A DNA stretch of 63,759 nucleotides from NCBI GenBank assembly GCA_964355005.1, contig CAYHBX010000001.1, forward strand, positions 1 through 63,759, in the 5' to 3' direction. Within the stretch, counting starts at the first letter, position 1; every line of letters starts with the position of its first letter. The translations under genes were made by a program, and so were the position numbers. Below, piece after piece: positions 1 to 63,759 of the stretch. The notes beneath the pieces are model-generated. The model ran no database searches. It saw nothing but the letters and a program-made list of their open reading frames with translations, and was not told the DNA's origin. This DNA comes from an uncultured Candidatus Saccharibacteria bacterium (GTDB taxonomy: Bacteria > Patescibacteriota > Minisyncoccia > UBA6257 > WO2-44-18).

Positions 1-327
1 ACCCTTCTTGAGGAAGGGCTCGGGCTTCAACTTGGAGACGTCGGTGATGCGGCGGGCGGGGCCGCGCTCAATGAGCTTCCAGCCGTCCTGCGCCTTGTCG
101 AACTTGAAGGGCGCGGGAGTGATAACCTTGCTCGTACTGACCTCGCCGATTCGGGCAATTTCCTGATCGATCTGGTCACAGAACCGCTGAAGGCCGGCGA
201 CCTGCTCGCCCACCTCGGAGCGCAACTTTTCCAGATTGCTCTTATGCGCTTGCTTGGCTCCGGACAGCCGGTTTTCCAGCTCCACGATCTTGGCCTCATC
301 ATCCTTAGACTTCTGTTCATCTCTCAC
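1..327 (-). CDS. hypothetical coiled-coil protein, N-terminal part only (runs off window start); GC-rich cassette gene
   Basis: GTG at 327-325 follows AGGAGG; the frame is open to base 1. Charged, heptad-like N-terminus. Promoter and leader are homologous to 63228-63337. Confidence 0.5.
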   Translation of the reverse strand, partial: MRDEQKSKDDEAKIVELENRLSGAKQAHKSNLEKLRSEVGEQVAGLQRFCDQIDQEIARIGEVSTSKVITPAPFKFDKAQDGWKLIERGPARRITDVSKLKPEPFLKKG

Positions 328-399
328 GGCTAGCCTCCTGAATTGGGTTGTTTTTACGCTCTTTTACCACACGGTAAAATGAGTTTTGGAACTGTTGGA

Positions 400-429
400 A
401 GCGTAGCATAATTGAGCCTATCTTGTCAA
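400..429 (-). promoter_or_regulatory. sigma70-type promoter for the 1-327 gene
   Basis: On the minus strand: TTGACA (429-424), 18 nt, TGCTACGCT (-10 at 405-400). Aligns with the promoter at 63228-63257. Confidence 0.55.
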
Positions 430-478
430 CCCCTCTTTAAAAACCCTAGAACTTTCAACTTTGAACTAAAACATCCGC

Positions 479-1708
479 CTAAGCGGATGTTTTTAATATC
501 TCCTCCACCGCCATTCTTTCATTCCACGGAATTTTCTGGCCTCGCGCGACATGGATCCAATCTTCGCTTCCCTTGCCGGTCATTACCACCACATCTCCTT
601 TCTTGGCGAACGAAATCGCCTTGGCGATCGCCTCCCGCCTATCCAAAATTTTCAGGAATTCTTTCCCGCCGGACTCCGGTCGGGAAAAGCCCGTCGCAAT
701 TTCATTGATAATTGATTCCGGGCTTTCATCATAAGGATCTTCGTTGGTTAAAACCACCTTCTCGCAGTACTCCGAAGCGATCTTTCCCATCGCCGGCCGC
801 TTCCATTTGTCCCGCCCGCCACCCGCCGCTCCCAAGACACAGATCAGCTTGCTTCTGGCTCCGGTCATTGAATTCCGGGCGGTTCCGTAAACTTTTTCCA
901 AACTATCAGGGGTGTGCGCGTAATCGATCAGCACCGAAAACGGCTCACGCTGAATGTATTCCAGCCGTCCCGGCACGCCTTTGAAATCCTCAAAAGTTTT
1001 TTTGATCACCGGCCAACCGATGCCCTGCGTATAAACGAAAGCGGTGGCGCCGGCGGCATTTTCCAAATTAAAATTACTCGCCAGCCAGTCGCCCATTGAT
1101 TCCAAGCCGCCCCCGAGCTCCCGCCGGATAAAGGCTTCACGGCTAAAATAAATAACCTCGGTATTCCGGTCGGCCGCGGCCGCGAAATGATCGGCGGATT
1201 TATCCGCTTCGTTGATGAAAAAATATTTTTTAGCTTTTTTAGAATATTCCGCCACATCCTCAAAGAAAGAAACTTTGGCCTGCCGGTATTTTTCAAAAGA
1301 ACCATGAGCTTCTATGTGTTCGGGATGGACATTCGTCAGAACGGCGGCGTCAAAATCAATGAACCGATGGCGGTGCTGGAGCACGCCCTGCGAGGTAACC
1401 TCTATCAGCGCGTATTGGCATCCGGCCCGAGCCGCCCGCCAAAGCAGGCGCTGCAGAACAAACCGGCCGGGCATTGACATACCGGTAGAATTTTTAGTCG
1501 TCTGATCGCCAACCTTAAAACGCACCGAAGAAACTAGCGCGGTCTTTTTCCCCGCTGATTCCAGGGCTGCGTTGATCAGTTCCAGCGTAGTAGATTTCCC
1601 TTTGGTTCCCGTAACTCCCAAAACAAACATTTTCCTGGACGGAAAACCGTAAATGACCGCTCCCGCCCAGGCAAGTATAAAATGATAAATGCTTTTTAGA
1701 AAATTCAT
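479..1708 (-). CDS. Mur ligase family protein (MurE-like, lacks the usual N-terminal domain)
   Basis: GVTGTKGKST P-loop, DYAHTPDSL motif, C-terminal TNEDPYDE segment. Confidence 0.8.
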   Translation of the reverse strand: MNFLKSIYHFILAWAGAVIYGFPSRKMFVLGVTGTKGKSTTLELINAALESAGKKTALVSSVRFKVGDQTTKNSTGMSMPGRFVLQRLLWRAARAGCQYALIEVTSQGVLQHRHRFIDFDAAVLTNVHPEHIEAHGSFEKYRQAKVSFFEDVAEYSKKAKKYFFINEADKSADHFAAAADRNTEVIYFSREAFIRRELGGGLESMGDWLASNFNLENAAGATAFVYTQGIGWPVIKKTFEDFKGVPGRLEYIQREPFSVLIDYAHTPDSLEKVYGTARNSMTGARSKLICVLGAAGGGRDKWKRPAMGKIASEYCEKVVLTNEDPYDESPESIINEIATGFSRPESGGKEFLKILDRREAIAKAISFAKKGDVVVMTGKGSEDWIHVARGQKIPWNERMAVEEILKTSA

Positions 1709-1793
1709 GAATTATGAATAGCGAATTAAGAATTATTGGAAACGGCGCGTGTGCCGGTTTTATACATTATTCATTATTCGTCATTCATTATTC
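1709..1793. repeat. GAAT-word imperfect palindrome (terminator-like)
   Basis: gaattatgaatagcgaattaagaatt ... attattcattattcgtcattcattattc. Related copies at 7957-8035, 17654-17740, 28783-28813, 60287-60365 and 60781-60839. Confidence 0.7.
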
Positions 1794-2378
1794 AACCTTG
1801 GATTTCTTTAACGCTTCCTTCAATCTCTCCTTAAATCCTTGCGTCTCAGGACTGATCTTGGCGATCGCGCCTTTAGCCTGCGCGCGGTTGTAGCCAAGAC
1901 TGATCAAAGTCTCCTCCAATTCCACGTCCGACTCCATTAAATTCAGCGTTTTCGCTGACGCTTCTTTGCTTGCCCCATCCAGCTTGCCTTTCAAGTCCAA
2001 AACTACCCGCTCGGCGGTTTTTTTACCGATGCCGGAAGCTTTTGTTAATAGCTCAACCTTGCCGGCATTGATCGCGGCCACCAATTGATCGGGCGGCGCC
2101 ACTCCCAGAATAGACAAAGCGGTTTTCGGGCCGATGCCGTTAACTGTATTTAATTTTTCAAACAAGTATAATTCAAACTCCGTTAAAAAACCGAACAGCT
2201 CAAACGGAGAATTCTCGCGGCTGTATAAACAGCAAAAAAATTTGATATTGTCGGCGCTTTGCGGTAAACTTTCGGCGGTTTTAGCCGATACCAATACCTT
2301 AAACCCGATACCGGCCGCTTCCACGATCGCGTAATTATCCCGTCGTCCCACCAACTTACCGCTCAAACTATAGATCAT
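1788..2378 (-). CDS. ruvA: Holliday junction DNA helicase subunit RuvA
   Basis: The N-terminal OB-fold sequence MIYSLSGKL...AIVEAAGIGFKV and helix-hairpin-helix GIGPKTA/GIGKKTAERV are typical of RuvA. Confidence 0.9.
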   Translation of the reverse strand: MIYSLSGKLVGRRDNYAIVEAAGIGFKVLVSAKTAESLPQSADNIKFFCCLYSRENSPFELFGFLTEFELYLFEKLNTVNGIGPKTALSILGVAPPDQLVAAINAGKVELLTKASGIGKKTAERVVLDLKGKLDGASKEASAKTLNLMESDVELEETLISLGYNRAQAKGAIAKISPETQGFKERLKEALKKSKVE

Positions 2379-2446
2379 ACATTTATTATATAGCGGTATC
2401 GTGGTAAACTCTAAACCCTAAATACTAAACTCTAAACAAATCTCAA

Positions 2447-2794
2447 ATGGAGAAACAAATTCGAAAGTTCGACCTGGAAGAAAGGACATACAATTTTGCT
2501 GAAAAAGTGAAATTTTATATCCTTGGATTACCAAAAAATACAACTAATATAGAATACGGGAAACAACTTGCCAGATCTTCCGGTTCAGTAGCCGCGAACT
2601 ACATCGAAGCCAATGAGTCATTTAGTAAAAAGGATTTTTTAATGAGGGTGAAAATTTGCCGCAAAGAAGTCAAAGAATCACGCATGTGGCTTAAACTTAC
2701 GGACTCAAATACCGAGACGACCAAACAAACATTAATCCAAGAGGCGACAGAATTGATGAAAATATTTGGCTCAATAATAGAAAAAGTGAAGTAA
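2447..2794 (+). CDS. four-helix-bundle protein (23S rRNA intervening-sequence protein family)
   Basis: Size and motifs (RSSGSVAANYIEANES, ICRKEVKESRMWL) match the family. Confidence 0.75.
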   Translation: MEKQIRKFDLEERTYNFAEKVKFYILGLPKNTTNIEYGKQLARSSGSVAANYIEANESFSKKDFLMRVKICRKEVKESRMWLKLTDSNTETTKQTLIQEATELMKIFGSIIEKVK

Positions 2795-2870
2795 TGTTTG
2801 GATTTCGTGTTTTCGAAGTTTTGAGTTTATTTAGGATTTAGAGCTTAGAATTTAGGATTTATATTAATAT

Positions 2871-4670
2871 ATGTTTAAACTCGTATCCCATTTCACGCCT
2901 AAAGGAGATCAACTCAAAGCGATCGATGAACTGGTCGCCGGTTTGGAGTCCGGCAAACAGCACCAGACCCTTTTGGGCGTTACGGGTTCCGGAAAAACCT
3001 TTACAATGGCTTCGGTTATAGAAAAAGCCGGCCTGCCGACACTGATCATATCGCCCAACAAGATCCTGGCCGCCCAGCTTTATCAGGAATTTAAACAATT
3101 CTTCCCGAACAGCGCCGTCCACTATTTCGTTTCTTATTACGATTATTACCAACCCGAAGCGTATATTCCGCAGACTAAAACTTATATTCAAAAAGACGCC
3201 CGCATCAACGCCGAGATAGACAAATTGCGCCATTCCGCCATTCAAGCGGTGCTGGGAAGAAAAGACGCGATTGTTATCGCTTCGGTTTCTTGCATCTACG
3301 GCGTCGGCGATCCGAACGAATACCAAAATGCCCGCTTGGAACTAAAAATCGGACAGATCATTGATCCAAAAGACCTGACCCGTCATTTGAACCTTCTGCA
3401 ATACGAGAGAAATGCCGAAGCGCCGCTGTTGGGACAATTTTCCATCGGCAAAGAAAAAACCCGCGTCCACTTGGTTACCGGTGAAGTTGTTGAAATTATT
3501 TTTGAAAAAAGAAAAATTAAATCCATCTCCCGAATTGATCCCAAAACCCCATTGGCTAAACCCTATACCCTATCCACTGTATCCATCTACCCCGCCAAAT
3601 TCTGGGTTACCCCCCAGCATAAAATGAACCTGGCGCTCCGCAATATCAAAACCGAACTTGATGACCGAATAGAGCAACTGCAATCGGCCAATAAATTTGA
3701 GGCCGCGAACCGTCTGGAGAAAAAAACAAATTTTGACATTGAAATGCTGAAGAAGAAGGGATACGTGAACGGCGTAGAAAATTATTCCCGCCATTTGAGC
3801 TTCCGCCAGCCCGGCGAACCGCCAACAACGCTGATCGATTATTTCCCGAAACCATTCCTGTTATTTCTAGATGAATCACATATCGCGGTTCCGCAATTGA
3901 ACGCCATGCAAGAAAGCGATCGCCGCCGGAAGATGAACTTGATCAACTACGGTTTCCGTCTGCCATCAGCGCTGGACAACCGCCCGCTGACATTCGCCGA
4001 ATTCAACTCCAAGATCGGCCAATCTGTTTTCGTATCCGCCACCCCCGGACCATATGAAATGGAAAAAGGCGGCATCGTAGAACAGCTGGTCCGCCCGACC
4101 GGAATCTTGGACCCGGAGATCCAGATCCGCCCCGCGAAAAACCAAGTCCAACATCTGCTCGGCGAGATCCGGAACCGAATATCAAAAAATGAACGCGTGC
4201 TGGCTTTGACGCTGACCAAACGTTCCGCCGAGGACCTGACCGAATATCTTTTGGAGCAGGGAATTAAAACAAAATATCTCCACTCGGAAATCAAAACCCT
4301 GGAACGCCCAAAGGTTCTGCAGGCACTCCGCCGGGGAGATATAGATGTAGTGGTGGGAATTAATCTGCTACGCGAAGGACTAGACCTTCCGGAGGTCAGT
4401 TTGGTAGCGATCCTGGATGCCGACCGCGAAGGCTTCCTGCGTAATTACCGCGGTTTGATCCAGATGGCCGGCCGCGCCGCCCGCTCGATCAATGGAAAAG
4501 TTATTTTTTACGCCGACTTCCTGACAGATTCTATCAAGAAAACAATGCTGGAAACTCTACGCCGCCGGAAAGTCCAGCAAAAATTCAACAAAAAAATGGG
4601 CGTTCGCCCAACTGCCATAAACAAACCACTCACCGAAGAAATGTTCGCCGACTCCGCGAAAGAGGTCTAA
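2871..4670 (+). CDS. uvrB: excinuclease ABC subunit B (short form)
   Basis: GVTGSGKTFTMA Walker A and conserved UvrB blocks throughout. At 599 aa it lacks the C-terminal UVR tail. Confidence 0.95.
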   Translation: MFKLVSHFTPKGDQLKAIDELVAGLESGKQHQTLLGVTGSGKTFTMASVIEKAGLPTLIISPNKILAAQLYQEFKQFFPNSAVHYFVSYYDYYQPEAYIPQTKTYIQKDARINAEIDKLRHSAIQAVLGRKDAIVIASVSCIYGVGDPNEYQNARLELKIGQIIDPKDLTRHLNLLQYERNAEAPLLGQFSIGKEKTRVHLVTGEVVEIIFEKRKIKSISRIDPKTPLAKPYTLSTVSIYPAKFWVTPQHKMNLALRNIKTELDDRIEQLQSANKFEAANRLEKKTNFDIEMLKKKGYVNGVENYSRHLSFRQPGEPPTTLIDYFPKPFLLFLDESHIAVPQLNAMQESDRRRKMNLINYGFRLPSALDNRPLTFAEFNSKIGQSVFVSATPGPYEMEKGGIVEQLVRPTGILDPEIQIRPAKNQVQHLLGEIRNRISKNERVLALTLTKRSAEDLTEYLLEQGIKTKYLHSEIKTLERPKVLQALRRGDIDVVVGINLLREGLDLPEVSLVAILDADREGFLRNYRGLIQMAGRAARSINGKVIFYADFLTDSIKKTMLETLRRRKVQQKFNKKMGVRPTAINKPLTEEMFADSAKEV

Positions 4671-4902
4671 CCCATCACCCCGAATTGGCCGGCGGTCGTC
4701 ATTACGAGTAGTGCGAAGCCCTGCTTGCCGGCAGGCAGGCAGGAATCTTACATTTTAGAGTTATTGTAAGATCGCCGCGGTTTTTAACCCCGCGATGACG
4801 GACATTTTGTGATTTATGGTTTTGTTTTTTGAACATTGTTTAGGATTTAGAGTTTAGAATTTAGGATTTGAAGGAAAGTGTGAGACTCGTGATTACTCCG
4901 AC

Positions 4903-4928
4903 AAAAAACCCGCGCATCTCTGCGCGGG
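4903..4928 (-). terminator. intrinsic terminator of 4935-5414
   Basis: On the minus strand: cccgcgca-gaga-tgcgcggg followed by a T-run, preceded by the conserved AAGTAGGTAGTGCCC. Confidence 0.7.
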
Positions 4929-4934
4929 CACTAC

Positions 4935-5414
4935 CTACTTTTTCTTGCTGAACTCGGCGCGGACCATGTCCACGATCCGGCCGAATTCCATTTCCGTGCA
5001 GCGGTGGCTCTCCAGAGCCAGTCCCAGCTCACTGATCGTGAGCTCGAGGCCGCGATCGATGTCCACCGAGAGGGTGATCCCCTCGCGAAGCATCATCGCC
5101 GTCCGCGTCCGATTGCCGTCCGGCTTGGCAGTCGCCAGCCGGTCGGCCGCCCGGGTCAGAATCTCCATCTCCTCCCCGGGTCCGGTGAAGAACACCTGCT
5201 CGGCGTCCCCGAAGATCGGGAACTCAAGCATCCGGAGAAGCGGACGACCTTCGGCTGTTCTCCGGATCTGAAACTCCGGTCCTCTCCCGGAACCGTACGC
5301 CCGGAAGATCCGGGTGATGGCATCTCGGGGCGACATCTCGCTGACCGCCGGCCGGCCATAAAACACTTCGCCATCCCGGCTGGACACGACGGAACTGCGG
5401 GTGACCTGAATCAT
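4935..5414 (-). CDS. hypothetical protein (GC-rich cassette)
   Basis: ATG preceded by AAAGGAGAAA; has its own promoter and terminator. No family recognised. Confidence 0.6.
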   Translation of the reverse strand: MIQVTRSSVVSSRDGEVFYGRPAVSEMSPRDAITRIFRAYGSGRGPEFQIRRTAEGRPLLRMLEFPIFGDAEQVFFTGPGEEMEILTRAADRLATAKPDGNRTRTAMMLREGITLSVDIDRGLELTISELGLALESHRCTEMEFGRIVDMVRAEFSKKK

Positions 5415-5462
5415 GGCTTTCTCCTTTTCTGCGAGGTTATGAAGTTGTTAAACTGCAATATA

Positions 5463-5492
5463 ATTATAGCATAGTTTTGGCTATTTTGTCAA
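5463..5492 (-). promoter_or_regulatory. near-consensus promoter
   Basis: On the minus strand: TTGACA, 18 nt, TGCTATAAT. Confidence 0.65.
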
Positions 5493-5503
5493 GTCCAGCC
5501 AAC

Positions 5504-5528
5504 AAAAACCCCCGGTTTGACCCGGGGG
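5504..5528 (-). terminator. intrinsic terminator of 5535-5942
   Basis: cccccgg-loop-ccggggg plus a T-run on the minus strand, preceded by the same AAGTAGGTAGTGCCC. Confidence 0.7.
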
Positions 5529-5534
5529 CACTAC

Positions 5535-5942
5535 CTACTTCTTGTCGGGACGAGTCAGGCGATCCAACTCGTCCATCCCCTCATCCATCGCGCAATCGGC
5601 GGCAGACTCGGACTCCTTCTTCGGAGCGGCCGCCTTGTCCAGATCGTCGAGGCGCGCCAACGCCTCCTTCGCTCTCTTCTGGACTTCCGACCCATAAACC
5701 GCGTAGTCGGGGTACTGAACCAGCGATCCCAGAATTCCCCGAATGTCATCAGACCCCAGAACGGCGCCTTCGAAAGCCTTCCGGGCGACGAATTCCGCCC
5801 CGGAAGACTTCAGCATCCGGGCCAGCTTCCGGAACGGGATCAGGTCGGAATAATGCTTCCGCCTCCGCGTCGACTGCTGCCCGCCGCCGTCCTTCTTCTT
5901 GCCCTTCTTCTCTTTCCGGACCTGCGAGCGATCATAGCTCAT
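5535..5942 (-). CDS. hypothetical basic protein (GC-rich cassette)
   Basis: Start moved to the ATG (MSYDRSQ) after AAGAGGAG. Lys/Arg-rich N-terminus, acidic tail. Confidence 0.55.
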   Translation of the reverse strand: MSYDRSQVRKEKKGKKKDGGGQQSTRRRKHYSDLIPFRKLARMLKSSGAEFVARKAFEGAVLGSDDIRGILGSLVQYPDYAVYGSEVQKRAKEALARLDDLDKAAAPKKESESAADCAMDEGMDELDRLTRPDKK

Positions 5943-6010
5943 CTTGCATCTCCTCTTAAATCGGGGTTTCCTCAAAGAACGAAATGGCGCCATGCCATTT
6001 TCTAAGAGCC

Positions 6011-6039
6011 ATTATAGCGCAGTTTGTATTAAAAGTCAA
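6011..6039 (-). promoter_or_regulatory. near-consensus promoter
   Basis: On the minus strand: TTGACT, 17 nt, TATAAT. Confidence 0.65.
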
Positions 6040-6059
6040 GTAGAGATAAAATTACATCT

Positions 6060-6680
6060 ATGCTCGGAGTAGCCACAAAAAAGGACCATTTTCTGGTATC
6101 CATCGTCGGATTACTTTTTGGCATCCTTTCTTTGCCGATCCTCGAGAACATAAAGCCGCCCCAATGGGAGCTCACTTTTTTGAGCGCCGCCGTGGTTATC
6201 GCCGGATTTTTTATTTTCGCCAATTTCTCAATGTGGGTCGCCGGCTTGATCGGCCTTCGTTCTCCGGCGCTTTTCCAATTCGCCAAATATGGAGCGGCCG
6301 GAGCATTAAGCGCGTTCATCGATCTGGGCATCCTGAATCTTTTTAGTTTAATTTTCAAAATTTACTCCGGACCGGCAATTCTCGTTTTCAACGCCATTTC
6401 ATTTCTGGTCGCCACCACCAATGCTTACTTTTGGAACAAGTTTTGGGCCTTCAAAAAGGATGGGGACAGACCAAACGTAAAGGAATACGCCAAATTCATC
6501 TGCGTTACTCTGACCGGACTTGCCATCAACACGGCGATCGTATTTTTTATGACCACCGTAGTCGGCGCTCCCGAGGGAGTATCGGAGCCAGTCTGGGAAA
6601 ATGTGGCAAAATTCAGCGCTGTTATACCTAACGTGATGTGGAACTTCGTCGGTTACAAGTTTTTCATTTTTAAATCCTGA
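6060..6680 (+). CDS. GtrA-family polytopic membrane protein
   Basis: Four or five hydrophobic helices, GtrA-like KYGAAGALSAFIDLGILNL segment and C-terminal WNFVGYKFFIF. Confidence 0.7.
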   Translation: MLGVATKKDHFLVSIVGLLFGILSLPILENIKPPQWELTFLSAAVVIAGFFIFANFSMWVAGLIGLRSPALFQFAKYGAAGALSAFIDLGILNLFSLIFKIYSGPAILVFNAISFLVATTNAYFWNKFWAFKKDGDRPNVKEYAKFICVTLTGLAINTAIVFFMTTVVGAPEGVSEPVWENVAKFSAVIPNVMWNFVGYKFFIFKS

Positions 6681-6974
6681 TTTTATTGCCCAAATCCTAA
6701 ACAATGGCTGGATCGCAAATTCTAAAGTTTAAAACATTGGAGTATTGGAATTTTGGATTTATTCAGAGTTTAGAAATTAGAGTTTAGGATTTAAAATCCA
6801 CCGTAGCTCTTGCATTTATCCGCGACCTGCTTTAATATACTACGATTGCTTGCGTAAATTTGTCTTTTAATTTACTATTGTCCTATCGTTGATTGTCGGA
6901 TGTTAGTCGTCGGCTCCGACGCTGCTGGTCGGAGAGCCGACCCCTGACGTCGACTTCGTTCGTCAACTAAAAGC

Positions 6975-7217
6975 ATGCCAATAACCCATTCAGCTAAAAA
7001 AGCGCTCCGCCAAACCATTACCCACCGGGAACGGAATGTTGGGCGTAAAAAAGATCTAAGGACTGCCATCAAAAACTACAAAAAAACTCCGACCGCGGAG
7101 CTGTTATCTGTTGTATTTAAGAAATTGGATAAGGCCGCGAAAGTCCACTTGATCCCGAAAAATACCGCCTCCCGCCTGAAATCCCGCCTCTCAAAACTAT
7201 CGGCGGCCAAGCGCTAG
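6975..7217 (+). CDS. rpsT: 30S ribosomal protein S20
   Basis: MPITHSAKKALRQ...HRERN start, 80 aa, basic. Confidence 0.9.
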   Translation: MPITHSAKKALRQTITHRERNVGRKKDLRTAIKNYKKTPTAELLSVVFKKLDKAAKVHLIPKNTASRLKSRLSKLSAAKR

Positions 7218-7955
7218 GTCTAATAGGACTTCCTCATATTCAAGCTTTCCGGATTTGATGGCGACGTCATAGTCGGCCATCTTTTTTTTATCCGCCGAAA
7301 GAGATGCGAAAACATTGAAGATCTTGGCCGGATCATCAAAAGCCATCAGCCTCTCCAAGATCGGCAGACTGGCTGCCGGAGAACCGGCCCGTTGCAGGCG
7401 ATTTAATGTTGAGAAAAAGTCGTGCTCCCAAAATACAGACTGCGGATCGCCGCCAAGAGAAATTTTTTCCAATTCATTGATTAGCCCCCAGGTATCCGTC
7501 CGATAGCGCGCCACCAGTGGCCGCCATTCCTGCTCGGACAACTTAACGTTCCTTTTTTCCGCTTCCTGCTTCGCGTAGATAAGAAATTTATCCGGCTCCA
7601 GATCGTTAAAGTCTCGTTTGATCACATCGCCGTCGCCGAGCGCGGAAACCGATTTCGGCAAAGCTTTATCCGCGACCACCACTAAACTTATATTTCCGGA
7701 TTTGCCGACGATCTTCAAAACCCCATTCAAATCCTTTGGCTCGACTTCTTCGGGCGAATAGATTATCCCAAGCTTGAAGCTATCAAAAAGCGATTGAGTA
7801 GCAACAAATTCTTTTATCTCGTTTAACTCCTCGCCGCGCGACAGGTCAAAGCGCCGCAAATTCAAAGCGGAATGTTTATCGGTAAACTTTTTTATAACTT
7901 CCTGAAGATTTTTGGACCGCCGATAGGCATCAAGCCCACAAAGATAGATCAGCAT
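7197..7955 (-). CDS. holA: DNA polymerase III delta subunit (short)
   Basis: MLIYLCGLDAYRR start and overall HolA-like pattern. The 3' end overlaps rpsT convergently. Confidence 0.6.
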   Translation of the reverse strand: MLIYLCGLDAYRRSKNLQEVIKKFTDKHSALNLRRFDLSRGEELNEIKEFVATQSLFDSFKLGIIYSPEEVEPKDLNGVLKIVGKSGNISLVVVADKALPKSVSALGDGDVIKRDFNDLEPDKFLIYAKQEAEKRNVKLSEQEWRPLVARYRTDTWGLINELEKISLGGDPQSVFWEHDFFSTLNRLQRAGSPAASLPILERLMAFDDPAKIFNVFASLSADKKKMADYDVAIKSGKLEYEEVLLDLALGRR

Positions 7956-8034
7956 ACAAATGAATTATGAATGATGAATAACGAATTATGCAAAGCCGAA
8001 TTTCTAGCTTAATTCATAATTCTTTATTCGTAAT

Positions 8035-8961
8035 TCAAGCTTTCTGGCACTTCGGGCAGAAATGCGCCGAACGGTCGCCGATCTTTTTTCGAACTATCTT
8101 CGCGCCACATCTTGGGCAGGGCTCACCCTCACGGCCATAAACGCTTCTGTATTCAGTGTAGCCACCCTTCTCGCCGGCGGTGTCACGGAAATCACTGGTA
8201 GAGGTGCCTCGTAATTTCAAAGCCATTTTTAAAACTTTACGCATTGCTTCCCACAACCTCTTTAACTCACTGACCGTCAAACTATCCGCCCGCCTAAACG
8301 GGTGGATTCGGGCTTTCCACAAAATATCATCCGAATAGATATTCCCTATCCCGGCAATCACCTCCGGATCCATTAAAACCTGTTTTATTTTCCTCTTTTC
8401 CTTTTTTATTAAACTTACGAACTCATCAACTGTTAAACTCTTATCCAGCGCATCCGGCCCAAGATTCACCAACTCCGGCAAATTTTCTATCACTTCTTTC
8501 GGTCCCGAAATTATCTTGGCGAATTTCCGCAGATCGGAAAACCCAAGCATTTCCCCATTATCCAAATAGAAGATCAGATGAATGTATTTATTGTAGGGAT
8601 CCTCTACGACCGCTTTCGGTTCTATCGGCACTACCTGACACTTGATACCTGACGCCTGACACTTAATGTCCCACTTCCCCACCAAAAGATGCCCTGTCAT
8701 TTTCAGGTGCGCCAAAAGCATCTTTCCGTGAGTGAGATAAATTAAAATATTTTTCGCCCGCCGTCTCACCTCAACAAATTTTTCTCCCTTCACGAAATCT
8801 TCAAAAGCTGCGACATGCTTATGCGCGATTTTATTACGCGACTGATCCAGCGGATCTTTGATCATTTTCGGCCAATCAAACCAGACGCCAACAATACGGC
8901 GGCCGATAATCTTTTTATTCAAGTCATTAACGACCGTTTGGACTTCCGGTAATTCAGGCAC
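8035..8961 (-). CDS. mutM: formamidopyrimidine-DNA glycosylase
   Basis: MPELPEV N-terminus, H2TH region, C-terminal CPRCG...CPKC zinc finger. Confidence 0.9.
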   Translation of the reverse strand: MPELPEVQTVVNDLNKKIIGRRIVGVWFDWPKMIKDPLDQSRNKIAHKHVAAFEDFVKGEKFVEVRRRAKNILIYLTHGKMLLAHLKMTGHLLVGKWDIKCQASGIKCQVVPIEPKAVVEDPYNKYIHLIFYLDNGEMLGFSDLRKFAKIISGPKEVIENLPELVNLGPDALDKSLTVDEFVSLIKKEKRKIKQVLMDPEVIAGIGNIYSDDILWKARIHPFRRADSLTVSELKRLWEAMRKVLKMALKLRGTSTSDFRDTAGEKGGYTEYRSVYGREGEPCPRCGAKIVRKKIGDRSAHFCPKCQKA

Positions 8962-8966
8962 GGTTT

Positions 8967-10313
8967 TTACAACTCACTCCAAGATTTTCCTACCGCCGAA
9001 TCGACTTTTAATTCTACGTTCTGTAATTTATATGCGCCTTCCATGACTTTTTTTATCTCCGGAACAACTTCTGCCACAATTTTGTCATCCACCTCAAAGA
9101 TCAATTCATCGTGAATAGATAGAAGCGGCCGGACCTTATCGCCCCATTTTTGTTTTTTAGCCAACTGCTCAACTTTGATCATCGCCAACTTGATAATGTC
9201 GGCCGCCAACCCTTGAATCGGCATGTTGGTTGCTACCCGCTCGGCCTCGGAAGAAAAACGGCGGTTCGGGTGATTAATGCCGGGCACCATACGGCGCCGG
9301 CCGTTCAAATTTTCCACATAACCCAGCTTTTTCGCCCGCCGGATCATGTCTTCCTGCCAAACCTTCACGGAAGAAAAATCGGAAAAATATTCCTCGATGA
9401 ATTTCTTAGCTTCGGCGGTAGAAATTCCGCCGGTCTGCGCGAAAGCATTCGGACCCATTCCATAGATCACGCCAAAATTTAAAGTCTTCGCCAAACCGCG
9501 CATTTCAGAGGTCACCTTTTCTATCGGCACGTTAAAAACATTAGAAGCGGTCAGTTTGTGAATATCGATCCCTTTCTTAAAAGCCCCGATCATTGCCGGA
9601 TCTCCGGCCACGGAAGCCAGCACCCGCAATTCTATCTGTGAATAATCTAACGAAACTAAACTATTGCCTTGGTCGGCAATAAAAGCGTGGCGGACCTTTT
9701 TCCCCCAGTCTCCCGCGGTGGGAATGTTCTGCAAATTCGGATCCCTTGAACTTAACCGCCCGGTTCCGGTGCCGGTTTGGAGAAAAGTCGTATGTACCCG
9801 ACCATTTTTATCCGCCAGCTCCTGCAAAGGTTTGATATAAGTAGACTGCAATTTATAAAGTTCCCGGTATTTCAGCATCGGCGGCACGATCGGGTGGCGG
9901 TCTTTAATAAAATTCAGAGTCTCGGCATCAGTGGAGTAGGCGCCGGTTTTCTTTTTCAGAATCCCGGCCGGATCTATCTGCAATTTTTCAAATAAAATTT
10001 CGGAAAGCTGCTTCGGGGAGTTCAGATTAAATTCACTGCCGGCTTTTTTATAAACATCCTTCACTAACCGATTTATTTCTTCACTCAACTCCCCATCTAG
10101 CCGCGCTAAATAATCACAATCAACCTTGATTCCGGTTTCATGCATCTCTTCCAAAATTTCCACCAATGGCAATTCAATATTCCGGTAGATTATGTCCAGG
10201 CCGTTATTTTCCAGCCTCTGCTCAAGTTGCGCCAAATTATCCGGCAACGCCTGATGTTTATCCGGATCCAGCAGCCATTGAGCCAATTCAATTTTTTTCG
10301 CCTCGCTGATCAT
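8967..10313 (-). CDS. polA: DNA polymerase I, polymerase domain only
   Basis: DYSQIELRVLA and HDELIFEV motifs. No 3'-5' exonuclease domain. Confidence 0.9.
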   Translation of the reverse strand: MISEAKKIELAQWLLDPDKHQALPDNLAQLEQRLENNGLDIIYRNIELPLVEILEEMHETGIKVDCDYLARLDGELSEEINRLVKDVYKKAGSEFNLNSPKQLSEILFEKLQIDPAGILKKKTGAYSTDAETLNFIKDRHPIVPPMLKYRELYKLQSTYIKPLQELADKNGRVHTTFLQTGTGTGRLSSRDPNLQNIPTAGDWGKKVRHAFIADQGNSLVSLDYSQIELRVLASVAGDPAMIGAFKKGIDIHKLTASNVFNVPIEKVTSEMRGLAKTLNFGVIYGMGPNAFAQTGGISTAEAKKFIEEYFSDFSSVKVWQEDMIRRAKKLGYVENLNGRRRMVPGINHPNRRFSSEAERVATNMPIQGLAADIIKLAMIKVEQLAKKQKWGDKVRPLLSIHDELIFEVDDKIVAEVVPEIKKVMEGAYKLQNVELKVDSAVGKSWSEL

Positions 10314-10315
10314 TA

Positions 10316-11218
10316 TTATTTTCCCAGCCGTTCAACCAAGCTCTTGAAGCCAAGAGATTGGAAGAATTTTTGCAAAACTTCTTTGTTGAGGGGTGACGCC
10401 TTCAATTCTTCCAGATCTTTTATTTCCATCGGGGCGTCGCGGCGCATTGTTGCCAGCCGCTTGGAAGCGAGCGCGATGTCTTTTTGGCCTTCCAGTTTTT
10501 TGGCGGCCGATTTCTGCGTGAGAATCGCGATATTTTCAAAAACTTCCTCCAAAGTTTTAAACTCTTTTAATAAATCGGCGGCGGTCTTCGGACCAATCCC
10601 CATGACTCCCGGAATGTTATCAGAAACGTCACCCACTAAACCTTTATAATCCGGAAGTTGGGCTGGTTTCAAACCATAACGTTCAATGACCGCTTTTTCG
10701 TCATAAATTTTGGTTTCGGTGATTCCGGTTTTGAAAATTTCCGCCACCACTTTTTCATTTTCTACCAACTGGAGATTATCCAAATCACCGGAAAGTATGA
10801 CGATTTTTAGACCGGTTTCTTTTTTATACCGTTCGGTAATGGTCGCGATAATGTCATCCGCCTCAAAGCCGGCGACGGACAAAGTTTTAATGCCAAATTT
10901 TTTAAAAACCTCCGGCATCAAAATGATCTGGCTGACCAATTCATTAGCGGTCGGCGGACGCTGGGCTTTATATTCTTTGTATTCCTGCTCGCGAAAAGTC
11001 GGCTCGGGCCGATCCAACGCGGCTACCGCGTAATCCGGAGGGACTCGTCCTGAGCCTGTCGAAGGATTCAAAATCTTCAGCAACACGCCGCAAAGTCCGT
11101 ACAGGGCATTTGTCGGCTGTCCCGCCGGTCCGGTGAATGGCGGCAAGGCGTGGAAAAACCGATGGATTAGCGCGCTGGCGTCAATAAGCAATAATACGCT
11201 CTGTTTCTTTTGCTCCAT
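10316..11218 (-). CDS. 5'-3' exonuclease (FEN domain of Pol I as a separate ORF)
   Basis: LLIDASALIHRFFHA, GDLDNLQL and GVMGIGPKTA motifs. TAA stop lies 2 nt before the ATG of 8967-10313. Confidence 0.9.
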   Translation of the reverse strand: MEQKKQSVLLLIDASALIHRFFHALPPFTGPAGQPTNALYGLCGVLLKILNPSTGSGRVPPDYAVAALDRPEPTFREQEYKEYKAQRPPTANELVSQIILMPEVFKKFGIKTLSVAGFEADDIIATITERYKKETGLKIVILSGDLDNLQLVENEKVVAEIFKTGITETKIYDEKAVIERYGLKPAQLPDYKGLVGDVSDNIPGVMGIGPKTAADLLKEFKTLEEVFENIAILTQKSAAKKLEGQKDIALASKRLATMRRDAPMEIKDLEELKASPLNKEVLQKFFQSLGFKSLVERLGK

Positions 11219-11624
11219 GAGAGAAGTTTAACCAAATAGTGTCTTTCGGCAAAATTTTTTTTATTTTATCGGCCCATTCAACAAGCACAATGTTAAATGG
11301 CGAATGGATAATGGAAGAAAAATCTAAAACATCCAGCTCTCCGATGTCATCTATTCTATAAGCGTCAACGTGATATAAAAGTTTAAAGTTTAAAGTTGCA
11401 AGTTTGTAATTTCGAAAAATCAAAAAGGTCGGGCTGAGAAGATGCCGTTTGATCCCTAACGCCTTCGCGAACCCCTGCGCAAAAGCCGTTTTGCCGGCTC
11501 CAAGATCGCCGACTAAAGCTATTACCCGAGCGTGTTTCTGATGCGGGCCGGATTTTAAAATATCGGCAGCAATTTTTTTTGCCAATTTGTGGGTATCGGC
11601 AAGTTTTTTGGAAATAAGTTTCAT
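11181..11624 (-). CDS. tsaE: tRNA t6A biosynthesis ATPase TsaE
   Basis: LVGDLGAGKTAFAQGFAKALGI motif, about 147 aa. Confidence 0.8.
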   Translation of the reverse strand: MKLISKKLADTHKLAKKIAADILKSGPHQKHARVIALVGDLGAGKTAFAQGFAKALGIKRHLLSPTFLIFRNYKLATLNFKLLYHVDAYRIDDIGELDVLDFSSIIHSPFNIVLVEWADKIKKILPKDTIWLNFSHGAKETERIIAY

Positions 11625-11743
11625 CCCTCACACAACAAAGAGTTTAGTAATTCTCTCTCTGTTCTTTTAAATAAGTTTATACTCTGCATAAACCGGCCAT
11701 CGACTTTTCTGGAATTGCTGCCACGCTCTTTGTTGTGTGAGGG
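11625..11743. mobile_element. 119-bp TIR element (CCCTCACACAACAAAGAG / CTCTTTGTTGTGTGAGGG)
   Basis: Perfect 18-bp terminal inverted repeat. The left end abuts the tsaE start codon. The termini resemble those at 25237, 59259 and 60528. Confidence 0.6.
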
Positions 11744-11806
11744 ATTCATCTCTTGAGTCTGGCAAAAATCCGAGTATATTAAAAGTGTTCTTTAAAGGAG
11801 CGGAAT

Positions 11807-12124
11807 ATGACAGCAACTGTTTGGAATCTGGGTTGGGTAATATTCAGTTTTACCGCGGCTATCTTTATTCTGTACGCCGTGGAAGCGCGCAGACGAAAAA
11901 AACGGAAAGAAGAGCTCGAAAGGCAATCGTCCGGTTATCGTTTGACGGAACGAGCCGCCGAATACCGATTACTCTGGTCCAAACAAATACTCGCCGCGAT
12001 CGACGCCCGATGCAAAGAGATCCTTCAAAAAGCCGGCGCCGATACCATCGACGAACAAGTTATCCAGCAAGCAATTCTCGAAGTGGCCCACAACGAATGG
12101 GTCAAGCTAAGCAATCGACGTTAG
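11807..12124 (+). CDS. hypothetical single-pass membrane protein
   Basis: N-terminal TM helix; own terminator at 12128-12154. Confidence 0.5.
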   Translation: MTATVWNLGWVIFSFTAAIFILYAVEARRRKKRKEELERQSSGYRLTERAAEYRLLWSKQILAAIDARCKEILQKAGADTIDEQVIQQAILEVAHNEWVKLSNRR

Positions 12125-12127
12125 ATC

Positions 12128-12154
12128 AAAAACCCGCGGGAACGCGGGTTTTTT
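12128..12154. terminator. bidirectional intrinsic terminator
   Basis: A-run, acccgcg-ggaa-cgcgggt, T-run, between convergent genes. Confidence 0.75.
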
Positions 12155-13160
12155 ATTTCATCAAAGAGTCCGGCAAAGAAATTCCTAAGTGCCTATAAGC
12201 ATCCGCCGTCACTACCCGGCCGGCGGGAGTGCGCGCCAAAAGGCCAATGCTCATTAAATAAGGCTCGTACACGTCTTCCACGTTGCCACGGTCGTCGTTC
12301 AGCGCCGCAGCCAAAGTAGCCGCCCCCACCGGTCCGCCATTAAATTTCTTGATAATAGTTTCCAGCAAACGCCGGTCCTGCGGCTCAAGACCAAGTTTAT
12401 CAACTTCCAGCATCTCCAAGGTCTTATTCGCTACATCCGCGCTTATGATCCCGGAAGAACGCACATCGGAATAATCCCGAACCCTTTTTAATAATCGATT
12501 AGCGACCCGTGGAGTAAAGCGGGAGGCGCCGGAAATAATTTTTACGGCCTCGGAGGCAATGTCCAAATTCAAAACTCTCGCTGAACGCTTAACAATCTCT
12601 TCAATATCGGGCGTTTCATAATAATCCAATTTAAAAGAAGCGCCGAAACGCGAACGAAGCGGACCGGAAAGCAAACTCGGCCGGGTTGTGGCGGCGATCA
12701 GAGTAAAAGGGGGCAAGTCCAAAGCCAGCATCCGTGCCGCCGGTCCCTTCCCGACGATCAAATGCAATTTGCGGGCCTCCATTGCCGGATACAAAACTTC
12801 TTCAATTGATTTATTTAATCGATGCGCCTCATCTATGAAAAGAACATCGTTCCTCTCCAAATTGGTAAGAACGGCGGCCAGATCCCCCATTTTCTCCAGC
12901 GCCGGCCCGGAAGTAATTTTTATATTGGAGCTAAGTTCTTTGGCAACCAAATGCGCGAGCGTAGTTTTCCCAAGCCCGGCTTGTCCGTAGAACAATAAAT
13001 GATCGCAGGCCTCTCCCCGCTTTTTTGCCGCTTCCAAAATGATCTTCAGATTATTTTTGACTTTTTCCTGCCCGATATACTCGTTCCAACCCGATGGGCG
13101 CAGCAAAGAATCAATGGTCAGCTCCTCAGCCGGCAATTTTTCCTCAATACTTCCTTCCAT
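12153..13160 (-). CDS. ruvB: Holliday junction DNA helicase RuvB
   Basis: GQAGLGKTTLA Walker A, FIDEAHRL, conserved RuvB C-terminus. Confidence 0.95.
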   Translation of the reverse strand: MEGSIEEKLPAEELTIDSLLRPSGWNEYIGQEKVKNNLKIILEAAKKRGEACDHLLFYGQAGLGKTTLAHLVAKELSSNIKITSGPALEKMGDLAAVLTNLERNDVLFIDEAHRLNKSIEEVLYPAMEARKLHLIVGKGPAARMLALDLPPFTLIAATTRPSLLSGPLRSRFGASFKLDYYETPDIEEIVKRSARVLNLDIASEAVKIISGASRFTPRVANRLLKRVRDYSDVRSSGIISADVANKTLEMLEVDKLGLEPQDRRLLETIIKKFNGGPVGAATLAAALNDDRGNVEDVYEPYLMSIGLLARTPAGRVVTADAYRHLGISLPDSLMK

Positions 13161-13253
13161 TATTTAATTTAACCACCAAAAACCCCCCAACAACAGGGGC
13201 TTGACTGGTTTTCGCGTTACTTATAATATTTCCCTTTGAGTGCTTTAGGGGGG

Positions 13254-13282
13254 TTGACACGGAAGCATAACTATGCTAGAAT
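13254..13282 (+). promoter_or_regulatory. near-consensus orphan promoter
   Basis: TTGACA, 17 nt, TGCTAGAAT. No plus-strand ORF follows. Confidence 0.55.
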
Positions 13283-13289
13283 GCACTCG

Positions 13290-13447
13290 TTTAAGTACAT
13301 TGATCTGTGGGCGGGAACTTTTCTTAGCATATCGGATAGTTTGGCTCCGGCTGAATTACTCCTCGGAAAAATTCTAATCTTTTCTAAATTTATTTAGAAA
13401 AGCCTTTACATATTTCTCGGCTTGCCGAGATTTGCCCACAGATCAAT
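13290..13447 (+). ncRNA. candidate structured small RNA (unclassified)
   Basis: A 14-bp closing helix (13299-13312 with 13434-13447) encloses local hairpins cttttctaaat/atttagaaaag and tctcgg/ccgaga. Confidence 0.35.
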
Positions 13448-13598
13448 TTACTGAAACCAAGCGATGAATCGCTTGAAGCTCCAAACTCTAATATCTAAGC
13501 TCTAAATAAGTTCAAAATTCTAATGTTCTAAACTTTAGAATTTGTTATTTAGATATTGTTTAGGGTTTAGAATTTAGGATTTAGAATTTGAAATTTTC

Positions 13599-15272
13599 CT
13601 ACCAACGCAGAGGCCCCGTCACGCCCTCCACTTCATCAAAAGTCGTAATGCCGGATAAAGTTTTCAAAACTCCGTCCTGTTGCATAGTGACCATTCCTTG
13701 TTTGATGGCATAACGCTGGATCACCGCCTCCCCGGTCGCCGGAGAGATCATTTCCTCCAATCCTTCGTCTACCAGCAATAACTCCATTACCGCGATCCGG
13801 CCCCGATAACCGATGCCGGAGCATTTTACGCACCCTTTCGGTTTAAATAATTTAGGCTTCTCGTATTCTGCCCGATTCACCCTTTTGGGTAGCCCGGTGA
13901 AAAAATGTTTAAGCCTCGCCTCCAAATCGGCGGAAACTTTATCCTCAATTTTACAATTCTCGCACAATTTCCGGACCAACCTCTGCGCGATCACTAGACT
14001 CAAAGCAGGCCCCAAGCTGGCCGGTTTTACTCCTAAGTCCATAAATCTGGGTACCGCGCCGGCGGCGGAATTGGCATGTAAAGTTGAAAACACTAAGTGA
14101 CCGGTAAGGGCCGCTTGGATAGCAATATCGCCGGTTTCTTTGTCGCGGACCTCACCCACTAAAATAACATCAGGGTCTTGTCGCATAATGGAGCGCAATC
14201 CGGACGCGAAATCATATCCGGCATCCTGGTCAACTTGGGTCTGCTCAACGCCCTGCAGGTGATACTCGATCGGGTCTTCAATAGTGATCATTTTGATCCC
14301 GCCGGAAAGTTTACTTAAAAGAAAAGCGTACAGAGTGGTGGTTTTTCCGGAACCCGTCGGACCGGTGTTGAGGATCATGCCATTCGGCTGTTTCAATTGA
14401 TCCCGGATGATATCCAGATCGTCATTGCGCAAACCCAATTGTTCCAAGGTAAGCCGGATAGCCGCCGGGTCTAAGATACGCATCACGATGGTTTCGCCAT
14501 ATTCCGACGGGATAATAGAAACGCGCATTTCAATATCCGCTTCATCAAGCCGAATGGTGAACCGTCCGTCCTGCGGAACATTAGTAACGTTAAGTTTTAA
14601 ATTAGAAAGTAATTTGATCCGGGAAACAACCAATTTATAGATATTCAAAGGAAGACCGCTTAAAACTTCCTGCAGGGCGCCGTCAATCCTATATCGCAGG
14701 CGGGTTCCTTTTTCTTCGGCCTCAAAGTGAATATCAGAAACGCGGTTATTCAACGCTCCCGCTAGCACTACTTCCAAGATCTGCCCGGTCGGCAAAGTTT
14801 TAAAATCAAAATTAAGAACCGCTTTTTTGACTTTCTCCAGATCGGTCAATTGCTGACGCAATTCTTTCAAACGAGTTTCTTCAATATCAACTTTTCCAGT
14901 GATCCCCTCCACGCTAGAAACTATGAATTTATAAAATTCCCACACATGAACAAGCCCGCTAAAAGAAGCAATGAATATCTTTGCCTGCTTACCCTCGGAG
15001 GCAAGTCTTTTAATCAGCTCGTCCACGCCCTTCGCCCGTGGATCATAAATGGCCAGCGCTATTTCTTTTTCTTTTGATTGGAAGGGGGCAAGCCGGAGGC
15101 GGCGCGCTTCTTCCTCTTTTACGAACTTAAGAGACTCGATTTGAATCGGAGCGGTCGCCAAACTGAGGTAGGGGTAACCGGTCATTCCGGCTCTATTTTG
15201 AGCATCCCGTTCTTCAGCCTCCCGCCTTATTTTAACCAGTTGATCGTCTAAACTTTTAACCGCTTGTAGCAT
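13599..15272 (-). CDS. type II/IV secretion ATPase (GspE/PilB family)
   Basis: GPTGSGKTTT Walker A, Asp and His boxes, C-terminal CxxC pairs. Start moved to MLQAVKS because the longer ORF runs through the divergent promoter. Confidence 0.9.
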   Translation of the reverse strand: MLQAVKSLDDQLVKIRREAEERDAQNRAGMTGYPYLSLATAPIQIESLKFVKEEEARRLRLAPFQSKEKEIALAIYDPRAKGVDELIKRLASEGKQAKIFIASFSGLVHVWEFYKFIVSSVEGITGKVDIEETRLKELRQQLTDLEKVKKAVLNFDFKTLPTGQILEVVLAGALNNRVSDIHFEAEEKGTRLRYRIDGALQEVLSGLPLNIYKLVVSRIKLLSNLKLNVTNVPQDGRFTIRLDEADIEMRVSIIPSEYGETIVMRILDPAAIRLTLEQLGLRNDDLDIIRDQLKQPNGMILNTGPTGSGKTTTLYAFLLSKLSGGIKMITIEDPIEYHLQGVEQTQVDQDAGYDFASGLRSIMRQDPDVILVGEVRDKETGDIAIQAALTGHLVFSTLHANSAAGAVPRFMDLGVKPASLGPALSLVIAQRLVRKLCENCKIEDKVSADLEARLKHFFTGLPKRVNRAEYEKPKLFKPKGCVKCSGIGYRGRIAVMELLLVDEGLEEMISPATGEAVIQRYAIKQGMVTMQQDGVLKTLSGITTFDEVEGVTGPLRW

Positions 15273-15305
15273 TATTTTTATTCTAACACACCACTTAACC
15301 AGCCC

Positions 15306-15335
15306 TTGACAAAATAGGCTTAGCCGTGCTAGAAT
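15306..15335 (+). promoter_or_regulatory. near-consensus promoter
   Basis: TTGACA, 18 nt, TGCTAGAAT. Confidence 0.65.
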
Positions 15336-15392
15336 ACCCCAGTTAGAAGTTAGCCGCACTTTCACAAAAACCCCCAAACAAGGAGGTCAGAA

Positions 15393-15776
15393 ATGCGAAA
15401 ATTCCTGTGGATCCTGCTGTTGGTGCCCCTGCCTCTGTTGTCCGGCTGTTCTCTGACCGCCAAGATCGGCAATTGGTCGATCTGGTCGGCAACGGCAACC
15501 AACGTTACTGTTGTCAACAACACCGAAAATTTGTATTTCGATCTGATTCTGAATGGGAAAAAGGTGCGCCCGGACTTAATTCCGCCCGGTAGCCATGGAA
15601 CTTTCGGGCTTCGAAATTTTACCGATCAACACAAAGGGTACGGCTTGGTGATCAAAGCTTACGACGGCTCCGGCAATGTTGTCGGAGTGACAACCGAGGA
15701 ATTCACTCTGGGTTCGTACCAAGCAAGCAATCACACTCTGGTGCTGGACTCAACCGACTTCTCAAAAAGGAGGTGA
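15393..15776 (+). CDS. small lipoprotein (GC-rich cassette)
   Basis: Signal peptide with LLSGC lipobox; AAGGAGG SD. Confidence 0.65.
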   Translation: MRKFLWILLLVPLPLLSGCSLTAKIGNWSIWSATATNVTVVNNTENLYFDLILNGKKVRPDLIPPGSHGTFGLRNFTDQHKGYGLVIKAYDGSGNVVGVTTEEFTLGSYQASNHTLVLDSTDFSKRR

Positions 15777-15779
15777 GCT

Positions 15780-15971
15780 GTGTTACATGAAAACGGATGG
15801 GCGCTCGTCGTGAACCCCAAAAATTCCAGTCTTGTTTTCCGACTGGACCCCAATGCCCCGACGGACGCGAGAATCATCGAGGCCGCCGAGGCGATGAAAA
15901 AAGAGGGGCGCGACCAGTCAGAGATCGACCAGGAAATCGTCCGACTGATTCACGAGGCCTACCCCGGCTAA
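15780..15971 (+). CDS. small hypothetical protein
   Basis: GTG start 3 nt after the upstream stop, with AGGAGG upstream. Confidence 0.45.
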   Translation: MLHENGWALVVNPKNSSLVFRLDPNAPTDARIIEAAEAMKKEGRDQSEIDQEIVRLIHEAYPG

Positions 15972-16014
15972 CTGGGAGAAACCGAGAACCCGTAAGTAGC
16001 AAGTGGCCGGGGGG

Positions 16015-16065
16015 CCCCGCACCTAATTGGAGGTGACAAATTTCTCACCGCGCGTAGGTGCGGGG
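16015..16065. repeat. long-form CCCCGCACCTA...TAGGTGCGGGG two-stem hairpin (copy 1)
   Basis: 11-bp outer stem, internal loop, inner stem GGTGA/TCACC. Confidence 0.85.
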
Positions 16066-16097
16066 TAGACTCCACCGGCAGACGGGCGGGAGGGTGG

Positions 16098-16122
16098 CCC
16101 CGCACACTCAAAGTGTGCGGGG
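16098..16122. repeat. short CCCCGCAC hairpin inside the 5' fragment of an old tRNA-Leu
   Basis: ccccgcacac-tcaaa-gtgtgcgggg, preceded by GGGAGGG-TGG and followed by the D-loop-like TAAACTCCATCGGCAGAC. Confidence 0.8.
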
Positions 16123-16143
16123 TAAACTCCATCGGCAGACTTG

Positions 16144-16280
16144 CCCCGTCACTAAATTTGCTGCCGCCAGGATGGCGAAATCGGCAAACGCGCCGGGCTT
16201 AAAATCCGGTGGCCTAATAAGCCTTGTGGGTTCGACTCCTACTCCTGGCATAAGCCAGCACAGCAAATTTTAGTGCGGGG
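16144..16280. mobile_element. 137-bp TIR element carrying a complete tRNA-Leu
   Basis: 20-nt arms ccccgtcactaaatttgctg / cagcaaattttagtgcgggg flank the tRNA at 16166-16250. Confidence 0.6.
16166..16250 (+). tRNA. tRNA-Leu (anticodon TAA)
   Basis: Hand-folded cloverleaf: acceptor GCCAGGA/TCCTGGC, anticodon loop CTTAAAA, long variable arm, T-loop TTCGACT. Confidence 0.85.
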
Positions 16281-16341
16281 CGCACAGGATTTAAAATCCG
16301 GTGTCCCTAGGGACGTGTGGGTTCAACTCCCACCCCTTCCA
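16273..16341 (+). pseudogene. 3' portion of an interrupted tRNA-Leu (TAA); matching 5' portion at 16088-16143
   Basis: Anticodon arm CAGGA-TTTAAAA-TCCGG, variable arm, T-arm and acceptor strand CCCTTCC, which pairs with GGGAGGG at 16088-16094 (one G-T pair). Confidence 0.55.
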
Positions 16342-16343
16342 TC

Positions 16344-16458
16344 GGCCGAGTGGTCCCCGCACCTAATGTTGGGTGCGGGACAGGCTCCATTGGCAGGCGC
16401 GGCGGATTCAAAATCCGTTGAGCGAAAGCTCGTGTGGGTTCGACTCCCACCTCGGCCA
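16344..16458 (+). tRNA. tRNA-Leu (anticodon CAA) with a roughly 29-nt extra hairpin in the D region
   Basis: Acceptor GGCCGAG/CTCGGCC, anticodon loop TTCAAAA, variable arm and T-arm are intact. It is 115 nt instead of about 86 because of the hairpin at 16355-16379. Confidence 0.55.
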
Positions 16459-16517
16459 TGTTCTTCCGGGGAAAACCCCGGAAGATTTCCTTCAACGATC
16501 CTTTCGGGAGACAGAAG

Positions 16518-16940
16518 ATGGCAACGGAAACCGTACATGACACAGTCACGTTGGTCGGGAACTCTGAATTGGAAGTAGCGGGCAATGGAACCGGAGTAGG
16601 AACAAGACAGCTCTCCGGCACGATCAAGGAAATGATTGCGGATTTCATGCGAAGCGAAGTAGCGAAAAAAGATGGCTTCAGGATCCTCTCTATCGCCCAA
16701 AGTCAGTCATACAATCCCCGCAAGAACGTGGCCGACGTAACAATCACGATCGCTTTTTCCTTCTTCGGTGAGCAATCAGAGCGACCGAGTCAGCGATTCG
16801 ACCCGAAAAAGATTGAGGAGTCGTCAAAGTTCTCCTCGAGGGCACCCGCGGTTCGCCAGCCGGAAGTTCCGGTGGCTCACAGCGCAATGCCGGACCGCGC
16901 CTCGAGCGTCCCGCAGGTCCGGCCCGCAAATTCGCGGTAA
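16518..16940 (+). CDS. hypothetical protein (GC-rich cassette)
   Basis: ATG after GGGAGA. The longer upstream ORF overlaps the tRNA. Own terminator. Confidence 0.5.
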   Translation: MATETVHDTVTLVGNSELEVAGNGTGVGTRQLSGTIKEMIADFMRSEVAKKDGFRILSIAQSQSYNPRKNVADVTITIAFSFFGEQSERPSQRFDPKKIEESSKFSSRAPAVRQPEVPVAHSAMPDRASSVPQVRPANSR

Positions 16941-16948
16941 GCAGTACG

Positions 16949-16974
16949 CCGCCCCTAACCGGGGCGGTTTTTTT
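16949..16974 (+). terminator. intrinsic terminator
   Basis: ccgcccc-taac-cggggcgg plus T7. Confidence 0.8.
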
Positions 16975-17020
16975 GTTCCACTTTTCCACGCGAGTAACCG
17001 CGTGTTGAGAAAACTGCGAA

Positions 17021-17069
17021 CCCCGCACCTAGTTGGAGGTTAGGACTCTAACCTCTTATAGGTGCGGGG
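17021..17069. repeat. long-form CCCCGCACCTA hairpin (copy 2)
   Basis: Inner stem GGTTAG/CTAACC is compensatory relative to the other copies. Confidence 0.85.
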
Positions 17070-17128
17070 TGCTCTTGCTTCTAGATAAATTTCTTGCGGA
17101 TAACCTTAGAAATTTATAGAATCAAGGC

Positions 17129-17653
17129 ATGTCCGGGCACAACAAATGGTCGCAGATAAAAAATCGTAAAGGCGCCCAAGACGCCAAGAAAAGCCTATCT
17201 TTCTCCAAACTTTTAGCAGTGGTAGCTTTGCACGCGAAAAACGATCCAAGCCCGACAACCAACTTAAAACTCCGGACGGCCATAGACCGGGCCAGAGAAG
17301 GCAATGTGCCTTTGGAGAATATTGAACGCGCCATCAATAGGGCTTCGGAAGCTAAAGATTTGACCGAGGTTTTGATAGAAGCTTACGGACCGGAGGGTGT
17401 AGCGATTATTATTGAAGCGATTACCGACAACAGCAACCGCACAGTCGCCGAAATCCGACATCTTTTGGATGAAAGTGGGGCGAAAATGGCTAACCCGGGA
17501 AGTGTTTTGTGGTCTTTCGAAAAAACCCCCGCTGGGTGGCAAGCAAAATTCCCTCAACCGGTTTCGGAAGCGGGCAAACAAAAACTAACAGAACTCATCG
17601 CGATAATCGAAGAGCACAACGACGTGCAGCGCGTTATCACAAACGCAAACTAG
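17129..17653 (+). CDS. yebC: YebC/PmpR family protein (short)
   Basis: The MSGHNKWSQIKNRKG start is diagnostic. Confidence 0.85.
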   Translation: MSGHNKWSQIKNRKGAQDAKKSLSFSKLLAVVALHAKNDPSPTTNLKLRTAIDRAREGNVPLENIERAINRASEAKDLTEVLIEAYGPEGVAIIIEAITDNSNRTVAEIRHLLDESGAKMANPGSVLWSFEKTPAGWQAKFPQPVSEAGKQKLTELIAIIEEHNDVQRVITNAN

Positions 17654-17740
17654 AATTATGAATTACGAATTAGGAATCACAAACAAAGGAAAGTGCGGGA
17701 AAGCTTCAACGCGTTATTCATTATTCGTTATTCATTATTC

Positions 17741-18229
17741 ATGCGCATACTAGGAATCGACCCGGGAACTTCTAGGATCGGATTCGGCGTGATCGAGACC
17801 GCTGGTGGATTGCGATTGTTAAATTGCGGCACGATCGAGGCCAAAGAAAAAGACCTAGCGGGGAAAATTAAAAATTTTTCCGGCCAATTTTCAAAACTGT
17901 TGTCCGAAACTAACCCGGAACTGGCGGCGATAGAAAAAATATATTTCGCCAAAAACCAAAAAACCGCCTTGGCGGTTGCCCAGGCCCGGGGAGTACTAAT
18001 GTCTCTTCTTATCGACAAAAAGATTCCTATTGTGGAATACGGACCGACGGAAGTTAAATTGAATGTCACGGGTTATGGTTTGGCGGACAAAGCTGCGGTT
18101 GCTAAAATGGTGGCAGCTATCCTAAAAACCAAAATCAATGAAAAATATGACGACGCGGTTGATGCTATTGCCATCGCCATCACCGCTGCCGGAAACCACC
18201 TATTGACTTCACGGAAGACCGATATATAA
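17741..18229 (+). CDS. ruvC: crossover junction endodeoxyribonuclease RuvC
   Basis: MRILGIDPGTSRIGFGVIE. Start moved downstream of the GAAT-word repeat. Confidence 0.9.
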   Translation: MRILGIDPGTSRIGFGVIETAGGLRLLNCGTIEAKEKDLAGKIKNFSGQFSKLLSETNPELAAIEKIYFAKNQKTALAVAQARGVLMSLLIDKKIPIVEYGPTEVKLNVTGYGLADKAAVAKMVAAILKTKINEKYDDAVDAIAIAITAAGNHLLTSRKTDI

Positions 18230-18284
18230 TCGTTTCTATCACAAAAAAGTTTTTTCTAAAAAGGTCGTTTAGCAGATCCCAAAG

Positions 18285-18488
18285 ATGAGAAAACACAACG
18301 AATACGAAGAAATCCTCGCTATGTCGGTCGGTGATGACGACATGGACGCTTCTGAAGAAAAAGTGGAGAAAGCCGATTCCTGTGATGACGACCTCGTCTC
18401 TGATGATGACAAAGAAGGAGGAGAGGAAAGTCTTGAGGAGTTGGCGGAAGAGGAAGACGAAGAAGAAGGAAAAGAGGACAATTACTAG
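18285..18488 (+). CDS. small highly acidic protein
   Basis: 67 aa, D/E-rich. Weak coding support only. Confidence 0.4.
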   Translation: MRKHNEYEEILAMSVGDDDMDASEEKVEKADSCDDDLVSDDDKEGGEESLEELAEEEDEEEGKEDNY

Positions 18489-18497
18489 CTTAACCAA

Positions 18498-18594
18498 CCC
18501 CGCCCTCTAGGCTCGTGAAACAGGAACGGACTGTGATGTTGATTTAAATTCAAAATTACACCTCAATTCTGTTCGACGCGCTTAGAGGGCGGGG
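18498..18594. repeat. 97-nt inverted-repeat element CCCCGCCCTCTA ... TAGAGGGCGGGG
   Basis: 12-nt perfect arms followed by TTTT. The architecture parallels the CCCCGCAC family. Confidence 0.7.
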
Positions 18595-18700
18595 TTTTCA
18601 GTTATAATTGATTAATGCTCTTCGCGATATGGTCTGCGAGGTATAAATCGTATCAGACCATATTGCGAAGTAATTTTATTCATTTCATTCATAAAATCAA

Positions 18701-21118
18701 ATGCGCAGGGTATTACGCTTCTTAAAACAGCATATCCGTTTTGTGGCGGTCCTAGCCGCCGGCTTATTCATTTTTTGCCTTACTTATCTGGTTTTGATCA
18801 TCAAAGACCTGCCCAGTACCGACCTTATCAATTCCCGGCAGGTCTCCGAATCAACTAAGATCTACGATCGGACCGGAGAAATTTTGTTGTACGAGATCCA
18901 CGGCGAAGAAAAACGAACCATTATTCCTTTCGAAGATATTCCCGAACGGATAAAACAGGCGACCATCGCCATTGAAGATCAGGATTTTTATTCTCACCCC
19001 GCCTTCGATTGGAAATCCATCGTCCGGGCGTTTTTAGTTAATCTCCGGAAGGGAGAGATCAGCCAGGGCGGCTCAACCATCACTCAACAGCTCGCTAAAA
19101 AGGCTTTCCTGACCGACCAGCGGACTTACACCAGAAAAATCCGGGAATTGATCCTGGCTTTCAAATTGGAAAAACGTTATACCAAAGATGAAATTCTAAA
19201 TTTATATCTCAACCAGATCCCTTACGGATCAAATGCCTATGGCGTGGAAGCGGCCAGTAAAACTTTTTTTGATAAAAACGCCAAAGACTTAAATCTAGCG
19301 GAGGCTGCCCTGTTAGCCAGCTTGCCGAAAGCCCCCAGTTATTATTCTCCGTATGGAACGCACGTTGAAGATCTGATAAACAGGAAAAATAATACTTTGG
19401 CAAAAATGCATGAATTGGGATTTATTTCAGAAACCGAAAAAACGGAGGCGCAAAAAATGAAAACGGAGTTCGCGCCCGGATTCACAAAAATAAAAGCCCC
19501 GCATTTCGTTATTATGGTGCAGGAATACCTAAACAATCGGTATGGAGAAGACTTTGTCCGAACCGCCGGATTAAAAGTCATCACCACTTTGGATTGGAAG
19601 CTGCAGGAGATCGCCGAGAAAACTGTTGCCGAAGGTGCCCAGCGAAACGAGGAATTATATGCCGGGAAAAACGCGGCGATGGTGGCGGAGGACGCCAACA
19701 CCGGACAAATATTGGTTTTGGTAGGATCTAAAAATTATTTTGACATGGAAAATGACGGCAACTTTAATGTTGCCGCCCAAGGACTTCGCCAGCCGGGTTC
19801 AACTATTAAACCATTTGCCTACGCAGCGGCCTTTAAGAAGGGCTATACGCCCGATACGGTGGTTTTTGACGTGGAAACAGAGTTTGATGCCACTGGCGAT
19901 CCGGAGAAGAGTTATAAACCGAATAATTTTGATGAGATGTTCCGGGGTCCGGTAACTTTTAGGCAGGGATTGAGCCAATCAATCAACATCCCGTCAATTA
20001 AGGCTCTTTATTTGGCCGGAATAGATAATGTTTTAAAATTGGTCAAAGATTTCGGCGTTACTACTCTTACGGAACGCAGCCGGTATGGTTTGTCTTTGGT
20101 TTTAGGAGGGGGAGAAATGAAATTAACCGAACTGGTTCACGCTTATTCCGTATTCGCCCAGGACGGCATCCGCCACAAACAATCTTTTATTTTAAGCGTG
20201 ACCGACAACGGAAGAGTTATGGAAGAATATCAGGACGAACCGGCGCAAGTAATGGAGGCCCAATATGCCCGTCTGATCAATAATATTTTGTCCGACACAG
20301 AAAGCCGTTCGGTGTTGTTGCAAAACAGTTTAGGGTTGACTATTTTCCCGAACCAGGAAGTGGCGCTGAAAACCGGTACTACTAATGATTACCGGGATGC
20401 TTGGGCGGTCGGATATAATAAATCTTTGGTGGTTGGGGTTTGGGCGGGAAATAATGACAATACTCCGATGCAGAAAAAAGGAAGTAGTCTTTTGGCGGCT
20501 ATTCCGATTTGGAGTCCTTTTATGCGGGAGGCTTTGCGGGACCGCCCGTCAGAATCATTCGTTCAGCCGGATCCGGTTTTTGTTGAAAAACCGATCCTTA
20601 AAGGTGAGTATTTGGTTAATTTTTGGAACGGGAATGAAAAATATCCGCACATTCATGACATTCTTTTTTACGTAGACAAAAATGATCCTTTGGGACCGAT
20701 TCCGGTGAACCCCGAAAAAGATTCCCAGTTCTTAAATTGGGAGGAGCCGGCAATTGTTTGGGCAAAAACCAACATCGCCAATTTTGACGCTATTTATAAC
20801 AAACCTCTTCCGGCCGGTTCTTATTTGAAGAATGAATCGGAAAGCTCCCTGAATATAGAAATTATTTCTCCCGCCAATGGTAGTTTTATGAAAAATCCTT
20901 TAATTCTCGCGCTTAATCTAAAATCTTCTTCCGGAATAAAGAAATTGGAAATTTTCTTTAACGGCCTTCTTATTGATCAACAATCAAACCTTGGAAAGGA
21001 AAATACTTATGTAAAGAATTTTAACATCGTCAATCCCGAACTTCAGAATATTTTAAAAATCTCCGCCACGGACGAATTAAACAACAAAACCTCCCGGGAA
21101 TTAATACTCTACAAGTAA
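18701..21118 (+). CDS. bifunctional penicillin-binding protein (PBP1A type)
   Basis: EDQDFYSH glycosyltransferase motif, STIKP, N-terminal TM helix. Confidence 0.9.
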   Translation: MRRVLRFLKQHIRFVAVLAAGLFIFCLTYLVLIIKDLPSTDLINSRQVSESTKIYDRTGEILLYEIHGEEKRTIIPFEDIPERIKQATIAIEDQDFYSHPAFDWKSIVRAFLVNLRKGEISQGGSTITQQLAKKAFLTDQRTYTRKIRELILAFKLEKRYTKDEILNLYLNQIPYGSNAYGVEAASKTFFDKNAKDLNLAEAALLASLPKAPSYYSPYGTHVEDLINRKNNTLAKMHELGFISETEKTEAQKMKTEFAPGFTKIKAPHFVIMVQEYLNNRYGEDFVRTAGLKVITTLDWKLQEIAEKTVAEGAQRNEELYAGKNAAMVAEDANTGQILVLVGSKNYFDMENDGNFNVAAQGLRQPGSTIKPFAYAAAFKKGYTPDTVVFDVETEFDATGDPEKSYKPNNFDEMFRGPVTFRQGLSQSINIPSIKALYLAGIDNVLKLVKDFGVTTLTERSRYGLSLVLGGGEMKLTELVHAYSVFAQDGIRHKQSFILSVTDNGRVMEEYQDEPAQVMEAQYARLINNILSDTESRSVLLQNSLGLTIFPNQEVALKTGTTNDYRDAWAVGYNKSLVVGVWAGNNDNTPMQKKGSSLLAAIPIWSPFMREALRDRPSESFVQPDPVFVEKPILKGEYLVNFWNGNEKYPHIHDILFYVDKNDPLGPIPVNPEKDSQFLNWEEPAIVWAKTNIANFDAIYNKPLPAGSYLKNESESSLNIEIISPANGSFMKNPLILALNLKSSSGIKKLEIFFNGLLIDQQSNLGKENTYVKNFNIVNPELQNILKISATDELNNKTSRELILYK

Positions 21119-21159
21119 TTAGTCTTATTGTCGTCAGTCGTTGGTTATTAGTCGCTATT

Positions 21160-22275
21160 TTATACAGTCTTGATCGGCATTAATATATAGAAATAAGACT
21201 GATCTTCCGATGCTTTTATTACTGATGGTTTATTTATATCATTAACTCCGAAAACCAGGTTTTCATTATCCACAACTTTTAATCCATCCAAAAAATATCT
21301 CCAGTTAAAAGCGATCTCCTCAAATCCTTTTCCTTTAAGTTTCACGGGGATCAGATAATTATTCTCTCCGAGATATTGGTCAGCGGAATAAACTTCCAGT
21401 ACTTTCTTTGATTCGTTTATTTTCACTCTTATGTCGTTAGTTTTCCCGGAAAAATTACTTGCTAATTTTATAGCATTTATTAACTGATCTTTATTTATTA
21501 CTAATTCGCTATCCACGGATTTAGGAATGATCTGCTCATAATCGGGATATTCTCCATCAATAAGTCTGGAAATCAGTTCTGTATCTTCGTTTTTGAATAA
21601 TATTTGGCTAGAATCCACGAATATCCTGACCGGTTGGTTTTCCGGAAATATTTTTATCACCTCACTGATAGTTTTTAACGGAATAGTCACTTTAAACCCT
21701 TGATTGAAGTTAGTCGTGAATTGATTGTTGTTTATAACTTTTTGAGCCAATCGGAAAGCATCAGTAGCGACTAATTTTATCTGGGTTATCTGGAAATCAA
21801 ATAAGACACCACTTATCTCCGGCCGGATCTCTGAAATTTGAGCAGCATTTAAAACTTTATAAATAGAATCCCGTAAAAAAGAATTTTCTACTTCAATGAA
21901 ATTATCGCTGTTCTCTATTTTTGGAATTATCGGAAACTCTTCCTGATTAACTCCCTGGATCTTAGCGCTGTAATTATCAGTTTTAAATATTAAATTATTT
22001 CCTTCATTCTCTATCGTTATTCTCTCATTATCGCTGTTATTGACCAGGCTATAAAAAGTCGAAAAAGGTACGGTGATACCTCCTTCGTCTATTATTTTAC
22101 CGGAAGTAAGTTTAGTTATCGCCAGATTAAGATTAGTTGCCGCGATTTTTATCCGGTTGTTAAAAGTTTTAATCAATACATTCTTTAATATCGGTAAATT
22201 GCTGTTATCCGAAACAGCTTTTTCCACCGTCATCAGCGCTTCTTTTAAGTTACTTTTTAGTATTATTATTTTCAT
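21160..22275 (-). CDS. dnaN: DNA polymerase III beta sliding clamp
   Basis: Length, position next to dnaA, and three-domain repeat pattern. Confidence 0.9.
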   Translation of the reverse strand: MKIIILKSNLKEALMTVEKAVSDNSNLPILKNVLIKTFNNRIKIAATNLNLAITKLTSGKIIDEGGITVPFSTFYSLVNNSDNERITIENEGNNLIFKTDNYSAKIQGVNQEEFPIIPKIENSDNFIEVENSFLRDSIYKVLNAAQISEIRPEISGVLFDFQITQIKLVATDAFRLAQKVINNNQFTTNFNQGFKVTIPLKTISEVIKIFPENQPVRIFVDSSQILFKNEDTELISRLIDGEYPDYEQIIPKSVDSELVINKDQLINAIKLASNFSGKTNDIRVKINESKKVLEVYSADQYLGENNYLIPVKLKGKGFEEIAFNWRYFLDGLKVVDNENLVFGVNDINKPSVIKASEDQSYFYILMPIKTV

Positions 22276-22304
22276 ATAAGAGAAATAGTAGTAGTAATAG
22301 CAGC

Positions 22305-22348
22305 TGTGGATTTGTGGATGACTTTTATATTTTCTTTATTTATCCGCA
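22305..22348. promoter_or_regulatory. DnaA-box cluster (candidate oriC part)
   Basis: tgtggattt (22305), tgtggatga (22313) and ttatccgca (22340) match TTATCCACA at 7-8 of 9 positions, in an AT-rich dnaA-dnaN spacer. Confidence 0.55.
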
Positions 22349-22408
22349 TGGATTATAGATTGTTTTGATTTTTAATTATTTTTCTCCTGTTGATTACTTT
22401 CTGATATC

Positions 22409-23776
22409 CTATGAATTCTTTGTCAACTTCTCCCGGATCATCATTATTTTATTGTTTAATTGATGGTTTTTATTAACATCTTGCGAGATCTTTTCAAACG
22501 CGTACATAGCAGTTGTATGGTCTCTTTTCCCCATCTTTTCCCCAATAAAAGGGAAGGAAAGATTTAATACATCGCGCAGAAGATACATTGCCACTTGTCT
22601 CGGTTCCACTATTTCTTTTTTGCGGCATCGTCCGGTCAGATCATTGGAGGAAACATCAAAAAAGTCGGCGACTAATTTGATCACTTGTCCGGGATTAAGA
22701 TTCTGTTGGATAGGGGTTTGGGCGCTGTCATTGATCACCTGGTCGACCATTTTAGCGGTCAATTCCTGGTTTTTCGTCTGTTGATGGAAAATAACCCTGG
22801 TCAAAACACCCTCTAGTTCTCTTAGGTTCTTGCGTACTTTGTTAGCAATGAGGTCTAACACCTCCGGAGCTAAAGTAACCCCCTTTTCCTGCAATTTTAC
22901 CTTTAAAACAGCCATCCTTAACTCATAGTCGGGCTGTCCTATGTCGCAGATCATTCCTCCTTCAAAACGGGAGCGAAGCCGCTCTTCTAGGGTCGGGATA
23001 GTGCTCGGTGGCCGATCAGACGAAAGAATGATCTGTTTATTGTTTTCATATAAAGCGTTAAAGGTGTGGAAAAATTCCTCCTCGGTTCTGGTTTTCCCTC
23101 CAATGAACTGGATGTCATCAATTATCAACACATCCACAAGACGGTATTTTTCTTTTATAGTTTCCATCCGCTTGTTGCGGATCGCCCAGATCACTTCGTT
23201 GGTAAACTTCTCCGAGGACACGTATTTAACTTTTATTTTATTCTGATAAAGGTTTCTAGCTTCATTGCCGATCGCTTGGATCAAGTGAGTTTTGCCGACT
23301 CCTACGCCGCCATAAATAAATAAAGGATTATATTTTTTTCCGATATCTCTTAAAACCGCCTGAGCCGCGGCGTACGCCATTTCATTAGAAGAGCCGGCCA
23401 CGAAAGAATTAAGGGTGTATTTGGGGTTAAGGTTGCTCTCAGGATCAACTTTTAATTCATTGAAAATGTGCTGGTTGGACTGCTGCTCCGCTTTTGCTTT
23501 GCTGTCGTTGATCTTTGCCATCACTTCGGCGTTCGTGTGGACGATGAAATCAATTTTTTTGGTTTTATTATCTAAATTGCGCAACGCGCCCAAGACAACT
23601 TTGTAATATTTGTCTTGTACCCAGTCTTTCGCGAAATTACTTTGCAGACCAACTAAAGCGACGCCCTCTTTATTGTCTATCAATCGGCTATTTTTAAACC
23701 AAGTAAGAAAATTCGGCTTAGATACTTGTACTTCTATTTCGCCCAACGCCGATTTCCAAAGTTCTTCCAGTTCCAT
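22409..23776 (-). CDS. dnaA: chromosomal replication initiator DnaA
   Basis: GGVGVGKTHL Walker A, conserved box VII and domain IV. Confidence 0.95.
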   Translation of the reverse strand: MELEELWKSALGEIEVQVSKPNFLTWFKNSRLIDNKEGVALVGLQSNFAKDWVQDKYYKVVLGALRNLDNKTKKIDFIVHTNAEVMAKINDSKAKAEQQSNQHIFNELKVDPESNLNPKYTLNSFVAGSSNEMAYAAAQAVLRDIGKKYNPLFIYGGVGVGKTHLIQAIGNEARNLYQNKIKVKYVSSEKFTNEVIWAIRNKRMETIKEKYRLVDVLIIDDIQFIGGKTRTEEEFFHTFNALYENNKQIILSSDRPPSTIPTLEERLRSRFEGGMICDIGQPDYELRMAVLKVKLQEKGVTLAPEVLDLIANKVRKNLRELEGVLTRVIFHQQTKNQELTAKMVDQVINDSAQTPIQQNLNPGQVIKLVADFFDVSSNDLTGRCRKKEIVEPRQVAMYLLRDVLNLSFPFIGEKMGKRDHTTAMYAFEKISQDVNKNHQLNNKIMMIREKLTKNS

Positions 23777-23893
23777 GGTTATAGTTTAAAAAATTTTTTC
23801 ACAAAGAAGAAAGGGGTTGATTGAATAATATGTTAATTATAGGTGGATAACTCTGAAATTACTACAAGTGGAGCTTGTCTAGTAATTTCAAGA

Positions 23894-23986
23894 CCCCGCA
23901 CCTAACGAAAAATCCGGCAAAATTGGCAACCTTGCTAAAATTTTGGAAAAAGTATATTATTTAGTTAAATAAATATTAAGTGCGGG
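23894..23986. repeat. CCCCGCACCTAA ... TTAAGTGCGGG inverted-repeat element with AT-rich interior
   Basis: The arms are visible; it lies between dnaA and rpmH next to a gtggataac box at 23842. Confidence 0.65.
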
Positions 23987-24032
23987 ATGGTGATTTTGTC
24001 ATCAATCGCCTCGCTCTTGAACAAAACTCATC

Positions 24033-24167
24033 ATGTCGCGAACACATCAACCAAGAAAGCGGAAAAGAGCCCGGACGCACGGCTTTTTGAAGCGTAGCCG
24101 GACTCACGGGGGCCGCCGGACCGTTCAGGCTAGGCGCAGGAAGGGACGCAGCAGGCTCACGGTGTAG
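24033..24167 (+). CDS. rpmH: 50S ribosomal protein L34
   Basis: [18 protein letters not shown]..., 44 aa. Below the size cut-off of the ORF track. Confidence 0.9.
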
Positions 24168-24199
24168 GCACTAGTCACTAGAAGCTAGTAACTAGAAAA

Positions 24200-24517
24200 A
24201 TGATCGCTAAAAAATATAAGCTTCCCATTCAACTTTTCCCCGCTAAACGGGGAAAGTTGTTTAAAAACGCCTATTTCCAAGTAAAAATCTTTTCGGCGGA
24301 GAAGGCATGGAGTCGTTTCGGGGTGACGATCAGTACCAAAACTGCCCCGAAAGCCACCGAGCGTAACCGGCTAAAAAGATTGGTATATGACTTTTTTGGC
24401 GCAAACTCTGGTGAGCTCCTGCTCGCCGACTATTGGCTTACCGTCTTAAAACCAGCCGCCACTCTGTCGAGCTCCCGTTTTTTATCCGAACTTAAAAACT
24501 TGATACCTAATACTTAA
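24200..24517 (+). CDS. rnpA: RNase P protein component
   Basis: Position after rpmH and the RNRLKRL motif. Confidence 0.8.
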   Translation: MIAKKYKLPIQLFPAKRGKLFKNAYFQVKIFSAEKAWSRFGVTISTKTAPKATERNRLKRLVYDFFGANSGELLLADYWLTVLKPAATLSSSRFLSELKNLIPNT

Positions 24518-24536
24518 TACTTGATACTTTATTTAT

Positions 24537-25247
24537 ATGGGTAATATATTTCACGTCATTCTATCTCAACCGCTTTTTAACGCGTTGGTGTTTTTATACA
24601 ATACCGTTGCTTTTGAAGACTTAGGTATCGCAATTATTCTTTTAACGGTGCTGATCCGGCTGATTTTATACCCCTTGTTCTATTACAGCTTCAAAAATCA
24701 GACCTTGATGCAGAAGATCCAGCCGGAGATCCAGAAGATCCAGCATGATCATAAAGACGACAAAGAAAAACAAGCTCAAGCGTTGCTGGCGCTCTATAAA
24801 CAACACAAAGTTAATCCGTTTTCCGGATTTTTCCTGATCCTAGTTCAATTGCCGGTCCTTATAGTCCTCTATCGGTTGTTTTTGAGCGGCTTATCGCCGG
24901 AGTCCTTCGTTGATTTGTATTCGTTCATATCTCAACCGGGCGAAGTGCACAATTTGTTTTTGGGCTTGATAGATTTGAAGGCACGCAGTATATTGATTGT
25001 AGTTTTGGCGGCGCTTTTACAGTATTTCCAGGGGAGATTGAGTCTGCCGAAAACCAACAAAAAAGACGATTCACCGATGAGTCGGATGGCGAAGAATATG
25101 GTTTTCATCGGTCCGGTCATCTCTGTATTAATCCTGTCCAGCTTACCGGCCGCCGTTGGCGTCTACTGGCTGACATCATCCGCCTTCTCTATTGCTCAAC
25201 AGCTGATAATCAACAAAAAATTAAGAACCAACCCGTCCCACACATAA
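24537..25247 (+). CDS. yidC: membrane protein insertase YidC (short form)
   Basis: Conserved LTVLIRLILYPL helix, 5 TM helices, position after rnpA. The stop codon lies inside the TIR of the next element. Confidence 0.85.
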   Translation: MGNIFHVILSQPLFNALVFLYNTVAFEDLGIAIILLTVLIRLILYPLFYYSFKNQTLMQKIQPEIQKIQHDHKDDKEKQAQALLALYKQHKVNPFSGFFLILVQLPVLIVLYRLFLSGLSPESFVDLYSFISQPGEVHNLFLGLIDLKARSILIVVLAALLQYFQGRLSLPKTNKKDDSPMSRMAKNMVFIGPVISVLILSSLPAAVGVYWLTSSAFSIAQQLIINKKLRTNPSHT

Positions 25248-25365
25248 CAAGGATCATTATCTCGAAGCCATAGCCTATCTAAACAATTATGATTATTCAA
25301 CTAAAATCGTCGTCTAAATTAAACCAAGGATGTAAAAACGCTTCGCAATCCTTGTTATGTGTGGG
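25237..25365. mobile_element. 129-bp TIR element (CCCACACATAACAAGGAT / ATCCTTGTTATGTGTGGG)
   Basis: 18-bp perfect TIR; homologous along its whole length to 60528-60657. Confidence 0.7.
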
Positions 25366-25800
25366 ATGAACGAGGAATTCAAAACACAAATAAAGACAAT
25401 TCTTGAGATGGTCGGCTTGCATGAGCCGAGTATTGATTTTAACGCGGAGAATCACAAGATCATTATTTTTGTGAATGAAGGCGATTGGCTAAAAAAACAT
25501 CTGCCATACCTGGTGGCCGATTTTGAACGTCTGGCGAATTTATTGGGTAAGAAACATGGCATAGAAGAGAATTTGTTCGTGGATATGAATAATTACCGCA
25601 AAGAGCGGGAAAATATTATCGTTGAGTTGGCTAAGGCCGCCGCCCGCAAAGCAATGACCACCAAAGCGGAAGTTAAATTACCGGCGATGAACGCTTATGA
25701 ACGCCGTCTGATCCACGTGGAACTTTCTACTCGGCCGGACGTGAAAAGCGAAAGTAGCGGCGAAGGCAAGGAACGCTACGTGATCGTTAAGCCGATCTAA
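25366..25800 (+). CDS. jag: Jag/KhpB-type R3H RNA-binding protein
   Basis: The R3H motif YERRLIHVEL and position after yidC. Start taken at the ATG immediately after the TIR. Confidence 0.8.
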   Translation: MNEEFKTQIKTILEMVGLHEPSIDFNAENHKIIIFVNEGDWLKKHLPYLVADFERLANLLGKKHGIEENLFVDMNNYRKERENIIVELAKAAARKAMTTKAEVKLPAMNAYERRLIHVELSTRPDVKSESSGEGKERYVIVKPI

Positions 25801-25831
25801 AAATTCCCCCGCATCGAGGGGGAGTTTTTAG

Positions 25832-26935
25832 TTAGAAGGGCAAGGTGTAAAGTTTGTTATCGTCCTCATTTAAAATCAGAAGACGGTTATTCCGTTTTTC
25901 TATCTTTTTTGCCCTAAATCGGAATCCGATTTCGACGCTGTCGAATATTTTACTAGCGGAGAAGAGCGGTTTTTCTCCTAAATTGAAAGAGATGATCGCG
26001 TAGATAGTTTCGTCGTTCGCGCGAGGTTTCTTGAGCATGCGATCAGCTAAGCCGTTCGCGGGTGCGCCGCTTAGATCATTGGGGGCACTGCAATATATGA
26101 ATGGCTCATCAAAGAAACATTTGTAAGGAAGAGTTTTCAGGTCCGTTGAGGCGATTTGTTGGTTGGTTTTGGTGACTAGAGAAAGTTTTCCAGTAGACCA
26201 TTTTAAGCCTAAACTTTTTTCCGTCCACCATTTCACCATAAAATCTTTTTCCTCGGTCAGCTTTTTGATGGTTTTAGATTTGATGTCATACACCCAGACG
26301 GAACTCACGGCTTGGCTCGTCGGTTTCTCATATAGATATATGATTTCCGGGAAAGCCCAATCCAGAATCAAATCCTTTTGATTGATTTTTAATAGCTCTG
26401 TCGATTTTCCAGTGTTCAAATCCAAGGTGCTTAGTTTTCCGGAGGACCCGTTGTTTTGGAGATAAGCAATCGAGGTATTCGTTTGAGGATTCCAGTCGGC
26501 GGCAGTCGTTCCTTGCGGTAGTGGTTGGAAATTACGTTTTGCCATGTTGAAAATAGAGAAAGACGGAGTTGTTGGATAGCCAAAAGCGATTAAAACCGCC
26601 GAACCGTCAACGGTCGGATTGACGTAATCCAAATTTGGAATTGTCTGCGAACTTAATAATTGCGCCGAACCATCGGAGTTCATTTTTGAGATTTGCCCGT
26701 GAAGACCGATATAATAGACCTCTTCAGTTTTGGGATTGGTCCAAAAATCAAACAATCGTTCATCGGTCAAAGTTTTTATTGCTTCCGTCGCCGTAATGCC
26801 CGCTTGATTATCAGAGAGAGTTAGCCTGTTTTGTTGATTAGTTGGCGCAGTAAACCAACGGAATACGAAATAACCGCCGATTCCAATTATCGAAATGGCT
26901 ACCGCGAAGACAATTATTTTTCCTAGTCGATTCAT
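25832..26935 (-). CDS. membrane-anchored protein, TolB-like beta-propeller candidate
   Basis: N-terminal TM helix and repetitive beta-rich segments. Last gene of the T4SS-like operon. Confidence 0.45.
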   Translation of the reverse strand: MNRLGKIIVFAVAISIIGIGGYFVFRWFTAPTNQQNRLTLSDNQAGITATEAIKTLTDERLFDFWTNPKTEEVYYIGLHGQISKMNSDGSAQLLSSQTIPNLDYVNPTVDGSAVLIAFGYPTTPSFSIFNMAKRNFQPLPQGTTAADWNPQTNTSIAYLQNNGSSGKLSTLDLNTGKSTELLKINQKDLILDWAFPEIIYLYEKPTSQAVSSVWVYDIKSKTIKKLTEEKDFMVKWWTEKSLGLKWSTGKLSLVTKTNQQIASTDLKTLPYKCFFDEPFIYCSAPNDLSGAPANGLADRMLKKPRANDETIYAIISFNLGEKPLFSASKIFDSVEIGFRFRAKKIEKRNNRLLILNEDDNKLYTLPF

Positions 26936-26966
26936 ATATTTGGAGCAGTTCTTGGGTTGGCTATTA

Positions 26967-28118
26967 TTATTTCGATTGTTCGGCTTCTAATTTTTTCAAC
27001 GCAGCGTCTTGCGCGGCGTAGTTGTCATAGGCATTTTTCGCTTTTGTCTCTGCTTCTTGATATTGTTTGTAGTTGTCTGTCACGGCGGCGCGTAATCGAT
27101 AAGCCTCATCAGAATAAGGGTCATATTTGCATTTCCAACTTGCTTCGCAGCGCGCCACAGCTCCCTCATATGCCAGCTTCAATATTTCAAGATCGGCCAA
27201 TGCCCGATTGTATTGCGAAAGAGCGTAGGCAACAGTTTTTCTTTGGGCGTCGATTTTTTCTTCAAGGGAGACTTTTTCTCCCTTGGCATTTTTAGCCTCA
27301 ATTGCCTTATTGGCCGCCTCAGCCTCATCTCGAGTCTTGGTATGTTCTTGGTTGGCCGCCCGCCAATTTTCATTGGCTTTTGCCCATGCTTCAGCGGTTT
27401 CTGCAAAATCAAATTCCGTCGGCGTTACATTGGTGAGCGTTGGTAGTGTCAGTTTGGTGAAGCTTTCCCCGCCAATCGTGTAGAGGATCAGCGTTGCCCC
27501 CATCAGCATTACTAGTCCGTAAATCGCGTGCAACAGCAGATCCCGCGCCTCGGAGATAGCGGATTGATTGCCGGCAGAGGTGGCCCATTTCAAACCGGCG
27601 AAGACAATAATTCCCATAGCGATCAATCCGCCGGCGGCGATCGCGACATTATAAATAGCAACAATGTAAGCCAGTGGATTGGCTTCGTTTCCCGGCGCGA
27701 ATCCCGGGATTGGGACGATTAGTTTGTATTGTGGAAGAATTTGGGGCTTGGTCTCTCCGGCGGCGGTTTTAGTGGTAGCCGTCCTTAGATCTCGGGCTTG
27801 TTGCATCAACGTATCCGATTGCCTTCTTAATTCGGCAGCTTGAGCTAAAAGTGTTTGTGTTCCGGTTGGATTGACGGCTTGAATTGACGCCGCCTGTGCT
27901 TCGAGGACGGTAGCATCTTGTCTGAGGGTGGCCGCCTGCTCTTCTAGCGCCGCCGCCTGACTATCGGTTGCATCTTTGTTTTCTTGTTGCCTTCCCGAAA
28001 GAGCCTGATCCTCTTCCTCTTCTGGGGGCGGAGAAAGCGCAAGTGTATTGTTCGGCAAAACAGCCAAAAAAGTTATAGCCGTTAGCGTTATGAATATTAA
28101 TGAGAGGATCCCTTTCAT
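26967..28118 (-). CDS. T4SS pilin-like protein (VirB2/TrbC analogue) with long coiled-coil extensions
   Basis: Signal peptide, then a hydrophobic helix pair AIAAGGLIAMGIIVFAGLKWATSAGN...GLVMLMGATLILY. Confidence 0.55.
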   Translation of the reverse strand: MKGILSLIFITLTAITFLAVLPNNTLALSPPPEEEEDQALSGRQQENKDATDSQAAALEEQAATLRQDATVLEAQAASIQAVNPTGTQTLLAQAAELRRQSDTLMQQARDLRTATTKTAAGETKPQILPQYKLIVPIPGFAPGNEANPLAYIVAIYNVAIAAGGLIAMGIIVFAGLKWATSAGNQSAISEARDLLLHAIYGLVMLMGATLILYTIGGESFTKLTLPTLTNVTPTEFDFAETAEAWAKANENWRAANQEHTKTRDEAEAANKAIEAKNAKGEKVSLEEKIDAQRKTVAYALSQYNRALADLEILKLAYEGAVARCEASWKCKYDPYSDEAYRLRAAVTDNYKQYQEAETKAKNAYDNYAAQDAALKKLEAEQSK

Positions 28119-28810
28119 TATTTTTTGAAAATCATGGTTTTACCCGCCGTTTCGATCCTCTTATTAATGTTGGTCACAGAAGCGTTGATTGAAATATCCT
28201 GCCCGGCGGAGATGCCGGCGGTGTCCAATTCCAAAGAATCCGGGTTTTCTACCAATCCCGTTGCCGGGCGGCCGTTAGCGCTCCAGATAAATTGTAGCTG
28301 GGAAAGATTTCGGACATTAAAAAAATACGGAAGCGCTCTGAAAATATCCGGTCCGCCCGTAATTACTACTTCCGGCCGGACTACTGGAATAGTTATCAGT
28401 TTTTCCAGATTCACACCGTTATAATCCACGATCGTTATTTCTACTTCCTGGTCGCCCTGGAAGCCATCGGCTACGAAGGAGATATTTTTTAAGCCGAAGC
28501 CGGATTTTAATTCGTCGCCATTGATCAGCCAGCGGATTTCTTTAGCGGCTAAATTGGCGATTTTTCCGTTATCAATTAATTCCAACGCCATATCAATACG
28601 AGAGCCGTCGATCGGCAGAATTTTTCCTTGATATGCCGGTGGGGCGTAATTATTGGATTGCCAAGTTACCATCAGTTCGGGCGCTTGTTGCGCGGAGCTT
28701 GAGGCGGGGTTTAGGGTATAGCCAATAGCCAATAGGGAAAAAACAAAAACTACAACTAAAATTTGAAAAGCCTTTTTGGCATAATTCGTCATTCTTAATT
28801 CGTTATTCAT
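28118..28810 (-). CDS. membrane-anchored hypothetical protein
   Basis: ATGA overlap with the upstream ORF. The N-terminal residues are encoded by GAAT words. Confidence 0.5.
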   Translation of the reverse strand: MNNELRMTNYAKKAFQILVVVFVFSLLAIGYTLNPASSSAQQAPELMVTWQSNNYAPPAYQGKILPIDGSRIDMALELIDNGKIANLAAKEIRWLINGDELKSGFGLKNISFVADGFQGDQEVEITIVDYNGVNLEKLITIPVVRPEVVITGGPDIFRALPYFFNVRNLSQLQFIWSANGRPATGLVENPDSLELDTAGISAGQDISINASVTNINKRIETAGKTMIFKK

Positions 28811-29154
28811 TGTTTTGGCGCGGGTGCCGGAATTGATCCTTTAGGTTTCTTGATTTTCTGGACTACTTGCAGCTTTTCCGCCTGTTCCGGGTGTCTGTCC
28901 AGATAGATCGTGATTATTGCTCCGAAAGTATAGGCGGGTAAAACGCTCAATCCCGGTATTATCTCTATTATACTACTTATCAACGCGCGCTGACTCTGTA
29001 CCCCTTTTGTTTTCAAATATAACCATTGGGATGGCGCCATAATAACCCAAACAATCAAATTGACTGCCGGGAAGATGCTTAAAACATCAGCGATAATACA
29101 TACGGTAACCCAAATGAAAGCTTCCGGCGTTGATATTTTCGGCTCATTTTGCAT
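28807..29154 (-). CDS. small polytopic membrane protein
   Basis: Three hydrophobic helices, operon context. Confidence 0.5.
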   Translation of the reverse strand: MQNEPKISTPEAFIWVTVCIIADVLSIFPAVNLIVWVIMAPSQWLYLKTKGVQSQRALISSIIEIIPGLSVLPAYTFGAIITIYLDRHPEQAEKLQVVQKIKKPKGSIPAPAPKQ

Positions 29155-29223
29155 TTTAGTTTTTGTTCCCCCCGTCCTTTTAGCAGCACCCTAAACCCTG
29201 CACCCTATACCCTAATGGCTATC

Positions 29224-31596
29224 TTACTGTTCCAAAATCTGCTCCGGTTTAGTCGTAATAACCTGGTCTTCCGTATAGGAGGCAACCGTTTGAATCGCCA
29301 CGTGATTAGGTCCGGCAAAGAATAATCCCTGGCCGACACTGGCTTCCAGCAGCAAAGTTTTTTCCGTGTCCGTTAGGTTGAAAGTTTTGGAAACCAAGTC
29401 GATCATCGCCGGGGATTGTTTCAAAAGTAATTGTAGCGAGGAATTAGTAACGATCGGGCGGCCGTAAGGAGAGTTTACGAAGTCTTCTACATCTTGGGTG
29501 ATGGTGGTGATGCCAAGGAAATATTTGCGGGCGCGCTTGACCAAGCCGAACAAGAAAGAAGCGCCATCTTTGTATTTCATCATCCACCACGCCTCATCAA
29601 TGATCATTACGCGGCGCTTCAGTTCAGAGCGGATAAGATTCCAGATGAAATTCAAAATAATATAAATAGCGATCGGGCGCAGTTCGTCTTCTAGGTCGCG
29701 GATGGAAAAAACGATCATCCGGTTGCGGATATCAATATTGGTCGGATTGTTGGTAAAGCCGGCGTAACTTCCCTTGGTGAAGCGGTATAATCGTTCGGCA
29801 AGTTTCCGGCCGCCGGCCATATTTTCCAGAACAGTCTGCAGATTTTCCAGCATTGGCGGCGTAGCTTTGGAAAAATCTTTTCCGGCGACAATATCAAAAG
29901 CGGCATAAGTTTCGGAGATTGCCTGGTCAAGCAAAGATTCTTCTTCGGTGTTCATCTCCCCGAGCATTAACTTCAATAATCCCGCCAAGTTCACTATGTG
30001 AGATTTCAAAACATCAGCCGGATTCTCCCCCTGCGGGATGATCGGCACGTCAAACGGGTTGATGTGGTTGTCGGAAGCAAGCGAAATTTTAAAGAAACTG
30101 CCGCCGACAGTTTTTGCCAGCTGTTCGTATTCATTTTCCGGATCAATGATCAAAACGTCGGTTCCGGTCATCAATAAACGGAGGGCTTCCAATTTAGTGG
30201 CGTAGGATTTACCGGCGCCGGACTTGGCGAAAACCACCATATTGGCGTTTTCAAGGGAAAAGCGATCAAAAATTATCAGAGTATTATTACCGCGATTAAC
30301 TCCGTAGAGGATTCCTTCGTCGGAAGTGAGGGTCGCTGAAACGAACGGGAAAAAGGACGATATCGGGCCTGAATTTAAAGGAGAGTGAATAAGAAGCTTG
30401 TCGGTTCCCAGCGGGAAAGTAGAGGTAAGTCCGTCAACTTGCTGGAAGATGGTCGGTTTGGCGTAGATCAGCTTACTTTCCAGTTGATAATTAATGGACG
30501 ACTCCAGTTTGTTTAGGTTTTCCAGCGAATCGGCGTACAAAGTCATATACACGCCTACATTAAATAGATGCTCCTGTCCTTGTTGGAGCGAGTCCCGGAG
30601 GGCCTCTATGTCCTGGAATGCGGTTTCCAGCATTGGATTACGCACCATTCCCTTTTCCTCCTGCTCTTGCAGTTCGGCTTGGATCTGGGCAGTTTTTTTA
30701 CGGAGATTTTTTAGCGCCAGCGCTGTGTCCACCGGATGGATAAAAATGGAAATATCCAGAAGGTCGGGGAGATTAATGATCGGCGCGAACCAGCCCGTGG
30801 CCAAAAATCTGGGATAAGTGAAGATAAAAACGCTTTTGACGAATTTCTCCCCCAGCTTGATGTAGGAAGTGTTCACCTCCATAGCGGCAGGAGCGATTAC
30901 ATCGGCGATCGTTTTTCCTTCTGCCGCGGTCTTGGCGATCTCCAGTGTTTTTTTCTCAAAAGCGGAAGGATTATAAAGATTATAAAAAAGTTCTATCAAG
31001 ACTTCATGGTCTAGCATCGCCGCTTGCAATCCGATGGAAGTAAGGCCCCGGACCACCCGGTCGGTACGTTGATTTAGTTGCTGGAGATTGTGCTGGAATG
31101 ATTTTTCTTTTTCTTCGGCAAACTCCGGAGAGACTTTCGCGCCGGACTTTCTGAACGGACTCATTATTTTTTCCATGATTCCCCCACCTCCGGAGAAAGA
31201 GATCGGAGCCGGATCGTAGGAAATAATAACAAAGAAGGATTTGTTCATTATCGGGTTCTGGGAGACGAAAGTTTGGATGAATTCCCGATAACCCGCCAGC
31301 TGAACCTTCAATAATTCATTAGTTTCCGCTTTTTCTCTTTCGGCGACCTGCTCAAGATAGCTTTCAATATTTAAACGGCGGGAGTGGACGAATAACTGGA
31401 CTGAAAAATCCAAACTGTTCAGAAAATTTTGGTAAGCATAGGTGATAAGGCCCTGCTCCTCTTCGGATTTCAGGTCAAAATTGACGCCCGAAACCATTAG
31501 GATCTTGCGCAGTCCGCCGTTCTTCAAAATAAGCGTATTTTCCCGTACGCCTTCTATTTCTATGAATTGTTGAGTCGGTTGAGATTCCCTTGCCAT
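29224..31596 (-). CDS. VirB4/TrbE-family type IV secretion ATPase
   Basis: FAKSGAGKSY Walker A, VMIIDEAWW Walker B, 790 aa. Confidence 0.9.
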   Translation of the reverse strand: MARESQPTQQFIEIEGVRENTLILKNGGLRKILMVSGVNFDLKSEEEQGLITYAYQNFLNSLDFSVQLFVHSRRLNIESYLEQVAEREKAETNELLKVQLAGYREFIQTFVSQNPIMNKSFFVIISYDPAPISFSGGGGIMEKIMSPFRKSGAKVSPEFAEEKEKSFQHNLQQLNQRTDRVVRGLTSIGLQAAMLDHEVLIELFYNLYNPSAFEKKTLEIAKTAAEGKTIADVIAPAAMEVNTSYIKLGEKFVKSVFIFTYPRFLATGWFAPIINLPDLLDISIFIHPVDTALALKNLRKKTAQIQAELQEQEEKGMVRNPMLETAFQDIEALRDSLQQGQEHLFNVGVYMTLYADSLENLNKLESSINYQLESKLIYAKPTIFQQVDGLTSTFPLGTDKLLIHSPLNSGPISSFFPFVSATLTSDEGILYGVNRGNNTLIIFDRFSLENANMVVFAKSGAGKSYATKLEALRLLMTGTDVLIIDPENEYEQLAKTVGGSFFKISLASDNHINPFDVPIIPQGENPADVLKSHIVNLAGLLKLMLGEMNTEEESLLDQAISETYAAFDIVAGKDFSKATPPMLENLQTVLENMAGGRKLAERLYRFTKGSYAGFTNNPTNIDIRNRMIVFSIRDLEDELRPIAIYIILNFIWNLIRSELKRRVMIIDEAWWMMKYKDGASFLFGLVKRARKYFLGITTITQDVEDFVNSPYGRPIVTNSSLQLLLKQSPAMIDLVSKTFNLTDTEKTLLLEASVGQGLFFAGPNHVAIQTVASYTEDQVITTKPEQILEQ

Positions 31597-31627
31597 TGGT
31601 GTTTAGACGTCACTACATGATTATACC

Positions 31628-32182
31628 CTATTTATTATTGTCCCTTTTTTTCCCGAGAATACTGCGCAAGATCTGGACCCCACTTTTTGACTCCTGTCCT
31701 TCCCTTACCGGGTGTACGATCGGGGCTTGGGCTTGAGGCGCTCCTCCGGTCATTATCGGAGTTTGGGTTTTGGCGGGCGATTGCGGCGCGACTCCGGTCG
31801 GTCTTTGTGTAACTAGGTTCAGCCACAAGTTTTTCATTTTGGAGCCCGTCGCGGCCGGCATTTGGGGGATTTTTGGCATAACCGGCATCTGCGCCTTAGC
31901 GTCGGGTCTTTGCCACAAGTACAACTTCGGCTTCCATATATATAGAGCGGCGTTGATGACGAAGACTTCAAACGGCCGTCCGTTGTATTTCAAGAATGCT
32001 AACGCGGCGGCGAAGACTCCCAAAAAAACCGTTATCACCAGCCAAATCTCAATACGCAAAGTGAAAAACAGGAAGAAACTTAACAGTCCCGCGATCCCGA
32101 GATACATAAATTGTTTAAGCGTCAGTGGGCCGACGATCTTTGACTCCGTCTCAATAAATTGTGGGACTTGAAATTGTGCCAT
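31628..32182 (-). CDS. PrgI-family small membrane protein
   Basis: QVPQFIETESKIVGPLTLKQF start followed by two TM helices, directly upstream of VirB4. Confidence 0.6.
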   Translation of the reverse strand: MAQFQVPQFIETESKIVGPLTLKQFMYLGIAGLLSFFLFFTLRIEIWLVITVFLGVFAAALAFLKYNGRPFEVFVINAALYIWKPKLYLWQRPDAKAQMPVMPKIPQMPAATGSKMKNLWLNLVTQRPTGVAPQSPAKTQTPIMTGGAPQAQAPIVHPVREGQESKSGVQILRSILGKKRDNNK

Positions 32183-32270
32183 GTTTGTCTAAAACCGCTC
32201 ATGAATGGGCGGGTTTAGCCACAAACATGAGCATCCCGCCAAAGCTTAGTGACGGCGGGGCGCCATACAT

Positions 32271-32858
32271 TTATTTTAACCTATTCAGCCAGGAATCGCT
32301 TTTATTCTCATCCTTTATCACATTTATAGGAATTTTGGTTTCTAGGGGTTGGGGATTTGGCGTTGGAGTTGTTGAGGGCGAGGCCGTCGGGGAGGTCGGC
32401 GGCGTTGGCTTGGATGGGCTTTGGAATACCTGAGTCGGTGGCGCTATCGGACGGGGCGGGACTTGGAATGCAGGGGTAGTGGGCGGAGGAGTCGCGGGCA
32501 TAGTTTGACCGGGTTGAATAAAGTCTATTGCGTTGATATCCACCCCGAGCTCTTTGCGTAGCGCTACCTCAATAGGTCGGAGTATTTTTTCTTTAATTTC
32601 CCTCGCGACAGAAAGAGCTTGATTGGACGGTACCTGCAGTCTCTCCTCTAATTTTTTAGCTAATTCTTGGGGCGGCATTCGCTTTGTTACTATGTCAACT
32701 ACAAAATCCGGTATTGCCCCCATTTTAAAGGCATTATTGTAAACGCCAAGGCGTTTATTAAGATCTATTATCAAGTAGGTTAACGGAACGGAGACCAGCC
32801 AGTCGTTTATCGATTGAGGGAGAGAATCAATATCAATATTTTGTGATTTATCTATCAT
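32271..32858 (-). CDS. hypothetical protein with Pro/Thr-rich tail
   Basis: ORF in the operon; no family recognised. Confidence 0.5.
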   Translation of the reverse strand: MIDKSQNIDIDSLPQSINDWLVSVPLTYLIIDLNKRLGVYNNAFKMGAIPDFVVDIVTKRMPPQELAKKLEERLQVPSNQALSVAREIKEKILRPIEVALRKELGVDINAIDFIQPGQTMPATPPPTTPAFQVPPRPIAPPTQVFQSPSKPTPPTSPTASPSTTPTPNPQPLETKIPINVIKDENKSDSWLNRLK

Positions 32859-34963
32859 TAGATCGGTTTTTCCTCCGGACCTTTTCTACTTACATCCGTG
32901 GTTTTCAATTCTCCTTTCCCCGGCTGCGGTGCCGGGTTTTGTTGTCCAGGCCGGGATTTCGGTTGCTTAGTCGGTTTAGCCGCGGGTGCGAAGGCCTCCG
33001 CCAAAGTAATCAGGCGAGGATGTTTTTGTCCCTCTGCGATTAGCCCTGCTACCTCAAATTTTTTCTGCATTTTTGGGTTTCGGATCCGGTCGCGCATCTT
33101 TGGGTTGTTGAGCATGAATTTAACATCATCCGACAAGTCTTTTTCAAGATCTGCAATTGGGCCGTTGGCTAATTGCTCTTTTAATCTCTTTTCCGCGTTC
33201 AAAATTAGCGTGTCCACTACTTCGGGGCGGTTCTTGAGAACCCAATCTCTGCCATCATCAGACAGTCCGCCCCACACTTTTTCGTCTTTGAAGGAATTGG
33301 CATCAATGTTTTTGAGTTTATCTTTGTTTAACCCAGCCAGCATTTCGGTGAATTTCTCTTCCGGCATGTCAAACTTTTCTCCCAAATCGGGCCGCTTGGC
33401 GATAAATTCTTTTTCTAACCCGCCGCCTTTAACGGCCTGTAGGATCTTTTCTCTGGTGTCGCCGCGGACGTCATCTAACTTGCCGGATTCTAGCAGGGCT
33501 TTTCCGAACGCCTGCAAATCATCCTTGGATTTGGCCAGGTTGGCATTGGCAACTAAAGATCCGCCCGGATAATCTTTTTTGATCTGTTCCACGCGATCAT
33601 TGATCGCTTTGTTTTGCTCCGCTTTGTACCGCTCTTTTTGGGTTTCAGCAGCCGTGCTTAAACGCTCTGAAACCCCGCCCATACCGGGAATTTTACCCGT
33701 AATCCAAGAACCTGCGCCATACATCCAGCTAGGCGCCCCACCTTTTCGCGGGCCCTCTTCCCCGGGCTTCCCGGTCTTGTCCGCTTGTCTACCTCGGATT
33801 TTCTGTCCAAGATAGGCAACTCCGGTAGCTTGTTTGACTTTTCCTTGCGTCCAGTCTTTTATTGTAGTCGCGGTTTTAACTATTCCCTCCGCCCCCGCGA
33901 TGCCCATTTTTTGAGCGACTATCAATCCTCCGAACAAAATGCCGATCTGTACGATTCCCTGGCCGATGGCGATCATCCCGTTAATGCCGAAAGTAGTGAA
34001 GTCCCCGGCTTTTTGAGCGGTGATCATAGTTTCTGACGCTACTTTGATAGCCCCACCCACCTCACTGGATGTCAGGAGCGCTATATAAACAAAAAACATC
34101 AAAACCGGCAGGAAAAGATTCCATTTCAGGAAATTATGCCACCACTCGTCCCAATTTTTCTTCAGTCCGGGGAAGATCCAACAGAGCCACACGATGGGCA
34201 TGGTGATTAAAAGCATTGACAAGGCGATGTAGCGGATAACCATCATTCCGGCGACCGCGAAGAAAGTGATTACAATGGCGGAATTATAAATTATTGATAT
34301 GGCGATTGAGGCCAAAGTTTTTACATAAGTGATCGCTAGAGCCGCTCCTTCAGACCCCGCTGGCGCCGTGGTCAAGTTGAGTTTTTGAGCGTTCAAAGAG
34401 TTGGCAATGTTAGCGGTGAAAACCTCGGCGTTCCCTCCCTTGCCGCCGATGATGGCGTCAATAAAGAAATTGGCGAAAATGTGAGAGCTATCCATAACCA
34501 GTCCCGCGATGGTGAAACTGAAATTTACTAAAAAAGCGGCAATCACCAGATTTTTTATGAGTTTTTTAAATTCGTATCCTTGCAGACGGAATATCGTAGC
34601 GAAAGCGATGAAAATAACCGCCAACACGAAGCCGATGTTCGTTATTTGCAGAACTATTTTAAATCCGGTTGTTACTAGTAAACTTCCGATGATCGTAGTA
34701 CTTAGTCCGATCATGATCTGAATAAAATAGGCGGCAAAGGCGACCAGTTGGGCGGTTAGGAAGGCGATCGCGTAGCCAAAAGCTTCAGAGAACCAAATCA
34801 AGCCGTCGCTTAACCAAGAGAATCCTCCTCCTACGGCATCGGCGGCGAAGTCAAGAAAGTCGGCTTCGGCATGCGCTGGAGATGGAGCGATGGCTAGAAA
34901 CAAAACCAACGCCAAAGTTACGGCGGTCAAAGGGAAAATATATTTTTTAATAAATTTAATCAT
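32858..34963 (-). CDS. VirB6/TrbL-like polytopic membrane protein
   Basis: Signal peptide, at least 8 hydrophobic helices, then a soluble charged C-terminal half. Confidence 0.55.
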   Translation of the reverse strand: MIKFIKKYIFPLTAVTLALVLFLAIAPSPAHAEADFLDFAADAVGGGFSWLSDGLIWFSEAFGYAIAFLTAQLVAFAAYFIQIMIGLSTTIIGSLLVTTGFKIVLQITNIGFVLAVIFIAFATIFRLQGYEFKKLIKNLVIAAFLVNFSFTIAGLVMDSSHIFANFFIDAIIGGKGGNAEVFTANIANSLNAQKLNLTTAPAGSEGAALAITYVKTLASIAISIIYNSAIVITFFAVAGMMVIRYIALSMLLITMPIVWLCWIFPGLKKNWDEWWHNFLKWNLFLPVLMFFVYIALLTSSEVGGAIKVASETMITAQKAGDFTTFGINGMIAIGQGIVQIGILFGGLIVAQKMGIAGAEGIVKTATTIKDWTQGKVKQATGVAYLGQKIRGRQADKTGKPGEEGPRKGGAPSWMYGAGSWITGKIPGMGGVSERLSTAAETQKERYKAEQNKAINDRVEQIKKDYPGGSLVANANLAKSKDDLQAFGKALLESGKLDDVRGDTREKILQAVKGGGLEKEFIAKRPDLGEKFDMPEEKFTEMLAGLNKDKLKNIDANSFKDEKVWGGLSDDGRDWVLKNRPEVVDTLILNAEKRLKEQLANGPIADLEKDLSDDVKFMLNNPKMRDRIRNPKMQKKFEVAGLIAEGQKHPRLITLAEAFAPAAKPTKQPKSRPGQQNPAPQPGKGELKTTDVSRKGPEEKPI

Positions 34964-35969
34964 CGCTTGCTTCGGCTAGGCCCTCTTCAATAACGCGGTT
35001 CAATAACGCATCAACAATCGCCGCTACGTAATCCCCCAGCTGTTCGGCGTTGAGCAGGAAATCAATATCGGAGCCGAGAGCTTTACTGGTGAGATCGCCC
35101 AGTGTTTTTCCCGGGGTTACTAACTTACACTTCTCCTTGCCTTGCGCGTCTTTGGTGCATTTTTTGGAAGATAAAAACCCGCCTCCGGAAACTGCTTCAT
35201 TTAGTTTTGCCAGAGCCGCCGCTTCGGTTTTATGGCCGAGTTCTTTTTGGGCGGTGATCAATGATCCGAGAAAATTATTCTGCACTTTCCAGGATTCTCC
35301 GTATGCCACCCAGCCGCCGGTCCGGAAGTCGTCAGTGAAATTATCTATGTTATCCACGATGTCATCCAAAGTGCAATCGGCTTCCGTGGCGAATTTTTTT
35401 TCAAAAGTGCTGAATCCGATCTGCAGCTGCAAGCTGAACGGATCACATAAGAATCCGGCGCCTAGAGATTTAACGAATTCCCCGGCCGCGCGCTGGCCGG
35501 CATCCTCCAGGAATCCTTGCCAATCGGTAACGAATTGCGGTTTGCCCCCGCCCTGGATGTAGGTGATGATCTGGTCCACTACCACGTCCAAAATGGCTTT
35601 CTGAAGCACGGTGCGGACGAATTCTTCCGCCCATTCCCAGAAGGTTTGATCTTTTGCAGCAGCCGCTTCCGCGGCGGCTCTTGCCGCTTGTTTGGCGGTC
35701 AACGCGTCTTTCGCGGGAACTGTTTGTGCTTGTTCAGCCGCGGCTTCTCCCTCTGCCGTTTTCTCCTCGCCCTCCGATTTGGCATCCGAGACCTCTTCTT
35801 TGGTCAGCGCATCCGCCAACGCGTTAGATAAAGCCGAAGCAGCCGCCTTCAAAATTGCTTCAATGAGGGCGTCATATTTTTCGCTGGCCTGTACCTTTTT
35901 CGGCGCGTTTCCGAGCGGCGAAAAGATCAGTACGAAGACGACAAAAGTTATAAATAGCCTTTTCAGCAT
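34956..35969 (-). CDS. secreted hypothetical protein
   Basis: Signal peptide, Ala/Glu-rich linker, Cys-containing globular part. Confidence 0.5.
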   Translation of the reverse strand: MLKRLFITFVVFVLIFSPLGNAPKKVQASEKYDALIEAILKAAASALSNALADALTKEEVSDAKSEGEEKTAEGEAAAEQAQTVPAKDALTAKQAARAAAEAAAAKDQTFWEWAEEFVRTVLQKAILDVVVDQIITYIQGGGKPQFVTDWQGFLEDAGQRAAGEFVKSLGAGFLCDPFSLQLQIGFSTFEKKFATEADCTLDDIVDNIDNFTDDFRTGGWVAYGESWKVQNNFLGSLITAQKELGHKTEAAALAKLNEAVSGGGFLSSKKCTKDAQGKEKCKLVTPGKTLGDLTSKALGSDIDFLLNAEQLGDYVAAIVDALLNRVIEEGLAEASDD

Positions 35970-36752
35970 TTAGAGATTATATTTTTTGGCGAATTGGATG
36001 ATTCTTTCATTGAGATTGGTTAGGTCATTATAGGTTTGTCCAATAAGCCTCATAGAAACCAAAGCGGCGAGCGGATCTTTTTCAATATTGGCGATGTTGG
36101 TAAATATTTTCTTTTGCCGCATAAAAAGAGTCAGTTTTTCTTTATGCAGATCTAATAAGCTGGATGGAATGTTTAGCGTGTAGTATTCCTTGATGGTTTT
36201 GTCGTAGGCGTCCGCCAGTTTTTTGAATTCTTCAATGTCGGGATCACTGAAATCCGGACTGATGCCGGCGAAATTTTTGGCGGAGATCGCTTTGGTGTTT
36301 TGCAGATACCCATCAATAAATGCCGGGTCATTGTTTGGGACGATTTTCAGGGAACTGATATCAATTTCGGGGGTTATTAAGGCGAAGCTGGATTGCGATA
36401 GCCGCTCTTTAATTATTTGTTCGGCGATTTTTTGAGGATTCGGGGCGGTGATCAGACTTCCTTCGTCAAAAATCTCCGGCCCCTCCGGATTTTGAGCGAA
36501 AATTTCTTCGGCTATTCCCGTACCAATGTCCTGAACCGCGGCGTTAATGGCTGGGGCGGGTAGGTTCGGCAACGATTCTATCGCGGGGGAATTGGCGTTT
36601 GTCGTGTTTGAAATTAAATTGGCTGGTTCGCCGGCTTGCCGTGAGCTGGCCGAATCGGAGACGATCATTTTTTCCGGAGATTTTTGAACGAAAATCATCA
36701 CCGCCATCACGGTTGATCCGGCCAAGAGCAAAAGAGGAATAATCTTTCTCAT
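35970..36752 (-). CDS. membrane-anchored hypothetical protein (first gene of the T4SS-like operon)
   Basis: N-terminal TM helix; its stop abuts the next start codon. Confidence 0.5.
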   Translation of the reverse strand: MRKIIPLLLLAGSTVMAVMIFVQKSPEKMIVSDSASSRQAGEPANLISNTTNANSPAIESLPNLPAPAINAAVQDIGTGIAEEIFAQNPEGPEIFDEGSLITAPNPQKIAEQIIKERLSQSSFALITPEIDISSLKIVPNNDPAFIDGYLQNTKAISAKNFAGISPDFSDPDIEEFKKLADAYDKTIKEYYTLNIPSSLLDLHKEKLTLFMRQKKIFTNIANIEKDPLAALVSMRLIGQTYNDLTNLNERIIQFAKKYNL

Positions 36753-36816
36753 TAGTAAGCGAAGTGCCCGCCCTGTATGGCGTACTTTATTATTATAGCA
36801 ATCGCAGAATCAGAAA

Positions 36817-37614
36817 TTACGGGAAAATTGGGCTTCCTGTGGATAGCTTTATGAGTTGGTCTAAGCTGAAGTTTTGCGGGCGGGCGTTTTCCGGTAATCC
36901 AGCGGATTTTACAAGGTCCACGGCTTCTTTTTTGCTGATTTTTAATCCGACAGACAGATTATTTGCCGCCGTTTTCCGAGGTTGCTTGAATAGCGCTTTA
37001 ACTACTTTGAAGTATTCGGTTTTTTTCTCCCTAAACCCCAAACCCTGTACCCTACCCCCTAATTTTATGACTGCCGAATTTACTTTCGGAGGTGGATCGA
37101 AGTCTTTTGGTTTTAGGCGTAAAATAAGCTCCGGGGTAGCCCAAAATTGAGTTATTGCGGCCAGTAAGTTCATTTTCGGCGGTTTGGCGCAGATTCGGTC
37201 AGCTACTTCCTCCTGGACCATAAGTACCGATAAAGCGGGCTTGTTTTCCAGCTCACTGATGATCCGCAACAAATGACCGGTGATGTAATAAGGAATGTTG
37301 CCCACAAGCTTCCAGTTATTGAGTTTATGAGTTAATGAGTTTAGAAGTTTTAACGCATCACCAGTTGCGATTTCTAACTCATCAACTGTAGCGCTAGCGT
37401 AACTTTTTAACTGGTTTGCTAAATGCGGGTCTTTCTCGATCGCGATAACCTTCGCTCCGATTTTTTCCGCGGCTTCAAGCAAGGGAAAAGTCAGCGCCCC
37501 TTCGCCGGGGCCGATCTCAATAATTGTGTCGCCTGGTGCTAATTCCAAAGCCGCGATGATTTTCGGAATCGCTGATTTATTTTTTAGAAAATGCTGACCA
37601 AGTTTTTCTCCCAT
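36817..37614 (-). CDS. rsmA: 16S rRNA (adenine1518/1519-N6)-dimethyltransferase
   Basis: KLGQHFL and IIEIGPGEGALT motifs. Start moved to MGEKLGQ. Confidence 0.85.
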   Translation of the reverse strand: MGEKLGQHFLKNKSAIPKIIAALELAPGDTIIEIGPGEGALTFPLLEAAEKIGAKVIAIEKDPHLANQLKSYASATVDELEIATGDALKLLNSLTHKLNNWKLVGNIPYYITGHLLRIISELENKPALSVLMVQEEVADRICAKPPKMNLLAAITQFWATPELILRLKPKDFDPPPKVNSAVIKLGGRVQGLGFREKKTEYFKVVKALFKQPRKTAANNLSVGLKISKKEAVDLVKSAGLPENARPQNFSLDQLIKLSTGSPIFP

Positions 37615-37683
37615 AAAGACAAGTGTAAGCAGGGTTTGGGGTTTAGCCAATAGGGTGGATCAATATTTGGTATACTTTGAGTA

Positions 37684-39840
37684 ATGGACGAGAAAAAACC
37701 AGAAGAATTAGAGATTGAGCCGATCGCGCCCAAAAAATATTCGGACGAATTGGAGGAGTTGGCAAAAAAACTTGAGGAAGTTAAAAGCAAAAGGCAAACG
37801 GAGTCCCCGCCGGAGTTTAAAGTTGCAGAAAATCCTAAATCGGAGATTAAACCAGGGGAGCCGGCGATGTCGGCGGAGGTTGGTGATGTTTTGGTCAGTA
37901 AAAGTGGCACCCGTCGAAAAGTTCTTGGGTTTCATTTTGACCGGAAAGCGCCCGGCGGCGGGTATTTGGAAGTAGAGACCGCAAAAGAGGGAGCGACTTT
38001 CAAAGAGTCAATTAACTTTGAAGAAGTAATGGAAAGTAAGAAAAAGGGCGTTGTAACGATAGAAAAAACGGCGGCAGAAAAACTAATCCGCCCCGAGTCT
38101 ATCCAGCCGGCCCAAGAGAATCCGGTTAAGCGGGGTGAAATAGAAAAACCTCTTCCCGAAAAAGAAAGAGTAAAAATGGCTGAAAAAATCGCCACCTCTC
38201 TTCTTGCTGGCATGAGAAAAGAGAAATCGGCGCCAAAAGCAAGAAGGGTGCCGCAAAAATTGAAGGAAGAAGCGGCTCCGACTGCAAAACCGGAGGAAAA
38301 AGCTCCGGAGCCCGGTCCTGTCTCCACCGAGGCTTCGGTGGGCAAACCGGTTCGGCAAGTTCACGGCAAGCCGGCAGCGGAAAAGCCGGTTGAACCGGAA
38401 AAACTGACCGACGAGCAAAAGCTGGAATATATTTTAAAAGTCGCGCCCGGGGATTTGGGTGAGGCGGGCGAAGAAAAGAAAGCTGGAGAAACGAAAATTG
38501 AAGAGCCGATTGAACCGGAAAAACCGGCCGAACAGCCGGCTGAACAGCTCGCTGAAATGAAGGCCGAAGTAAAAGAAGAACCGATCGAAGCCGAAAAACC
38601 AGTACCGGAACCGGAATCCGGAGAGCCGGAAAACCCGGCTTTCAAAACCGAAGAGGCGCTGAATGATCAGGAGTTTCTGGAATTTCTCACTAAATATCCG
38701 GACGCGGAAAAAATTGACCCGGGTTCGCACCAGCGGGAAATTGAAAAACGGCACAAAGTTTTTCACGCGTGCAAAGTTTTAGGCAGTGTTGTTGGAGAAT
38801 TTTATAATAAAGAGGCCGGCCAAGAACTCGGCCTGCCCATTGAAAAAGAAATGAGCCGGAAAATGCTGGATACGGTTGAAAGGGAAGCAATTGCCGATCC
38901 GGAGTCTTTAATAAAACGGGCGCAGGAGATCGTTGAATATGAAAATTTGAAAAATGACACCACTGCTCTTGATAAGCAGCTGGCGGAATTTGGCGGCGTC
39001 AGTAATCGCGAGGACGCTCTGCAATTCATAGAAGAAAAACTTCATAAATTGAGTAAGGAAAAACATCAAAAAAGGATTTCCGTCGGGTTTATTGGTTTCA
39101 TCAATCCGGAAAATAATCCGATCGCCGGTTGGTGGTTCCAGAAAATGATGACAGAGGAGGAGCGGGCTTGGCATAAACAAATTCGCGAAGCGCCCAGAGT
39201 AAAACGCAAAGAGATCTTCGCCGAAATAGATAAAAAAATAGAGGCCTTCGCTAAAGCTAAAGAGGAATTGGAAAAGGTTAATGAAGTAGGTATGCGCCGG
39301 CGGTTTGATGATCTGCGGCAGGAATTATTCCAGAAATTTGAGCCCACAAAGATGCTTTTTGAGGATATGCGGCATCGCGCGGTAAAAAATATCGGCGATC
39401 TGTTCAATAAAGCAATTCACGGTGTTCCCGGTATCAAAAAGATAGAGGAAGCCAGACAATATCTGGAAAAATTGCGTGTTTTACACAAAAAATTTGCGCT
39501 GGATGTCCGGGATCAGGATGCTTTCGCGTTGCAGTTAGACCGGCGATTGGAGGAGCTCGTTGACGGATTAGTGAGGGAAAATATCAAAGGATTCAAGATA
39601 ACCAGTGAGCCGCTGAAGAAGATGCTTTCTGAATTTTCCAAGCTGGTGGACAAAGGATCGGGCGTCGAAAGCAAACAAGCGCTTCTAATCGCTATTGTTT
39701 CGGCGATAGACAAAGCGATTGATCATCTGAAGGAATCCGGGCGCGGCAAACCGGCCGCCGAGGGAAAGGAGGCAATGATGAAAAAAATATTACTTCAGGC
39801 GGTGAAAGTTCAATTACTTGCCGAATTAACTAAGCAATAA
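37684..39840 (+). CDS. large charged (E/K/P-rich) hypothetical protein
   Basis: 718-aa ORF with no TM helices and a PE/KP-rich central spacer. Confidence 0.55.
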   Translation: MDEKKPEELEIEPIAPKKYSDELEELAKKLEEVKSKRQTESPPEFKVAENPKSEIKPGEPAMSAEVGDVLVSKSGTRRKVLGFHFDRKAPGGGYLEVETAKEGATFKESINFEEVMESKKKGVVTIEKTAAEKLIRPESIQPAQENPVKRGEIEKPLPEKERVKMAEKIATSLLAGMRKEKSAPKARRVPQKLKEEAAPTAKPEEKAPEPGPVSTEASVGKPVRQVHGKPAAEKPVEPEKLTDEQKLEYILKVAPGDLGEAGEEKKAGETKIEEPIEPEKPAEQPAEQLAEMKAEVKEEPIEAEKPVPEPESGEPENPAFKTEEALNDQEFLEFLTKYPDAEKIDPGSHQREIEKRHKVFHACKVLGSVVGEFYNKEAGQELGLPIEKEMSRKMLDTVEREAIADPESLIKRAQEIVEYENLKNDTTALDKQLAEFGGVSNREDALQFIEEKLHKLSKEKHQKRISVGFIGFINPENNPIAGWWFQKMMTEEERAWHKQIREAPRVKRKEIFAEIDKKIEAFAKAKEELEKVNEVGMRRRFDDLRQELFQKFEPTKMLFEDMRHRAVKNIGDLFNKAIHGVPGIKKIEEARQYLEKLRVLHKKFALDVRDQDAFALQLDRRLEELVDGLVRENIKGFKITSEPLKKMLSEFSKLVDKGSGVESKQALLIAIVSAIDKAIDHLKESGRGKPAAEGKEAMMKKILLQAVKVQLLAELTKQ

Positions 39841-40103
39841 TGGACAGTTTGGAAAAAATCATTATTTTGCTGGAATCCGAAAAGAAGTCCGAGGCAAAAA
39901 AGTTGCTGACGGAATATTTGAATAACATTAAACTTTCTCCCGCTGAGCAGGACAGGACTTATCTGGAAATTGCTTCACTATTCGCGCGGGTAAATAATTC
40001 TTTGATGCGGGACTATAAAGAACTGCTGGAAGAAGTGTCCGAGGAATTCCGCGATTTGAATATTAAGGAGCGTATTTTACTTCCGAAACGAGAGAGCAAA
40101 TAA
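39840..40103 (+). CDS. small helical hypothetical protein
   Basis: TAATG overlap with the upstream ORF. Confidence 0.4.
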   Translation: MDSLEKIIILLESEKKSEAKKLLTEYLNNIKLSPAEQDRTYLEIASLFARVNNSLMRDYKELLEEVSEEFRDLNIKERILLPKRESK

Positions 40104-40217
40104 CCGGGCACTGATAATTACTAATGATTAATTCCTAATTTCTAATCAATTTCCAATTAGGAAATGTCCAATCGGCAGTCCGTTTTCATTAGAAATTAGA
40201 TATTAAAAATTAGAAAT

Positions 40218-41276
40218 TTATAGAATTGGTTCCAGCCAGTGAATGATTTTAATTAGAATACGGTGATACCAATGCGACTTTTCTTTTAATTCAGAGAGCG
40301 GCACCGCTTCAGATTTCCATTCGGCGATTATTTTTTTCAGATCCCCGATCATGTCTTTGCGCTGGAAGATAACGCTGGCTTCCAGATTATAATCAAAACT
40401 TTGCGCGTCGATATTATTTGAACCCACTAGCCCCTCTTTTTCGTCCACCAGCAGAACTTTGGCGTGATTCATTCTTTTCATAAAATAAAAATTTACCCAG
40501 GAAGAAAGGTGTTCGGCGATTGGCCGATGGATCAGGTCAATCGCTGCAATGTCGGTTTTTTGCGGGATGATAACTTCTATTTTTACTCCCCTGCCGGCCG
40601 CCTGCCGCAGCGCGCGCATCAGCCATTTGTGGGGAATAAAATAGGGCGTGACGATGGTAATGCTTTGAGATGCCTGCGCGAACTTTTGTTTATAGTAGTG
40701 TTTTAAAACATCCTTTCCTCGGAGCGGCCAGCGCTCGATCAGCCACGTTTTTGCTTTGTAAATAGTAGCCGAAAGTTTCCCCAGCGGCAGTTTTCGGAAT
40801 GCCAATATTTCCGGATCGCGCCCCCCGGAAAGGTAGTAGGCCCGCGCGAACGAACTTAATAGACGCTTCACAAAAAGCCCCGTGATCATCATATGCAGAT
40901 CCAACCACTTCGCGTAGGCGCCCCGGATATTTACTCCGCCGGCAAAGCCGATCTCTTCGTCTACGATCATAGTTTTGCGATGATTCCGGTAAAACCAGTG
41001 ATTGTACACTACGACTTCCGCTCCGGCTTTCGTGAAGGCATCGCGGTTGATGGATCCGAACCAAAAGTGGGCCAAGCGATCAATGATGATCTTAACTTTT
41101 ACCCCGGCCTTCGCCTTCTCTTTTAGAGTTTCGAATAATTGGTGAGTCTTAGGATCGTCGGTGAGAATGAAGCTTTCCAGAAGGATAGACTTCCGCGCTC
41201 CTCGGATTGCCTCCAGCATTGCCGCCCACGCTTTATCTGATTTTGTATAGAATCGATATTTCATAGATCTTATCAA
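40218..41276 (-). CDS. phospholipase D family protein (cardiolipin-synthase-like, two HKD motifs)
   Basis: HRKTMIVDE and HAKVLLVDE motifs. Confidence 0.8.
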   Translation of the reverse strand: MIRSMKYRFYTKSDKAWAAMLEAIRGARKSILLESFILTDDPKTHQLFETLKEKAKAGVKVKIIIDRLAHFWFGSINRDAFTKAGAEVVVYNHWFYRNHRKTMIVDEEIGFAGGVNIRGAYAKWLDLHMMITGLFVKRLLSSFARAYYLSGGRDPEILAFRKLPLGKLSATIYKAKTWLIERWPLRGKDVLKHYYKQKFAQASQSITIVTPYFIPHKWLMRALRQAAGRGVKIEVIIPQKTDIAAIDLIHRPIAEHLSSWVNFYFMKRMNHAKVLLVDEKEGLVGSNNIDAQSFDYNLEASVIFQRKDMIGDLKKIIAEWKSEAVPLSELKEKSHWYHRILIKIIHWLEPIL

Positions 41277-41306
41277 CTTATAAACTTAAGAACTTATAAA
41301 CTATTT

Positions 41307-42257
41307 TTAAACCAGCATCTTTACCGCCTCCGCGATCTTATCCGGGTCATGCCGAATGAAGCCCGACTTTCTTAGTAGGTCTACGACGATCGGCATCGGA
41401 CGGGATTTGAAATTATCGGTATCAGCTTCAACGAATTGCGCCTTTTCTGCCGCGTACGGCTTGAAGCGCATTAAGGTTGGCTTAGATTTGTTGATAATCG
41501 CGTAGTCCAGCACGTTCTTTCCCAGATAATTTTCGATGCTCGTGACGAAATCGGATGCCCGGAAGCCATTAGTTTCCCCGAATTTAGTCATTAGGTTAAC
41601 GAAATATATTTTTCTTCCTTGAGTTTGCCGAAGAGCCTCGCGGACTCCTTTCACCAAAAGATTTGGGACTAAACTGGTGTAAATATCACCGGGACCAATA
41701 ATGACCGCGTCCGCCTCCATAATCGCCCGCTTGGCGGCCGGATTTATTTCCGCTTCCGGCTTGAGCCATACTTTTTTTATTTTCAAATGGCCGTCATGTT
41801 TCGGGATATCAATATTTCTCTCCCCTTTTATTAGCTCGCCGTTTTCCAGTTCCGCCATTAAGGAAGCCTTTTTCAAAGTTACCGGCAGAACATCGCCCTG
41901 GACCGACAGGATCTTTCCCGCTTCTGTGATTGCCGAATCAAAGCTCCCGGTGATACGTTCGAGCGCGGTTATCATCAGATTGCCGAAGCTGTGCCCGGAT
42001 AAGCCGCTCCCCTCCTGGAAGCGATAATTAAAAAGTTCCGAAAGAATTTTATTATCGGAGGCCGAGAGAGCTATCATTGCCCGGCGGATATCTCCGGGGG
42101 GCAGGATGCCGAATTCTTCCCGCAGAATTCCGGATGAACCGCCCTCATCCGACATGGTTACGATGGCGGTGATCTTAGAAAAATGTTTTTTTAAACCAAG
42201 CAAGACCGGGAAAATTCCGGTCCCTCCGCCGATAACTACTATCTTCTTGTCCTTCAT
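41307..42257 (-). CDS. YvcK/CofD-family protein (UPF0052)
   Basis: KIVVIGGGTGIFPVLLGLK start and family-wide similarity. Confidence 0.85.
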   Translation of the reverse strand: MKDKKIVVIGGGTGIFPVLLGLKKHFSKITAIVTMSDEGGSSGILREEFGILPPGDIRRAMIALSASDNKILSELFNYRFQEGSGLSGHSFGNLMITALERITGSFDSAITEAGKILSVQGDVLPVTLKKASLMAELENGELIKGERNIDIPKHDGHLKIKKVWLKPEAEINPAAKRAIMEADAVIIGPGDIYTSLVPNLLVKGVREALRQTQGRKIYFVNLMTKFGETNGFRASDFVTSIENYLGKNVLDYAIINKSKPTLMRFKPYAAEKAQFVEADTDNFKSRPMPIVVDLLRKSGFIRHDPDKIAEAVKMLV

Positions 42258-42320
42258 ATTGCTATAAATATATCCTTTAATCTTCGGTTAGAAAACCCCG
42301 CCACAGCGGGGATTTTAAGT

Positions 42321-42974
42321 TTAGGAAAGTTTCATCATCGATGGGATGCCGAACCCGCTTTTTGATGTTCCCAGCGAATAGAACAGCCGAGCGCCTTTGT
42401 TGGCGTCCATCGCCAAAACTTTGCCCCGTGGATCTTTCGGAGAGCCGAGCAGGTAAATACTTTTTTGCGTCAGAAGATCGGGGCGGACTCTTAGGAGCGC
42501 CACTGCCTCTTCTCCGGTCAAGCCGCGGCGATCTTCCCGGTTAAACTTGTTGGCGGCAAAATCTATATCTCCGCCGGCCTCTTTCCCCGATTCCACGTCA
42601 AATATTAAATAAGGAGTTTCTGGGACATCCGGGCGTGGTTTGTAGCAATGACGGATGAATTTTTCTTCCCAGTGTCCGCGTGACCAATCCAGAAACCCGG
42701 CATATAGCCGATGCATCTGGGTTTGAATGGAAATCGCGGTGTGCGGGATAACGATCAGGCAAGGGACGCAGTTTTCGTGGAAATTTAAATTCAAGACCTC
42801 CTTACTTTCCCGGATGAACTCTGCCATTGACGCCAACCTGTAAAAGAAAACTGCTTTATTTTTGACCAGCAGATCAAAATGATTATCGATCAGAAATTTG
42901 ACCTGTTTGTTAAAGATTTTTACCAGATCATCACGCGCCAGCGCGATCGCGTCAGGCATCTTGGGTTGCCTCAA
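42321..42974 (-). CDS. hypothetical protein
   Basis: ORF only. Confidence 0.5.
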   Translation of the reverse strand: MRQPKMPDAIALARDDLVKIFNKQVKFLIDNHFDLLVKNKAVFFYRLASMAEFIRESKEVLNLNFHENCVPCLIVIPHTAISIQTQMHRLYAGFLDWSRGHWEEKFIRHCYKPRPDVPETPYLIFDVESGKEAGGDIDFAANKFNREDRRGLTGEEAVALLRVRPDLLTQKSIYLLGSPKDPRGKVLAMDANKGARLFYSLGTSKSGFGIPSMMKLS

Positions 42975-43037
42975 TTTACTAAGCAGATATTACGTGAAAA
43001 ATCAGTAAATTACAACCCCACGAACTATTTTGATAAG

Positions 43038-43061
43038 AAAAAACCAGCGCGCGAGCGCTGG
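43038..43061 (-). terminator. intrinsic terminator
   Basis: ccagcgc-gcga-gcgctgg plus a T-run on the minus strand. Confidence 0.7.
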
Positions 43062-43067
43062 TCAACG

Positions 43068-43343
43068 TTACTTCTTTTTCCCACCCTTGCTGCCTCCTCC
43101 GCCACCACCATCGGAGCCGCCGCTGAACATGACGCGGAAGCCGAAGTAAGCGATGGCGAGAGTAATGGCCAGCTTCGCCAGAGCACCTAGGGGCTGGACG
43201 GCGACCCAGAGACGTCCCAACAGCTCTGCCAGGAACGAGGCAGTCTGTTCCGGCCAGATGCCAGCGACGATCGCCCCGCCTACGATCACCGTCCCCAATA
43301 TCTTCTTGGGGCTGCCGAACAGAAAGTCTACGAAGCTGTCCAC
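43068..43343 (-). CDS. small membrane protein with Gly/Lys tail (GC-rich cassette)
   Basis: GTG 6 nt after GGAGG; three hydrophobic segments. Confidence 0.5.
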   Translation of the reverse strand: MDSFVDFLFGSPKKILGTVIVGGAIVAGIWPEQTASFLAELLGRLWVAVQPLGALAKLAITLAIAYFGFRVMFSGGSDGGGGGGSKGGKKK

Positions 43344-43405
43344 CGCATGCCTCCTAAAGGGTTACTTTGTTGGCTGGTTATTGGTTAGTTGGAAACGCTG
43401 TTTTA

Positions 43406-43434
43406 ATTATACACCTGTTTGACTAAAAAGTCAA
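43406..43434 (-). promoter_or_regulatory. near-consensus promoter
   Basis: On the minus strand: TTGACT, 17 nt, TATAAT. Confidence 0.65.
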
Positions 43435-43440
43435 GCAATG

Positions 43441-43809
43441 TTATCCAATGTTCTCGTAGTGCTTTATCTCCCCTGTTTCTACAATGACGGTTACCAGATC
43501 AATGCGGCAACCTTTTGCCGCATTGATCAATTCCGACTTTGATCCGGCAAACAACCCGGCAGTCCGCCGGACTTTCTCCAATTTAGCGCGAGTTAGGTTG
43601 TCCTCGGGTTGTAGTACAGAGTTTGGCGTAAAACACCGTACACTTTTTACTTCTACGAAAACCAAAGTCCCATCCGGATCTTTGGCGATGATATCAATCT
43701 CCCCCCAGGGCTTCCAATAGTTACGGCGCAAAATTTTAAATTTATTGCGAATCAAAAATTCACTCGCCATGTCTTCGCCGATTCTTCCTATTTCCGATTT
43801 GTGAGACAT
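43441..43809 (-). CDS. yraN: YraN-family endonuclease (UPF0102)
   Basis: GRIGEDMASEFL ... GEIDIIAKD ... VFVEVK pattern. Confidence 0.8.
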   Translation of the reverse strand: MSHKSEIGRIGEDMASEFLIRNKFKILRRNYWKPWGEIDIIAKDPDGTLVFVEVKSVRCFTPNSVLQPEDNLTRAKLEKVRRTAGLFAGSKSELINAAKGCRIDLVTVIVETGEIKHYENIG

Positions 43810-43866
43810 TGTTTATCAGATTACTCCGTTGCAGTGTTATAATAACAACATTGCGTACATAGTAAA

Positions 43867-44376
43867 ATGACAAACAACGTAAAACATTTGATATCAGATG
43901 ATTATCTCCGGGGCCTAGTCGAGGGTGAGGGATGCTTCACCTTTTGTAATATTCCAGTTTATAACCGAAACGGGAAAAAGTTTGCCCTGCCTACTTTTGT
44001 AATACAAATGCACGAGCGCGACAAATCTCTTATAGAATCTCTAAAAACAAGACTAGGATTAAAAAACAGAATATACGTTCATAGAAGACCGGCCCTTTCT
44101 CAGAAAGATAAGATATATAGACGAGGACCAATGGCCACATTAATTGTTCGCGACATTGGATCACTAAAAAATAAAATTGTGCCATTTTTTTACGGCAAAC
44201 TCCATGGCAATAAAGGAAGGCAGATGATTGAATGGTTAGAGGCAATAGGAAGCAGAGATGATATTCCGGACAAATATAAGATAATATATCGTCTTCACTC
44301 GTATGGCTATTTTGATAAAAAAGTTTCACGTGAAACAAATTTTCAAATCCCCTCACAAATGTTGAACGGTGTTTAA
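43867..44376 (+). CDS. single-motif LAGLIDADG homing endonuclease, free-standing
   Basis: LRGLVEGEGCF motif, 169 aa, AT-rich. Confidence 0.75.
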   Translation: MTNNVKHLISDDYLRGLVEGEGCFTFCNIPVYNRNGKKFALPTFVIQMHERDKSLIESLKTRLGLKNRIYVHRRPALSQKDKIYRRGPMATLIVRDIGSLKNKIVPFFYGKLHGNKGRQMIEWLEAIGSRDDIPDKYKIIYRLHSYGYFDKKVSRETNFQIPSQMLNGV

Positions 44377-44545
44377 CACTTTTATCGCTAAACAATTTTT
44401 TGATAAGCAGGCGGTAGGCAGGTGTTAAACAAATCACAATGTTTCACACTGGAAAGACCAATTTGTCAAACACAGATAAATAAGCGGCAATCCGGCAATG
44501 CGGCAATTTATATTGAGCTTGCCGAACCATTGCCGAATTAAAAAA

Positions 44546-44596
44546 CCCCGCACCTAGTTGGAGGTGAGAAATTTCTCACCTCTTATAGGTGCGGGG
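44546..44596. repeat. long-form CCCCGCACCTA hairpin (copy 3), acts as terminator of 44576-45390
   Basis: Inner stem GGTGAG/CTCACC. On the minus strand it is followed by T6, and the gene's stop codon lies inside the hairpin. Confidence 0.85.
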
Positions 44597-45085
44597 CGGC
44601 ATTAGACATTCAAATCCCGGAAGTAGGGCATCCCTGATCGCCCGCCAGGCAATAGTTGAGCAGTGGATCGTCGCCCAGGGGAGCTGAAGCGTGTCCATGA
44701 TTTCTTCGTCCCTCAAAGCAAGCGCCTCCTCGACCCGCCTATCCTTAAGGTATTCCGATAGCCAGCTACCAACAGCTATTAGCCAGCCGCAGCCAACAGT
44801 TATGTGTCGGACATCTTCAATTATCCAATGAGTACCCCAGCCCGTACAGGATTCGCAGTTTATGAATTCAATATCTTCGCTTCCGGAGGCGGCGGATGGA
44901 ATTTTGCCGGATGTTTTGCAGACCGGACAGTTAACGGTCGCGATCTTGAACTGGATCCCGAAAAAATCACGATAGGGGAGGCACTCATCTATGCCGGTCA
45001 TGATCAAACCTTTTTCGCGGTGATGGAAACTCCCCCAGTTACGCGGTCGTTGATAGTGGTCAATCAGTTCGTCGCTCCACGGCAT
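44576..45085 (-). CDS. IscU/NifU-like Fe-S scaffold homologue with inserted Cys4 zinc-ribbon
   Basis: LIDHYQRPRNWG, GCGWLIAVGS and LPWATIHCSTIAWRAI resemble IscU blocks; CPVC...CESC insert. Confidence 0.55.
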   Translation of the reverse strand: MPWSDELIDHYQRPRNWGSFHHREKGLIMTGIDECLPYRDFFGIQFKIATVNCPVCKTSGKIPSAASGSEDIEFINCESCTGWGTHWIIEDVRHITVGCGWLIAVGSWLSEYLKDRRVEEALALRDEEIMDTLQLPWATIHCSTIAWRAIRDALLPGFECLMPPRTYKR

Positions 45086-45390
45086 CAGATTATTCCCCTT
45101 GTCTTAAAAATTAGTCTTTGGATGGAAAGCCGGATGTTTTTTTCTACCCACGCGGCATAGGTCGGGCAATTCGCGGAGAGTCCGAGTTTTTCCAAAGAAT
45201 TTCCGATGCCGGACAATCCGGCAATTTTTATTTCCATCGGATCAGCTACGGAATAATGGCGGAGCTGAAGCTCTGCCCCGGTTTCCGCGATAAAATCGGC
45301 ATAAAGTTCTCCGAGTTTTATGCGCGCGTCCATATCGCCGGCGGCAGCCAAAGAATAAAGTTCCGCGACACGAGCGGAGTTCGGCGTCAT
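45085..45390 (-). CDS. hypothetical protein
   Basis: ORF whose stop overlaps the downstream start by 1 nt. Confidence 0.45.
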   Translation of the reverse strand: MTPNSARVAELYSLAAAGDMDARIKLGELYADFIAETGAELQLRHYSVADPMEIKIAGLSGIGNSLEKLGLSANCPTYAAWVEKNIRLSIQRLIFKTRGII

Positions 45391-45499
45391 ACTTTTCTCC
45401 TTTTAAGTTTCTGAAACTAAGATAGCGCGTTGGTTGGAAAAAGAATAGGGGACTACGAAATTGAAAATTTTAAGATTTTTGTTATAGTATCTGGAGAAA

Positions 45500-45571
45500 G
45501 CGCGCTTAGCTCAGTGGTAGAGCGACTCGTTTACACCGAGTAGGTCGGGGGTTCAATCCCCTCAGCGCGCA
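45500..45571 (+). tRNA. tRNA-Val (anticodon TAC)
   Basis: Hand-folded: acceptor GCGCGCT/AGCGCGC, loop TTTACAC. Confidence 0.85.
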
Positions 45572-45735
45572 CAATTATTTTGCCCCGCTTCGGCGGGGCT
45601 AAGTTGTATGCGCTGGGGAGATTGAAGACCGCAGCAATGTTTTGCCAACAGGCAAAACTTGCGAGGGGCGGCCTGCGACCGAGCCGAGTGGCGACGACCT
45701 GCCTGCCGGTAGGCAGGGACGAGAGTTGTAGGAAG

Positions 45736-45751
45736 TCCCCTCAGCGCGCAC
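45736..45751 (+). repeat. 16-nt direct repeat of the tRNA-Val 3' end
   Basis: tcccctcagcgcgcac is identical to 45557-45572. Confidence 0.85.
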
Positions 45752-45763
45752 TAAATATCGGAT

Positions 45764-45895
45764 ACTTGGAATCGCCTCTCGCCCTACTGGGCTCGAAACC
45801 TTCAGTCGCTCTTCGCGACTTGCGGCCCGCGGTTCGATTTCTAACTAGAAGGCATGAAATTCTAAACCCGCGCTTTGCGCGGGTTTAGAATTTCA
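45764..45895. repeat. tRNA-flanking module, copy A (partial T-arm copy, conserved cores, covarying hairpin, long hairpin)
   Basis: Aligns block by block with 47304-47434. Confidence 0.75.
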
Positions 45896-45966
45896 TGCTC
45901 CCACTTGGAATCGAACCAAGGTTTGCGGATTAAGAGTCCGTAGCTTTACCACTAAGCTATGGGAGC
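45896..45966 (-). tRNA. tRNA-Lys (anticodon CTT)
   Basis: Hand-folded on the minus strand: acceptor GCTCCCA/TGGGAGC, loop CTCTTAA. Confidence 0.85.
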
Positions 45967-45998
45967 TTATTTCTGGGGTGTGGATAACTTTCGGATAA

Positions 45999-47141
45999 CT
46001 ACTTTAACAATTTTGCCCTATTGGTTTGTTCCCACGGCAGGTCTATATCTGTTCGACCAAAATGCCCATAAGCGGCGGTCTGTAAGTAAATCGGACGAAG
46101 CAGGTTCAAATCTCTGATTATTGCCGCCGGGCGGAAATCAAAAACTCGACTTACTATATCAGCAATTTTATTATCTGACAACTTCCCGGTGCCGAAAGTG
46201 TTGACGTTGAACGCCAATGGCCGGCTCATGCCGATAGCGTAGGCAACCTTCACTTCTGCTTTGTCGGCTAGGCCGGCGGCAACGATATTCTTGGCAGCCC
46301 AACGCATGGCGTAGGCCGCGGAGCGGTCCACTTTGCTCGGATCCTTGCCGGAGAACGCGCCGCCGCCGTGTTTGGCCATGCCGCCGTAGGTATCTACAAT
46401 AATTTTTCGCCCGGTAAGTCCGGTGTCGCCTGCCGGGCCACCAATCACGAACCGTCCCGTTGGATTAACGAATATCTCGGTGTTTTTGGTCATTAAATTT
46501 TTTGCAACGACCGGCCTAATCACTTTTTCGATCAACGCTTTTCGCAGTTGCTCGCCGGAAAAATCCGGATGATGCTGAGTAGAAATTAAAATATTTTTTA
46601 GGTGATGCGGTTTGCCATCGCGGTATTCAACCGTGACTTGTGTCTTACCGTCGGGCCGGAGATGGGGGAGTGTGCCGCCTTTTCTGACTTGAGAAAGTTT
46701 CAAGGCGAGCGCGTGCGCGAGAGCAATCGGTAGAGGCATCAGAGTTTTTGTTTCGTTGCAGGCGTAACCGTACATCATTCCTTGGTCTCCGGCACCCTGC
46801 TCCATCGGATCTTTTTGATCCACGCCCATCGCGATGTCCGGCGATTGCCGATTGATCATCAGGGTGATTTTTACCTTTTTGGCGTCCAATCCTTTTTCAA
46901 CGCTGTCATAGCCGATATTTTTTATAACTTGCCGGGCTACCTTTTCCGCGTCAACTTTGCCTTTGGAGGTAATTTCTCCGCCGATCACTAATTGGTCATT
47001 GCAGGCAAAAGTTTCGCAGGCGACCCGTGATTTCGGGTCCTGCGCTAAATAAGCGTCCAAAATGGCGTCACTAATCTGATCGCAGACTTTATCCGGATGA
47101 CCTTCAGTTACCGATTCCGATGCAAGATAATCTATTTTCAT
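45999..47141 (-). CDS. metK: S-adenosylmethionine synthetase
   Basis: [18 protein letters not shown] start and [19 protein letters not shown]. Confidence 0.95.
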
Positions 47142-47303
47142 CCCGTTTAGAAGTAAAACAAACTAGGACCTTTTTCTAATACTAGAATAGATGAGATAAA
47201 ATTTTTCTTGTAGTTAATCATAATAATGTGAACTTCTAACGGGATTCATACCTAAATTCTAAACTTTCAGATTTAAACTTTCAACCTCCATCCCGCTGTG
47301 CCG

Positions 47304-47434
47304 CCCCGGTAGGAATCGCCTCTCGCCCTGCTGGGCTCGAAACCTACGCCCCCTCTTCGGGGGCTGCGGCCCGCGGTTCGATTCCACAGAAAACATGAAA
47401 TCTAAAACAGGGCATATGCCCTGTTTTAGATTTA
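47304..47434. repeat. tRNA-flanking module, copy B
   Basis: Same architecture as 45764-45895, with compensatory stem changes. Confidence 0.75.
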
Positions 47435-47506
47435 TGCCCCCGGTAGGAATCGAACCTACATCTCCTGGTTCGAAGCCAGGTATTCTAACCATTGTACTAC
47501 AGGGGC
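47435..47506 (-). tRNA. tRNA-Arg (anticodon TCG)
   Basis: Hand-folded on the minus strand: loop CTTCGAA, T-loop TTCGATT. Confidence 0.85.
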
Positions 47507-47546
47507 GAACCCTAAAATCTACCTAATTCTAGCACTTTCTTTGCCT

Positions 47547-47574
47547 ATTGACAAATCCTGTGGGTTTGCTATAA
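47547..47574 (+). promoter_or_regulatory. near-consensus promoter (back to back with the tRNA-Arg promoter)
   Basis: TTGACA, 16 nt, TGCTATAAT. Confidence 0.65.
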
Positions 47575-47580
47575 TGTGCG

Positions 47581-47957
47581 TGTTAGTTAAGAAGTAGCTC
47601 TTTCCAAAAAACCAGTCCTGTACTTCATATATCGCATCAATTTGGCGGAGCGAATTTCGAGAAAAATCCGCGACGCGAGGAATGTAGCATACAAGTGTAT
47701 GCGAGTGATGAGCAACAAAGAATTTTTCCAAAATTAGCCCGCCCCTTCGGGGAAGCTAAAAAAATGGGCAATTTCTTTGTTCGCTCACCTCGCCTTGCAT
47801 TTGCAAGGCTTCGGCTCGCTTCGCGAACTCGTCTCATTTTTTAGCTTCCAAATTGACGGGATGTATGAAGTACAGGACCATAAACATCAAATCTGTTTTT
47901 CCGCCATCACTTCGATGGCGGGCAGATTGATCTAATGAGTCATTTGAGGAGAGTAAG
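47581..47957 (+). ncRNA. long structured 5' leader or independent ncRNA (unclassified)
   Basis: A 15-bp closing helix (47614-47628 / 47863-47877), a roughly 20-bp imperfect helix around 47700-47722 / 47770-47790, and several local hairpins. No credible ORF. Confidence 0.45.
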
Positions 47958-48770
47958 ATGAGCGAGAACACGGGCAAGCTGGTGGAAGTTCGGGATGTGC
48001 CGCGTACGGCGGCGGAGTTGAAGGGCGAGGGCAAGGACCTCGCGAAGTTCCCGACGACGCCGCATCTCTGGGCGTTGATCATGGAGAAGCACTGCAAGCA
48101 TCTCCATGGCAAGTTCGGGGAGATGGCTGCCGCGAAGGTCGAGAAGGACCCCGACGGTGAGCAGATCACCCGGGCGGAGGGCGAACCGGTCGTGCTGGCC
48201 GAGCTCGAAAAGAGCCGCGCCGACCACGACAGCAAGGTCGCTGCCGAGGCGGCCCGGCAGGCCATCATCGATCGGCGTCCGGAGGACATCGATCAGGTGA
48301 CCTGCGCCTGCGGGTACATCTACCAGCCCAAGACGTGGGTCGCCACGATCGAGGACCGGAAGACGGGTGCGCTGAAGGCGATCACTCGGAAGACCGATCG
48401 CGGCGAGGAAGCTCGCCGGAACGGCGAATTCCGGATCGACGGAAGGGACGTCCTTCCGACCTGCGCCAAGTGCGCGCAGGCGATCGAGAGGGCTTACATG
48501 AACGCCCTCTACGAGGCGGCGAAGTCCATCGAGAGCCAGGACGAGAAGAAGGCGTTCATCGCGGAAGGGAAGCGTCTCTTCCACAAGATGAACGGCCGGA
48601 CGTATGACGACGCCAACACCGTCGTCGAGGCGATCAAGCGGGTCGCCGAGGAGCGGGATGAGAAGGCGAAGGGTCGTTCCGCCGCGGCCGAGAAGATCAC
48701 CAACCAGCTGCTCGGGACTCTCCGTAAGAGCCCGGGGCGCGGGATGCGGGATCTGAACCGTCGAAAGTAG
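47958..48770 (+). CDS. hypothetical protein with CxC...CxxC cluster (GC-rich cassette)
   Basis: ATG after GAGGAGAG; 270 aa; no family recognised. Confidence 0.6.
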   Translation: MSENTGKLVEVRDVPRTAAELKGEGKDLAKFPTTPHLWALIMEKHCKHLHGKFGEMAAAKVEKDPDGEQITRAEGEPVVLAELEKSRADHDSKVAAEAARQAIIDRRPEDIDQVTCACGYIYQPKTWVATIEDRKTGALKAITRKTDRGEEARRNGEFRIDGRDVLPTCAKCAQAIERAYMNALYEAAKSIESQDEKKAFIAEGKRLFHKMNGRTYDDANTVVEAIKRVAEERDEKAKGRSAAAEKITNQLLGTLRKSPGRGMRDLNRRK

Positions 48771-48777
48771 TGATGTG

Positions 48778-48815
48778 CCGCCGAGAGGAATTTTCTCTCG
48801 GCGGTTTTATTTTTC
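48778..48815 (+). terminator. intrinsic terminator
   Basis: ccgccgagag / ctctcggcgg plus a T-rich tail. Confidence 0.7.
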
Positions 48816-48823
48816 AAGAGGAT

Positions 48824-48852
48824 TTGACAGAATTATTACTATCTGCTATACT
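48824..48852 (+). promoter_or_regulatory. near-consensus promoter
   Basis: TTGACA, 17 nt, TGCTATACT. Confidence 0.65.
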
Positions 48853-48929
48853 CTCGGCAGAGTTGTTTGAAAATAAAAACCCATCCCATACAAATTGTCT
48901 GGGATAATTTCTCTCGAAAGGAGAAAGCC

Positions 48930-49781
48930 ATGAGCGTTCGTGAAGAGCTGGATAAGCTGGCAACGACGAAGTGGACTGATCCTCGGACCAATGAGGAGAA
49001 GACGGGGCATGCCCGGGCGCGCTTCACCGCGGCCAAAGGCGCCATCGCCCAGGCGTACAATCTGGAAAGCCGGATTCGTGAGCTTTCTCACGAAGCCATC
49101 GTCGCTTTCAAAGCGGGTGATGTGGTCGGCGCTGATGAACGGAAGTTGGCGATGGACGAGCTGTGGGAAAAAATGGCCGCCCTGGATCTTCCTGGGGATG
49201 TTGCCTGGCAACATGATGCCCAGGCCGCCCAGGAAAGAGGGGAGCTCTACGGGGTGCTCTGGTTGCATTCCAAGATCTTCGGCGGTCCGGAATCGGTCAT
49301 GCCTTCGGCGGAAACTCTTCGTATGACCATTCCCAGCTGGCTGGCCGGTCTTGCCGACGCGGTCACGGAGACTTCCAAATTGCTTCGCAAGAAGCTGCGT
49401 GGGCGTGACGTGAGTCGCGCGGAGAGAATTTCTCTTCGGGAAAAGTTCATTTCGGTCGCCGAAGAGGTGCTGGACTTCCTCAATCAGTTCGAGGATGTTC
49501 TCCCGATGCTGGTCAACAACAGCCGCTACCGCGGGTTCATGAATACCTTCCGTGGTGTGTTGGGACGGGTGGAGCGCTGCATCGAGATTCACGAGGAGGC
49601 CCTGGTCGCCATGCTGGATCGGATGGCGGCAGATGCTCCGGCCGTGGCCGAACCCTGTTCGTGCAAGGAACCGGTGAAGGCCCTCGGCTCGGATGTGAGC
49701 GAGCCGCCGTATGATCCTCCGGATCCGGTGGTGGCCGAAACCAAGGACGATTTCGACCCTCCGCACATGGAGTTGGACTAG
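48930..49781 (+). CDS. hypothetical protein, weakly translin-like (tentative)
   Basis: Start at the ATG after AAAGGAGAAAG. The WLAGLADAVTETSKLLRK segment resembles the GLxDxxGEL motif of translin-family proteins. Confidence 0.55.
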   Translation: MSVREELDKLATTKWTDPRTNEEKTGHARARFTAAKGAIAQAYNLESRIRELSHEAIVAFKAGDVVGADERKLAMDELWEKMAALDLPGDVAWQHDAQAAQERGELYGVLWLHSKIFGGPESVMPSAETLRMTIPSWLAGLADAVTETSKLLRKKLRGRDVSRAERISLREKFISVAEEVLDFLNQFEDVLPMLVNNSRYRGFMNTFRGVLGRVERCIEIHEEALVAMLDRMAADAPAVAEPCSCKEPVKALGSDVSEPPYDPPDPVVAETKDDFDPPHMELD

Positions 49782-49793
49782 GAGAAACAGACA

Positions 49794-49824
49794 CCCCCGC
49801 GCAAGTTGCGCGGGGGATTTTTTT
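49794..49824 (+). terminator. intrinsic terminator
   Basis: cccccgcgc-aagt-tgcgcggggg plus T7. Confidence 0.8.
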
Positions 49825-49867
49825 CCAATTTTCTTAGCGAGTATTCGAGCGGCTTGAGAATTGCGAA

Positions 49868-49916
49868 CCCCGCACCTACGAGAGGTGAGGGCGCTCACCT
49901 CTAACTAGGTGCGGGG
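49868..49916. repeat. long-form CCCCGCACCTA hairpin (copy 4)
   Basis: Inner stem GGTGAG-ggcg-CTCACC, followed by the D-loop-like TAAAGGTTTGGCAGCC. Confidence 0.85.
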
Positions 49917-49959
49917 TAAAGGTTTGGCAGCCAATCGCTACGCTCTTGGGCCAAGCCCT

Positions 49960-50946
49960 TTATTTCGCAAAGGGGTTCCTGGCTCCTCGGATTTCAAAAT
50001 GCAGATGACAGCCCGTCGGGCCGTGAACGTTGCCGGTGTTGCCGATGTTGGCGATGACATCGCCCTGGAGAACATAATCCCCGACCGATACCAAGTTTTT
50101 CTGCGTGTGCGCGTATTTAGTCACCGAGCCATTCGGATGCTCTATCTCCACATAACCGCCATAACCGTCATTCCAACCTGATAACTTTTCACCAATGACC
50201 AACCCTTCGGCGGAAGCATAAATAGAAGTACCGCAGGCATTGGCTATATCAACGCCGTTATAATAATGTAGCTTTCCCCAGTTCCAGCCGGTAGTTGGCA
50301 AAATGAAATAACCGGGATAGTTAGGGAGGTCGGCGATGGAAGCGCTGGCAAAAGTCTTCTTCGGTTTTGCTCCGGGAATAACCAACGAACTTCCTATTTT
50401 CAGACCGCTGGCGGAAATTTTATTAAACTGGGTAATTTTTGAGGAAGTTACTCCGTAAAATTCTGCCACCGAATCAATCGTTTCCCCCTCTTCAACCTGA
50501 TGCAGAACACCGGACACCGGAAGAATAACTACCTCCTGCCCCGGGCGGACGGTGTTGCCTAAACTGGCATTAGCCCAAAAAATAGTATTTAGAGAAATTC
50601 CAAAATTAGCGGCGATCTTAGAAAGTGAGTCGCCCTTCTGAACTTTATAAACGAGCAGGCCGTCGCGAGTCGGCAAGATTGTGCTTAGTGGATTGCCGGC
50701 ATTTAGCACCGAGTCGCCTTCTACTACTATGAAGCCGGCGGTCGCGTCTTGGTCGTCTGCCATCTGGAAATTATCTTCAAAAACCTGGCCGGCATAAAAG
50801 GAGTCTTCCTCCGCTCCCGCGGCATTAACCAGGCTGGCCAAAAAAGGCTCGCTCGGACTGATTGGGACGCGGGCATTTTTCGCTGTCACGAGGAAGTGAA
50901 GCCCGATTCCCATAATAACCAAAACAACCGGTAGTACGGTTGTCAT
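49960..50946 (-). CDS. LysM-domain M23 family peptidase
   Basis: Two LysM-like segments (YKVQKGDSLSKIA) and the HLHFEIR motif. Confidence 0.85.
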   Translation of the reverse strand: MTTVLPVVLVIMGIGLHFLVTAKNARVPISPSEPFLASLVNAAGAEEDSFYAGQVFEDNFQMADDQDATAGFIVVEGDSVLNAGNPLSTILPTRDGLLVYKVQKGDSLSKIAANFGISLNTIFWANASLGNTVRPGQEVVILPVSGVLHQVEEGETIDSVAEFYGVTSSKITQFNKISASGLKIGSSLVIPGAKPKKTFASASIADLPNYPGYFILPTTGWNWGKLHYYNGVDIANACGTSIYASAEGLVIGEKLSGWNDGYGGYVEIEHPNGSVTKYAHTQKNLVSVGDYVLQGDVIANIGNTGNVHGPTGCHLHFEIRGARNPFAK

Positions 50947-51000
50947 AGGGAGCTTATTTAAAATTGATTTAACCTTAAGAATACCTGTATAATATCACGA

Positions 51001-52839
51001 ATGGACAGAAATCTCAATGATAAGCAAAAAGAAGCCGTTGAGCATGAAGGCGGACCGATCCTTATCGCCGCCGGAGCCGGTTCGGGCAAAACTAAGACCC
51101 TAACCGCTCGCCTTGCTTACCTAATTGAAAAAGGCGCCGATCCAAGCAAAATAATCGCGATTACATTTACCAACAAAGCGGCGAAAGAAATGGCTGATAG
51201 GGTTACTTCGTTACTTGGTTCCTTGGTTGTTAGACAAAGAGCACCAACTAACCAACTAACCAAGCTACCTTTCCTTGGGACGTTTCATTCCCTCTGCGCC
51301 CGCATTTTGAAAGAGGAGGCGGCATTAGTGAGCAGGACATCCAATTTCACTATTTATGATGCTGATGACTCTTTGAGTCTGATAAAAAAAATAATGAAGG
51401 CGCTGGATATTTCCAAAGACACCATTAGTCCGGTGGCGATCCAAAACCGCGTTTCCCAGATCAAGAGCGAGATGCTTTCTTCCGAAGATTTTGACAAGAT
51501 CACTAAGAAGATATTTGAAAAATATGAAGCAACTTTAATTTCCAGCAATGCCTTTGATTTTGATGATCTGATCGTGAAAGCGGTAGAAATTTTTGAGAGA
51601 CATCCTAAAGTTCTGGAGAAATACCGGGGCCGCTTTAACTGGATATTAGTGGATGAATACCAGGATATTAATACCGCGCAGTATAAATTCATCCGTCTGC
51701 TTGCCGAGGAGCATCAGAATTTAAGCGTTGTCGGCGATGACCAGCAGGCAATTTATAGTTTCCGCGGGGCGGATTTTCGTAATTTTTTGAACTTTCAGAG
51801 CGATTGGCCGAAAGCCAGGATCGTTAAATTGGAGCAGAATTACCGGTCGGCGAGTAATATCATTGATGCCGCCTCCGCGTTGATGAAAAATAATAAATTA
51901 CAGACCCCGAAAACTCTTTGGACGGAGAACGCGGCCGGTGAACCGATCAAAATTTTGCGGGTTTCCGATCCGGAAGAAGAGGCGGCGATCGTGGCAAGCC
52001 AGATCGAGGCTACTCGGGACGTCTCGGTAGCGGTGTTGTACCGCACTAACGCCCAATCGCGCGCTATCGAGCAGGCGCTGATCGCCTCCAACGTTCCTTA
52101 TAAGATCTTCGGCGGACTGAAATTTTACGAACGTAAAGAGATCAAGGATCTAGTTGCCGGACTGCGGTTGGCGTCAAATCCCAGCGATTCGGTCAGCGCG
52201 GAAAGGATTTCTAAAAATTTTGATAAGAAAACCGCGCAATACCTCCTCGCGGAACTTCCCCGGCTGGGCGGCAAGCTGAATATTCTGGAGCTAATAAATT
52301 TTTTCATTGAAAATGCCAACTACATAGAATTTTTGGAAAAGGAATATAAGAATGCCCGGGAGAGGACGGAGAACGTAAATGAATTTATTGTTTTTGCCTC
52401 CACTTTCTCCTCCGGAGGAGGATCCGCCTCCGGCGGAAAAGACTTAGAGGAATTTTTGGAACGGATCTCTCTTTTGCAATCCACCGACTCCCCATCCAAA
52501 TCGTCGGTCGTCGGTCGTCAGTCGTTAGTCGCTCCGGTTTCTTTAATGACCATCCATATGGCGAAAGGGTTGGAGTTTGACAACGTATTCGTGATTGGTT
52601 GCGCGGATGGCATTTTACCGCACGAACGCTCTTACGGATCGCTGGATGACATAGAAGAAGAACGGCGACTAATGTACGTGGCAATGACCAGAGCGCGCAA
52701 AAAACTTTGGCTCACCCTTTCCGGAACGCCGTCGCGATTTTTATATGAACTTCCCGGGCATCTGACTGATTTCACCGACATCGCTTTGGGTAAGAAAGAT
52801 CTACCAGATGAGGATGAAATGTATATAAGCTACGAATAA
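51001..52839 (+). CDS. UvrD/PcrA-type superfamily 1 DNA helicase
   Basis: AGAGSGKTKTL, VDEYQDIN and the C-terminal YVAMTRARK motif. Confidence 0.9.
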   Translation: MDRNLNDKQKEAVEHEGGPILIAAGAGSGKTKTLTARLAYLIEKGADPSKIIAITFTNKAAKEMADRVTSLLGSLVVRQRAPTNQLTKLPFLGTFHSLCARILKEEAALVSRTSNFTIYDADDSLSLIKKIMKALDISKDTISPVAIQNRVSQIKSEMLSSEDFDKITKKIFEKYEATLISSNAFDFDDLIVKAVEIFERHPKVLEKYRGRFNWILVDEYQDINTAQYKFIRLLAEEHQNLSVVGDDQQAIYSFRGADFRNFLNFQSDWPKARIVKLEQNYRSASNIIDAASALMKNNKLQTPKTLWTENAAGEPIKILRVSDPEEEAAIVASQIEATRDVSVAVLYRTNAQSRAIEQALIASNVPYKIFGGLKFYERKEIKDLVAGLRLASNPSDSVSAERISKNFDKKTAQYLLAELPRLGGKLNILELINFFIENANYIEFLEKEYKNARERTENVNEFIVFASTFSSGGGSASGGKDLEEFLERISLLQSTDSPSKSSVVGRQSLVAPVSLMTIHMAKGLEFDNVFVIGCADGILPHERSYGSLDDIEEERRLMYVAMTRARKKLWLTLSGTPSRFLYELPGHLTDFTDIALGKKDLPDEDEMYISYE

Positions 52840-52873
52840 AAAACCGAGCACATAACTTATGTGCTCGGGTGGT

Positions 52874-54223
52874 TTAAAATGGGATATTTACTCCGGCAAA
52901 CCATCTAACGCCGCTAGTTCCTTCTTCTTCGAAATGAAGAGAGGAACCAACGATCTCGCGACGGAAAGTGTCGCCGTTTCCGTAGTATCCTTGAGCTCCG
53001 ACTTCGAGCCAGCGCAGCGCTTCATGTTCTCCGAAAAGCGCCAATGGACGTAAGGCGATCTCCGCCTCCGCCCATGTCCCGCCGGTATCAAAGTTTTTTA
53101 TTCCTTCTACCGAGGCCGAGAGCCAGCGGAAAACATTTCCCTCCAGCATCAGTCCCGCCTCTTGGCTACCGTCGGACAGCGATCGTTCGTAGCTGATATG
53201 CAGGGCATAATTTCGCCATGAGATCCGCTCGACTCCCTTAATGGTCGGTCCGTGCAGGGTGAGGTAGCTGTAGAAATCCGGCCAATTGATCCGGAAGTCT
53301 CCCAGTTCTAGCGCCAGCGGTTCTACCGCGTCATTGCCGGTAATCCAGTAATCAAACCAGGCGACCACGAACGAAACGGTGCTGTTGGAGAGCAACTTGG
53401 GGATCTGACTGGTGGACCGGATCTGATTTTTGTCCGTTTTGACCCCGGCACGCCCCAGATCTTTTATGTACAGCGAGATGTCGTCGCTTTTGCCGTCCAT
53501 GGAGTACATCACCGTTCCCGCCGAATTGACGAAAAAAGTGATCGCGTCCAGCGGATGAGCTTTTCCGCGCAAGGTCTTCAGCCCGACCATTTCCGCGTTG
53601 TATTGTTCCTGATTCAGACCGTCCCCGGTGATGAAAGCATTGTAGTATGCCTCATAACGCTGACGCTTTTTGTCGTTTTTGAATTTCTGAAATTCTTCCG
53701 TTGATTGACTGGCATACAGGAACTCGCCGGGAACAAAGGACTGGAGGGCGATCTGCCGGAAGGCGATACCCGGATCGGTAAAATATTCGGTCTGGTCGTC
53801 CAGTGAGGAAAGAAATCTTGGATTGTCCATTCCCGCCAAATTATAAGCGCGGAAGTGGCCGTATTCATGAGACGCGCCGGCAATCGGAATTTCTAGCAGG
53901 ATCAATGGCAGAGCAGAACCGAGCGAGCGGATCATTCTTTCCGCCGGGGTCTGATCCTTGGGGCGTGATCCCCAGATAAGCTTTCCGGCGGCAAAATTCA
54001 ATGTTTCGCAGCTGCTCAAAGTCAGACTGGTGATCAATGCCCGGCCATAGAGTCCGTCGTTGGCTGATGCGTCAAAATAAATACGCGCGCGGCCCTCGGG
54101 TCGGATGGCGAAACTATCGGGCTCAAAAATGGATGAAGTATCCTTTTCTTCTCCCAGCGCGAGGATCGGCATTGCAAGAACCAGCACCGTTACGAGCCCG
54201 CAGGCGGTCCGCTTATTCTTCAC
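52874..54223 (-). CDS. secreted HExxH protein with beta-rich C-terminal half ending in Phe
   Basis: Signal peptide, SHEYGH motif, alternating hydrophobic C-terminus ...GVNIPF. Confidence 0.5.
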   Translation of the reverse strand: MKNKRTACGLVTVLVLAMPILALGEEKDTSSIFEPDSFAIRPEGRARIYFDASANDGLYGRALITSLTLSSCETLNFAAGKLIWGSRPKDQTPAERMIRSLGSALPLILLEIPIAGASHEYGHFRAYNLAGMDNPRFLSSLDDQTEYFTDPGIAFRQIALQSFVPGEFLYASQSTEEFQKFKNDKKRQRYEAYYNAFITGDGLNQEQYNAEMVGLKTLRGKAHPLDAITFFVNSAGTVMYSMDGKSDDISLYIKDLGRAGVKTDKNQIRSTSQIPKLLSNSTVSFVVAWFDYWITGNDAVEPLALELGDFRINWPDFYSYLTLHGPTIKGVERISWRNYALHISYERSLSDGSQEAGLMLEGNVFRWLSASVEGIKNFDTGGTWAEAEIALRPLALFGEHEALRWLEVGAQGYYGNGDTFRREIVGSSLHFEEEGTSGVRWFAGVNIPF

Positions 54224-54302
54224 GGCTGTTCTCCTAAAGTAAATTTAAAGAAGCTGGCAAGAGTTTACAATAAATCTCGTCAAAAGTAAATAGCGCGATC
54301 CA

Positions 54303-54424
54303 CGCACATTTTGTATTCAATCACTTCTTAATCTCGGGCATCGCGAACTGCACTGCCCGTGCCTGCCTGTCGGCAGGCACGGGCTTTAATTTCTTTTGCA
54401 GAAATCTGTACCGCAAAATGTGCG
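54303..54424. repeat. inverted-repeat element CGCACATTTTG ... CAAAATGTGCG with internal GC hairpin
   Basis: 11-nt arms; internal hairpin cccgtgcctgcctgtcggcaggcacggg. Confidence 0.65.
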
Positions 54425-54481
54425 GGATAAGGTTTTCTAAACAAAATCCCCGTAACTATACGGAGATTTTGTAGAAAGCCT

Positions 54482-55489
54482 TTACTTTGCGACTTCCCGA
54501 ACCTTCTTTTCGATCTCGTGCAGAAGTTTTTTGTCTTCCTGAAGCTTGGCTTTTACGTTCTCAATTCCGACGGCCAATTTTTCTCCTTCAAAGCTGTAGG
54601 ATGCTCCGGATTTAGTGATCACGCCATGTTTTAAAGCGGCGTTGGCGACATCGGATTCATAGGAAATTCCTTCGCCGTACATAATATCAAATTCCGCCAG
54701 TCGAAACGGAGCGGCTACTTTATTTTTTACTACCTTTGCCCTGACGCGGTTGCCGACGACGGCCTCGCCTTTTTTGATTACGGCTTCTTTGCGGACATCA
54801 ATGCGGACGGAGCAATAGAATTTCAGGGCCCGTCCCCCGGGAGTAGTTTCCGGATTCCCGAACATTATCCCGATCTTTTCGCGCAACTGATTGATGAAAA
54901 TGATCATCGTATTTGATTTGGCGGCGATGGCGGTCAGCTTGCGGAGGGCTTGTGACATCATTCTTGCCTGCAGGCCCATATATTGCGCTCCCATCTCTCC
55001 TTCAATTTCTATTTTCGGTGTCAGGGCAGCAACGGAGTCTACCACCACCACATCGATCATTGCCGAGCGCACCAGACTTTCCAGAATATTTAGCGCCTCT
55101 TCTCCATTGTCCGGCTGGGAGATCAGTAATTCTTTTACTTTCACGCCGAGCTTTTCGGCATATTCGGGGTCCATCGCGTGTTCGGCATCAATGAACGCCG
55201 CCTTTCCGCCTTTTTTCTGGGCTTGGGCGATAACATTCAGCGCGAGAGTGGTTTTTCCGGAAGATTCCGGTCCGTAGATCTCAATAATTCTTCCTTTCGG
55301 TAATCCGCCCACGCCCAGTGCCATATCCAGCGAAAAAGAGCCCGTCGGAATAATATCCACATTGATCTTTTTTACATCACCGAGTTTCATAACCGCTCCT
55401 TCGCCGAATTTTGCTTGGAGCGATTCTAATAAGCCATCAATGTCTTTGTCTCCTTCTGCCTTTTTTTCCACCTCTTTTTTATTTGTCAT
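54482..55489 (-). CDS. recA: recombinase RecA
   Basis: [12 protein letters not shown] and conserved L1/L2 regions. Confidence 0.95.
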
Positions 55490-55584
55490 AATTGGACTGC
55501 ACTAATATAACTAATCTAGCGCGAATATACAAATTTTTAATTAGTGATTAGTATATTCGTGCTCGATTCGTATATTCGTGGAGT

Positions 55585-56220
55585 TTATGGTGTTGGTTGA
55601 TAAATAATTTGTTTTACGACTTTAGTTTCCCGGCCCAGAAATCTTTTAGCCACGATCTCAAAAGTATTTAGGCCAGGTTGCAAGCTATAATTTTCCTGGA
55701 AACGCCCATCCTTGTCAACAAAAACCACTTCGCCGTTCACCGAAACCTTGTCTCTGGCGTCGATCAAGCCGCTCAACTCATAAGACGGCAGGGTAGAAAT
55801 AAAGGTGGCGCTTAAAGGATTGGTGACCTCCAGATCGGGAATGCCGATCAGGCTTTGGGCGTTGATGGCGAGGTAGGCTATCGCGATGGTGGCAACCGAC
55901 CCGGCTATCCACCATCGGTAATCTATTTTTTTTATCGCGAACCGGTTCTCGGGCAGGCGATCTTCTTCTCCGGAAGAAAGCACTTCCGCTTCGTCCCGGT
56001 ATTTTGACCACAATTCATCAGGAGCGAATTCCAGCGCCGATTCCAGTTTTTTGAAATAACTTCGCGCGTAAGGCGCGGCCGGCATTTTGTGCCATTCGCC
56101 CGAAAGCATCGCGTCAATATAATGCTTTGGAATGCCGGTCAGCAGATAAATTTTTTCCTGGTTAAGGCCTTTTGAGCCCAATCTTTCCCAAATAATCTCT
56201 TGAAGAAGTTTTGATTCCAT
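55585..56220 (-). CDS. RodZ-like HTH membrane protein
   Basis: N-terminal HTH (LTGIPKHYIDAML), one TM helix, C-terminal beta domain. Start moved to MESKLLQ downstream of a TATAAT. Confidence 0.55.
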   Translation of the reverse strand: MESKLLQEIIWERLGSKGLNQEKIYLLTGIPKHYIDAMLSGEWHKMPAAPYARSYFKKLESALEFAPDELWSKYRDEAEVLSSGEEDRLPENRFAIKKIDYRWWIAGSVATIAIAYLAINAQSLIGIPDLEVTNPLSATFISTLPSYELSGLIDARDKVSVNGEVVFVDKDGRFQENYSLQPGLNTFEIVAKRFLGRETKVVKQIIYQPTP

Positions 56221-56270
56221 AAGCAAGTTCACTCGCATTATAAAGAGTTTTTTTATGGCGCACAACGGGA

Positions 56271-56300
56271 TTGACAAGCAGGGCATTAGAGTGCTACTAT
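56271..56300 (+). promoter_or_regulatory. near-consensus promoter
   Basis: TTGACA, 18 nt, TGCTACTAT. Confidence 0.6.
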
Positions 56301-56336
56301 CCTTCCTAGAACCCTTACAGAAAGAAAGGAAACAGG

Positions 56337-56978
56337 ATGAGCGATCCAAGAGAAGGAACGGTTACGAAGGATTTGGCGGAGTCGGCGCTGAAGGGAGCGG
56401 AAGCAGAACTCGCGAAAGCAGAGAGCGCGGCTCGGGTAGTTGCTGATGAGATCGCGAAATCTCGATTGGCTATTCAGGCTTTGCTGGGAAGATTGTATAG
56501 AATTTCGAAAGAATTCCCCACCTGGAAAACCATCAAGCTGGGAACTCGTCCCAACGTGGCAGCTCTCAAGCGGGCGATCATCGCCCAGAAGAACCGGATC
56601 TCCCCCTGGGGTAATGACATTCTGGACAGAATCTCGGTCAGCCCCAAGGAAACCGAGATCGATCTGGTCAGATTGACCGTCGCTGAACTGGGACTCCCCA
56701 AGGGCGGCATCCGAGAGCAGATCTACGAAAAAGCCAAAGAACTCGGCTTGTATCCCTGCCCCGCCGAAGTCGGTCCCCAGCTTCGTCTCCAATACCAGGA
56801 TCAGCCCTCCGGGGAATGGCTCCTGATTGGAATGAAGCCGATCACCGACTCGAGCGGCGACCCGGACGTGTTCCTCGTGGAGCATGGCGGCGGCGATCGC
56901 TGGCTCGGCGCGAATGACGGCTACGCTGACGACTTCTGGGATCCCGGGGACCGCTGGGTGTTCGTCCGTCGCAAGTAG
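56337..56978 (+). CDS. hypothetical protein: short coiled-coil N-terminus plus conserved C-terminal domain (GC-rich cassette)
   Basis: ATG after GGAAACAGG. The C-terminal part from FPTWKT is shared with the gene at 63338. Confidence 0.6.
   Translation: MSDPREGTVTKDLAESALKGAEAELAKAESAARVVADEIAKSRLAIQALLGRLYRISKEFPTWKTIKLGTRPNVAALKRAIIAQKNRISPWGNDILDRISVSPKETEIDLVRLTVAELGLPKGGIREQIYEKAKELGLYPCPAEVGPQLRLQYQDQPSGEWLLIGMKPITDSSGDPDVFLVEHGGGDRWLGANDGYADDFWDPGDRWVFVRRK
56514..56641 (+). repeat. 128-nt block identical to 63632-63759
   Basis: Base-by-base comparison shows no mismatch; identity starts abruptly at ttccccacctgg. Confidence 0.95.
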
Positions 56979-57022
56979 CTCTTTGTCCTTGGATCATTAG
57001 GCCTTGCCCTTTGATCCTTTGT

Positions 57023-57056
57023 CCCCGCACCGAAAGGTGCGGGGGTTTGTTTTTTT
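57023..57056 (+). terminator. CCCCGCACC-gaaa-GGTGCGGGG terminator
   Basis: 9-bp stem, GAAA loop, T-rich tail. Confidence 0.8.
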
Positions 57057-57064
57057 GCAGAAAT

Positions 57065-59197
57065 TTAAGCCAACGGATCCGGATTTTGAGGCCCAGGGTC
57101 TCCGCCGTTGCCTGCCGCGCCATCCGTGTACACATCTCTGGGCTTAGCCCCATCTCCCGGGCCGATGACGCCTTTGTCTTCCATAATATCCAACAAGCGG
57201 GCGGCTCGGGCATAGCCGACTTTCAAACGTCGCTGGAGCAACGAAGCCGAGGCTTTCTGCGCTTCGGTTACTACACGCAACGCTTCGTGATAAAGTTCGT
57301 CGTCGGATTCATCGGCCGCGTCCATATTATTCAGAAAATCCGTTGGCTCATTCCTCATCGGCATTGGCGATCCTTCCGGAATTTCCGCTTCCATATCCGC
57401 TAGTTCATTATTGTCCGCTACGAAATTGGCGACGCTTTTTATTTCCTCCTCGGAGATGTAGGCTCCCTGAATACGTTTTGGTTTTGAGAATTCTGAAGAG
57501 ATAAATAGCATATCGCCGCCGCCTAGCAGCTTTTCCGCGCCTGCCATATCAAGGATGGTGCGGGAGTCCACTTGGCTGGCTACTTGCAGGGCCATGCGGG
57601 AGGTAATGTTGGCCTTAATCAAACCGGTTACCACTTCCACCGAAGGCCGCTGGGTAGCCACTATCAAGTGAATGCCGGTGGCGCGCGCCATTTGGGCAAG
57701 CCGGACAATCGAGCCTTCTATTTCTTTACCGAAAGCCGCCATTAGGTCGGCCAGTTCGTCTACTACTAATAGTAGATAGGGGAGGGGTGGAGACTTTTTC
57801 TGATTGTAAGATCGGATATCACGCGCGCCGGCTTCCAGTAAAATTTCGTACCGTCGCTCCATTTCTTTGATCGCCCAGCGGAACAAGCCGATCGCTTTTT
57901 TGCCCTCAATGATCACCGGGGCGATCAGATGCGGTATTCCTCCGTAGACGGAAAGCTCTACGCGCTTGGGGTCGATCAGCGCCAGCCGCAGAGTGGCGGG
58001 AGAATTTTTATATAGCAGTGAAACAATCAGAGAATGGATACCCACGCTTTTTCCGCTGCCGGTCGCGCCCGCTACCAGCAAATGAGGCATTTTTTCAATG
58101 TCAGCCATGATCGGCTCGCCGCTGACTCCGCGTCCCACGATGAACGCCAATGGGCCGGATTCTTTAAATTCCGGATAGGAGATCAAACTACCGAGGCGGA
58201 CGATGGCGGCGGATTTGTTCGGCACCTCAATTCCTACTAATGATTTGCCCGGGATAGGAGCTTCGATGCGGATAGGGTGGGCGGCCAGGGCCAGAGAAAG
58301 GTCTTGGTTTAACGCCAGAATTTTTGCAATTTTTACCCCTTCGGCCGGCTTTAGCGTGTATCGGGTAACCTTCGGTCCGATATTTATTTCCCCCATTTCT
58401 ACCGGAATACCGAAGCTGTCCAAAGTTCTTTTGATAATATTCGCGTTAGCCCGCAGGTCGCCGGAAGTGGGTTTTTCTACCGAAGATTTTAATAGCGACA
58501 AAGGCGGGGCGACATAATTGCCGTATTCTTTTATTTTTAAAGATGCTTTTTTGTTGGAGGCCGGTGTAACCACCGCTTCTTCCGCCGATTCAATATCCTG
58601 CTCATTTTCATCATCATTTTCCTCTCCGGATCTTTTAGTTTTTTCTGCCGGGGCATTCGGGGCATCAAGAGCTATTTTCACTTCATCCATATCTTCCGAA
58701 CGGGTTTTCTTGGCCGGCTCCTCGTCTTCGTCATTACGGCGGCGGAAATTTATGGAAGCGTTAAAAGTTATCAACAAAGAAGCGATTATTAAAATAGCGG
58801 CAAGGATGATCGAGGCGGTGTAGCCGAACAGCGTTTCCAGAAATCCGATCCCGCGGCCGACCAGCCCACCCTTCCCGTCCATTAATATATCCAGCAATCC
58901 AAGCCCGAAGGTTACGAAGAGAACCGATCCGATCGCGCTGGTTAGCATCAAGACCCGTTGTCGGGCGAATAGAAACAGCACCGCGACCAAGAGGGCAGTT
59001 ATCGGCAGAAGGAAATAGCCCCAACCGAACAGTTTTTCCAGCACCAGATAAATGAATTCTCCTACCGGACCGGCTTTTTGGAAGGCGGCCAGCAAGAAAA
59101 GAACCGCGAAACCGGCTAATAAAATGGCGACAATGCTTTTTTTAGTTTCCGGGCTGATCAAGGGGGACTCCGTCTTCCTATTTTTTTTAGACATCAA
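57065..59197 (-). CDS. ftsK: DNA translocase FtsK/SpoIIIE
   Basis: N-terminal TM helices, GATGSGKSV Walker A, C-terminal winged-helix gamma domain. Confidence 0.9.
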   Translation of the reverse strand: MMSKKNRKTESPLISPETKKSIVAILLAGFAVLFLLAAFQKAGPVGEFIYLVLEKLFGWGYFLLPITALLVAVLFLFARQRVLMLTSAIGSVLFVTFGLGLLDILMDGKGGLVGRGIGFLETLFGYTASIILAAILIIASLLITFNASINFRRRNDEDEEPAKKTRSEDMDEVKIALDAPNAPAEKTKRSGEENDDENEQDIESAEEAVVTPASNKKASLKIKEYGNYVAPPLSLLKSSVEKPTSGDLRANANIIKRTLDSFGIPVEMGEINIGPKVTRYTLKPAEGVKIAKILALNQDLSLALAAHPIRIEAPIPGKSLVGIEVPNKSAAIVRLGSLISYPEFKESGPLAFIVGRGVSGEPIMADIEKMPHLLVAGATGSGKSVGIHSLIVSLLYKNSPATLRLALIDPKRVELSVYGGIPHLIAPVIIEGKKAIGLFRWAIKEMERRYEILLEAGARDIRSYNQKKSPPLPYLLLVVDELADLMAAFGKEIEGSIVRLAQMARATGIHLIVATQRPSVEVVTGLIKANITSRMALQVASQVDSRTILDMAGAEKLLGGGDMLFISSEFSKPKRIQGAYISEEEIKSVANFVADNNELADMEAEIPEGSPMPMRNEPTDFLNNMDAADESDDELYHEALRVVTEAQKASASLLQRRLKVGYARAARLLDIMEDKGVIGPGDGAKPRDVYTDGAAGNGGDPGPQNPDPLA

Positions 59198-59258
59198 TAG
59201 TATTTTATGCCAGAATCTAGCTGATGACCAGAGTTTACCAGTCCGCCGTCGGTTTTAA

Positions 59259-59400
59259 CCCCACACATAAGGAGCATTTCCGTTTTCTGGTCTCTGCCTA
59301 GTACCATTTCATCAATTGGCTACCTAATTTATTTATGCGAACACCAATGTTCAATTCGAAGAAAACGGACGGGCAGAGCAATGCTCCTTATGTGATGGGG
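59259..59400. mobile_element. 142-bp TIR element (CCCCACACATAAGGAGC / GCTCCTTATGTGATGGGG)
   Basis: 17/18-nt arms with one mismatch. The right arm contains the probable start codon of the HAD gene. Confidence 0.6.
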
Positions 59401-59949
59401 TTTGACATGGACGGCGTGATCGTCGATAACACCCAGAATAAAATTCGCCTCGCGAAGCAATTTGGGTTTGATTTGAAGCCGGCCGATGCTGTCGCGGAGC
59501 GGTTTCAGCGGTTGATTCCCGAGACAATCTTAGCCAAGATGAGGCCCATTCTCTATGACAGCGAGGATATGGGGTTGAAGCCGGATATTATTCCGGGAGC
59601 CCGGGAGGGTTTGGAGATGGTCCGGCAATCCGGCCGGCCGTACTTTTTGATCTCTCGGCGGGGTAATTGGATGATGGCCGTTAAGATGCTGGAACATCAG
59701 GGTTTGTGGCCTAAATATTTTAATCGCGACAATGCTTTTTTCGTGATCACTCCGGAGGATAAAGATATTAAAGCTAAGTCGTTAGGCATTAGCGCATACG
59801 TTGATGATCAGCCTAGCGTTTTAGAGAAACTGGCCAGCGTTCCCCAGCGTTTGCTTTTTGACCAATTCCGGCAGTTTGGTGATCTTTCTTTTCCGCACAA
59901 AAAAGTTTCTTCTTGGGAGGAATTGATGGGCTTTCTCGAAATTAGTTAA
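59395..59949 (+). CDS. HAD-superfamily hydrolase-like protein
   Basis: MGFDMDGVIVDN places the DxDG motif at the usual N-terminal position. The longer ORF (59335) reads through the TIR element. Confidence 0.6.
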   Translation: MGFDMDGVIVDNTQNKIRLAKQFGFDLKPADAVAERFQRLIPETILAKMRPILYDSEDMGLKPDIIPGAREGLEMVRQSGRPYFLISRRGNWMMAVKMLEHQGLWPKYFNRDNAFFVITPEDKDIKAKSLGISAYVDDQPSVLEKLASVPQRLLFDQFRQFGDLSFPHKKVSSWEELMGFLEIS

Positions 59950-59971
59950 TAATTTCGTAAGAAAACCATCA

Positions 59972-60075
59972 CCCCGCACATAAATCCATGACCACATCTG
60001 AAGAAAATAAAGCCAAAACAATTTCATTAGATTTCTTTGCAACCATCGGTCGTCTGGTTGGAATTATGTGCGGGG
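59972..60075. repeat. CCCCGCACATAA ... TTATGTGCGGGG inverted-repeat element
   Basis: 12-nt perfect arms, 104 nt overall, 24 nt upstream of the PMM start. Confidence 0.7.
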
Positions 60076-60099
60076 TGCTCAATTTTATAACTACTCGCT

Positions 60100-60552
60100 A
60101 TGCTCACAGATAAAATTGGCATTTTTAAGGCTTACGATGTGCGCGGTCGTTATCCCGATGAGATCAACGAGGCGGCGGTAAAAGAAATCGTTTCCGTCCT
60201 GGTGAAAAAATTCGGCAAGAAAAAAATTGTTGTCGGTCACGACGCCCGCCTTAGTTCAAAATCGCTTTATAAAGCAATTTTGAACGGAATTACGAATAAT
60301 GAATTAAGAATTAAGTACTCAAGCCTCCCCCGCGTAGTTCATAATTCTAGATTCGTTATTCATTCCATCGGCCAATGCTCCACTCCGATGTTTTATTTTT
60401 GGTGTCATAAATTAAAATTACCGGGGATTATGGTCACTGCTTCGCACAACCCGAAAGAATTTAATGGTTTGAAAGTTGTCGGAACCGACGGTTCGATAAT
60501 CAGCGGGACAGAAATAAAAAAATGGATCCCTGCACATAATAAGGATTATTAA
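60100..60552 (+). CDS. phosphomannomutase/phosphoglucomutase, domain I fragment
   Basis: TASHNPKEFNGLK active-site loop. Ends at a TAA supplied by the TIR element. Confidence 0.8.
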   Translation: MLTDKIGIFKAYDVRGRYPDEINEAAVKEIVSVLVKKFGKKKIVVGHDARLSSKSLYKAILNGITNNELRIKYSSLPRVVHNSRFVIHSIGQCSTPMFYFWCHKLKLPGIMVTASHNPKEFNGLKVVGTDGSIISGTEIKKWIPAHNKDY

Positions 60553-60657
60553 CCTGAAGCCGTAGTTTATGTATGCAATCATGTTTATTCAACTAAAACA
60601 GTCGTCTAAATTAAATCAAGGATGCGAAAACGCTTCGCAATCCTTGTTATGTGAGGG
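60528..60657. mobile_element. 130-bp TIR element splitting the PMM/PGM gene in frame
   Basis: Homologous to 25237-25365. Left arm ccctgcacataataaggat, right arm atccttgttatgtgaggg, followed directly by ATG. Confidence 0.75.
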
Positions 60658-61608
60658 ATGGATTATTTAAAGCCCTACGCGGATTTTTTGAGAAAGAAGT
60701 TTAGTCTGCGTGTACCGATGCGGGCGGTTTTTGATTGTTCGAACGGGACCACCGGATTAATTCTGAAAGAATTAATCCGAGAATTACGAATAACGAATAA
60801 CGAATTATGGCGTAATTCTAAATTCATAATTCTTAATTCTACCCCTGATGGGAATTTCCCGGCGCATGGACCGAACCCGATGGTGAAAGGAGCACTGAAT
60901 GATCTTAAAAAAGCCGTTTTGAGAAACGGGGCAGATTTCGGGGCGATCTTTGACGCGGACGGCGACCGGGTGTTTTTTATAGACGACCGAGGGCGGGAAG
61001 TTCCTGCCGACGCGGTTTTGGGTTTGATCAGCCAAGCTTTCCCCGGGCCCATCGTGACCGATATTCGTTCCGGCTATTTGGCTAAAGAGCTGATCGTGGC
61101 CGGAAGAAAAAAGATCATTGAATCCCGGGTTGGCCATACCTTTTTTAAAAGATTAATGAGAAGGAGAAAGTGCGGGTTTGGTGGCGAGATCTCCGGACAT
61201 TACTATTCACCTTTGGCTGACGGAACCTTTTTTGATTCTGGGATCGCCGCGGCGGTTTATTTTGCCAACGAAGTTTCTGAATTAAAGATGTTGGGCGGGA
61301 AACTTTCGGAATGGTTGGATAGTCTGCCGAGATATTTCCGTTCCGGAGAAATTAATTTCCAAGTTGACGACAAAGAAGAGGTAATGGTAAAAGTTGAAAG
61401 GCAATTTAAAAGATCTGCCGGGAAAATTTCCAAACTCGATGGCCTAAAAATGGAATTCGGAAATGCCGCGCGCTCCGAAGCCTTGGCGGAGGAGTGGTGG
61501 TTCAGCTTGCGGCCGTCCCAAACAGAGAATTTTTTGCGTTTGAATTTAGAAGCGAAGGACGAAAAAATGTTCAGGCGCCGCCTTGCTGAATTGAAGCGCC
61601 TGATTTAA
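60658..61608 (+). CDS. phosphomannomutase/phosphoglucomutase, domains II-IV fragment
   Basis: FDADGDR metal loop and GGEISGH sugar loop. Same reading frame as 60100-60552. Confidence 0.8.
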   Translation: MDYLKPYADFLRKKFSLRVPMRAVFDCSNGTTGLILKELIRELRITNNELWRNSKFIILNSTPDGNFPAHGPNPMVKGALNDLKKAVLRNGADFGAIFDADGDRVFFIDDRGREVPADAVLGLISQAFPGPIVTDIRSGYLAKELIVAGRKKIIESRVGHTFFKRLMRRRKCGFGGEISGHYYSPLADGTFFDSGIAAAVYFANEVSELKMLGGKLSEWLDSLPRYFRSGEINFQVDDKEEVMVKVERQFKRSAGKISKLDGLKMEFGNAARSEALAEEWWFSLRPSQTENFLRLNLEAKDEKMFRRRLAELKRLI

Positions 61609-61640
61609 TCTCAAGTCAGTCTTTTTGAAAGGAGAAATCG

Positions 61641-62435
61641 GTGCAGCGCGTTAACGGCCACCAGGTCGCTGAAAAAATTTTGGCGCGTCTTGGTAGTTTG
61701 CCCGTTCCGGAGAAAATTTTGTCATTGATCTCCTTTGAGCCATCGGATGCTTTTTCCAGTTTTGCCAGACAACAGATGAAGACGGCGGGGAGGTTGGGCT
61801 TGGGCGTCAGGATCTTGTACCGGGCGGAAACCAAAAGCACTTTAGAGCTGGTCGCCGAGTTGGATCGGTTTGGAGATGATGAAACGGTTGGCGGCTTGGT
61901 GCTCCAGCTGCCACTTCCTCCGCGGTTCAACAAACGGAAAGTACTCGCGAGTATCCCTCCCGAAAAGGATATTGATGCCTTGAATCCGGCTACCTCGGGA
62001 ATCGACGCCCCGGCGGTGCTGGCGGTGGAGAATATTTTGCGGACCAGTCATCCAGACCGCGAGGACGCGGACTGGCATGGTTGTCGGGCTTGTATCGTCG
62101 GTGCCGGGACTTTGATCGGTCGGCCCCTCCATCACTATTTTGAAAGTTTGGGAATGAAGTCGCGGATGCTGAATAGTAAGTCCTCGTTGGATGAAATTGT
62201 CGATGCCGACCTGGTAATTTCCGGAACTGGCGTACCCGGCTTGATCCGGCCGGAGCTCCTGAAACCCGGAGCCGATCTGATCGACTTTGGTTATCCCGGG
62301 GATGTTAAGGAAGATGATGGATGGCTCGATAAGGTCGGTTGGTACACTCCCGCCAAAGGCGGCACCGGACCGATTCTGGTGGCTTGCATGTTTGAAAATT
62401 TTTATCGTCTTTGCGGATCATTACGTAAAAATTAG
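61641..62435 (+). CDS. folD: methylenetetrahydrofolate dehydrogenase/cyclohydrolase
   Basis: LQLPLPP, IVGAGTLIGRP and GGTGPILVA motifs; GTG start. Confidence 0.8.
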   Translation: MQRVNGHQVAEKILARLGSLPVPEKILSLISFEPSDAFSSFARQQMKTAGRLGLGVRILYRAETKSTLELVAELDRFGDDETVGGLVLQLPLPPRFNKRKVLASIPPEKDIDALNPATSGIDAPAVLAVENILRTSHPDREDADWHGCRACIVGAGTLIGRPLHHYFESLGMKSRMLNSKSSLDEIVDADLVISGTGVPGLIRPELLKPGADLIDFGYPGDVKEDDGWLDKVGWYTPAKGGTGPILVACMFENFYRLCGSLRKN

Positions 62436-62527
62436 GCCCCTTGCGGGCCTTTTTTGTTGGCGGTTGTATTTGACTCGGTAGGATAAATAGTTTATTATCT
62501 TTCCAGTTCTACAAAAAGGAGGAATAG

Positions 62528-63019
62528 ATGAATGGTTTCCGGATCTTTGCCGTCGTCGTGGTCGCGTGCTTGCTTTCCGGGTGTGGAGGCGTGGGTTGGA
62601 GTGTGACTCCTTATGCCGGCGTCTACGGAAACGCCGGTGACGATGACAACGATGGCATTGGTTGGCAGGGAGGCATTTCCGTGACTTTTTCTAATGGAAG
62701 GCCGGCTGTCCCGGCAGTTATCCATCCGCCTTCGTCTTATCGCAACGAGGTAAACGTCAACAACGAGGTTTCTAGCTCTTCTTCGAGCGTTTCATCGTCC
62801 AACTCCACCAGTTCCGCGACGCAAAGTCAGTCGCAGAATCAGGAGCAGTCGCAGAGTCAGTCCCAGAGCCAAAACCAGGAGCAGTCCGGTGGCGGTTCCG
62901 GTAGTGGCGACGATGATGATCGCGACCACCCCGGTCATGGACACGGACATGGTCACGGACATGGACATGGCGGCGGTCATGGACACGGCCCCGACCACGA
63001 TGACGATCATGATGATTAA
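62528..63019 (+). CDS. lipoprotein with Ser/Gln and His-Gly/Asp low-complexity tail
   Basis: LLSGC lipobox; SQSQNQEQ repeats; GHGHGHGHGHG and DHDDDHDD. Confidence 0.6.
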   Translation: MNGFRIFAVVVVACLLSGCGGVGWSVTPYAGVYGNAGDDDNDGIGWQGGISVTFSNGRPAVPAVIHPPSSYRNEVNVNNEVSSSSSSVSSSNSTSSATQSQSQNQEQSQSQSQSQNQEQSGGGSGSGDDDDRDHPGHGHGHGHGHGHGGGHGHGPDHDDDHDD

Positions 63020-63024
63020 CAAAA

Positions 63025-63049
63025 CGCCCCGAGTGATCGGGGCGTTTCT
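63025..63049 (+). terminator. intrinsic terminator (weak T tail)
   Basis: cgccccga-gtga-tcggggcg. Confidence 0.55.
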
Positions 63050-63227
63050 ATTAGTCATTGCAAATCCCCTGTAAAACGAGGGTAGTTGGTAAATCAGTTA
63101 TTTAGTTAATTAGGTGTTGCGGGGACTAGCGCGTGCCTGCCTGCCGGCAGGGAAAAGCAGGAAGTTCTTGGTTAGAGGGTCGACTAACAGGTGCTACATT
63201 TCAAAGTTGAACCCGGCACAAGTGCTA

Positions 63228-63257
63228 TTGACAGAATAGGCTCAACCATGCTATACT
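63228..63257 (+). promoter_or_regulatory. near-consensus promoter, homologous to 400-429
   Basis: TTGACA, 18 nt, TGCTATACT. Confidence 0.65.
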
Positions 63258-63337
63258 ACCAATAGTTCCAAAGCTCATTTTACCGTGCGGTAAAAGAGCG
63301 TAAAACAACCCGTTAACCCAATTCAAGGAGGTCTACC

Positions 63338-63759
63338 GTGAGCGGAAAAAAGAAGACGGAAGAAGATGTCGAGAAGAGTCAGAATCTGACCGAAGATGTG
63401 ATCGGAGCTCTCCGCGAGGAGAATGAAAGACTTCAGAAGTTGGTGGATGGCTCGGCCCCAAAGGAGCTGACCAAGTCCGTGCTGGAGGGCGCCCATGCGC
63501 AACTGCGGAAGATCAGCGACGGCGCCGGAGATCTGATGAGGGAATCGGCCAAAGCGTGCGATTCCATCACGGCTCTGCTCTCCAAGCTGGAGGTGACCAA
63601 GGTCAGCGAGATCAATGCCTCGGCTTGCAAGTTCCCCACCTGGAAAACCATCAAGCTGGGAACTCGTCCCAACGTGGCAGCTCTCAAGCGGGCGATCATC
63701 GCCCAGAAGAACCGGATCTCCCCCTGGGGTAATGACATTCTGGACAGAATCTCGGTCAG
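63338..63759 (+). CDS. paralogue of 56337-56978 with a different, longer coiled-coil N-terminus (runs off window end)
   Basis: GTG 7 nt after AAGGAGG; open to the window end. The last 128 nt are identical to 56514-56641. Confidence 0.6.
   Translation, partial: MSGKKKTEEDVEKSQNLTEDVIGALREENERLQKLVDGSAPKELTKSVLEGAHAQLRKISDGAGDLMRESAKACDSITALLSKLEVTKVSEINASACKFPTWKTIKLGTRPNVAALKRAIIAQKNRISPWGNDILDRISV

Follow-up and report, generated by a model that had tools for sequence, protein, structure and literature searches.

Selfish palindromic elements that land in genes are known from Rickettsia. To our knowledge, the only usual interruption of a bacterial tRNA gene is a group I intron in the anticodon loop. 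The GC clusters of yeast mitochondria are selfish palindromic elements (PMC4478555), and repetitive hairpin-forming elements occur in sponge mitochondria (PMC2800124). In phages T4 and T6, tRNA genes are cut by SegB, a free-standing GIY-YIG homing endonuclease, and the recombinational repair of the break duplicates tRNA-containing segments in tandem (PMC13096335). In archaea, tRNA genes are disrupted by non-canonical introns or exist as split and permuted genes (PMC4090602, PMC3293823, PMC3978253).

Here we describe a locus on the chromosome of an ultra-small groundwater bacterium of the Patescibacteria (CPR), in which palindromic sequences are inserted into the D-loops of tRNA genes and, in one broken gene, an entire replacement tRNA gene lies between mobile-element ends. 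The window, meaning the whole stretch of DNA that was analysed, is 63,759 nt long. Like the palindromic elements described previously, the inserts belong to a family that is short, GC-rich, hairpin-forming, dispersed and lineage-specific, displays presence/absence polymorphism and occurs inside structured-RNA genes. Unlike those elements, some members of the family carry an ORF, a GIY-YIG gene between the same ends, and the family occurs across many bacterial phyla, in free-living or episymbiotic hosts. Moreover, one copy has a tRNA as cargo, and the invaded genes lie beside nested replacements. A literature search returned no description of the sequence, of hairpin-bearing bacterial tRNA genes, or of GIY-YIG elements with inverted repeats.

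Table 1. Features of the tRNA-Leu locus and copies of the hairpin family in the window
Feature	Position	Strand	Basis or composition
Unit A, 5' stump of a tRNA-Leu gene	16005-16083	+	Sequence; comparison with relative L011. Acceptor GGCCGGG (16005-16011), GGG, 51-nt nested hairpin (16015-16065), tail TAGACTCC, D-loop/D-stem remainder ACCGGCAGAC
Unit B, 5' part	16088-16140	+	Acceptor GGGAGGG, TGG, hairpin 16098-16122, tail TAAACTCC, ATCGGCAGAC
141-bp insert splitting Unit B	16141-16281	+	Boundaries by comparison with relatives L005 and L011
Inner tRNA-Leu(UAA), canonical, 85 nt, cargo of the insert	16166-16250	+	ARAGORN; Rfam, 56.7 bits
Unit B, 3' part	16282-16341	+	Last two D-stem bases, anticodon arm (TAA), variable arm, T arm, CCCTTCC, A73
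Unit C, tRNA-Leu(CAA) with hairpin	16344-16458	+	Folding; comparison with L005
Intrinsic-terminator-like hairpin closing the locus	16462-16485	+	Same sequence after the plain tandem genes of L011
Dispersed family copy, 49 nt, nested hairpin, intergenic	17021-17069	.	Half-site scan
Dispersed family copy, 51 nt, intergenic	44546-44596	.	Closest match to the Unit A hairpin
Dispersed family copy, 49 nt, intergenic	49868-49916	.	Half-site scan
Short hairpin with family ends, terminator-like	57023-57044	.	CCCCGCACC GAAA GGTGCGGGG, then T run
Family end pair around 80 nt	59972-60075	.	CCCCGCACATAA / TTATGTGCGGGG

The four elements into which a first-pass annotation had divided the locus are all present in the sequence where it had placed them (Table 1). 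The tRNA pieces are separated by spacers of 4 to 46 nt and probably belong to one transcript, since they share a strand and a single terminator closes the locus. The D-loop sequence of a plain tRNA-Leu is GTGGCGGAATTGGCAGACGC. The D-loop inserts measure 32 to 33 nt in Units B and C and 59 nt in Unit A, and the D-region motif occurs three times in the window versus 0.45 expected. Unit A, whose long hairpin is present as described earlier, stops after tRNA position ~25. Its acceptor strand had been thought to partner the 3' strand of the CAA tRNA; both acceptor and position are those of the Leu(UAA) gene in L011, and Unit A is better explained as the stump of the resident UAA gene.

The insert of Unit B breaks the D stem within its 3' strand. 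It had been taken for a 137-nt element with terminal inverted repeats (TIRs) around a tRNA-Leu(TAA). The canonical tRNA inside was retained, but the span is now 141 nt, measured against the orthologous GGCAGAC/GCAC junction with a 1-nt ambiguity, and the arms (16143-16163 and 16261-16281) are imperfect, being 76% complementary when ungapped and matching at 20 of 21 positions with two 1-nt indels. The arms carry the family core, (G)CCCCG(T)CAC / GTGCGGGG(C), and are predicted to fold as a long helix that encloses the inner tRNA. In Unit C, 33 nt (16356-16388) stand in place of the D-loop GGA and correspond to the hairpin at 16355-16379 followed by the tail ACAGGCTCC; the remainder of the gene is complete. 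The 115-nt unit folds, as had been proposed, as a tRNA-Leu(CAA) with a closed acceptor (GGCCGAG/CTCGGCC), the hairpin, the CAA anticodon, and variable and T arms (MFE -60.6 kcal/mol, z = -4.4). The new hairpin additionally pairs with GTC, the 5' strand of the D stem.

The inner gene is the only tRNA-Leu of the locus that passes both ARAGORN and Rfam RF00005 (56.7 bits versus a threshold of 29). When ARAGORN was run with and without the hairpin, as suggested in the first-pass annotation, Units B and C failed the canonical-tRNA test as they stand and were accepted only after in-silico deletion of the insertions. For native Unit C, ARAGORN gave only an 81-nt version with a poor acceptor; in Rfam the tRNA model fell below threshold, and the top match was tRNA-Sec with 28.9 of the 47 bits needed. 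When ~28 to 35 nt after the acceptor were removed, 174 of 897 deletion variants read as canonical Leu(CAA) and used the true acceptor. The two halves of Unit B do form the tRNA-Leu(TAA) attributed to them, with acceptor GGGAGGG/CCCTTCC, in 74 of 160 variants lacking both insertions; with only the TIR insert deleted, ARAGORN still gave no such tRNA. tRNA finders overlook or miscall genes of this kind, and gene callers overlay them with spurious ORFs, which distorts the tRNA inventories of uncultured bacteria.

Unit C is 82/85 identical to the Leu(CAA) gene of L005 once the ancestral GGA is restored, and two of the three differences outside the insertion are changes from Watson-Crick to G-U pairs. 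Judged by this comparison it is not visibly decayed and could still function. No second Leu(CAA) gene was seen by ARAGORN in the window. Without its insertions, Unit B matches the Leu(UAA) gene of L005 at 74 of 84 positions, with an identical variable arm. The inner tRNA is at most 78% identical (61 to 66 of 85 to 87 positions) to the Leu(UAA) genes of the relatives and is therefore not a local duplicate. We infer that Units B and C are not functional tRNAs. It is presumably the inner gene that supplies UUA/UUG decoding, once its tRNA is released by the enzymes that normally process tRNA ends.

The gene order RuvB-PilB-small ORFs-[tRNA-Leu]-ORF-YebC-RuvC-PBP is kept in the relatives, which comprise nine Patescibacteria genome places obtained from seven protein look-ups. 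YebC genes identical to that of the window are present on contigs of ENA ERZ1292616 and ERZ1292617. Comparison of the orthologous loci, also suggested previously, revealed a plain, hairpin-free tandem of Leu(UAA) then Leu(CAA) in L005, L008, L009, L011, L068, L069, L071 and L072. The same pair is present in L010, where the contig begins within the UAA gene and only its 3' part is visible. None of these (L005, L008-L011, L068, L069, L071, L072) has CCCCGCAC sites. Since related genomes carry plain tandem genes without the hairpin, the state of the locus in the window is derived. Relatives L003 and L004 have no CAA gene at the locus, so that Leu(CAA) appears dispensable when UAA is present, and in L006 the same tRNA locus has decayed independently.

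The hairpins have inverted ends, CCCCGCAC / GTGCGGGG, and belong to a dispersed repeat family. On both strands of the window, 17 CCCCGCAC half-sites were counted versus 1.88 expected, and none of 100 shuffles reached 17. The copy at 17021 sits in a ~95-nt insertion that is missing from L011 and L010, and it has 17 nt of upstream flank (TTGAGAA..TGCGAA) in common with the copy at 49868. The intergenic copies of 49 to 51 nt closely resemble the Unit A hairpin, which is ~86% identical (counted by eye) to the copy at 44546-44596, and the right end of the 59972-60075 pair apparently falls within the start of an ORF. Outside the window, a genome scan with one pattern found the 11-bp family ends in many phyla, at 56 loci, 35 of them in a single Acidobacteria MAG. 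Direct repeats (TCAA, TTGA, TGA or TCA) flank the copies in L058, L121 and L015 and most copies of this MAG, where TGA and TCA are examples; the window copies show no consistent target-site duplication. The D-loop insertions carry an 8-to-9-nt tail (TARACTCC / CAGGCTCC) that the dispersed copies lack, and simple transposon insertion does not explain the conservation of this tail in the sequences of very different genomes.

The ends CCCCGCACC/GGTGCGGGG are common to the window hairpins and to GIY-YIG units in L058, L121, L122 and L125. In L058, L121, L122-124 and L125-127, a GIY-YIG gene lies between perfect inverted repeats of at least 16 bp (19 bp in L058, by eye) that start with (C/T)CCCGCACC. 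All four GIY-YIG homologues whose surroundings were examined lie between family ends. The element is ~300 bp long, and its only ORF encodes a nuclease of ~85 aa of UPF0213 type (Pfam PF01541, E = 3e-18), for which 1ZG2 is the nearest solved structure. The small GIY-YIG proteins of UPF0213 form a large family that is common in ultra-small bacteria. The edges of the L058 and L121 elements show TCAA or TTGA direct repeats. Because GIY-YIG homologues lie between the same ends, the window hairpins look like ORF-less derivatives of this element. The GIY-YIG protein would be what mobilises the family. The 64-kb window itself has no GIY-YIG gene.

As with SegB, the nuclease gene adjoins tRNA genes: L097 has a tRNA-Met, then a GIY-YIG ORF and then a 3' tRNA-Met fragment, and L036 a tRNA-Trp followed by a GIY-YIG ORF. 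The catalytic domain expected of a SegB-like homing endonuclease was found in related loci only. Homing by site-specific cleavage is hinted at circumstantially by the shared insertion site in tRNA-Leu across lineages and by the GIY-YIG genes in or next to tRNA genes. SegB, a phage protein, is larger and has no inverted-repeat ends, whereas the present proteins are of ~85 aa and UPF0213 type and are encoded in ~300-bp TIR-bounded cellular units. The family also resembles MITEs and REP elements in its terminal inverted repeats, many copies, intergenic bias, ORF-less derivatives and, in other genomes, short direct repeats at many insertion sites. As expected of MITEs, its inverted repeats are held in common with an ORF-bearing element and its dispersed copies show presence/absence polymorphism, but the sole ORF of the partner encodes a GIY-YIG nuclease and no known transposase. 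If the GIY-YIG link holds, this would be a minimal mobile element with a nuclease of ~85 aa as its only protein. It would also provide a function for part of the UPF0213 family and show a streamlined genome surviving strikes on essential RNA genes.

The architecture recurs elsewhere. A search of 241 million metagenome contigs, using a pattern that omitted the acceptor strand, TGG and the neighbouring tRNA, returned five instances (L081, L100, L087, L097 and L103) in which an intact tRNA-Leu is preceded by [Leu acceptor strand-TGG-hairpin-(T/C/G)AAACTCCAYTGGCAGAC]. In each of these five other lineages the hairpin-bearing copy is truncated or split beside the intact one. None of the adjacent intact genes has GGCAGAC, which is partly ascertainment because the pattern required GGCAGRC in the stump. 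In L097 the nesting is complete, the outer gene having a matching 3' half, and L103 has two serial stumps. The stump tail is conserved across genomes of 33 to 55% GC. The related contigs L081 and L100 are 84% identical upstream, yet 36 nt of the stump are unchanged, which hints at constraint or gene conversion. The hairpin in four of the five stumps is a shorter form, YCCCGC(C)/(G)GCGGGR, and not the full CCCCGCACC end, so it is the shared core that links these four to the GIY-YIG family.

Taken as a whole, the locus is best explained by the invasion of an ancestral tRNA-Leu(UAA)-tRNA-Leu(CAA) pair by palindromic elements and by replacement, not splicing, a reading that we favour with modest confidence. 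The ancestral tandem pair would have been colonised by small palindromic mobile elements and then partly rebuilt. In three copies of the tRNA-Leu gene, a hairpin with its 8-to-9-nt tail takes the place of three D-loop nucleotides. Copy A is reduced to a 5' stump, copy C (CAA) is otherwise intact, and copy B is further split by a 141-bp family member with a complete foreign tRNA-Leu(UAA) as cargo. The 21-bp helix flanking the inner gene may act as a cleavage stalk, and the serial A-B-inner arrangement was probably made by repeated breakage and repair or replacement. The first-pass annotation had offered hairpin invasion with rescue by a TIR element as one of two readings: the plain orthologues, the dispersed family, the ends of the insert and the sole canonical, nested gene agree with it, and the inner gene would "rescue" the lost function.

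A wider reading is tentative, and we consider it possible but doubtful. It proposes an undescribed class of tiny selfish elements, made of a ~300-bp GIY-YIG unit with CCCCGCACC ends and of hairpin-only and cargo-carrying derivatives, that would cross phyla and repeatedly strike the D-loop DNA of tRNA-Leu. Being unspliced, each strike would kill the gene, and the locus would be rebuilt by nesting a new tRNA-Leu, sometimes between the element's own ends. The resulting serial "Russian-doll" loci would be the trace of an arms race in which a tRNA-targeting element is pitted against an essential gene.

The other reading offered in the first-pass annotation, an intervening sequence cut from the precursor, found no support. 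In the full form of this reading the hairpin would be an intervening sequence (e.g., trimmed by RNase III, as in rRNA) or a tolerated extra D-loop arm, and Unit C, possibly together with a two-piece Unit B, would be a working tRNA-Leu. Extended helices of the kind that RNase III processing would need are present. CPR bacteria carry unspliced insertions in rRNA genes, and this reading also draws on the perfect arms of Unit C and its closeness to the orthologue, on Unit C being the only Leu(CAA) gene visible in the window, and on the 21-bp helix lying exactly at the break of Unit B. It is nevertheless quite improbable: Rfam gave no match to an intron or ribozyme family, no bulge-helix-bulge geometry was found, and removal of the hairpin does not restore the D-loop, given that GGA (including the A14-equivalent position, by comparison with L005) stays missing and the tail is kept. 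The new hairpin also sequesters the 5' strand of the D stem. In each of the five other lineages it is the copy with the hairpin that is broken, and L003 and L004 do without the CAA gene at this locus. The locus is similar to the disrupted tRNA genes of archaea in its D-region insertions, GC-rich helices at the break and genes in pieces, but the host is bacterial, the interrupting DNA is a dispersed repeat, and the Unit B insert holds a tRNA gene. An archaeal-type intron was rejected because the junctions are TGG/CCA pairs with 0 to 1 nt on the 5' side and 6 to 7 nt on the 3' side, without 3-4-3 geometry; ARAGORN accepts many deletions, none of which recreates the ancestral D-loop. A group I intron, which needs a core of ~200 nt or more and usually lies in the anticodon loop, was rejected for inserts of 32 to 59 nt located in the D-loop. 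At E ≤ 10, the Rfam matches in 15950-16520 were the inner tRNA and some weak ones, from the tRNA clan or by chance, with no intron among them.

In five unrelated metagenome contigs the motif directly precedes an intact tRNA-Leu gene, and in four of them the promoter-like sequences that could be seen lie upstream of the stump. This could also mean that the 5' piece (acceptor-like strand-UGG-hairpin-UAAACUCCAYUGGCAGAC) is a leader or cis-regulatory RNA that influences how the downstream tRNA is transcribed, processed or folded, rather than a scar or a mobile element. The sequence conservation of the tail and hairpin base, and the 36 nt that L081 and L100 keep against a flank divergence of 16%, fit such a role. 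We regard it as unlikely, since the motif is missing from the nine closest relatives with plain genes, sits, both in the window and in L097, within tRNA genes that are otherwise complete or are split, as an insertion would, matches no Rfam family, was found only five times in the 241 million contigs, and has a decaying hairpin 5' arm in L081 and L100. Ordinary duplication, gene conversion and decay of tandem tRNA genes, with one chance hairpin copied among paralogues, a nuclease without a role and no element targeting tRNA-Leu, would account for insertions at one D-loop position in A, B and C; palindromes do promote slippage and unequal recombination, and the L006 locus decayed on its own. This is distinctly unlikely given the same insertion, position and tail in distant lineages, the foreign inner gene bounded by family-type inverted ends, and the serial stumps seen again in L103. 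Repeats of this kind break assemblies, and an independent contig from another sample (L001) begins inside the inner tRNA and does not reach Unit A or the 5' part of Unit B. A chimeric or mis-joined contig across repeated hairpins is hardly credible, however, as L001 is identical over 16241-16540 (the 3' part of Unit B, Unit C and the terminator), the flanks on both sides are collinear with the relatives, and the architecture repeats in unrelated assemblies.

Several known types of element were considered and set aside. Integrative elements that target tRNA genes likewise leave partial copies beside an intact gene whose function is kept by the incoming DNA, but here there is no integrase between the pieces, the wrong gene end is duplicated (mostly 5' stumps versus 3' att repeats), and the unit is of 141 bp with a whole tRNA gene. 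The family ends CCCCGCAC have no GTAG or CGTC tag such as REP families carry (PMC3733652), which speaks against REP/RAYT. For a phage origin, BLAST of 15000-17500 versus phage genomes gave generic tRNA similarity only; an exact scan of viral contigs for the inner tRNA gave no match and a scan for the tail motif only chance matches, and the consensus stump had no relevant match among plasmids or phages. A single insertion into the D-loop of an element that restores the gene by supplying a new 5' tRNA part was rejected because the outer 5' and 3' acceptor strands of L097 and Unit B form a stem together and do not pair with the inner gene. The resemblance of the tail to a -10 promoter box, a T-loop or a variable-arm copy was too weak.

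In the genome scan for family ends, 6 of the 56 loci fall in the P3 or P12 hairpin of RNase P RNA. This RNA was not retained as a hot spot for the hairpins, since the Rfam consensus stems are already CCCC.../...GGGG and some matches may be chance. One Victivallaceae genome is persuasive, its P12 arms having 14 nt in common with its dispersed copies.

Re-reading of the region bore out exactly the layout described for the tRNA-Leu locus in the first-pass annotation, that is, three hairpin-bearing tRNA-Leu gene copies (units A, B and C), one of them split by an insert that carries an inner tRNA-Leu gene. This inner gene was the sole tRNA at the locus accepted by the Rfam tRNA model. In the native sequence, ARAGORN reported only a defective 81-nt Leu(CAA) with a poor acceptor stem within unit C (16378-16458), and a canonical Leu(CAA) with a proper acceptor was obtained in 174 of 897 in-silico deletion variants, with approximately 28 to 35 nt removed 3' of the acceptor. 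Unit B was recognized as Leu(TAA) only when both its D-loop insert and the 141-nt insert were deleted (74 of 160 variants). Folding of unit C (−60.6 kcal/mol, z = −4.4) gave a closed acceptor stem, normal anticodon, variable and T arms, and a long hairpin in place of the D-arm. Since the pieces share one strand and a single terminator, with no internal promoter detected among them, a common transcript is likely. An independently assembled contig (L001), which comes from a different sample taken at the same site, is identical to the window over 16241-16540.

Coordinates of the tRNA-Leu units, hairpin-family members and related elements (positions without a handle refer to the window; L numbers denote loci of other assemblies)
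Feature	Position	Basis or remark
Unit A, 5' piece only	16005-16083	
Unit B, split tRNA-Leu(TAA)	16088-16140 + 16282-16341	ARAGORN after in-silico deletions
Insert of 141 nt in unit B, inside D-stem 3' strand	16141-16281	comparison with relatives' genes
Inner tRNA-Leu(UAA), normal, 85 nt	16166-16250	ARAGORN; Rfam tRNA model, 56.7 bits
Unit C, tRNA-Leu(CAA) with D-loop insert	16344-16458	folding and deletion variants
Single terminator of the locus	16462-16485	
Nested hairpin, 49-51 nt, intergenic	17021-17069	same ends
Nested hairpin, 49-51 nt, intergenic	44546-44596	same ends
Nested hairpin, 49-51 nt, intergenic	49868-49916	same ends
Short terminator-like hairpin	57023-57044	same ends
Pair of family-type ends around 80 nt containing ATG	59972-60075	CCCCGCACATAA / TTATGTGCGGGG
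RNase P P12 matches	L027:2575-2972, L017, L050, L055	
RNase P P3 matches	L047:540-951, L039	
GIY-YIG unit, ~300 bp	L058:386-690	TCAA direct repeats outside
GIY-YIG unit, ~300 bp	L121:1467-1772	TTGA on both sides
GIY-YIG unit, ~300 bp	L122:1470-1772 (L122-124)	
GIY-YIG unit, ~300 bp	L125:~142-441 (L125-127)	

The window represents part of the chromosome of a Patescibacteria (CPR) bacterium, with RuvB, a PilB-type ATPase, YebC, RuvC and a class A PBP as neighbors. The closest lineage-named YebC homologues belong to Harrisonbacteria and Patescibacteria, two nearer ones being labelled just "bacterium", and an identical YebC gene is found on contigs from Hainich groundwater samples. Seven look-ups of YebC homologues (72 to 84% identity) provided related loci. 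In nine places (L005, L008, L009, L011, L068, L069, L071, L072 and L010, the last a contig that begins within its UAA gene), the gene order of the window is accompanied by two plain genes, Leu(UAA) and, 2 to 13 nt later, Leu(CAA). The hairpin end CCCCGCAC is absent from the tRNA-Leu loci of all nine. Compared with the relatives' genes, units B and C have the D-loop GGA swapped for 32 to 33 nt made up of the hairpin and a tail, TAAACTCC or ACAGGCTCC. Without its insert, unit C agrees with the L005 CAA gene at 82 of 85 positions, and unit B without its inserts matches the UAA gene of L005 at 74 of 84. In acceptor (GGCCGGG) and position, unit A corresponds to the UAA gene of L011, a relative that also has the upstream small ORF and an identical terminator in common with the window; unit A is therefore the stump of a resident gene. 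The inner Leu(UAA) reaches no more than 78% identity to the UAA gene of any relative and is thus no local duplicate. Two further relatives (L003 and L004) have one Leu(UAA) gene alone, and a close relative of the window organism (L006) retains just a 3' tRNA-Leu remnant at the same chromosomal locus (L006:3180-3245). This indicates that the locus is labile and that a separate CAA gene can disappear.

In the window, 17 occurrences of the hairpin ends CCCCGCAC/GTGCGGGG were counted where 1.9 would be expected, and no shuffle attained 17. The hairpin of unit A is approximately 86% identical to the 44546 copy (manual count), the 17021 copy lies within a ~95-nt insertion of the window that is not present in L011 and L010, and the arms of the 141-nt insert share the core of the dispersed hairpins. 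Taken together, these features show that the hairpins are members of a dispersed, lineage-specific repeat family. The 17021 and 49868 copies have 17 nt 5' of the hairpin in common (TTGAGAA..TGCGAA; 16995-17071 and 49840-49916), so the repeated unit may be longer than the hairpin itself. The right end of the 59972-60075 pair seemingly lies inside the first codons of the downstream ORF. GC content reaches 0.60 in 48001-50000 versus ~0.47 window-wide, and no Rfam family was matched in that interval.

Scanning one genome per species for CCCCGCACCTA-N20-40-TAGGTGCGGGG revealed 56 loci with these 11-bp ends (L012-L067) across many phyla. An Acidobacteria MAG (JACQTF01) holds 35 of them, most between direct repeats (TGA, TCA or CTGG), with stop codons a frequent location, which looks like a recent burst; a different Patescibacteria MAG from Hainich has three, the inner sequences of which resemble those of the window. 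On a Harrisonbacteria contig (L058), a 305-bp member of the family encodes an 84-aa GIY-YIG nuclease within perfect inverted ends of 19 bp. For all four GIY-YIG homologues examined (L058 and three more), the unit consists of a single ~85-aa gene enclosed by perfect inverted ends, which measure at least 16 bp and start with (C/T)CCCGCACC. The encoded protein belongs to the small UPF0213 type, with 1ZG2 as the nearest solved structure. The presence of these genes between the same ends indicates that the family includes an ORF-bearing form of ~300 bp. The window hairpins look like ORF-less derivatives of such units, and what surrounds the inner tRNA resembles a derivative whose cargo is a tRNA gene. 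The 64-kb window itself has no GIY-YIG gene.

The family ends are also borne exactly by the P12 or P3 hairpin of six RNase P RNA genes, some of which may be chance matches since the Rfam consensus of these stems is already CCCC/GGGG. In one Victivallaceae genome the P12 arms have 14 nt in common with its own dispersed copies (L020, L029, L038). L050 and L055 have near-identical flanks despite differing taxonomic labels, which may be a binning error.

Metagenomes were scanned with just the 3' hairpin arm, tail and D-loop remainder. The 31 matches were mostly chance occurrences in GC-rich coding DNA, and five were not (contigs L081, L100, L087, L097 and L103; GC 33 to 55%). All five have a Leu-type acceptor strand and TGG directly 5' of the pattern, a stump that ends shortly past GGCAGAC, and an intact tRNA-Leu 6 to 46 nt 3' of the stump, none of which was part of the search pattern. 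Among stumps, sequence is conserved at the hairpin base (YCCCGC/GCGGGR) and in the tail. The adjoining intact genes all differ from GGCAGAC (GGTAGAC, GCTAGAC, and GGCAAAC in the window), which could reflect target immunity, a comparison biased by the search pattern. In L103, two stumps in series precede an intact gene, resembling units A and B and the inner gene. L097, in which the CCCCGCACC/GGTGCGGGG arms recur unchanged, is fully nested: its outer 5' strand CCGCCG pairs with the outer 3' piece ...CGGCGGCACCA, its inner gene is flanked by an imperfect ~15-bp helix, and a further hairpin lies in the outer T-loop. An additional 3' fragment bearing a T-loop insert is present in L081. Inserts of 19 to 37 nt in or beside the T-loop were seen in the 3' tRNA-Leu fragments at L006:3180-3245, L081:~10855-10910 and L097:~4000-4050.

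A GIY-YIG gene lies 0.8 kb from the nested locus of L097, immediately 3' of tRNA-Met(CAT) and extending into a 3' fragment of the same tRNA (L097:4795-5211), with the 16-nt repeat CCCACCCCTGGTACCA at both ends. Its stop codon falls within the anticodon loop of the fragment, which has two extra hairpins. In the Hainich Patescibacteria MAG H41-bin011_1 (L036:460-858), a GIY-YIG ORF is located ~100 nt downstream of tRNA-Trp, with a GC-rich palindromic stretch between them.

The plain tandem genes of the relatives, the dispersed family and the shared core in the insert arms favor the proposal that hairpin elements invaded the tRNA-Leu genes and that a tRNA-carrying element with terminal inverted repeats supplied the replacement, which thus holds in the main. 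Ancestral tandem Leu(UAA) and Leu(CAA) genes would have been invaded by family members and the locus subsequently rebuilt; the nested gene, its only canonical tRNA-Leu, presumably decodes UUA and UUG, and the 21-bp helix around it could serve as a cleavage stalk. The alternative that the hairpin is an intervening sequence removed from the tRNA precursor found no support. Hairpin-bearing copies are always the broken ones in five other lineages, they have lost the D-loop GGA, including the position corresponding to A14, and in the fold the 5' strand of the D-stem is paired to the new hairpin; these observations suggest non-working tRNAs, although unit C has no visible decay. Invasion fits less well with the absence of the conserved tail from the dispersed copies, the lack of a consistent target duplication among the window hairpins, and the shorter hairpin form in four of the five metagenome stumps. 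It is also possible that the stump acts as a leader of tRNA-Leu or that gene conversion continues, given that L081 and L100 show no change over 36 nt of the stump while their flanking DNA is only 84% identical.

For movement of the invading elements, the GIY-YIG protein is the sole candidate. The phage GIY-YIG nuclease SegB was shown experimentally to cut inside tRNA genes, leading to tandem duplication of tRNA-containing segments via recombinational repair (PMC13096335), and GIY-YIG proteins are among the genes apparently passed from subsurface Patescibacteria to other bacteria (PMC12455944). Among described systems, the closest are palindromic selfish elements that enter genes for structural RNAs (Rickettsia palindromic elements; GC clusters and hairpin elements of mitochondria), MITEs, free-standing GIY-YIG homing endonucleases located close to tRNA genes, and disrupted archaeal tRNA genes. 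What sets the present case apart is that a minimal GIY-YIG unit serves as the ORF-bearing partner, that one element carries a tRNA gene as its cargo, that broken genes have replacement genes nested within them, and that the identical D-loop site is struck in distant lineages. No account of the hairpin, of such bacterial tRNA loci or of GIY-YIG units with inverted ends was found in the literature, the coverage of which was incomplete and does not prove novelty; there is a realistic chance that the finding points to an undescribed class of mobile element.

ORF finders and public gene calls run ORFs over the tRNA-Leu genes (window 16273-16940; L003:3422-3925), as in a 168-aa call from GTG 16434, the true start of which is likely the ATG at 16520, 3' of the terminator and a ribosome-binding site.

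Follow-up and report, generated by a model that had tools for sequence, protein, structure and literature searches.

The window (the whole 63,759-nt stretch of DNA analysed here) contains two PMM/PGM open reading frames (ORFs) that lie in the same frame on either side of a 130-nt element with inverted ends at 60528–60657 (Table 1). Pfam models placed PF02878 on the upstream ORF (the N-half), and PF02879, PF02880 and PF00408 on the downstream ORF (the C-half). By the criterion of four domains and a catalytic Ser loop, the split pair is predicted to be an alpha-D-phosphohexomutase (PMM/PGM). The arms of the element are CCCTGCACATAATAAGGAT and ATCCTTGTTATGTGAGGG, and reading the N-half frame across it gives KWIPAHNKDY*...*...*GMDYLK, with three in-frame stops. 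The TAA at 60550–60552, located in the left arm, ends the N-half ORF, the last eight codons and stop of which (PAHNKDY*) are read from that arm, and 105 nt then separate this stop from the restart of the C-half, whose ATG follows directly on the ...GTGAGGG end of the right arm. A first-pass annotation of this DNA had described the same-frame ORFs (60100–60552, with TASHNP, and 60658–61608) and their 105-nt gap, the 18–19-nt inverted termini of a 130-bp element, the three in-frame stops, the left-arm TAA and the abutting right arm; all of these were confirmed in the sequence, the left arm having one extra base.

Table 1. Coordinates of the PMM/PGM genes, the junction element and related features in the window.
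Feature	Position	Strand	Remarks
PMM/PGM domain I gene, 150 aa, active-site TASHNP	60100..60552	+	stand-alone domain-I homologues
PMM/PGM domains II–IV gene, 316 aa	60658..61608	+	first 5 nt, ATGGA, are the right TSD copy
MITE, 130 nt	60528..60657	+	left arm 60528–60546, right arm 60640–60657
Left TSD copy, ATGGA, 5 bp	60522..60526	.	empty sites in L001, L031, L032
Putative internal relay ORF, 29 codons, MFIQLKQSSKLNQGCENASQSLLCEGWII*	60581..60670	+	function predicted; upstream in-frame ATG at 60569
Sub-terminal hairpin CAAGGATGCGAA-AACGC-TTCGCAATCCTTG	60617..60646	+	alternative pairing partner for the inner right arm, instead of the left arm
Second copy, same subfamily	25237..25365	+	85 % identity over 128 nt to the PMM copy
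Related element, arms CCCTCACACAACAAAGAG	11625..11743	-	ATGAA/ATGAA flanks; abuts ATG (11624) of a TsaE-like gene
Related element, arms CCCCACACATAAGGAGC	59259..59399	+	~11 codons into an NT5C-like gene
Related element, arms CCCCGCACATAAAT	59972..60075	+	NT5C–PMM spacer

A direct repeat, ATGGA(T), which was absent from the first-pass annotation, borders the element at 60522–60527 and 60658–60663. Because this repeat stands on both flanks, the restart ATG is duplicated target and not element sequence. The earlier proposal that the element supplies both a stop and a restart is therefore correct for the stop, which lies in the left arm, and incorrect for the restart, which is the C-half's own ATG. 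The duplication was taken as 5 bp plus an element-borne T, and the alternative of 6 bp, ATGGAT, was rejected, because the base after the left repeat is always T in ten ATGAA-flanked elements (after the right repeat, eight have A and one has T, and in one a contig end removes this base). The T at 60527 always precedes CCC and probably belongs to the element.

Syntenic loci (FtsK / NT5C-like / PMM / FolD) in three relatives (L001, L031 and L032) have overlapping PMM halves without any element. Their shared site, AATGGATTATTTAA, is one in which stop and start overlap: one frame of the junction is ...AAA TGG ATT ATT TAA, the second is ATG GAT TAT, and the overall string is AATGGATTAT(T/C)T(A/G)A, so that the target is present in single copy, as opposed to the ATGGA on both sides in the window. 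Removal of the element and one ATGGAT from the window in silico yields the same string. These three loci are therefore empty sites, and the window shows an insertion into an existing gene boundary at which the ancestral halves overlapped by 13 nt.

The age of the split was apparent from the homologues of each half. Among the 120 best homologues of the C-half, 115 are stand-alone proteins of ~300 aa with 45–76 % identity, from Patescibacteria/Parcubacteria; these start M-[D/N]-Y, ~25 residues ahead of DCSNG. All 120 of the best homologues of the N-half are stand-alone domain-I proteins (125–173 aa), many with C-termini of ...KKWII* or ...KWIT*. A fused relative aligns over its full length to the PGM and PMM/PGM structures 5kl0 and 1k35, which places the break in the domain 1/2 linker. 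Judged from these gene sequences, the split at this exact junction is ancient, common to a large group of Patescibacteria and older than the insertion.

These data bear directly on the first-pass interpretation, namely that the insertion had broken a previously intact PMM/PGM gene into two translatable pieces. The single frame shared by both halves, the element-derived stop of the first half and the fused gene of two close relatives (P0004 and P0008) are what such an event would leave behind. The comparison with orthologous PMM genes contradicts it: the split is near-universal in the clade and occurs without any element in L001, L031 and L032, the relatives are fused only through a different, in-frame 67-nt element at the same site, and the window without its element is a frameshifted, overlapping pair instead of one ORF. 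Both inserted lengths (130 nt and 67 nt) are of the form 3n+1, and it is this length that cancels the one-base offset of the ancestral frames and puts both halves of the window in one frame. We consider splitting by insertion extremely improbable. The accompanying claim, that the survival of an essential enzyme needs explaining, falls with it: since the split precedes the insertion and the restart ATG is the C-half's own, nothing special is required beyond an account of how the C-half is still translated.

We regard as likely the reading that a non-autonomous TIR transposon (MITE), belonging to a family widespread in Patescibacteria, landed on the start of the domain II–IV gene of an already split PMM/PGM, with expression of that gene plausibly maintained by a translational relay. 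On this reading, two adjacent, overlapping PMM/PGM genes would have existed long before the element arrived. Insertion, presumably by DDE-type transposition, would have duplicated the 5-bp ATGGA and placed the element onto the start codon of the domain II–IV gene. The domain I protein would have acquired a new end in place of its last residue and stop (WII* becoming WIPAHNKDY*), and the start of the domain II–IV gene would have been shifted 136 nt downstream.

The PMM junction is a hot spot, being occupied by other insertions in relatives, and the C-half gene begins with ATG GAT or ATG AAT, in agreement with the preferred target of the family. In L003–L006 the PMM is fused (444–463 aa), and the fused alleles carry at exactly the same point a different 67-nt element, CCCGTTAGAAAC...GTTTCTAACGGG, which is flanked by ATGGA(T) and open in frame (...WIPLETAPALARPGGALGRAVSNGMDYL). 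The identical 67-nt insertion is found at the same site in L003 and L005. The PMM of these relatives is fused only because this element is read through in frame at the junction, a natural example of in-frame rejoining of a split gene by a mobile element. Further junction occupancy in other lineages takes the form of tails reading ...W(I/F)PLE... (P0261, P0262 and P0267) or ...NSPHT* (P0352), and of N-terminal extensions reading ...VVSNGM (P0014 and P0026). In L034 and L030, a 2.5-kb four-gene cassette with its own promoter and terminator lies between the PMM halves, so the halves can even be unlinked. Its assignment to the same insertion type was rejected, an ATGGA duplication having been checked for and found absent. 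Two recoding mechanisms were likewise rejected for the junction: programmed -1 frameshifting on the A-run before TGG, since this run is missing in L001 and L032, and programmed translational bypass of the T4 gene 60 type, since skipping the element gives the ancestral frameshifted overlap (WII*) and no fusion.

Hairpin folding of both window copies, on both strands, gave z scores of -4.7 to -7.3 versus shuffles. The arm motif was matched 16 times in the window, compared with 7.0 +/- 2.5 times in shuffled sequences (0/100 shuffles reached 16). A sigma-70 promoter scan found no promoter within the element and listed the sub-terminal hairpin as terminator-like on both strands. At the gathering score, a search of the whole window against Rfam 15 returned four tRNAs only; a permissive-E-value search of 59200–60800 yielded nothing relevant, the best match near the element having E = 6.9. 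With inverted arms of 18–19 nt, a length of 130 nt, a longest ORF of 33 codons and no transposase, together with copies at several loci that vary in presence and absence (two in the window, one in L017, and the yidC–jag copy missing from L049 and L050), the PMM-junction element is a MITE by structural definition, apart from a known autonomous partner. Distant arm pairs, a full-length IS or a transposase were not found in ~290 kb of related DNA, limited arm-pattern scans of the sequence collections for a parent element returned only elements of 123–147 nt, and a scan of viral contigs with the arms gave 0 matches; no related autonomous IS with the same arms thus emerged from this limited search.

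The second copy of the same subfamily lies between yidC (24537–25247) and jag (25366–25800) and has perfect 19-nt arms. The first-pass annotation had recognised this homologous copy, with an identity of about 80 % that proved too low (Table 1), and its further statement that the copy provides the yidC stop and abuts the jag ATG was confirmed: the stop (25245–25247) lies in the left arm, and the right end adjoins the ATG at 25366. An internal ORF (25289–25369) ends in a TGA that overlaps the jag ATG as ATGA. No flanking duplication was present. Two relatives, L049 and L050, lack the copy; their Jag proteins show 87 % and 80 % identity, and their yidC ORF runs 56 nt beyond the jag ATG. The copy is present base for base in L051, an independent assembly of a near-identical strain. 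That identity argues against misassembly, which would otherwise be a concern for the PMM copy given a metagenome-type assembly from which no independent contig with that copy was recovered. The clean 5-bp duplication at the PMM site, relatives in which that site is empty or holds another element, and more than 15 related elements of the same anatomy in other assemblies also speak against an artefact or chimeric join, to which we give next to no credence.

Three further related elements in the window have other arms. That on the minus strand beside the TsaE-like gene has an internal ORF (11689–11621) that ends in an ATGA overlap. The element at 59259–59399 has an uninterrupted counterpart of its NT5C-like site in L003, and ATGs of the element at 59335, 59347 and 59395 share the frame of the downstream gene portion; the element is thus placed within the coding region, and the remainder of the gene is predicted to restart from an element-borne ATG. 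An ORF of 41 codons (59988–60113) crosses the element at 59972–60075 and stops 11 nt past the ATG of PMM domain I (60100).

Arm-pattern scans of public genome and metagenome contigs were used to find relatives of the CCCnCACATAACAAGGAT arms. Among true matches, CCCnCACATAACAAGGAT ends occurred only in Patescibacteria, at unrelated loci. The elements of the scanned family measure 123–147 nt, and their interiors differ between subfamilies. The L017 element has the interior of the window copies (79–83 % identity) and adjoins an unrelated gene, an FAD oxidoreductase. Copies at non-orthologous loci, the absence of the window copies from relatives and the flanking duplications together demonstrate mobility, and so uphold the first-pass view of a miniature mobile element.

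Flanking repeats were scored in 18 elements of three end-sequence (arm) families. Thirteen of the 18 had repeats perfect at 5/5 positions (12/17 when the insertion shared by L003 and L005 is counted once): ATGAA in nine, ATGGA in three and GTCAA in one. In two the repeat matched at 4 of 5 positions, in one it was cut by a contig end, and two, including the yidC–jag copy, had none. A T (C in two) always stands between the left repeat and CCC. The GTCAA case indicates that the flanking repeat follows the target and is not carried by the element. Nearly all perfect repeats are ATGAA or ATGGA at the start codon of a gene. This family, and at least two others with different arms and the same T-CCC...GGG tips, preferentially occupy ATGAA/ATGGA at gene starts, and the duplication therefore regenerates the start codon. 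Start-codon occupancy could also result from selection alone, as opposed to target preference.

Orientation was assessed by taking as the right end of a GCAATCCTTG-family element the end with the sub-terminal hairpin, in which GCAATCCTTG pairs with an internal CAAGGAT-like segment. The GCAATCCTTG family has 13 distinct members, 12 of them with an identifiable downstream gene, and the right end faced the gene in 12/12; the right end of the thirteenth member, L042, is without an ATG gene. Within the arms, position 4 covaries on both sides (CG 7, AU 3, UA 2), and the consensus stem runs 2 bp into the flanks, where it pairs the A and U of the start codon.

The stable hairpins, the compensatory changes in the arms, the exact positioning at cistron boundaries and the alternative fold offered by the sub-terminal hairpin would all suit a structured RNA that primarily serves the host, such as a processing site for RNase III or another enzyme, or a regulatory hairpin that punctuates operons; an analogy exists in Correia elements, which passages of PMC2649163 describe as bound or cleaved by RNase III. 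The lack of a match in the Rfam searches and the unconserved interiors of the different subfamilies count against such a role as the primary one, and target duplications combined with presence or absence in close relatives mark insertion events. The two readings are moreover compatible, because the transcript of a MITE can also be processed. We consider it unlikely that the element is primarily a host-serving RNA and not a transposon.

Several features of the family bear on how a gene downstream of the element may continue to be expressed. In the family alignment the arms are invariant and the interior is poorly conserved, except for an internal ATG that hardly varies. The exit ORF that begins at this ATG comprises 22–33 codons and leaves through the right arm (...QSLLC[V/G/E]G). 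In six elements (the yidC–jag copy, L017, L027, L048, L037 and 11625–11743), its stop overlaps the gene's ATG as ATGA. In L028 and at 59259–59399 it continues in frame into the downstream gene; no exit ORF is present in L038 and L045, and in L046 it is frame-shifted. The ORF of the PMM copy exits via the right arm and extends as far as the ancestral TAA, which lies 10 nt within the C-half gene. As a side observation, it ends with the ancestral W-I-I-stop codons and recreates the original 13-nt overlap geometry.

An ATG-started exit ORF of at least 20 codons was present in 13/15 elements, and shuffling of the interiors gave a probability of 0.15–0.68 per element. Taking one representative per subfamily, we estimate P ~0.01 for any exit ORF and ~0.003 for the exact ATGA overlap, a modest statistic that is suggestive and not decisive. 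Members of a subfamily keep a constant spacing of 77 nt or 74 nt between the ATG and the right end, and it is the left part that differs in length. Codon-position counts gave no sign of coding selection on the relay peptide, with no third-position bias. What is kept is thus the frame and the length, and not the peptide. Other families differ in detail: elements of the CCCGTTAGA family have an ORF that starts at the left copy of the duplicated ATG and spans the whole element, its right-arm TAA ending 4 nt before the gene's ATG, and in the CCCCGCACATAAAT family (59972–60075, L038 and L011) an ORF of 41–48 codons starts at an ATG just inside the left arm and exits the right arm.

A Shine-Dalgarno-like motif accompanies only ~10/51 approximate gene starts in the window, and TAnnnT lies 5–9 nt upstream of 14/51; initiation in this genome seems to depend largely on accessibility or leaderless starts. 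By eye, neither a Shine-Dalgarno sequence for the internal ATG (only L038 has GAGGAGG) nor a -10 box 6–8 nt upstream of it was consistent across the family. In the proposed mechanism, the downstream AUG would be buried in the 18–20-bp stem of the transcript. The short ORF would start from an AUG kept in the element's A/U-rich middle, be translated through the right arm and terminate on or just past the downstream start (at the ATGA overlap, or at the old TAA in the PMM copy). Translation of this relay may then open the stem, and ribosomes may pass to the gene by termination-reinitiation. That the internal ORF is translated and coupled to the downstream gene is, on the evidence of the aligned elements, the best-supported but unproven account of continued expression. 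The first-pass suggestion of ends constructed to let genes survive insertion fits these family-wide data.

If instead the insertion had disabled expression of the C-half, the PMM genes would be a decaying pseudogene pair. The C-half ATG is without a Shine-Dalgarno sequence, sits at the foot of an 18-bp stem and lies 105 nt past the preceding stop, as might be expected of a gene so silenced. Both ORFs are, however, intact, with catalytic motifs and 64–76 % identity to their closest homologues (P0002–P0008), and the same type of element precedes jag and tsaE, which in our judgement are genes expected to be needed. The uniform orientation and the ORF conservation across the family also argue for tolerance through a mechanism. 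Decay of this kind appears very unlikely.

A wider interpretation is offered tentatively, as somewhat short of an even bet: that the elements form a start-codon-homing MITE superfamily (at least three arm families, T-CCC...GGG tips, 5-bp ATGRA duplications) with a relay ORF, which has repeatedly remodelled the split-PMM junction and sometimes re-fused it. Should the family-wide pattern hold, a transposon would persist in tiny, gene-dense genomes by using start codons as safe landing sites, its presence being paid for by a built-in translational relay. Gene annotation is affected too: the elements add spurious N-terminal extensions (MCGM..., MWGM...) to gene calls in these metagenome-assembled genomes, and public records label the PMM halves 'hypothetical protein' as a result of the split, which separates domain I from domains II–IV of the alpha-D-phosphohexomutase and is conserved across a large Patescibacteria clade.

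Known bacterial MITEs (PMC10969869, PMC2229807) resemble the present elements in being short (67–155 nt), with inverted ends, target duplications and no transposase, and in having several copies per genome that vary in presence and absence, some with small ORFs or in-frame fusions. Occupancy of start codons, a 5-bp duplication that regenerates the ATG, strict orientation and an exit ORF, all found here, are not described for the MITEs of PMC10969869, the text of which has 0 occurrences of 'start codon', 'stop codon' and 'Patescibacteria'. A limited literature search for MITEs in CPR bacteria, start-codon-targeting MITEs and split PMM in Parcubacteria found nothing relevant. Within that limited search no description emerged of start codons occupied with a duplication that regenerates the ATG, of a uniform orientation or of a conserved exit ORF, and this absence is no proof of novelty.

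Several established classes do not fit the element. REP, BIME and REPIN sequences are RAYT-associated palindromes of 20–40 nt that produce no target duplication, and were rejected on the length of 130 nt and the duplication observed. Palindromic elements derived from IS200/IS605 have neither terminal inverted repeats nor target duplications and insert 3' of a fixed tetra- or pentanucleotide; the perfect inverted arms and the 5-bp duplication on both sides set them aside. Identity with ERIC was also rejected, as arms, duplication length or read-through do not fit. Correia elements (CREE/NEMIS, of Neisseria) have arms of 26 bp, duplicate TA and exert their effects mainly through the promoters that they create, and we know of no start-codon targeting or relay ORF among them. 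Correia identity was rejected, given that the CCCnCACATAACAAGGAT arms are unrelated to Correia arms, the duplication is a 5-bp ATGRA and the phylum is different. Rickettsia palindromic elements (RPEs) have, to our knowledge, no start-codon preference. Behaviour like theirs is seen in the 67-nt element that re-fuses PMM (L003 and L005) and in the element at 59259–59399. Identity of the 130-nt copy with RPEs was rejected, since it contains three in-frame stops, is not read through and is unrelated to them in sequence, and since read-through at the junction occurs only in the unrelated 67-nt element.

The proposed relay resembles ATGA-type overlapping cistrons that are coupled by termination-reinitiation, in that the TGA of the internal ORF overlaps the downstream ATG in six elements and the ancestral PMM halves likewise overlap, by 13 nt; it differs in that the upstream coupling cistron would here be carried by a mobile element. 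In reduced genomes such as that of Nanoarchaeum, multidomain enzymes occur as separate polypeptides broken at a domain boundary. The PMM break likewise falls at such a boundary (the 1/2 linker), yet here the two genes mostly remain neighbours that overlap, and some lineages have re-fused them or have inserted DNA between them. Functionally, the nearest parallels are two: Correia elements, which are hairpin MITEs of 100–155 bp adjoining genes and which, in passages of PMC2649163, are co-transcribed hairpins that alter the expression of neighbouring genes and are bound or cleaved by RNase III; and RPEs, palindromes that are tolerated within or at the edge of coding sequences and read as protein (PMC10969869).

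A second repeat family in the window consists of AT-rich hairpins built from units of ~7 nt (GAATTAC/GAATAAT...), and both halves of the phosphomannomutase (PMM) gene carry a copy in frame, ITNNELRIKYSSLPRVVHNSRFVI and RITNNELWRNSKFIILNS. At the position of the domain-I copy, one fused homologue (P0004) has a different 14-aa insert, and the relative with an element-free PMM junction (L001) and a second fused homologue (P0008) have no insert. Elsewhere in the window, other AT-rich hairpin repeats lie immediately 5' of gene starts. At two related loci (L034 and L030), the PMM halves are separated by a cassette of four genes, HicA toxin among them; a TTGACA-17-TATAAT promoter and a terminator hairpin belong to this cassette itself.

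Further candidates for the CCC...GGG type of element were also identified. The 97-nt element has the same CCC...GGG tips as the miniature elements (MITEs) and a different arm sequence. The inverted repeats around the tRNA gene at 16166-16250 have tips similar to the MITE arms. The GC-clamped hairpins and the 61-nt repeat may be additional relatives of these elements. At the related locus L043 (5687-5710), the right duplication (ATGAA) of one element is immediately followed by TCCCGCGCATACC, which resembles another element's left end, an arrangement that may represent tandem insertion, with one target used twice.

Positions of repeats, candidate elements and the inserted cassette (window coordinates unless a locus is named).
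Feature	Position	Remarks
AT-rich hairpin repeat, in-frame copies in PMM halves	60285-60364, 60779-60842	one per half
AT-rich hairpin repeat, further copies	1707-1796, 7960-8039, 17651-17743, 28768-28811	
2.5-kb cassette between PMM halves	L034 3511-6000 (relative GCA_964503795.1); also L030	
97-nt element	18498-18594	arms CCCCGCCCTCTAGGC / GCTTAGAGGGCGGGG
GC-clamped hairpin pair, CCCCGCACCTA...TAGGTGCGGGG	16015-16065, 44546-44596	88 % identical
61-nt repeat	16971-17031, 49818-49878	GAACCCCGCACCTA at its end
21-nt inverted repeats GCCCCGTCACTAAATTTGCTG / CAGCAAATTTTAGTGCGGGGC	16143-16281	flank tRNA gene on both sides
72-nt repeat, 86 %	45768-45839, 47312-47383	adjoins two tRNA genes
31-nt inverted-repeat pair, 202 nt spacing	47615-47878	separate from 72-nt repeat
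Exact 128-nt repeat	56514-56641, 63632-63759	
Short-period repeat family, TTTAGGATTTAGAG-type	2797-2860, 4806-4869, 6729-6792, 13526-13589	

The second copy of the 128-nt repeat extends beyond the window end and lies within a paralogue of the 213-aa gene at 56337-56978. The four copies of the short-period family showed 64-75 % identity to the reference copy.

At many gene starts in the window (e.g. 51001, 35969, 2378 and 37684), TATAAT-like boxes were found 6-7 nt 5' of the ATG, and Shine-Dalgarno motifs were scarce (~10 of the 51 genes). Taken together, these sequence features suggest that leaderless or non-Shine-Dalgarno initiation is frequent in the Saccharibacteria source organism.
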